From a virus (Duplodnaviria; Caudoviricetes): 27,299 bases of DNA. The position numbers were made by a program, and so were the translations under genes. The DNA is taken from the IMG/VR virus record IMGVR_UViG_3300024255_000128, positions 1 to 27,299 of that record; one strand, given 5' to 3'. Under the pieces are notes generated by a model. The model had not been told where the DNA came from and did no database searches. It was given only the letters and a program-made list of their open reading frames with translations. Each line of letters begins with the position of its first letter. Within the stretch, counting starts at the first letter, position 1. Positions 1-27,299 of this stretch are shown one piece after another.

Positions 1-119
1 TGATAGCGAACCAGCTTACTGAAAAGCAAGCGTCAGAGTTACTTCACAAATCAGGACTGATTAAGTTAAAGGAGAATAAATGGAAGGAACCTTCTGGAGC
101 AATCTTAACAATTAATTGA
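1..119 (+). CDS. 3' end of an unidentified gene (truncated by window edge)
   Basis: Frame 3 is open from base 3 (IANQLTEKQASELLHKSGLIKLKENKWKEPSGAILTIN) to TGA at 117-119. Confidence 0.55.
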   Translation, partial: IANQLTEKQASELLHKSGLIKLKENKWKEPSGAILTIN

Positions 120-145
120 AACTATTAATTATTATACAATATAAA
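118..145 (+). promoter_or_regulatory. Putative phage promoter GAAAC-N17-TATAAA
   Basis: Same motif and exact 17-nt spacer recur at five other sites; upstream of the SSB gene. Confidence 0.65.
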
Positions 146-171
146 GAACCGAAAGGACATTAAAGTAATTT

Positions 172-204
172 CAAACTAAACAATTTTAACAAACTAAACA
201 ATTT
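172..204 (+). repeat. 15-bp direct repeat CAAACTAAACAATTT x2 in SSB leader
   Basis: Identical copies at 172-186 and 190-204, just before the ATG at 211. Confidence 0.8.
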
Positions 205-210
205 AAAGGT

Positions 211-1140
211 ATGAGCGATTCATTTGACATTTTTAACTTGGGCGTAGAAGACGTAGAAACTCACCAAGTACAAACAAGTAATTCTTCTAACGAAGTTTAC
301 AAACCAACAGCCGATGACGGCAAAGACGGAACTTACAAAGCACTAATACGCTTCGTTCCAAATCCAGAGAATCCAAGAAATTCTCTAATTCAAAAATACG
401 TACACTGGTTAACTAATTCTAGTGGTGACGGAAAATTGGTAGATTCACCATCTTCTATAGGTGAAAAGTGCCCAATTGCAGATGTATTCTGGAAACTGAG
501 AAAATCAGATTCAGCAGTAGATCGCAAGTCATCAGAGAAATTAAAGAGACGTCAGCAGTACTATTCTTTAATTAAGATCGTAAAAGATCCACAAAATCCA
601 GAATTAGAAGGTACTTATAAAGTATTCAAATTCGGTTACAAGATCAAAGAAAAAATCGATGCTGAGCTTAAGCCAGATTTCGGTGAACCAACACAAGTAT
701 TTGACTTGTTTGAAGGTAAGAACTTCGAATTAATCATTACTCGTCAAGGTGAATATAATAACTATGACAAATCTAAGTTTTCTGCTAGTACTTCTGCAAT
801 CTTAATGGGCGATGCTCCTGCAGAAAGAAACAAAGAGACAATGACTGCAATTAAAGCTGAGCTTGAAAATGCACCATCTCTTGTAAACTATGACTATAAG
901 GCATGGGACGAAGATACTAGAGCATTTGTAAATGATGTATTAAGAATGTACTTAAACCCTGGAGATTCTATCTCTGCGATGACAAGTAGTTCTACATCTA
1001 CACCAAGGAAAGCAACTACAAGTGCAACAGCAACAACTGTAGTTGAAGCAGAGGCACCTGCAAAGACAGAATCAAAACCAGCTGCAGCAGTTAGTACAGA
1101 TGACGATCTTGATTCTTTCTTGAATGACCTCGACATCTAA
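211..1140 (+). CDS. 32: Single-stranded DNA-binding protein, T4 gp32-like
   Basis: Motifs ALIRFVP, KDPQNPELEG-x-KVFKFG-x-KI, FDLFEGKNF and NYDKSKF; Ser/Thr/Ala linker; acidic tail DDDLDSFLNDLDI. Confidence 0.92.
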   Translation: MSDSFDIFNLGVEDVETHQVQTSNSSNEVYKPTADDGKDGTYKALIRFVPNPENPRNSLIQKYVHWLTNSSGDGKLVDSPSSIGEKCPIADVFWKLRKSDSAVDRKSSEKLKRRQQYYSLIKIVKDPQNPELEGTYKVFKFGYKIKEKIDAELKPDFGEPTQVFDLFEGKNFELIITRQGEYNNYDKSKFSASTSAILMGDAPAERNKETMTAIKAELENAPSLVNYDYKAWDEDTRAFVNDVLRMYLNPGDSISAMTSSSTSTPRKATTSATATTVVEAEAPAKTESKPAAAVSTDDDLDSFLNDLDI

Positions 1141-2206
1141 TAGTAACATAGAGCTAACACAAGAGCTAAAGGAAAGAATAGAGTATGCGCTTATACAAGT
1201 AACTACTCAGCAACATTCTAATCCTAACAAGCAATCACTAAAGAGCATGCATGGGCGAATAACCCTTGCATGCCCTTATTGTGGTGATTCGCACAAAGAT
1301 GATACTGCTAAACGTGGTAACATATTCTGGGACACATTGCAATATCATTGCTACAATTGTAATCACCATACAAATTTACATACGTTTTTAAAAGATCATG
1401 ACATAACGCTAGCACAAAAAGGTGATTCGTTTACTGTGATTGATTACATTCAACAAAACAAGTTACAGGTAAGAACTGAAAATGTGCTTAAACCTACTTT
1501 GTTTGAAGATGTACAAAAACATGCAATAGACATTGATCTATTCAAATCAAAATTTAAAGCCAAGTCTATTGAACCTGGAGAATGGATATGGTTTCAACTC
1601 AAAGATAGATTATTACATAAGAGATCAGATGAATTCTTGTATTCTGCAAAAGAACATCGTTTATGGATTTTAAACCTAAGTAGAGATAATAAAATTATAG
1701 GTGCACAAACTAGAAGAATGAAAGGATATGGACAAAGATACCTTTCATATGATCTGCCTAAGTTATATGAAGAAATGGGACAGCCGCTACAAGTAAGTGA
1801 AGCTGAATCTAATTCGTTAGCAAAGATCTCTACTCTTTTTGGCATCATGACCGTTACGTTTACAAGACCTGTAACAATGTTTGAAGGTCCATTAGATGCT
1901 AAGTTTATGACAAATTCTCTAGCGCTGGCAACAGCCGGAAGATCTACTGAAGAGTTTGACGAGATAGAAACGGTAAGATATATGTTTGATAACGATGATA
2001 CTGGTAGGAAAAAGATGATAGAGAAATTAAAGAAGGGTAGACCGGTCTTCATGTGGTCTAAATTTCTAAAGGACAGTAATTTAGATACATATAATATCAA
2101 AGATCTTAATGATTTGATGATTAAATGTTTTGAACTAAAGTCTAGCGCTTTTAAGAATATAAACAATTATTTTACATCAAGTCAATTAGACCTATGGTAC
2201 ATTTAG
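1124..2206 (+). CDS. 61: DNA primase, T4 gp61-like
   Basis: Zn-binding CPYCGDS...CYNC; TOPRIM motifs FEGPLDA and FDNDDTG; KDLND. Confidence 0.9.
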   Translation: MTSTSNSNIELTQELKERIEYALIQVTTQQHSNPNKQSLKSMHGRITLACPYCGDSHKDDTAKRGNIFWDTLQYHCYNCNHHTNLHTFLKDHDITLAQKGDSFTVIDYIQQNKLQVRTENVLKPTLFEDVQKHAIDIDLFKSKFKAKSIEPGEWIWFQLKDRLLHKRSDEFLYSAKEHRLWILNLSRDNKIIGAQTRRMKGYGQRYLSYDLPKLYEEMGQPLQVSEAESNSLAKISTLFGIMTVTFTRPVTMFEGPLDAKFMTNSLALATAGRSTEEFDEIETVRYMFDNDDTGRKKMIEKLKKGRPVFMWSKFLKDSNLDTYNIKDLNDLMIKCFELKSSAFKNINNYFTSSQLDLWYI

Positions 2207-2421
2207 AAGAATTAACATTTATGGTTGAAGAAAACCTAGAAGATTTTTATAACGACAGAGACCGATTTAAAGGGCATAGACTACTCATAGACTTTGAGGC
2301 AGTAGAAATTCCTGATGAGCCGAATACACCTGATATTGAGTTTAGTAAGCCTAAATTTAAGAAAAGACAAACAACTTCCAAGCACATCAAACCAGATCCT
2401 AACAAAAAATCACTATTTTAA
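2194..2421 (+). CDS. Small hypothetical protein ending in KKSLF (start may be 2221)
   Basis: Fills the gap between primase and UvsY with tight coupling; no recognisable family. Confidence 0.65.
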   Translation: MVHLEELTFMVEENLEDFYNDRDRFKGHRLLIDFEAVEIPDEPNTPDIEFSKPKFKKRQTTSKHIKPDPNKKSLF

Positions 2422-2850
2422 ATGAGCACCAATAAAGAAAAAATATTAGCACTAGACGAAAGATTAAGTTCTCAAAGAACAAGCTGGTCAAAGAATATAA
2501 AAGATCTTGCTCAAGCACTTAGAGATATTAATGCTATGGAATCAACTATTTCAGGCGTGTTATCTTCAAGACAAACTATGGTAGAACAAATAGCATATTT
2601 GAATACCAAGGTAAGAGAGCAAAAAAACAATATAAATTCCAGGTGGAGAGAATCATATATCAAATATTTTGAGTATGACTACAAGCTTGGTGAGAAACAA
2701 AAAGAACGTTTTATTGAAAACGATCTAGTACAAGAACATACAAAATTATCCCTTTTAGAAAATCAATTAGATTTTATGAAAGAATCGGTAAAAACCCTAG
2801 ATAATATGGGATTTGCCATTAGAAACAGGTTGGCACTTAAAGACCTGTAA
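2422..2850 (+). CDS. uvsY: Recombination mediator, UvsY-like
   Basis: 142-aa helical protein. The C-terminal LDFMKESVKTLDNMGFAIRN resembles T4 UvsY as recalled. Adjacent to uvsW. Confidence 0.75.
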   Translation: MSTNKEKILALDERLSSQRTSWSKNIKDLAQALRDINAMESTISGVLSSRQTMVEQIAYLNTKVREQKNNINSRWRESYIKYFEYDYKLGEKQKERFIENDLVQEHTKLSLLENQLDFMKESVKTLDNMGFAIRNRLALKDL

Positions 2851-2875
2851 CTATAAATAAAAAGTCCCATTAAAT

Positions 2876-4384
2876 GTGGAACTTAGTTTAACAGAAAATA
2901 GACAGTTGCTGCGTATTGACGACGCAACTGAAATGGAGCTAGAACAACTTAATATTTCGCTTAACAAGAGAATTGAATCATGGAGATTTAATCCACTAGT
3001 TAAGAAGGGATTATGGGACGGTTACATATCATATATAAAGGATGACAAATGGATTCCGTCTGGTCTATGGAGAGAAGTCATGACTATCTGTAAAGAATAC
3101 GGATATGAACTTAAATTAAATGGCATAACTGTCTTATTTGACACTGAAATAAACCAGGAAGAGTTTACAGAGTGGGCCTTGAAATTCTTTGACAAATCAG
3201 AAATAACACCACGCGACTATCAAATAGAAGCAGCGTATAACATCCTTAAATTTAGAAAATGTTTATCAGAGCTTGCAACTTCTGCAGGTAAAACATTAAT
3301 ATCATTCTTAACAGTAGCATATCAACTAGAGAAAAAGAAATCAGAAAGAATTCTTTTTATTGTACCTAATGTTTCACTTGTTGTACAAGCTAGTGAAGAT
3401 TTCTTAGATTATAATTATAGGAATGCAGTAGATATAAAGGTACAACAAATCTATTCAGGTCAAAAGATTAGAGCTGGTAGAAATGTAGTAATTGGTACTT
3501 ATCAATCACTTGTTAAAAAGAATAAAGAGTATTTTGAACAGTTTGACGCAGTGATCATTGATGAAACACATAAAGCTAAATCAACTTCAATTAAAACAAT
3601 CTTACAAAAGTGCGTAAACGCTACTTATAGATATGGATTATCAGGTACCATTCCTAAAGCGGGTACTATAGATAGGCTTACTTTAATGGCATACACTGGA
3701 CCACTAATTACAGAGGTTTCTGCAAATTTCCTACAAAACGAAGGACACATCGCAAAATGTAAAGTTAAAGTAATTAAAATGGATTATGCTCCTCAATCTA
3801 CAAAGGACGCATTTAGAGAAATGTCACAAAATAGGTATGAAAGTAAAGATGTATTCAAATTTGAGCAAAACTATGTTATTAATTCCGAAGGGCGTCTTAA
3901 CTTCATTTCAAACATTATATCCAGAGTACGAGGTAATAGTCTTGTTCTTTTCCATAGGATCGAACATGGCAAAAAATTATATGCTAAACTTAGGCAAGAG
4001 AGTGACAAGACAATATACTATGTTGATGGTGGAACTGAAACCTCAATTAGAGAAGAATACAAAAAGAAAATGGAAGCAAACGCAGATGTAGTTATTGTTG
4101 CATCATACGGTACATTCTCAACAGGTATTTCTATTAAAAGAATACACAATATTTTCTTTACGGAATCTTTTAAATCAGAGGTTGTAATTAGGCAGTCTAT
4201 TGGTCGTGGATTAAGACAACACAGCTCAAAGGACAGTGTAAATATTATAGATTTCGTAGATGATTTATCATCACCGGATTGGGATAATTACCTTATGAGA
4301 CATGCTAAAGCAAGGCAAATTATCTATAAAGAACAGAAGTTTGTATACGACATAAAAAATGTGTCGTTTGAAGGAGATATATAA
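2876..4384 (+). CDS. uvsW: SF2 DNA helicase, UvsW-like (GTG start)
   Basis: PRDYQ, Walker A ATSAGKT, DETH, GLSGT, SYGTFSTGISI, QSIGRGLR. Confidence 0.93.
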   Translation: MELSLTENRQLLRIDDATEMELEQLNISLNKRIESWRFNPLVKKGLWDGYISYIKDDKWIPSGLWREVMTICKEYGYELKLNGITVLFDTEINQEEFTEWALKFFDKSEITPRDYQIEAAYNILKFRKCLSELATSAGKTLISFLTVAYQLEKKKSERILFIVPNVSLVVQASEDFLDYNYRNAVDIKVQQIYSGQKIRAGRNVVIGTYQSLVKKNKEYFEQFDAVIIDETHKAKSTSIKTILQKCVNATYRYGLSGTIPKAGTIDRLTLMAYTGPLITEVSANFLQNEGHIAKCKVKVIKMDYAPQSTKDAFREMSQNRYESKDVFKFEQNYVINSEGRLNFISNIISRVRGNSLVLFHRIEHGKKLYAKLRQESDKTIYYVDGGTETSIREEYKKKMEANADVVIVASYGTFSTGISIKRIHNIFFTESFKSEVVIRQSIGRGLRQHSSKDSVNIIDFVDDLSSPDWDNYLMRHAKARQIIYKEQKFVYDIKNVSFEGDI

Positions 4385-4417
4385 TAAAATAATCATAATG
4401 AAACAAATACAACCATA

Positions 4418-6235
4418 ATGGAAAAACTACAATCATTTGAGCAGTTTGCAAAAATAAAAGTTGACAACGACAAGGCTCAAGTACAAGAAGAACAGAACGC
4501 AAAAAGAGAATCTGAGGCGCATACGTTTAAGACTTTGTTAGCAGAGTTTGATGTTACTTCTGTCAAAGAACTATCAGAAGAGCAAAAAAACAAATTCTTT
4601 ACTCAATTAAGAGGCGTTGAAATGAACGAAGCTTTCTTGATTATAGAAGGAACACGAGGCCAATTCGGTAGAATCGACAAAAGAGGTAATATTGAATCGG
4701 TATATACTCATTATGATTCTTATCCAGAAAACATGTTACCGCTTATCAAGAAAACATATTTAAAAGGTGGTTCACCACTAAACATGGTTCTTAAAAACGG
4801 AGATAATTCAGGCTTAGAAGCTGATCCAAGTGGAATGAACTACTATGGAGACTCTGATAACATGAAAGGTAACGTTAAAAACATTGACAGATATATTTCA
4901 ACTGCAGGTGATAAAGGCGGAGCAGAATTCATTTACCTTTTTGATGAAAAATCAGGAAAGTGGTTAATGGCAGATATTTATGCAGGTGATAAAGACTTAA
5001 AACCAGCATTTGAATCAGTGGTTAATGAATCTATTCAAGTAGAAGGTAAGAGAGATGCCAAAAAGGTTTTAACTCAATATAACCAAATATTCTTTAAGAA
5101 ATTAACTGCACTTGGTGCCGCTAACGATAAAAAGACTTTATTAGGATCTATTAAGAAATTATTCATGGATGCAATGGAAGATGCTAATTTCCACAGAGAA
5201 AGAGAAAAGTGTGCAAACGCTATTAAAGGAAATATCGGTGCAATTCCAGTAATTGTTGACGGTTTAGGTAAAATGGCAGTAAACATTGGATCAACAAGAA
5301 TTAAAGATGCATTAGAAAAAGAATATTCTAGAATTTCAAACGCAGCTGGATGGTCAGGTCAAGGTATTGCAGAAGGTACTGCATTATTCTTAGAGCAAAT
5401 CGGATTTGCTAAAATGGGACAAGATTTATTAGATAGATTTAATTCTTTCTTTGAAGGTGAAGTTAAAGATAACTTTGAGTTTAGAATGTTCGAATCTATC
5501 AAATATGCAGAGGCTGTACTAGAAGCAACTGTAGTTATGGATGCAATGGATCCAGGTTCAAATGTATTAAGAAAATTACTTAAGAAACATAAAGTTACAA
5601 TGGAAATCATTGATAACGACGGACCATCTGGATGGCCAGAAGTTGAATTAACAGGAGACAGAAAAAATCTTGAAAAGGTACTAGCAGATGAGAATGGTTG
5701 GGACGACCCAGGTTTAGCAGAATACATTGAAGAATCTAACGGAACTTATACAGCTAAAGTTAAATCTTTAAATGAAGCTAAAAATGACTTAAAGGTTGGA
5801 GATACTGGTATCGACTATAACGACAATGTTGTAGAAGTTGTAGAAATTGGTAAATTTGACAAAGTAGCAAAAAGCTTTAAAAAGCAAATGAAAGCAGATG
5901 CTGAAGATTATGGATATGAAAAATCAGCTGGTGATTTTTATCTTACTAAAAACATTGAAGCAACTGAAGGTAACGTTGGTGATTTAGCAATATATCCAGT
6001 AAAATATGATATGTCTAATTATTGGGGACTTGATCCAATTAAAGAGTCTCTAATTGCTGAAGCAGAAGTTACTTCAGATGAAGAATTTAAAGAGTATGCA
6101 TTTTCTGTATTACAAAAAGCTTTCGGAGATGATTTTGACGAAGCTAAAGCACAGGAAGTAGTTGATGGATTAATTTCTAAAAACTCAGGAGATTATGGCG
6201 CTATGGTTGGTGCTTTAAAATCATCACTAGGGTAA
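4418..6235 (+). CDS. Multidomain acidic protein, probable virion internal protein or polyprotein
   Basis: N-terminal LQSFEQF motif; several hydrophobic-x-E sites at apparent domain borders; a GTR...SVYTHYDSYP phage domain. Confidence 0.6.
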   Translation: MEKLQSFEQFAKIKVDNDKAQVQEEQNAKRESEAHTFKTLLAEFDVTSVKELSEEQKNKFFTQLRGVEMNEAFLIIEGTRGQFGRIDKRGNIESVYTHYDSYPENMLPLIKKTYLKGGSPLNMVLKNGDNSGLEADPSGMNYYGDSDNMKGNVKNIDRYISTAGDKGGAEFIYLFDEKSGKWLMADIYAGDKDLKPAFESVVNESIQVEGKRDAKKVLTQYNQIFFKKLTALGAANDKKTLLGSIKKLFMDAMEDANFHREREKCANAIKGNIGAIPVIVDGLGKMAVNIGSTRIKDALEKEYSRISNAAGWSGQGIAEGTALFLEQIGFAKMGQDLLDRFNSFFEGEVKDNFEFRMFESIKYAEAVLEATVVMDAMDPGSNVLRKLLKKHKVTMEIIDNDGPSGWPEVELTGDRKNLEKVLADENGWDDPGLAEYIEESNGTYTAKVKSLNEAKNDLKVGDTGIDYNDNVVEVVEIGKFDKVAKSFKKQMKADAEDYGYEKSAGDFYLTKNIEATEGNVGDLAIYPVKYDMSNYWGLDPIKESLIAEAEVTSDEEFKEYAFSVLQKAFGDDFDEAKAQEVVDGLISKNSGDYGAMVGALKSSLG

Positions 6236-6246
6236 AAACAATATAT

Positions 6247-6277
6247 AAACCAGGGAGCATAATACTCTCTGGTTTTT
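6247..6277 (+). terminator. Putative intrinsic terminator
   Basis: AAACCAGGGAG / CTCTCTGGTTT stem ending in a T run. Confidence 0.6.
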
Positions 6278-6290
6278 ACTTTCAAATAAT

Positions 6291-7562
6291 ATGAAAATAT
6301 ATACAACTTTTAGTACATTTATAACCGAGCGTCTTCATTTAGGAGAATCTAATCTTATATTAGAAGGTGGAGCGGCTGGACACATGTCACACCCCTTTGA
6401 TAATAGATCTTTAACATTTGGTGACTTTAAAAAGCTTATAGAATCAGGGTTAAGTGGAGAACTTAATTTTGAAGAAGATCCTACTGAAAAAACAGATGGA
6501 CAAAACTTATTCGCAACAGTAAAGGACGGCCAAACAATGTTTGCAAGGAACAAAGGTCAAATGAAAAATCCACTCGATCTACCGGGTATCATTAAGATGT
6601 TTACTGGTCACGCTTCAAAACTAGTGGAAGAAACGTATATATTTGCAGCTAAAGATTTGGCTGATGCATTACCAAGAATTAAAGATCAATCAATGTTTGC
6701 AAACGGATTAAACTTCGTTAACATGGAGTTGATATATTCTAAGAACCCTAACGTGATATACTATGACAGAGATGTTATTCAATTTCATAATATAGTTGAA
6801 ACTGATGGAGAAGGTAATCAAACAGGAACTCAAAACTTAGCCACTGAATTAGTAGGAGCTTTAAAAGAATTAAAGAAAGATGTTCAAGATACATTTACTA
6901 TAATTCCGCCACAGGTATTAAAGATTGCCAAGGATATTAACTTTGAAGCCAATAAAGTAAAATTCATTAAACAAGTAGAAGCATTAAAGAATCGTTATAA
7001 TTTAACAGATGCAGACGAAGTATCTCGATATCACGAAATGTGGTGGAGAGAAACAATAGACACAAATTTCCCTGATCTAGAACAAAATCACAAAGAAGGT
7101 TTATTATTAAGATGGGCATATGGTGACAAGAAGACATTAAACTTAAGGTCATTAGACAGCGCTATCGGTAAAGATAAAGCAGCCTTAGTTAAGAAATTTG
7201 ATAAAGAAGATGTTAAAAAGAAATATAAAGAAAACATTAGACCTTTCGAGGATTTATTCTTAGAACTAGGATCAGTTATTCTTAAAAATGCAAGTAATTT
7301 TGTAGCAGCATCACCAGATAAAGAAATGCAAAGGTTACACAATCAAATTAGAACTGAAGCAGATAAAATTAAAAAATCTGGAGGCGTTGATCAAATCAAA
7401 AAGGTAGAAGCTGAGCTTGCAAGATTAGAAAGAATAGGTGGAATAGAATCTATTATACCAACTGAAGGATTAGTCTTTAAATATAAAGGACATACTTACA
7501 AATTAACAGGTACCTTTGCTGCTATTAATCAGCTTATGGGTATCATAAAATACGGAAGATAA
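6291..7562 (+). CDS. Conserved T4-like phage protein with ligase/capping-type KxDG motif (DUF6267-like)
   Basis: EGGAAGHMSHPFD, TEKTDGQN (motif I-like), EGLVFK...YKL (motifs IV/V-like). Confidence 0.65.
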   Translation: MKIYTTFSTFITERLHLGESNLILEGGAAGHMSHPFDNRSLTFGDFKKLIESGLSGELNFEEDPTEKTDGQNLFATVKDGQTMFARNKGQMKNPLDLPGIIKMFTGHASKLVEETYIFAAKDLADALPRIKDQSMFANGLNFVNMELIYSKNPNVIYYDRDVIQFHNIVETDGEGNQTGTQNLATELVGALKELKKDVQDTFTIIPPQVLKIAKDINFEANKVKFIKQVEALKNRYNLTDADEVSRYHEMWWRETIDTNFPDLEQNHKEGLLLRWAYGDKKTLNLRSLDSAIGKDKAALVKKFDKEDVKKKYKENIRPFEDLFLELGSVILKNASNFVAASPDKEMQRLHNQIRTEADKIKKSGGVDQIKKVEAELARLERIGGIESIIPTEGLVFKYKGHTYKLTGTFAAINQLMGIIKYGR

Positions 7563-9406
7563 TGGCACTACAAAACCTAAAAACATATTTTGAATCTAGT
7601 AACGTTAATGACTTTAGAGAGTTATTAACTTCTACATGTGTTGTAACAGAAAAAGTACAAGCTTCTAGCTTTCATGTAAGAAGAGAAGACGCTGGTAAAT
7701 TTGAGTTCTTTAAAAGTGGTTCAAAAAGGTCGATGGATAAAGTAGATAGAACACTTGTTAAGTATTATGAAAATGCAATAAATCATTTCAAAACTATTTC
7801 AGATGCAGCAAAGAATGAAATGCCAAACGACTGGAAATTTGGATTTGATTACATGACAGATAAAAAAACGATAGACATCGAATATGATCTGCTTCCAAAG
7901 AACAATCTAATATTAACACATATACAAGTACTTAATGCCGCAGATCCTACTAGAGTTAAAAAAGTAATTAGAGATCCTAAGATTCTTCAGAAATGGGCAG
8001 CTAAATTAGAAGTACAAGAAATATCTATTTTATTTGAGGGTCAATTAGCCTCTAATCAAAAAGACGATTTAATAGATTTGCTTTCTTTAGGCGAATCTGA
8101 ATTCAAAATCAAATTCGAATCACAGTCATTTACTAGGGCAATATACAACATATTTGATAACGGTAGAAACAAATCTGCATTAAATTTAGATCTAGACAAA
8201 GAAATAGACGCATTAGTTATAAATGTATATGAAGGTAGAAATCCTAAAAGTTTTAAATTAGAAAGATTTGATAGGATTGCACCAGAGCCTAGAAAACCAT
8301 CAGACATGTATCAAATATCAATTTTAGATCTTGTTGAGTTTTTAACAGAGTTTGATATATCAGACATTGAGTTAAAGGAAGAGGATGCAGATCTAAGATA
8401 TGTAGAACTAATGTCATCTATATTTAATGCATATGTAGAGAAACACGCTACTAAATACGTAGGTGCTGATTTTGATTCAGCAGATTTTGCAGAAGGTGAA
8501 AACTTTGAACTTAATACAGCATATATGTCTAATGAGAAAACGATTTCATTAGTACAAAATAAAGTGTTATCAGAATTATTTAAAATAGCACTAGGTTCTT
8601 TTAGAAAAAAGAGAAACAAAGAAACTACTATTATAAATGCAGACCTTATGTCTCAAATTAATAGTATAGTTGAAGAAATAGAAACTATTGTAATGGGAAA
8701 AACAAACGAAAAAGATGTTATGGATTTTACTAGATATTTATTGAATCAGAAATTATCAGGTGACGTAAGTCCAATAATGGAAGGATTAACAGTTGACTAC
8801 CCAGATCAAGGCAAGAAATTAGTAAACATGTTCGTTGGACGTTTTCAGCCATTCACATTAGGTCACGCTAAAGTAATAGATACAATTAGTAAACAAAACG
8901 GCCATCCTGTTGTAGTGTTATTGATCAAATCAAAAACTAGGAAAAAAGAGGATGCATTCAAAAGACCTTATGATGAGGAAACTCAATTAGCAATGCTTAA
9001 CAAACTAAAGTCTAAATATCCAATAGAAAAAGTCTATATCTTGGATAGAGCAGCTATCGATTACATGTTTAACGCAATGAGAGGTGACGGTTATGAACCA
9101 GTACTTTGGGGAACAGGAACTGACAGGATGAAAAACTACGGATTTCAAGTTGATAAACCAGAATATAGAGAATCATTAAACTGTAGAGAAGATTTCGGTT
9201 TATTTGAAATTCCTAGATCAGGTAAAAATATTTCAGCTACACAAGTTAGAAACGCAATGTTAGACGGAGATGAGAAGACATTTAAAAAATTAACACCTAA
9301 GCCAATTCATGGAATGTATGATGAGCTAAGAACTAAATTAGAAGTTTCAATGGGTGTTGCAGAGTCTAAATTCATGACATTTGAACAGTTTGTCAAGAAA
9401 GACTAA
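7562..9406 (+). CDS. Fusion of degenerate ligase-like N-terminal domain and C-terminal HIGH-family (cytidylyl/NMN adenylyl) nucleotidyltransferase
   Basis: C-terminal FVGRFQPFTLGH, GTDR and ISATQVR; N-terminal VTEKVQASSF resembles a degenerate EKxDG motif. Confidence 0.72.
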   Translation: MALQNLKTYFESSNVNDFRELLTSTCVVTEKVQASSFHVRREDAGKFEFFKSGSKRSMDKVDRTLVKYYENAINHFKTISDAAKNEMPNDWKFGFDYMTDKKTIDIEYDLLPKNNLILTHIQVLNAADPTRVKKVIRDPKILQKWAAKLEVQEISILFEGQLASNQKDDLIDLLSLGESEFKIKFESQSFTRAIYNIFDNGRNKSALNLDLDKEIDALVINVYEGRNPKSFKLERFDRIAPEPRKPSDMYQISILDLVEFLTEFDISDIELKEEDADLRYVELMSSIFNAYVEKHATKYVGADFDSADFAEGENFELNTAYMSNEKTISLVQNKVLSELFKIALGSFRKKRNKETTIINADLMSQINSIVEEIETIVMGKTNEKDVMDFTRYLLNQKLSGDVSPIMEGLTVDYPDQGKKLVNMFVGRFQPFTLGHAKVIDTISKQNGHPVVVLLIKSKTRKKEDAFKRPYDEETQLAMLNKLKSKYPIEKVYILDRAAIDYMFNAMRGDGYEPVLWGTGTDRMKNYGFQVDKPEYRESLNCREDFGLFEIPRSGKNISATQVRNAMLDGDEKTFKKLTPKPIHGMYDELRTKLEVSMGVAESKFMTFEQFVKKD

Positions 9407-9442
9407 TATATAGTATAAGAATATAAAATATAAATAACAAAA

Positions 9443-10960
9443 ATGAAAAAATTTGATGAATTTATTGGCGAAGGTAAAATCACTCTAAAGAGAAGATATA
9501 CTGAAAACCATCCAGCAGTTACTGCAGGAAGTCACGCAAAAATAAGAAACACTGTTTTAGAAGCAATTGCTGATGGAACATTAACTCAAGAAGAATTTGA
9601 CAACATCTTAAAAGAAATGTCAAGCGATTCAGGTAGATGGATGAGAAGAAATTCCAAGTATTTTAGTGTCAGTGAAGCTGGCATTTCTCTTTCTAAATTT
9701 GGACAAAGAGTATTAACAACAATCAATATTTCTGAAGAAGTAGCTGAAGAAGAAGTTGAAGAAGGTAATGCTTTCGGAGATGCAGTTACAAAAGCCAAAG
9801 AAAATGGAGACAAAGAATTTGAATTCGATGGGAAAACTTATCCTGTAAAAGAAGGTAGAGGGTTTGTTGCGGCAGCTAAAAAAGCAAAAGACGCAGGTGA
9901 AAAAGAATTTGAATTTAACGGTAAAACTTACCCTGTTCTAATTAAAGAAGAAACAACTGTATTTGAATCATTTCAATCATTTGTTGATAATTTAAACGAG
10001 GCTTTTGGTTCAATGAAACTTTCTAAGTTATTCACAAGCACAAGAGGCAAAGTTGATAAATCATTAGCAGGCGCATTTTATGGTAAAACTAAAGTTGCTT
10101 TAGATAAAGTACAGGATGAAGATCTTATTGATACTGATCCAATGACAGCGTACAAGGCAAAACAAACAAACACTATTGTTTTTTATATCTCAGATAATGA
10201 GAAAGATAATCCATATGCACCTTATGATGGATATAGTAGTAGCAAGGTTATCCCAGGTGGAGGTTACTTATTAGCTGTAGCAAGTGGAGGTAATGAATTT
10301 TACACAAACACATGGACTAGTAGATATTCCAGTAACAGAGACAGAACTTTAAAAACTACTCCTAATAATTCAAGCGATACTATTGGTATTTCTAAGAAGT
10401 ATAAAGGATGGGACGGAACTGGACTTTACAATGTAAAGAGAATTGCAGAAGTTGCAGATAGAGCAGTTGTAATTAATATTGATTTATTACAACAAAAGTA
10501 TTCTACAGCCAACAAAAGAGATGAAAGATCAGCAGCAAAAGCAGGAGCGATTGCATTCAAATCTGATAAAGACTTCAAACAAGAAAACAAAAACAGATAC
10601 ACTCAAATTTTAGCTACTAAAGCAGCTGCATTACCGTTAGATAAAATGGTTTCAGATGCAATTGATGAATTAGCTAAACAAATACAAGATGGTTTAAAAG
10701 CCGGAGAGAAAACTGAATACGGAGAAATCTATATCGGTAAAAACAAAAGAGGTTCTACTGTAAAATTAAAAGATGCTTCTTCACATATGTCATCTATTTT
10801 AGATGATTACTCAAGATACTGTGATTATATCGCAAGATCTGAAGAGTCTGAACAGAGATATGGCACTGGTGAAAGATGGTACGAAAGAGAAGCTAAGACA
10901 TACGCTAAATCTATTAAGGATAGAATTAACAAAATTAAAACATTCGATTACGCTTGGTAA
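9443..10960 (+). CDS. Probable virion internal protein with 30-aa tandem repeat
   Basis: Starts MKKFDEFIGE; internal FESFQSFVDNLNE; two AxxxGxKEFEFxGKTYPV repeats. Confidence 0.6.
   Translation: MKKFDEFIGEGKITLKRRYTENHPAVTAGSHAKIRNTVLEAIADGTLTQEEFDNILKEMSSDSGRWMRRNSKYFSVSEAGISLSKFGQRVLTTINISEEVAEEEVEEGNAFGDAVTKAKENGDKEFEFDGKTYPVKEGRGFVAAAKKAKDAGEKEFEFNGKTYPVLIKEETTVFESFQSFVDNLNEAFGSMKLSKLFTSTRGKVDKSLAGAFYGKTKVALDKVQDEDLIDTDPMTAYKAKQTNTIVFYISDNEKDNPYAPYDGYSSSKVIPGGGYLLAVASGGNEFYTNTWTSRYSSNRDRTLKTTPNNSSDTIGISKKYKGWDGTGLYNVKRIAEVADRAVVINIDLLQQKYSTANKRDERSAAKAGAIAFKSDKDFKQENKNRYTQILATKAAALPLDKMVSDAIDELAKQIQDGLKAGEKTEYGEIYIGKNKRGSTVKLKDASSHMSSILDDYSRYCDYIARSEESEQRYGTGERWYEREAKTYAKSIKDRINKIKTFDYAW
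9761..9937 (+). repeat. Two in-frame 90-nt tandem repeats
   Basis: EGNAFGDAVTKAKENGDKEFEFDGKTYPVK / EGRGFVAAAKKAKDAGEKEFEFNGKTYPV, starting at 9761 and 9851. Confidence 0.85.
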
Positions 10961-10987
10961 TTAATACAATAAACAAATAATATAGAG

Positions 10988-11416
10988 ATGAGACATATTA
11001 AATTATTCGAACAGTTTCTTAACGAAGCAACATTAAAAGAAGGAAGAGACGAAGCATTAGCTAACGCTATTCTTGCATACTTTTATGCAGTTGAAGGAAC
11101 ACCAGAAGGTGACGCCGTAAGAGCATTACCTGGAAATCCAATTAGATATGATGGACAAGTAGGTGAACAAGCTGGTTTAAGCGGATGGGGAAAAGATGTT
11201 GTAAAAGATTTATCAGGTGCTAGAAGATGTCCTTCTGACTTCATGCTGGGCAACGTTGTAACAATAGCAGCAAGCAACGGTAACTCATATTACTTTGATG
11301 GTGGTGAATTCGTAGAAGGTGATAAAACTATTATTAGAGGAACTAATAAAATGAAATACAGAGAATTTATCGGTGAACTTATTAAGTTAAAGATAATCGA
11401 AACTCCAAAGTATTAA
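10988..11416 (+). CDS. Hypothetical protein with capsid-targeting-like N terminus
   Basis: MRHIKLFEQFLNE start; otherwise unrecognised. Confidence 0.65.
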   Translation: MRHIKLFEQFLNEATLKEGRDEALANAILAYFYAVEGTPEGDAVRALPGNPIRYDGQVGEQAGLSGWGKDVVKDLSGARRCPSDFMLGNVVTIAASNGNSYYFDGGEFVEGDKTIIRGTNKMKYREFIGELIKLKIIETPKY

Positions 11417-11418
11417 TA

Positions 11419-11928
11419 ATGACAAATTCATTTAATTCATTCGTAGAAGAGAACATAACTCCAGCCAATATGGCAGGTATGGGACCAGTTGCACTTCCAG
11501 TTGATGGAGCAGACGGTTCTCGTGGATCAGGAGATGTTCCTGCTGGAAGCGGTGATGCTGAAGAAGAATTTAAGAAAAGAAAAAAAGAAAGAGAAGCTAT
11601 GGAAAGAGAAGCTATGAAAAAAGAATCTAATAGTCACATAAAAAGTTTCGAAGCATTTTCATTTGATTTTGAAGGAACAGACATTAGAAATCCATTTACA
11701 GATGAGACTGCAAGACAAGACGTAGAGCCAAAACAATATTACGGAAAAGATTATGCCAAGTCAGATATTAAGAAGATTATTGACGCTAGTGAAGAATTTA
11801 TTAGTAAATACAATGAATGGAAAGAATATAAGCCGTTAGATGCAGATGAAGATTTACATGCAGATTATGGTCAATTCGTTAAAGCATCTTTGGAAAATCT
11901 AAATACATTAGTTAAAAAGTTAGGATAA
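11419..11928 (+). CDS. Hypothetical protein with capsid-targeting-like motifs
   Basis: MTNSFNSFVEE start, Gly-rich linker, internal HIKSFEAF. Confidence 0.65.
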   Translation: MTNSFNSFVEENITPANMAGMGPVALPVDGADGSRGSGDVPAGSGDAEEEFKKRKKEREAMEREAMKKESNSHIKSFEAFSFDFEGTDIRNPFTDETARQDVEPKQYYGKDYAKSDIKKIIDASEEFISKYNEWKEYKPLDADEDLHADYGQFVKASLENLNTLVKKLG

Positions 11929-11956
11929 TTTAAGTATCATCGAATTAAACTAAGAG

Positions 11957-11982
11957 AAGCCCGCTTTATGCGGGTTTTTTTA
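11957..11982 (+). terminator. Intrinsic terminator
   Basis: AAGCCCGC-TTTAT-GCGGGTTT stem plus T tract, closing the 4418-11928 block. Confidence 0.85.
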
Positions 11983-11987
11983 TGCAC

Positions 11988-12072
11988 GAAACTTTTTTTA
12001 AAATAAGTCACTCCAGATTTTTTTATGTCAAAAACATTTTGTATATTAGCAGTATAATAATTAAAGAAAGAA
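11988..12072 (+). repeat. 85-bp promoter-containing repeat, copy 1
   Basis: Blocks GAAACTTTTTTTAAAATAAGTCAC, TTTTTTATGTC, GTATATTAG and AGTATAATAATTAAAGAAAGAA are shared with the copy at 12448. Confidence 0.9.
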
Positions 12073-12076
12073 AGAA

Positions 12077-12466
12077 TTGACAAAAGAAAACTGCCAAAAT
12101 ACAATAAACAAAGTATATTCTAAAATAAAGAATCATTACGGATTATCTAAATTTCACACTGAATTTCCTGAGGTTAAGATCCACCATAACATATATGCTA
12201 GAATAACAGGTATCGAAGGCATGGAAGGCGAGTGTGATCCTGATGCAGATTTCGAAAGAGAAACCAATACTATTTGGATCTATTACCCAAAAGCAATAAA
12301 TGAACAGTGGATAACTGAAACGATTTTACACGAATACACACACTATTTACAAGACGGCAAAGAATTTCAAAGACTTTATGACGAGGAAGGATATGAGTAT
12401 ATTAATCATCCATTTGAACTAGAAGCTATCGCTGCAGAAAAAAACTGGAAACTTTTTTTAAAATAA
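12077..12466 (+). CDS. Putative zincin-type metallopeptidase domain protein (TTG start)
   Basis: ILHEYTHYLQ (HExxH) with downstream PFELEA supplying a likely third ligand. Confidence 0.65.
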   Translation: MTKENCQNTINKVYSKIKNHYGLSKFHTEFPEVKIHHNIYARITGIEGMEGECDPDADFERETNTIWIYYPKAINEQWITETILHEYTHYLQDGKEFQRLYDEEGYEYINHPFELEAIAAEKNWKLFLK

Positions 12467-12532
12467 GTCACAAAAAGCTTTTTTATGTCGATTATTTGTG
12501 GTATATTAGTAGTATAATAATTAAAGAAAGAA
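12448..12532 (+). repeat. 85-bp promoter-containing repeat, copy 2
   Basis: Colinear without gaps with 11988-12072 (460-bp offset); overlaps the stop of the preceding ORF. Confidence 0.9.
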
Positions 12533-12534
12533 CA

Positions 12535-12945
12535 ATGGCTATACCTAAAATTTACAAACACGGAATCGAAATCACCAAACCTTGGTCAAAAGAGATGTAC
12601 AAGTACAATGAAAATGTACAATCGCACATGATCAAAGATATTGAAATCGCTATCAATATGTTGACTGATATTGAAACTGCTAACGTATTAGCAAAGATCA
12701 TTAATCCATATGGATATGGTGAAGGCTACGAATTAGAAGACATGAAAGAAGACATGTTAAAGAATGCACAATATGCTGAACTGTATTGGTTATCAGAAAT
12801 CTGGAACGATTTAATAGAAGCTGGTTTCACAAAGCCATATTTCGGTGAATATGAAGGAGATTCGGAAGTTGTTACAACGGTTTTCAATATCATTGGATTT
12901 GAATCAAGAGAAGAAATACTAGAATTAAGAACTAAATTCGCATAA
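12535..12945 (+). CDS. Hypothetical acidic protein
   Basis: ORF track start 12496 lies inside the repeat; the ATG at 12535 directly follows it (MAIPKIYKH...). Confidence 0.7.
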   Translation: MAIPKIYKHGIEITKPWSKEMYKYNENVQSHMIKDIEIAINMLTDIETANVLAKIINPYGYGEGYELEDMKEDMLKNAQYAELYWLSEIWNDLIEAGFTKPYFGEYEGDSEVVTTVFNIIGFESREEILELRTKFA

Positions 12946-12946
12946 T

Positions 12947-13132
12947 ATGAAAAAGATAAAAGCAAAATTATTGACATACCTATTTACTGATTGGGTAAAA
13001 ACTGAAAAAGACGTTGACATTTTACTTATGACTAAGAAAATGATCGATGATCGTAAAAACGAAATAGTAGGTCACACGCCTATTATCGGATTCAGAACAC
13101 ATAGCATGCACACTAACCAAAAAATACAATAA
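12947..13132 (+). CDS. Hypothetical protein (61 aa)
   Basis: Tightly packed between neighbours. Confidence 0.6.
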   Translation: MKKIKAKLLTYLFTDWVKTEKDVDILLMTKKMIDDRKNEIVGHTPIIGFRTHSMHTNQKIQ

Positions 13133-13134
13133 AC

Positions 13135-13392
13135 ATGGCACATAAATTATTTGACAGACACGAATGCTTTACATCAGAAATGATGACTATGACAATGGAT
13201 GTTATTAAAGCAACTGAAGACGATTCATTAACAAACATGGCTTATGGTCTTTTTGACGGCTACTTATATGAAGATTTATTGCCTAGAGCTATTAAGCTTG
13301 GAGTAAGTAAAGAAATAGAAAATAAAATCAGAGGTTTGAAAAAAGCAATTGAAATGTTTATTCAAGTAACTTCGCCAGCAGAAAACATTTAA
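13135..13392 (+). CDS. Hypothetical protein (85 aa)
   Basis: Tightly packed; typical composition. Confidence 0.65.
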   Translation: MAHKLFDRHECFTSEMMTMTMDVIKATEDDSLTNMAYGLFDGYLYEDLLPRAIKLGVSKEIENKIRGLKKAIEMFIQVTSPAENI

Positions 13393-13396
13393 AAAC

Positions 13397-13699
13397 ATGG
13401 AAACATTTGACAAACTAAAAGTAATTAAGAAAGAAGTACAGAAATTCTTCGATGACAGTGCAGAACAATTCATTCATGACAATGACATTATATCTTGGGA
13501 AGAAAAGCATGTTGTAGAAACAGGCACTCAGATCATGGCCAAGAAATGGAAAGTTTCTGAAAATTGTGGAGGATTTGTAGATTCAGTGGTAGCAAACGAC
13601 CTAAGCAAAGCCATGGCAAGTGCAGACAATATAAACCAACATGCTGTCAGATTCTACTGTGCTATGATGTATAACTTATCTAGACCTAAACGTGTATAA
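13397..13699 (+). CDS. Hypothetical protein (100 aa)
   Basis: Tightly packed; GGFVDSVVANDLSKAMASAD resembles a small-phage-protein motif. Confidence 0.65.
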   Translation: METFDKLKVIKKEVQKFFDDSAEQFIHDNDIISWEEKHVVETGTQIMAKKWKVSENCGGFVDSVVANDLSKAMASADNINQHAVRFYCAMMYNLSRPKRV

Positions 13700-13765
13700 T
13701 ACTAACATTGTAACGCAACTTGACCACCAGCGCAGGTGCAGCACACAAAGAGCTGAAAATATATT

Positions 13766-13793
13766 TAAACAATTTCAGCTTTGTGTGTATAAT
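13766..13793 (+). promoter_or_regulatory. Putative phage promoter TAAAC-N17-TATAAT, overlapped by an inverted repeat
   Basis: Motif variant with exact spacer; heads the modification cluster. Confidence 0.6.
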
Positions 13794-13808
13794 AACTAAA
13801 TAAATCAT

Positions 13809-14120
13809 ATGTCTAAGAATACAAAAACTAACATTTTATCAGAAGCAAATGACATAGTCAATAATCGCTCTGAAGAAAAATCACGTCAATATGGTCCTTT
13901 TGAAGAAGGTATGAGACGAGCTGCTATGATATTTAACGGTATGACTGGCCAAGACTTAAACGGTTCAGATATGTATGCCGCATTAGTAGCACTTAAACTA
14001 AGTCGCCACTCGTATAATTACAAGCAAGACAATTTATTAGATGCTGTTGCATATTTAGGTGCACTAGATAATTATGTTGAAAAACATGGCTATAAAGAAA
14101 ATGAAGATCCATTAAAGTAA
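13809..14120 (+). CDS. DUF6378-like all-alpha protein (possible nucleotide pyrophosphohydrolase-related)
   Basis: Pattern ILSEANDIV...QYGP...ALKLSR...DNLLDAVAY. Confidence 0.7.
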   Translation: MSKNTKTNILSEANDIVNNRSEEKSRQYGPFEEGMRRAAMIFNGMTGQDLNGSDMYAALVALKLSRHSYNYKQDNLLDAVAYLGALDNYVEKHGYKENEDPLK

Positions 14121-14124
14121 AATT

Positions 14125-15186
14125 ATGACAGAATTAACATTTTTCACAGAACAGGAAACCGATAAGTCGATCAAAGTCGGCATTTGTGCATTGGTTGGTA
14201 AAATTAGTCCTAAGATCTCATCACATAAAGGTGCATGGGCTCATATGTTATTAAATCAATTACAAAATGCAGGATTTGATAATGCAGAAGTAATCACGTC
14301 TAACCAAACTGATTGGAATGACTATGATGCAATCCTTATTGATCATGGTATGGAATTTAAAGGAACCTTTAATATATTTGGAGGATCTAATGACGATTTA
14401 TATCATCAGTTGATGAGATTGTTCACACCTGTTAAATTATATTCTTTACACCATGATATGCCAGATATCGGTAACTTAATTAAAACAAGACTCAATGCTG
14501 GTACAGATTTATTTAAAACACTTGAATCTAGAATTGAAGAAGCTACTGAAATTTGTAAAACTATTCAAAGAACTGATCACATAGAGAAAACTCAAAAATT
14601 ATGTTTTGGTGATAGTCACTCTTTTGGAATGTATCAATCTGGATATATGTGTCAAAGACATGATGGACTAACAATGCACGGCGCATTTAAAAAAGGTTTA
14701 CAAAGTTATGTTTATCCATGGGTAAATGAACTTACCGTTTATATAGGTAACATTGATGTTAGACACCACTTGATGAGACAAAGTAATCCAAGCGCTGCTG
14801 TTAAAACACTCATAAAGAGATATGAAGAAGAACTCATTGGATTAGGTATTAGTAATATTGAAATTGTTAATGTTTTACCTATTGAAAATGAAAGCAGACC
14901 ATTACCAAAAACAGGATATTATAAAGGAACTCCATTTGCTGGAACTTGGGCAGAACGTACAGCTTTAGTTAAAGAACTTAACGAAGGCATTGAAGATATG
15001 GCACAAAGAAATAATTGGAAAATCTATAAACATCCAGAAGTTTATTTTAATGCCAAAGGTGAATTAACATTTGATGTTATGGAAAAACCAAAGTCTGTAC
15101 ACATCTCTAGAGAATACTATAGATGGAATATGGAAAAGAATGAATCTAATAAAAACTTAATTAAACAAACGTTATCGTTATTCTAA
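14125..15186 (+). CDS. Beta-glucosyltransferase-like N-terminal domain fused to SGNH hydrolase/acyltransferase domain
   Basis: C half has FGDSHS (block I), GNID (block III-like) and SVH (block V His). N half has NDYDAILI...NIFGG...KLYSLHHD, resembling T4 BGT as recalled. Confidence 0.55.
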   Translation: MTELTFFTEQETDKSIKVGICALVGKISPKISSHKGAWAHMLLNQLQNAGFDNAEVITSNQTDWNDYDAILIDHGMEFKGTFNIFGGSNDDLYHQLMRLFTPVKLYSLHHDMPDIGNLIKTRLNAGTDLFKTLESRIEEATEICKTIQRTDHIEKTQKLCFGDSHSFGMYQSGYMCQRHDGLTMHGAFKKGLQSYVYPWVNELTVYIGNIDVRHHLMRQSNPSAAVKTLIKRYEEELIGLGISNIEIVNVLPIENESRPLPKTGYYKGTPFAGTWAERTALVKELNEGIEDMAQRNNWKIYKHPEVYFNAKGELTFDVMEKPKSVHISREYYRWNMEKNESNKNLIKQTLSLF

Positions 15187-15187
15187 A

Positions 15188-15337
15188 ATGAAACTAGACG
15201 AAAAATTCAACATAAAAATTACTTATATAACATCTGGCGAATCAGAAGTTATTGTAGTAGAAACAAAAGACATCGAGTGGTCAATGAATCAATTTCAAAG
15301 AAACAGACCACCACTCAAGTGGACAATTATAGATTAA
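15188..15337 (+). CDS. Small 49-aa protein (absent from ORF track)
   Basis: MKLDEKFNIKITYITSGESEVIVVETKDIEWSMNQFQRNRPPLKWTIID*; fills the gap with 1-nt spacing on each side. Confidence 0.7.
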   Translation: MKLDEKFNIKITYITSGESEVIVVETKDIEWSMNQFQRNRPPLKWTIID

Positions 15338-15338
15338 T

Positions 15339-16547
15339 ATGCAGATAACAACAACCAAGTATTACGACGAATTCTTAAGATATTTTGATCTAGCTAAAAA
15401 ACAACAAGAGCTTAGTAATCTTGGCCATGTTCCACATGCAGAATCAGATCTAAATGACGAACTCATGCATCACATAGAACTATATGATGTAGTAGAGCGT
15501 AAGTATGCTGGTTTCTCTGCAATAATTAATGATTGCTTTTATGGTTGGAATTCAGATCATCCATATTGGTCAAGAATGGAAGCTGGATTATACACTCCTC
15601 AAAGAATGGAAGTTGCCAATAATTGGAATTCTAAAAGAGATGAATTCGGATTAGAAGAATGGCTTTACATTTTTATATTACATAGAGTTTGTGGATCTGC
15701 AATTAATTATGCAACCAAACCATCTGGTTATCACAACACTATTTTATTTAAACTACATGAATGTGAAACGATAGAAGAAATGTGTGATGTGATCAAACAT
15801 CATCCAACACCTTTTTACACATCAGTAGGTTATCAATTTCCAGCATTTCCAAAACCACCAAAACCAGAAGTTAATGAAGATTCATTCGTTGGCATGTCAG
15901 GTTTTACAAAACCAGAATATGTGTATAAAAGAGGTGGGGATTATTTCTTATGTGAATTTGCACCAAGAATGGCCAGAGACATGGCAAACTTCTTAAGAGA
16001 AGGTGATAAAAAAGACTTAAGAGAATTGGGTGAATGGATGTTTAAGTGGAATGCAGATAATGGCTTAAGAGCTTATAGATTTCAATATGCTGCAGTTATT
16101 GCAGATGTTTGTGATTGGTACCCAGAATTTATGAACAGAGAATCAATGTTTTATTATGGTACTAATGCAGTAGAATGTATTGGCTATCTTGCAGATCCTG
16201 TAGAAAAGAAAGGTAAGAAATCAGAAGAGTTTTTAGATGCAGTTATGGCTAAGATTTATGAAGATACTGGATCGCTTCCATATAATGCCGAAGATGTTGC
16301 ATGTGATTTTATTAGATGGATTGAAAACTATTTAAGACCTGGAAAAGATTATGCACATATAAACATGGACACTTTGTGGAATTCCTCCTCTATTAAAGAT
16401 CATCCATATGGTAGACAAAAGGCTATGTTAGATCTAGGCTTGGTAAAAACATTTAATGATATGACTCAATTTCCATCTGATGACAAAGTTTTACAAAGCG
16501 CAGGCGTATCAGTTGAAGAATATAAAAAAATGGTAGCAAAGACATGA
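15339..16547 (+). CDS. Putative amino acid:DNA transferase (aGPT-Pplase, HhH glycosylase-like fold), paralogue 1
   Basis: FQYAAVIAD...ESMFYYGTNA and C-terminal NAEDVACDFIRW resemble the family's D...G and ExxxC motifs; next to a PLP enzyme. Confidence 0.55.
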   Translation: MQITTTKYYDEFLRYFDLAKKQQELSNLGHVPHAESDLNDELMHHIELYDVVERKYAGFSAIINDCFYGWNSDHPYWSRMEAGLYTPQRMEVANNWNSKRDEFGLEEWLYIFILHRVCGSAINYATKPSGYHNTILFKLHECETIEEMCDVIKHHPTPFYTSVGYQFPAFPKPPKPEVNEDSFVGMSGFTKPEYVYKRGGDYFLCEFAPRMARDMANFLREGDKKDLRELGEWMFKWNADNGLRAYRFQYAAVIADVCDWYPEFMNRESMFYYGTNAVECIGYLADPVEKKGKKSEEFLDAVMAKIYEDTGSLPYNAEDVACDFIRWIENYLRPGKDYAHINMDTLWNSSSIKDHPYGRQKAMLDLGLVKTFNDMTQFPSDDKVLQSAGVSVEEYKKMVAKT

Positions 16548-17656
16548 GTGAGAAAACAAAAATAAAAGAAGTCGAACCAAAAATCAAACAAACACCAGAT
16601 CAAGGTGTTTTGTTTACGTTTGACGATGATGTTAATCAAGAATATAGAAACATCACATACGAGGGAACTAATACAGATATTGAGTTTAAAAAGAAAAAGC
16701 CAAAAGAAAGTTGGATGAAAGATTGGTCTGAAGAGATGAGGCTAGCTAAATTCTTTGAATTCTGCCATGAGTTTGATAAGAGAGAGGACAAGTTGCTTCT
16801 AGAAGATTACCAGATATTTTCACATAGATTACACTGGCATGAACATCCTTATTGTTATATGATGCAACATGAAACTGATTTAGAAAAGTTATTGTATTAT
16901 ACGATAGTATTCTCGTTCTCTAATGAGCATTGGGGAACTATCACCAGATTAATCAATGAGGGTGAAGAAAAGACTAGAGAACATTTTGTAGAAAACAGAC
17001 ATGCTAGAAACGATTTATTTCAAATCTATTATCCTAAAGGTACAATAGTTAAAGATTGGTTAATTGAAGGTCCTAGAAAAGCAGCTAAAGATATGGTTCA
17101 CATTCTTGAGAATTTAGAAAGACCATATACTATGATGGAATTTGCTAAATTATTAGAAGCTTATTTTAAAGAACACCAAAATTTCAGATCTCCATTATAT
17201 CCATGTAAAAACACTGCAAGATATGTGGCAATGAGTAGACCAGATCTTGTAGATCCTGAATCTGTTTTATTTGGTGGAACTGGACACTTTGATGGTATGC
17301 AACAAATATTTGGAGGAGTTAATCTTAATGGTAAGGTTAAATATTCAATTGATATTGACGGTCAATTTATTGCAGAAAACAAACATGCTGAAGAATGGAT
17401 TAGACAAATGGATCTTTTGGTAAATCATCCAAACAACCCAATGGAAAGCCAAAAATACTTAAACGTAGAAGACAAAACTTGCTTCTTCTATAAGCACATC
17501 GCTATTAGCCATGGCATTAAATCACCAACTAAGAGAATACCATACACGTGGATATTTGATGGTGAATTTAATCTGGCAAAAAACCCCGACAAAGAAATTA
17601 ATGTTAACGCAGATACAACTCGCCACCTATGGGGCAGAGACTATCCAAACGAATAA
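16544..17656 (+). CDS. Putative amino acid:DNA transferase-like protein, paralogue 2
   Basis: ESVLFGGTG and NVEDKTCFFYKH align by eye with paralogue 1; ATGA overlap. Confidence 0.5.
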   Translation: MSEKTKIKEVEPKIKQTPDQGVLFTFDDDVNQEYRNITYEGTNTDIEFKKKKPKESWMKDWSEEMRLAKFFEFCHEFDKREDKLLLEDYQIFSHRLHWHEHPYCYMMQHETDLEKLLYYTIVFSFSNEHWGTITRLINEGEEKTREHFVENRHARNDLFQIYYPKGTIVKDWLIEGPRKAAKDMVHILENLERPYTMMEFAKLLEAYFKEHQNFRSPLYPCKNTARYVAMSRPDLVDPESVLFGGTGHFDGMQQIFGGVNLNGKVKYSIDIDGQFIAENKHAEEWIRQMDLLVNHPNNPMESQKYLNVEDKTCFFYKHIAISHGIKSPTKRIPYTWIFDGEFNLAKNPDKEINVNADTTRHLWGRDYPNE

Positions 17657-17660
17657 ATAT

Positions 17661-18578
17661 ATGGCACACAACAAACACACAGAAAGTTTACAGAATCAAG
17701 ATCTTAATTTAATGATGCCTAACCGACAAGCTTGGTTAGATTTAGCAGGAGATTGGGAAGATCCATTTCCAGCTCCTATTATTACTGAACATGATGGATT
17801 AAAGGTAGTAAGAGAAGATTTAATGGGATTTGGATCTAAATGTAGGTTCGGAGATATTTTAGTACAAAAGGCTCCAACAGATACGTTAGTATATGTACAA
17901 CCAAGATATGGATTTGCAGGCATCTCACTTGCATATTTAGCAAAGAAGTATAATAAGAAATTGGTTTTATTTAGCCCATCTCAAAAAGAAATTTCAGATC
18001 ATCAAGCAATTTGTATCGAAAGAGGTGCAGATATGAAGTTTAGAAGGATAGCGGCAATGCCAAATCTAAATGCAATCGCAAAAAAATGGGCAGAGGCAAA
18101 CAATGCAACTTTTATTCCACTAGGATTAAAACATGAATTGGTAACAGCAGCGGCAGTAAAGGTTGCATATGATCTTGCAGAAACACATGGTTATCCAGAA
18201 GAAGTTTGGTCAGCTATCTCTACAGGTGTATTACAACGTTCTTTACAAATTGCATGGCCAGATGCAGACTTCAATGCAGTTGCAGTGGCACGTAACATTA
18301 AGAAAGGTGAAAGAGGTAGAGCAACAATGTGGTCACATCCTAAAGCGTTTAATCAAAATGTACACCCTTCTAATTTCCCTCCATTTCCATCAGCACTTAA
18401 CTATGATGCAAAAGCTTGGGAGTTTATGAAAAAGCATGCAAATCCTGGAGCATTATTTTGGAATGTAGGTGGAGATCCTAAGCCAGATTTTATTAGAACT
18501 AAAGAACACACTGATTCTCAAAGAGAATGGGGAGAAATTAGAGACGAAGAGATGAAACAACCACTAATTAGATCATAG
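17661..18578 (+). CDS. PLP-dependent enzyme, fold type II (PALP family)
   Basis: VVREDLMGFGSKCR (PLP lysine), SAISTGV phosphate loop, YDAKAW, LFWNVG. Start reassigned to ATG 17661, 4 nt after the upstream stop. Confidence 0.8.
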   Translation: MAHNKHTESLQNQDLNLMMPNRQAWLDLAGDWEDPFPAPIITEHDGLKVVREDLMGFGSKCRFGDILVQKAPTDTLVYVQPRYGFAGISLAYLAKKYNKKLVLFSPSQKEISDHQAICIERGADMKFRRIAAMPNLNAIAKKWAEANNATFIPLGLKHELVTAAAVKVAYDLAETHGYPEEVWSAISTGVLQRSLQIAWPDADFNAVAVARNIKKGERGRATMWSHPKAFNQNVHPSNFPPFPSALNYDAKAWEFMKKHANPGALFWNVGGDPKPDFIRTKEHTDSQREWGEIRDEEMKQPLIRS

Positions 18579-18581
18579 AAA
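18554..18581 (+). promoter_or_regulatory. Putative phage promoter GAAAC-N17-TAGAAA
   Basis: Motif with exact spacer, embedded in the end of the PLP gene, upstream of the dNTPase and pol-N genes. Confidence 0.6.
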
Positions 18582-18600
18582 TAACATATAAAAAATAATC

Positions 18601-19065
18601 ATGGCGAACATAGACAATAAATGCGCAGATCTTGATATTCAAGATTATCACAAAGATACCAAAGACACATTTGGTTTACTCTTTGACAAACAAAAAGAAT
18701 TACAATCTAGATTAGGTTTCAATTTCGATGGTTGGACTATTAAAGAAATCGCAGATTTCTGGATGGTTAACAAACACGCAATGAGCGATGAACTAAATGA
18801 GATGTTCGATGCACTAGGTGGAATCAATGATGGTATTGGTAACGCAGGTTGGAAATACTGGAAAAAGGACAATGCTAAGACTCCTGAAATGAAAATTGAA
18901 GATCTTAGTAAAGAAGATAAATTAGAGTTATTTTATGAGTGGATTGACGGTCTTCACTTCTATATGAACTTTGCAATTTCTATTGGCATGACAAGTAAAG
19001 ACATTGTTAACTTGTACATGGCTAAAAATGCAGAGAATCACGACAGACAAGAAAGAGGATATTAA
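18601..19065 (+). CDS. 56: dCTP/dUTP pyrophosphatase, T4 gp56-like (dimeric all-alpha)
   Basis: DELNEMFDALG, WKYWK, EWIDGLHF, YMAKNAENHDRQERGY. Confidence 0.85.
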   Translation: MANIDNKCADLDIQDYHKDTKDTFGLLFDKQKELQSRLGFNFDGWTIKEIADFWMVNKHAMSDELNEMFDALGGINDGIGNAGWKYWKKDNAKTPEMKIEDLSKEDKLELFYEWIDGLHFYMNFAISIGMTSKDIVNLYMAKNAENHDRQERGY

Positions 19066-19086
19066 TCACACAACACACTCAAAAAT

Positions 19087-20490
19087 ATGCTATTAGATAT
19101 AGAGCAAAAAGAAAACGAAGTTATTATCAGTTATTACGACAAAGAAGGCAAGGTGTCATTCAAGAGGTACTCTGTTAATAAATTTGAAAATTGGGTAGTT
19201 ACTGAAGAAAAGGATCGTTGGAAAGATATTAAATTTAGAAACTGGGATAATCGCCCAATTAAGAGATCTATCTCAAAAAGTTTTAATAAATTTAGTTTGC
19301 TTTATTTTATGGATTCTCTACCACAGAAGGATCAAGATGAAATCTTCGAATTTAATATGCCACGTACATACTTTGTGGATATTGAAACTGAAATTGTAGA
19401 TGGTTTTCCAAAAGCAGAAGAAGCTAAAACCAGAATTCTATCATTCTCTATCATTACACCTGAACGTAAAGCAATTGTTTTAGGTTTAGAAGATATGAGT
19501 TCAGATCAAATCAAAAAGATTGAAGATGATACCAATGCTCATTTTAAAGATTATGATCAGGATTGGGAATTCAGTTATTACAAGTTTGATGACGAGTATA
19601 ACATGGTATATACATTCTTACATAAGTTTCTACCTAAGTTCCCAATGATGACTGGTTGGAATTTCATCAACTATGACTGGCAGTATATAGTTAATAGGTG
19701 TAAACGATTACAAATCGACCTGACTGACGTGGCAATCACAGGATCATTAGATAGAAACGATAGTAGACCATTGCACATGGGAATTTTAGATTACATGCAA
19801 TTGTATGATAAATATGACAGATCAGTTGCCGTAAAAGAATCTAATTCATTAGATTTTGTTTCTAGTGCAGTATTAGATGTTGCAAAGATTAAATACACTG
19901 GTGGTTTACAAGAACTATACGAAAATAACTTCCAAAAATATATTTACTATAACGTGGTTGATTCATGCCTAGTATATTATATAGATAAACAGCTTAGATC
20001 GATGGAAGTACTTTTGACATTAGCAACTATTACAAGAATGCCACTTTATAAAGCAGCATCTCCTGTGGCAGTAACTGAAGCACTTATAGCTAGAAAACTA
20101 ATCGGTCAAAACAAAAAGATTGGAATGGAATGGAATAAAGAAGACGCTAAGAAAGATGGTAAATTCGAAGGAGCATTTGTTAAACAACCTATTGTAGGTT
20201 ATTACTCCGGAGTTTCTGCTTTTGATTTCGCATCTCTATATCCATCAATTATGCGTCAATTTAATATATCTCCGGATGCATTCGTTGAGCAAGTAAATGA
20301 AATAGATATTCCAGAAAGAAGAAAGGACAAGGAAGTAATTGTTTGTGAAAACGGAGTTGTCTATAGAAAAGAAGATAGTATTCTTAAAAAAATATTGGCA
20401 GATTTATACGGTCAACGTAAAGAATATAAAAAGACTTCTTATGAATATTACGAAAAAGCCCACGAACTAGAAAAAAAATTAAAGTCCTAA
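19087..20490 (+). CDS. 43A: DNA polymerase family B, N-terminal subunit (exonuclease + motif A)
   Basis: ExoI DIETE, ExoII GWNFINYD, ExoIII YNVVD, DFASLYPSI; ends in the first fingers helix after QRKEYKK. Confidence 0.92.
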   Translation: MLLDIEQKENEVIISYYDKEGKVSFKRYSVNKFENWVVTEEKDRWKDIKFRNWDNRPIKRSISKSFNKFSLLYFMDSLPQKDQDEIFEFNMPRTYFVDIETEIVDGFPKAEEAKTRILSFSIITPERKAIVLGLEDMSSDQIKKIEDDTNAHFKDYDQDWEFSYYKFDDEYNMVYTFLHKFLPKFPMMTGWNFINYDWQYIVNRCKRLQIDLTDVAITGSLDRNDSRPLHMGILDYMQLYDKYDRSVAVKESNSLDFVSSAVLDVAKIKYTGGLQELYENNFQKYIYYNVVDSCLVYYIDKQLRSMEVLLTLATITRMPLYKAASPVAVTEALIARKLIGQNKKIGMEWNKEDAKKDGKFEGAFVKQPIVGYYSGVSAFDFASLYPSIMRQFNISPDAFVEQVNEIDIPERRKDKEVIVCENGVVYRKEDSILKKILADLYGQRKEYKKTSYEYYEKAHELEKKLKS

Positions 20491-20648
20491 ATTTAGAAAA
20501 CATGAATAATAGTCTGATATATAATAACACTAGCAGCGCTGCTATTATTCATACATACATCTAAATTATAGATTAGACTGGGTCTTTATAAAGGCCCATT
20601 GTAGTCTCAACTGGATTCTGTAAAAAAACTAAACAAAATAATAGCAAT

Positions 20649-21659
20649 ATGTCAAATCTCTTTAAAGAACGTGTAGAATATAAGCCGTTCGAATATCCTG
20701 AATACTATACCGAAGGTTGGCTTAAACAAGCACAAGCATTCTGGCTACACACTGAAATCTCAATGCAAGGTGATGTAAAAGACTGGAATGAAAACCTAAT
20801 GCCACATGAAAAGAACTTAGTAGGCAATATTCTTTTGGGTTTCGCCCAAACCGAATGCGCAGTATCTGATTACTGGACAAACATGGTTACCAGTTGGTTT
20901 CCTAAACATGAAATTAGACAAATGGCAATGATGTTCGGATCACAAGAGACAATTCACGCTGTTGCATATTCATATCTTAATGAAACTTTGGGTTTGGAGG
21001 ATTTCGCAGCATTTCTTCATGAGCCTGCAACTGCTGAGAAGTTTGAATTCTTAACTTCAACAACAGCTAATTACACACATGAAGATTTACAAACAAATCC
21101 TGTAGCAAGAAGGGAAGTAGCAAGATCATTGGCTATTTTTAGTGCATTTGCAGAAGGTGTTTCTTTATATTCATCGTTTGCAGTACTTTACTCGTTTCAA
21201 ATGAGAAACTTATTAAAAGGTATTGGACAACAAATGAAATGGTCAGTAAGAGATGAATCCTTACATTCAAAAATGGGATGTCAGTTATTTAGAGAAATGT
21301 GTGGTGAATATCCTGAACTATTTGAAGAGATTCATGCAGATGTAATTAAAGCAGCCGAATATATGGTTGAAATGGAACATAAGTTTATTGATAAAATGTT
21401 TGAGCAAGGTGATCTCGCTAACATGGAAGCAGAAAACTTAAAGCATTTTATTGTTAAAAGAGCTAACGAGAAAATAGCTGAACTAGGATATAAAGATGGT
21501 CCATTTATGGAATTAGATAATGATAAAGCAGGAGAATTAGATTGGTTTTATCATTTAACAGGTGGACATACACATACTGACTTTTTTGCAATCAGACCTA
21601 CTGATTATGCAAAAGCAGGAGAAGACGAAAACTGGGACGAAGATGATTTGTTCGATTAA
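20649..21659 (+). CDS. nrdB: Ribonucleotide reductase class I beta subunit
   Basis: QAFWLHTEI, ETIHAVAY (radical Tyr), EGVSLYSSF, RDESLH, DFFAIRPTDY. Confidence 0.96.
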   Translation: MSNLFKERVEYKPFEYPEYYTEGWLKQAQAFWLHTEISMQGDVKDWNENLMPHEKNLVGNILLGFAQTECAVSDYWTNMVTSWFPKHEIRQMAMMFGSQETIHAVAYSYLNETLGLEDFAAFLHEPATAEKFEFLTSTTANYTHEDLQTNPVARREVARSLAIFSAFAEGVSLYSSFAVLYSFQMRNLLKGIGQQMKWSVRDESLHSKMGCQLFREMCGEYPELFEEIHADVIKAAEYMVEMEHKFIDKMFEQGDLANMEAENLKHFIVKRANEKIAELGYKDGPFMELDNDKAGELDWFYHLTGGHTHTDFFAIRPTDYAKAGEDENWDEDDLFD

Positions 21660-21676
21660 TATAATAAATAATAAAA

Positions 21677-23581
21677 ATGTACAGAGATAAAAATAAAAGC
21701 GAGGAACTCATTAGAGAAGAAAACATTAAGCTAATTAAGAATAATCTAGTGTCCGATTCAAATACAAAGAACTTTGGAGAAGAATTAGGTTGGGAATTAG
21801 GTGTGGATTTCCCAGTTTGGGGAAACACAGAAATTTATATTAAAACAATAAGTAAAGGATATTGTTACCAGGACGAGACGCCAAAAGATGCATATTGGAG
21901 AGTTGCTACTACTATAGCAAAACGTTTAGGCAAACCTGAATTTGCATCGAAATTTTTTGATTATATATGGAAGGGTTGGTTGAATCTAGCCTCACCTGTA
22001 CTTTCAAATACTGGATTAGAAAGAGGTTTACCTATTTCATGTTTTGGTATTGATGTTGCTGATTCAATTCACGACATCGGTGCTAAAAATCTAGAGATGA
22101 TGCTACTTGCCAAACATGGTGGTGGTGTAGGTACAGGAATTAATCAAATTAGACCAGCAGGTGCAAAAATTACAGGAAACGGTACATCAGATGGAGTTGT
22201 ACCTTTTTGCAAAATATTTGACTCTACAATACTTGCCACTAATCAGGGTTCTGTTCGTAGAGGAGCAGCAAGTGTTAATATTGACATTGAACATGCTGAT
22301 TTCTGGGAATGGCTAGAAATTAGAGAACCTAAAGGTGATGTCAATAGACAATCATTGAACTTACACCAATGTGCAGTAATTCCAGATGGTTTTATGCAAA
22401 AGGTTGAAGCTGGTGACAAAGAATCTCGTAAAAAGTGGGCTGCGCTCTTAAGGAAGCGTAGATCTACAGGAGAGCCATACATTATGTATAAAGGAAATGT
22501 CAATAGAGCAAATCCAGAAGCATACTCAAAGAATGGATTAAAAGTCTATATGACTAACATTTGTTCAGAGATTACATTACATACGGATGAGAATCACTCA
22601 TTTGTTTGTTGTCTTTCTTCTGTAAACTTAGCCAAGTACAACGAGTGGAAAGATACTGATCTTATTTACACAGCAACTTGGTTTTTAGATGGCGTCATGG
22701 AAGAGTTTATTCAAAAGGCTAAATTCATGAGAGGATTTGAAAATTCAATTAGATCTGCAGAAAAGGGTAGAGCACTAGGACTTGGTGTATTAGGATGGCA
22801 TACATATTTACAAGAAAAGAACATTCCGTTTGATTCTTTATCAGCTCAATTCGAAACACGTAAAATCTTTTCACAATTAAAGATAGAATCTGAAAGAGCA
22901 TCGAGAGATCTAGCTACAGAATATGGCGAACCATTATGGTGTGTAGGAACTGGAATGAGAAATACTCACTTAAGAGCTATTGCTCCAACAGTAACTAATT
23001 CTAAACTTAGTGGAAATGTTTCTCCAGGTATTGAGCCATGGGCAGCAAATCTATTAACAGAACAAACAGCTAAGGGTACTTTTATTAGAAAGAACCCAAC
23101 ATTAGAAAAGGTTTTAGACACAATTGGTAAGAATACTAAATCAACATGGGATAAAATCCTAGAAGACGGAGGATCAGTATTGGGATTATCATGGATAGAA
23201 GATTATTTCGTTTCATCGTTCTCAGATAATGATGGTACTTCAGGTATTCAAAAACCATTGACTAAAAAGCAATTAGAAAAATTACCAACATTAGAACAAG
23301 CTGATTATATTCCAATGTCAGACGTGTTTAGAACATTTAAAGAAATTAATCAATTAGATTTGGTTAGACAAGCAGGAATTAGACAACAATATGTTGATCA
23401 ATCAGCAAGTTTAAATTTAGCCTTCCCAAAAGAAGCTGAGCCAAAGTTTATTAATCAGGTACATTTAGAAGCATATAGAAAGGGTGTCAAGACATTATAC
23501 TATATGAGAACTGAATCTGTTCTTAGAGGCGACATCGCCGCAGCAGCAACTGATCCAGATTGTGTAGCATGTGATGGATAA
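21677..23581 (+). CDS. nrdA: Ribonucleotide reductase class I alpha subunit (no obvious ATP cone)
   Basis: SCF, NICSEI, VCCLSS, APT, TLYY, C-terminal CVAC. Confidence 0.96.
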   Translation: MYRDKNKSEELIREENIKLIKNNLVSDSNTKNFGEELGWELGVDFPVWGNTEIYIKTISKGYCYQDETPKDAYWRVATTIAKRLGKPEFASKFFDYIWKGWLNLASPVLSNTGLERGLPISCFGIDVADSIHDIGAKNLEMMLLAKHGGGVGTGINQIRPAGAKITGNGTSDGVVPFCKIFDSTILATNQGSVRRGAASVNIDIEHADFWEWLEIREPKGDVNRQSLNLHQCAVIPDGFMQKVEAGDKESRKKWAALLRKRRSTGEPYIMYKGNVNRANPEAYSKNGLKVYMTNICSEITLHTDENHSFVCCLSSVNLAKYNEWKDTDLIYTATWFLDGVMEEFIQKAKFMRGFENSIRSAEKGRALGLGVLGWHTYLQEKNIPFDSLSAQFETRKIFSQLKIESERASRDLATEYGEPLWCVGTGMRNTHLRAIAPTVTNSKLSGNVSPGIEPWAANLLTEQTAKGTFIRKNPTLEKVLDTIGKNTKSTWDKILEDGGSVLGLSWIEDYFVSSFSDNDGTSGIQKPLTKKQLEKLPTLEQADYIPMSDVFRTFKEINQLDLVRQAGIRQQYVDQSASLNLAFPKEAEPKFINQVHLEAYRKGVKTLYYMRTESVLRGDIAAAATDPDCVACDG

Positions 23582-23585
23582 AAAA

Positions 23586-23673
23586 TAAAGGTGTGGTTAA
23601 ATCCACGCTTTAGGACCGGGATAGTTCTCGGAACGAGGCCAGACGTATCGCTACTGTCTGGCCTCACTTTTTT
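23586..23673 (+). ncRNA. Candidate structured RNA: three tandem hairpins, the last terminator-like
   Basis: GTGTGG/CCACGC, CCGGGA/TCTCGG and GAGGCCAGAC/GTCTGGCCTC, then ACTTTTTT; GC-rich island in an AT-rich genome. Confidence 0.45.
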
Positions 23674-23725
23674 GTCACCAATTGTCATATTAACAATTAA
23701 ATGTTAATTATTTTAGATAAAATGT

Positions 23726-23753
23726 GAAACCTTTTTTATTTAGCAGGTATAAT
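23726..23753 (+). promoter_or_regulatory. Putative phage promoter GAAAC-N17-TATAAT
   Basis: Motif with exact spacer upstream of the OMP unit. Confidence 0.65.
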
Positions 23754-23773
23754 AGTCCAATTAACAAAGAAAA

Positions 23774-23866
23774 ATGAACACAACTTCATTATACTTATTA
23801 ACAAAGACTGCTAAAAATAACAGCAGCACATCTATCTTTACTCCTAGAACTGTTATCACAGACTGA
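23774..23866 (+). CDS. Possible 30-aa Thr-rich leader peptide
   Basis: MNTTSLYLLTKTAKNNSSTSIFTPRTVITD*, between promoter and OMP gene, with A-rich start context. Confidence 0.3.
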   Translation: MNTTSLYLLTKTAKNNSSTSIFTPRTVITD

Positions 23867-23895
23867 TAGATTTATTTTAACCAAAACATTTTAAT

Positions 23896-24312
23896 ATGAA
23901 AAATTTTATTTTAACATTAGCCCTTGCGGCTTTGACAACATTCGGTGCTAATGCACAGAATACAAAAGGTGACTGGTACGTAGGTACTGGCGATATTGCT
24001 AACACGGCTTGGACTGAATTATCAATCCAACCAACGATCGGATATGCATTCTCGGACAACTATATGGTTGGAATGAGCGTTGCACAAGCTGACTCAACTG
24101 AAGACATGGTCTTAGGTCTAGAAGGAAGATATTTCCATAAAGGATTCTTTGGATATGTAGCACTAAACGATTTTGATTTCGATCAACTTCAATTAGGTGT
24201 AGGTAAAATGTTCGCATTCCACAAAGGATCTATGTTTGTAGATCCAAAAATCGTTTACGATTTAGGAATGGAAACAACTAACCTTCAAATCGGATTTGGT
24301 TTAAAGTTCTAA
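23896..24312 (+). CDS. Small outer-membrane beta-barrel protein with signal peptide
   Basis: Signal peptide MKNFILTLALAALTTFGANA|Q, amphipathic beta strands, C-terminal beta-signal IGFGLKF. Confidence 0.85.
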   Translation: MKNFILTLALAALTTFGANAQNTKGDWYVGTGDIANTAWTELSIQPTIGYAFSDNYMVGMSVAQADSTEDMVLGLEGRYFHKGFFGYVALNDFDFDQLQLGVGKMFAFHKGSMFVDPKIVYDLGMETTNLQIGFGLKF

Positions 24313-24337
24313 ACTAAAACTGATTTGGTTAAAAGCT

Positions 24338-24370
24338 AAGCCCAAGTTTCTAGGATCTTGGGCTTTTTTT
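24338..24370 (+). terminator. Intrinsic terminator
   Basis: AAGCCCAAG / CTTGGGCTT stem plus T tract. Confidence 0.85.
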
Positions 24371-24372
24371 AT

Positions 24373-24400
24373 GAAACAAATCACAACTATCACATAGAAT
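24373..24400 (+). promoter_or_regulatory. Putative phage promoter GAAAC-N17-TAGAAT
   Basis: Immediately after the terminator; heads the clamp/pol-C unit. Confidence 0.65.
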
Positions 24401-24429
24401 AATAAATCATTATCAAAAAACAAATAATT

Positions 24430-25173
24430 ATGAAATTAAAATTAGATCGTATTGACCAGCATGCTTTGACAGCATTCATCAACCGAGTAAAACCAATTGA
24501 TTCTTTCATTTACATGAAAATTGCAAATGGACAAATCAACTCAACAGTTTATCTTCCACAAAGAGATGCCGTAAAGCATCATTCAGTAGAAGTAAGCACA
24601 ATCTTCCAAGTAGACGCTTGGCCAGAAACTGACAAAGAAATGAAGATTGCATTCTTTGAAGGTAACAAAGTGATCGAAGCTATTAAGCATTTCGACGCAG
24701 ACGCAATTAAAGGTGAAATTGAATTCATCGAAAACGACAACGAATTAGTAGCAGCATCGCTACGTATTTTTAATGACGAACTAGAAATTACTCTAGCTTG
24801 TTCAGAACCATCACTAGGATTTAAAGATCTTACACAAGAGCAAATTGATGTAATCTTTGCAAAAGATGATAGTACATTTGATTTTAACTTCGACACTCAT
24901 ATGATTGGAAAGGTTAAGAACTTATTCTCTCTTGACAAAGACGAAACATTTAGTATCAAATCAGATGTAACAGGAGTTAGCGTAAGCGGTAAATCATTTA
25001 GCGTTGTAATTAATCCAGATACAAGTGGAAAAGGTGAAGTAACAGTTTATAAAAAGTACTTAAACCTACTTGACAAAGACGAACAAACAGTACATGTTTC
25101 AGGATCAAAAGTTGTATTCAACTCAAATGATACAGATACATTATTAACAGTTTCAACTTGTCAAACAGCATAA
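24430..25173 (+). CDS. Putative DNA sliding clamp, gp45-like
   Basis: 247-aa acidic protein with an apparent two-domain alpha/beta pattern, directly upstream of the polymerase C subunit; no diagnostic motif. Confidence 0.55.
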   Translation: MKLKLDRIDQHALTAFINRVKPIDSFIYMKIANGQINSTVYLPQRDAVKHHSVEVSTIFQVDAWPETDKEMKIAFFEGNKVIEAIKHFDADAIKGEIEFIENDNELVAASLRIFNDELEITLACSEPSLGFKDLTQEQIDVIFAKDDSTFDFNFDTHMIGKVKNLFSLDKDETFSIKSDVTGVSVSGKSFSVVINPDTSGKGEVTVYKKYLNLLDKDEQTVHVSGSKVVFNSNDTDTLLTVSTCQTA

Positions 25174-25177
25174 GTAT

Positions 25178-26386
25178 ATGAACATCGAAGCTCTAGAAAA
25201 TAAATCTATAGAAGAATTAACTGATAATGAGGCGAAGCTGCTTGTAGATCACTACAAGCAGCTCTCTGCCAAATATACTGCGTATGAACAAGCAGTTAAG
25301 TTAACACTTAACTCTATCTACGGAGCCTTCGGTAATAAGTGGTTTCACTTTTTTAACATTGACATTGCCGAGTCAATTACAAAACAAGGCAAGAATGCAA
25401 TTCTTTATTCAGAGACTATTCTCAACAAGTATGTTAATGATTTTTGGCACAAAGATACTGCTGCACATAATCACTTTGGTATTAAAGTAAAAGGTAAAAT
25501 TGAAAAACCATCAGTAATTTATATTGATACAGATTCTTGTTATGTACAGTTTCAAGATCTATATGAATCTATAATTTGGCCAGAAGAAACAGAGAAGATG
25601 GAAATCGACGTGTTTATTTTAGCACTTTATGGTTTTAGACTTAGAGATTATATTACTAAGTGTATGGAGAAATATGCAGACAAAAGAAATTCAGATAATT
25701 ATTTGATGTTTGAATTAGAAGCACTTGCATATAATGGTATTTGGATGTCTAAGAAAAAGTATATTCAGAATATTGCATGGGACGATAAATTAGAAATTAC
25801 AGACAGGCATACATCATTAAAGAAAATTAAAACAATTGGCTTTGATACTATCCAATCATCTACCCCTAAATTTGCAAGAGAGAAATTAGTAGAAGCACTT
25901 AAAATCATATTTAAAAGTAGAGTTACTCCAACCGCAGAAGATCTTCAATCATTAGTAGTCTTTATGAAAGAAACTAAGAAACAATTTAAACTTGCAGATA
26001 TTGACGAGATCTCGTTTAATAGAAGAACTAATAATATAGACAAGTATATTGTAGATGATCAGAAGGAATTTCAAATTGGTTTAAAATGTCCAGCAAATGT
26101 TAAAGCAGCAGGATATTATAACTACTTACTTAACAACAATCCAAAATACAAAAACAAATATAAGGTTATCGGTAATGGTGAAAAGCTAAAGATTTATAAT
26201 TGTAAATCACCAATATCAGAGGTATATGCATATATGCCAGGTGATCATCCTTATGAGATTGCACCAGAAATAGATTATGACACTCAGTTTGAAAAGGCCA
26301 TGATCGACCCTCTTAACAGAGTATTGACAGCAATCGGTTTACAAACACTAGATACTAACCTAATTTACGCATCATCATTATTTTAA
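25178..26386 (+). CDS. 43B: DNA polymerase family B, C-terminal subunit (motifs B, C, thumb)
   Basis: KLTLNSIYGAFGN, AESITKQG, YIDTDS, KKKY, QSSTP; ends ASSLF. Confidence 0.92.
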   Translation: MNIEALENKSIEELTDNEAKLLVDHYKQLSAKYTAYEQAVKLTLNSIYGAFGNKWFHFFNIDIAESITKQGKNAILYSETILNKYVNDFWHKDTAAHNHFGIKVKGKIEKPSVIYIDTDSCYVQFQDLYESIIWPEETEKMEIDVFILALYGFRLRDYITKCMEKYADKRNSDNYLMFELEALAYNGIWMSKKKYIQNIAWDDKLEITDRHTSLKKIKTIGFDTIQSSTPKFAREKLVEALKIIFKSRVTPTAEDLQSLVVFMKETKKQFKLADIDEISFNRRTNNIDKYIVDDQKEFQIGLKCPANVKAAGYYNYLLNNNPKYKNKYKVIGNGEKLKIYNCKSPISEVYAYMPGDHPYEIAPEIDYDTQFEKAMIDPLNRVLTAIGLQTLDTNLIYASSLF

Positions 26387-26397
26387 AATATAACAAC

Positions 26398-26559
26398 ATG
26401 AAAACACCAACTTTTTACGACACAGTTAAAGGATTAGCAAAGCAATTTCCCAATAATATGGAACTGGGTAATAGTATTAGATTATTGCTTTGGAAAATAG
26501 AAGAGGCTAATCAACCTGATCCAAATCAATTAGAAATACAATTTCCAGAAGAAGTGTAA
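26398..26559 (+). CDS. Small 53-aa protein (absent from ORF track)
   Basis: MKTPTFYDTVKGLAKQFPNNMELGNSIRLLLWKIEEANQPDPNQLEIQFPEEV*; fills the gap. Confidence 0.7.
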   Translation: MKTPTFYDTVKGLAKQFPNNMELGNSIRLLLWKIEEANQPDPNQLEIQFPEEV

Positions 26560-26560
26560 T

Positions 26561-26770
26561 ATGCACGTAGAATTAACAGATAGACAAAAAGAATATGTTG
26601 AACAATATCAATATATTCTCAATAGACTCAACGAAATACAGAATGAGCTATCTTCACTGGGAACAGAGTCAACTTCTCTTATTAGTAGATTACAAGAAAT
26701 AAGAAACGCGGAATCTGTTGAATTTCCAGACGCAAACTTAATAGACACACTTAAGAAAGCCGACAAATAA
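26561..26770 (+). CDS. Small coiled-coil hypothetical protein
   Basis: Heptad-like pattern; 1 nt after the previous stop. Confidence 0.65.
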   Translation: MHVELTDRQKEYVEQYQYILNRLNEIQNELSSLGTESTSLISRLQEIRNAESVEFPDANLIDTLKKADK

Positions 26771-26782
26771 GTCGGTTTTTTT
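26756..26782 (+). terminator. Intrinsic terminator
   Basis: AAAGCCGAC-AAATAA-GTCGGTTT stem plus T tract. Confidence 0.8.
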
Positions 26783-26787
26783 ATTTA

Positions 26788-26815
26788 GAAACAAATAAGG
26801 TTATGATGATATAAC
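26788..26815 (+). promoter_or_regulatory. Putative phage promoter GAAAC-N17-TATAAC
   Basis: Right after the terminator, upstream of uvsX. Confidence 0.65.
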
Positions 26816-26837
26816 CTTAAACAAAACATTTATTTAC

Positions 26838-27299
26838 ATGGCAAAGAAAGATTTTAGTTTCGCAGACATAAATTCAGAGTTAAAGACATTGAATCCAATG
26901 GGATCAATTATGGCTGACTCTACATTTAGTGAAGTTACAGAGTGGATTGACACTGGTAATTTTCATTTAAACGCATGTGTTAGTGGTTCACTATTTGGTG
27001 GATGGCCTAACAGTAGAACATGCTCAATAGCTGGACCATCGGGTACAGGTAAAACATTCTTAGTATTAAACTCTGTTAGAAAGGCAATTGAAATGGGTTA
27101 CAACGTAATCTACTTTGATTCTGAAGCAGCTGTCGATAAAGATCAAATGGAAAAGTTTGGGATTGACGTAACAAAAGTTAATTACCAACCCATTAATACT
27201 GTTCAAGAATTTAGAACATCAGTTACTACACTTACTAGCAAAATGCAAGAAGTAAAACGTAATGGTGGAAAAACACCAAAGATCATGATGATTCTTGAT
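26838..27299 (+). CDS. uvsX: RecA/UvsX-like recombinase (truncated by window end)
   Basis: IDTGNFHLNACVSGSLFGG, Walker A GPSGTGKT, YFDSEAA, start of Walker B MMILD. Confidence 0.92.
   Translation, partial: MAKKDFSFADINSELKTLNPMGSIMADSTFSEVTEWIDTGNFHLNACVSGSLFGGWPNSRTCSIAGPSGTGKTFLVLNSVRKAIEMGYNVIYFDSEAAVDKDQMEKFGIDVTKVNYQPINTVQEFRTSVTTLTSKMQEVKRNGGKTPKIMMILD

Follow-up and report, generated by a model that had tools for sequence, protein, structure and literature searches.

Which reaction does a phage protein carry out when a domain related to T4 beta-glucosyltransferase (BGT) is joined in it to an SGNH-fold domain, and on which substrate? The question is raised by a 353-residue open reading frame, called the hybrid below, in a fragment of a T4-like phage. 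The whole stretch analysed (the window, 27,299 bases) also carries gp32, UvsW, a split PolB, NrdAB and RecA. As a tentative answer, we propose that the hybrid acylates 5-hydroxymethylcytosine (5hmC) in the DNA of the phage, giving an ester that the product of a nearby transferase gene would then displace.

The two domains of the hybrid protein

The hybrid gene and its domains are located as follows.

14125–15186, plus strand: hybrid gene; 353 residues; best PHROG 17781/13881, annotated as function unknown
14170–14583, plus strand: N domain, residues ~16–153; homologous to the T4 BGT N-terminal domain; conserved S33-H34 and N83-x-F-G-G87
14587–15150, plus strand: SGNH-fold domain, residues 155–342; G162-D-S164-H, G208-N-I-D211-x-R-H-H, R258, R278, E320 and S324-V-H326

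All the motifs named in a sequence-only reading of this DNA (NDYDAILI, NIFGG, KLYSLHHD, GDSH, GNID and SVH) were present in the ORF. Of 1617 candidates, 808 were homologues at E ≤ 0.001, and 472 clusters were obtained at 50% identity, nearly all without a name. Comparison with seven close loci yielded dN values of 0.019–0.061 and dS values of 0.60–1.67 for the N half, and 0.031–0.093 and 0.49–1.28, respectively, for the C half. With dN far below dS, both halves are under purifying selection. The homologues, their clusters and this selection establish the ORF as a real gene, which encodes a conserved two-domain phage protein. The family is common, with an estimated 1,000–1,200 stored stretches in IMG/VR. 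Sequence searches of the PDB with the hybrid protein and the family profile gave nothing useful.

For the N domain, the T4 BGT sequence was taken from NC_000866. The hhalign comparison of the family profile with BGT gave an E-value of 1.2e-4 over 84 columns (q16–108 to BGT 1–97), pairing NDYD, the NxFGG segment (NFFGG in BGT) and the strand KLYSL with KIYYL of BGT. A separate profile search with the N domain ranked BGT first among 20 test proteins, having a score of 30.0, whereas 60 shuffled BGT sequences reached at most 20.4. T4 BGT as a query against the 2788 ORFs of the loci described below matched four, all from the hybrid family. The Pfam T4-Gluco-transf model matched 4 of 124 family members below its cut-off (best E 0.0024), and PF09198 had no match anywhere across five carrier genomes, so this test was uninformative. 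The sequence support for BGT homology is independent, though weak.

The N domain folded alone with a pLDDT of 92.5. Searching 48,161 chains with this model placed BGT (1c3j) first (Z 7.2, rmsd 3.0, 105 aligned), a middling Z value in a range common for unrelated alpha/beta domains, and less than one Z unit above rank 2 (Z 6.5). T4 alpha-glucosyltransferase was found at rank 5. In Foldseek, BGT fell outside the top 50 ranks for the N-domain model, which returned CheY/Rossmann-type matches, none at E ≤ 0.001. We accept the homology because structure and sequence agree independently. Retention of the BGT catalytic Asp, also part of the case in the sequence-only reading, is not supported. The equivalent of BGT D100, the catalytic residue, is D111 according to an ungapped extension of the hhalign alignment; just 24 of the 124 diverse homologues have Asp there, as do 115 of 201 loci of a clade-biased set. 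The second GT-B domain of BGT is missing as well, and the hybrid is thus not a glycosyltransferase.

The full-length AF2 model of the hybrid (79 sequences) had a pLDDT of 90. GDSL/SGNH proteins were its top Foldseek matches, with 16 matches at E ≤ 0.001, and the VIA structure match to the SGNH fold covered residues 155–342 (Z 13.2, rmsd 2.8, 151 aligned). In both searches, the fold matches were mostly carbohydrate esterases and O-acetyltransferases, and no SGNH phosphotransferase was among them. Residues 155–342 form a divergent SGNH-fold domain, and the idea of a chimera of BGT-like and SGNH halves is supported by superposition on both folds as well as by sequence. Among 124 diverse homologues, Ser164 is conserved in 123 and His326 in 122; D163, H165, D211, R258, R278 and E320 are invariant. 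The basic residues R213, H215 and R218, like R258 and R278, are invariant or near-invariant in the same set.

Canonical SGNH proteins contain a block III of the form G-x-N-D, with the oxyanion Asn, and a block V of the form D-x-x-H, with the triad Asp. In the hybrid, block III is G-N-I-D, with the Asn displaced by one position (108 of 124 homologues), and block V is K/Q/R-S-V-H, with the invariant E320 six residues before His326. Judging from the alignment, the sites that normally hold the oxyanion Asn and the triad Asp depart from the usual pattern, and both blocks are non-canonical. E320 may stand in for the triad Asp.

Exchangeable neighbours of the hybrid gene

The genomic context was studied in a set of 343 loci, of which 201 were distinct. 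The set comprises the best 80 of each of five IMG/VR scans, three cultured phages and the window, and is not a random sample. The window contains the following neighbours.

13809–14120, plus strand: DUF6378 gene
15339–16547, plus strand: c2, likely a relative of the aGPT-PPlase (helix-hairpin-helix) transferases; E318-x3-C322
16544–17656, plus strand: c6, a second, optional, paralog-like gene; E-D-K-T-C motif
17661–18578, plus strand: PLP (PALP-fold) enzyme, a distant relative of the M6 gp52 decarboxylase; start likely 17661, not 17511
18601–19065, plus strand: all-alpha dUTPase/dNTP pyrophosphohydrolase, a candidate dCTPase

Across the 201 distinct loci, the most frequent neighbours were the PLP enzyme (145), c2 (143), DUF6378 (107) and a TS homologue (79). 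They were followed by c6 (57), inositol-1-phosphate synthase (MIPS, 28), an HMUDK_hel protein (27) and a small HAD-like protein (25), the last labelled by a motif and a weak PHROG match. No acyl-donor gene recurred in these loci. A 49-residue ORF between the hybrid and c2 (window 15188–15337) had no Pfam match.

The assignment of c2 relies on ESM Atlas features, which tied it to clusters with HMUDK_hel/ADDT members (scores 0.93–0.98, family shares 11–36%), and on the E-x3-C motif. The motif was found in 127 of 131 c2 proteins, 55 of 55 c6 proteins, 20 of 27 HMUDK_hel partners and also M6 gp51. Profile tests of c2 and c6 against M6 gp51/gp55, the HMUDK_hel partner, Pfam and the PDB gave nothing significant; c6 aligned to c2 in hhalign with an E-value of 0.0017. 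According to the accessible text of PMC8989533, the leaving group of the known pathway comes from a kinase, and the transferase requires a Cys and a nearby Glu; E-x3-C probably corresponds to this essential pair. The M6 gp52 query gave 38 matches in the PLP cluster.

In 158 of the 201 loci, including the window, c2, c6 or the PLP enzyme lies beside the hybrid. MIPS or an HMUDK_hel protein was found in 29, both modules together in none, and neither in 14, many of which are short contigs. On a tree of 186 tips, the module label switches at least four times, with locus L261 nested within the other class. Among 13 long homologues, eight carry c2 as a fusion, two carry an HMUDK_hel domain and three carry neither; the fusions have long lysine-rich linkers. 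The hybrid gene is the constant part, and the partner modules swap.

The second module replaces c2/PLP beside the hybrid in L062–L083, L232, L245–L252, L261, L274 and L341 (for example, L290:1773-4814). It consists of inositol-1-phosphate synthase, the small HAD-like protein, in some cases an FkbM methyltransferase, and the HMUDK_hel protein. This module suggests an inositol-linked cytosine as the product. A C5 cytosine methyltransferase-like gene of about 400 codons often adjoins the cluster with either module (L149:2941-4143, L070–L076, L120, L137, L142, L261).

Several further genes were observed around the cluster. In close relatives of the window (L023:12483-14760 and L050), the PLP and dUTPase genes are separated by a GT-A-like gene and a UDP-galactopyranose mutase gene, and in eight of the 201 loci (for example, L048:10432-11100) a LOG/SLOG-family gene separates the PLP gene from c2 or c6. 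Window positions 7562–9406 encode a 614-residue protein with a C-terminal cytidylyltransferase-like domain, found upstream of the cluster in 32 of the 201 loci. The family B DNA polymerase is present as two genes (19087–20490 and 25178–26386), separated by NrdB, NrdA, a clamp-sized gene and an outer-membrane beta-barrel-like gene. The product of the latter (23896–24312) has a signal peptide and a weak PF13505 match, and occurs in several related loci too.

The hybrid matched 43 cultured-phage records, duplicates included; c2 and c6 had no match in this collection. Nineteen records (44RR/31 type) also matched the HMUDK_hel partner. In Aeromonas phage 44RR, the two form a single 795-residue fusion adjoining a sodium:solute symporter (ORF234c, L001:6375-7898), which is located directly upstream and may import the co-substrate, the polyol that other loci synthesise. 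The 21 records of the phage 25 type matched the putative glycosyltransferase of that phage. Where 44RR has the symporter, phage 25 (L002:5776-7957) has UDP-galactopyranose mutase and this unannotated putative glycosyltransferase, the latter placed between the mutase and the hybrid. The pair suggests galactofuranosyl-hmC. Erwinia phage FBB1, which had no hybrid match, carries a 68% homologue of the glycosyltransferase beside a mutase; the hybrid is therefore accessory to the pair. The remaining three records are Tenacibaculum phages, for which no partner was found. In one of them, PTm1, the hybrid adjoins ribonucleotide reductase, and a second TS homologue with an atypical RSFND motif lies beside an annotated guanylyltransferase and a histidine phosphatase (L357:7914-10852). 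Altogether, 24 of the 43 records (21 of the phage 25 type and 3 from Tenacibaculum) contain the hybrid without a detectable c2 or HMUDK_hel partner.

The target base and the proposed reaction

The identity of the base was deduced from the neighbouring TS homologues. All 79 read RSND, with Asp at the substrate position as in T4 gp42, where M6 gp58 has Asn. They have Asp at both diagnostic positions and are of the dCMP-hydroxymethylase type; one is about 64% identical to a T4-type gp42. The same signature was found in gp42 of 44RR and 25, and in the second TS of G002, a complete relative with the gene order of the window, in which this gene lies far from the cluster. The base link for the window lineage itself is indirect, as this 27-kb fragment has no TS gene, and in the relative G001 (64% complete) canonical ThyA was the only TS found.

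Two other bases were considered. The Asn at ThyA position 177 indicative of dUMP hydroxymethylases is Asp in 79 of 79 synthases, and hmU was rejected on this signature. D169N, given as the mark of 5-hydroxy-dCMP synthases in the accessible text of PMC13326640, is likewise absent from all 79, and 5-hydroxycytosine was rejected for this reason.

The hmU kinase family PF18748 was found in none of four carrier genomes (44RR, 25, G002 and G003), with a positive M6 control, and M6 gp54 had no matches in four carrier genomes or among the 2788 ORFs. The check with PF18747 had no match anywhere and is uninformative, so the kinase absence refers to the PF18748 family. The context thus fits the hydroxymethyl-pyrimidine target put forward in the sequence-only reading, and specifically cytosine.

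The proposed reaction sequence has four steps. A dCMP hydroxymethylase, a gene type seen in the relatives, would supply 5hmC to the DNA. The N domain would recognise this base and likely flip it as BGT does, given their homology. Ser164 and His326 would then transfer an acyl group from some donor to the hydroxymethyl oxygen, the counterpart of the kinase step in M6/ViI. Finally, by analogy with M6/ViI, the Cys/Glu helix-hairpin-helix partner would attack C6, expel the acyl group and add a nucleophile. This would be an amino acid, subsequently trimmed by the PLP enzyme, in the module of the window, and myo-inositol in the other module.

The hybrid is the natural candidate for activation since its gene is constant, the transferase and supply genes swap, and the kinase is missing. 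Its N domain comes from an enzyme acting on the same hydroxyl, and its C domain has acyl-enzyme residues. Both folds, the conservation of Ser164 and His326, the fusions and the dCMP-type synthases point in the same direction. The earlier suggestion that the acyl group serves as a leaving group has gained circumstantial support from the lack of an hmU kinase and from the constant association with two transferase-like modules; the non-canonical SGNH blocks and the cultured records without a transferase-like partner count against it. In these 24 records, an activator has nothing to serve. The proposal is further weakened by the absence of a TS gene from the window, by canonical ThyA in G001, and by the negative profile tests behind the c2 assignment. 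C5 methyltransferases catalyse substitution of unactivated 5hmC through a Cys residue, so activation may be unnecessary.

Four alternatives stay in play, given the records lacking a partner, the non-canonical SGNH blocks and the absence of a recurrent donor gene. In the first, which we consider doubtful, 5hmC would initially receive a substituent from the partner (inositol, a sugar or a group derived from an amino acid), and this substituent would be O- or N-acylated by the hybrid, much like the acetylation of modified thymine by PaMx11 gp48. This tailoring would agree with the predominance of carbohydrate esterases and O-acetyltransferases among the SGNH matches, and would work in every context, including the 21 records beside UDP-galactopyranose mutase and the putative glycosyltransferase. 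However, a single conserved active site would have to take three unlike acceptors, and tailoring genes are usually variable, yet the hybrid is constant while its partners swap. It also leaves no candidate for activation.

The same context evidence as for acyl activation applies if the SGNH fold has been repurposed to transfer a phosphoryl or nucleotidyl group from a phosphorylated donor to 5hmC via Ser/His. We regard this as unlikely, less so than the remaining alternatives. The non-canonical blocks III and V and the many conserved basic residues (R213, H215, R218, R258 and R278) would suit such chemistry, as would the position of the SGNH domain in place of the nucleotide-sugar-binding half of BGT. 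The basic residues could equally bind DNA or CoA, though, the fold matches include no phosphotransferase, and the partner-less copies are left unexplained.

A role as a hydrolase, removing an ester in editing or precursor unmasking, or as a reader whose part is limited to 5hmC DNA binding and partner recruitment, is improbable. The majority of the SGNH structural neighbours are hydrolases, and the lysine-rich linkers of the fusions suit a tether; nevertheless, near-invariant Ser164 and His326 speak against a pure reader, and the 201 loci contain no recurrent ester-forming partner for a hydrolase to undo. An enzyme that merely shares the operon and acts on a small molecule, a nucleotide or a cell-surface glycan would be in line with the middling BGT match, the generic alpha/beta folds from Foldseek and the partner-less PTm1 locus with its ribonucleotide reductase and atypical second TS motif, but is very improbable in view of the exclusive matches of the BGT query to the hybrid family, the repeated fusion to HMUDK_hel-type domains and the tight linkage to dCMP hydroxymethylase-type genes.

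Acyl activation of 5hmC thus remains the best explanation. In its full form, to which we give marginally less credence, a base-flipping DNA O-acyltransferase composed of half of BGT and an SGNH domain would replace the kinase as the 5hmC activator and feed interchangeable transferases, yielding amino-acid-derived and inositol-linked cytosines in widespread aquatic phages and in 44RR and 31. If the hybrid acylates 5hmC, this would be new chemistry on DNA bases and a kinase-free route to hypermodification; the sister module would yield the first base linked to inositol, and a tool for 5hmC labelling might follow.

Relation to known systems

The accessible portion of Petrov et al. 2010 (PMC2993671) describes Aeromonas phages 44RR, 31 and 25 as encoding dCMP hydroxymethylase and no glucosyltransferase, and leaves open how their DNA is protected and, for 44RR and 25, modified. 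Members of the hybrid family occur in each of these phages and point to the genes to be tested. As these phages are cultured, the proposal is directly testable.

The literature searched contained no description of the hybrid or of cytosine modifications downstream of it, and nothing linking SGNH proteins to phage DNA hypermodification; Iyer et al. 2013, the likeliest place for an earlier prediction, was outside this search. SGNH is unmentioned in PMC8989533 and bioRxiv 2023.12.21.572611, and PMC8056088 mentions neither 44RR nor inositol. The accessible text of PMC13458397 does not describe the hybrid, and that of PMC13326640 has no mention of SGNH, acyl or Aeromonas.

T4 BGT (PF09198; 1c3j) resembles the hybrid in its residues 1–138, on which the N domain superposes, in the D-x(10-14)-N-x-F-G-G segment and in the link to 5hmC. 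The hybrid differs in having the SGNH domain instead of the second, UDP-glucose GT-B domain, and in the lack of conservation at the Asp100 position. SGNH/GDSL esterases and O-acetyltransferases (PF00657, PF13472; 4rsh, PatB 8tlb) share the fold, the G-D-S of block I and the C-terminal His with the hybrid. In contrast to these families, the hybrid has G-N-I-D in block III, K/Q/R-S-V-H in block V and a Glu six residues before the His, scores below the Pfam cut-offs, and is fused to a DNA-enzyme domain.

The glycosylated 5-hydroxycytosine pathways of RB69, DLP3 and RL38J1, as presented in the accessible text of PMC13326640, are alike in being cytosine hypermodifications of T4-like phages with UDP-galactopyranose mutase, and differ in the D169N synthases. 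Thymidine hypermodification in M6, ViI, PaMx11, PhiW-14 and SH-Ab 15599 uses dUMP hydroxymethylase, 5-HMUDK, aGPT-PPlase2/AADT and a PLP decarboxylase. The hybrid clusters have in common with these pathways a hydroxymethyl-pyrimidine precursor, aGPT-PPlase-like genes with E-x3-C and a PLP enzyme related to M6 gp52. Unlike them, they combine a dCMP-type synthase with a constant hybrid, carry no PF18748 kinase (four genomes) and, in one module, contain inositol-phosphate synthase. The hybrid cluster does not belong to the M6/ViI-type pathways, although its mode of operation is likely similar.
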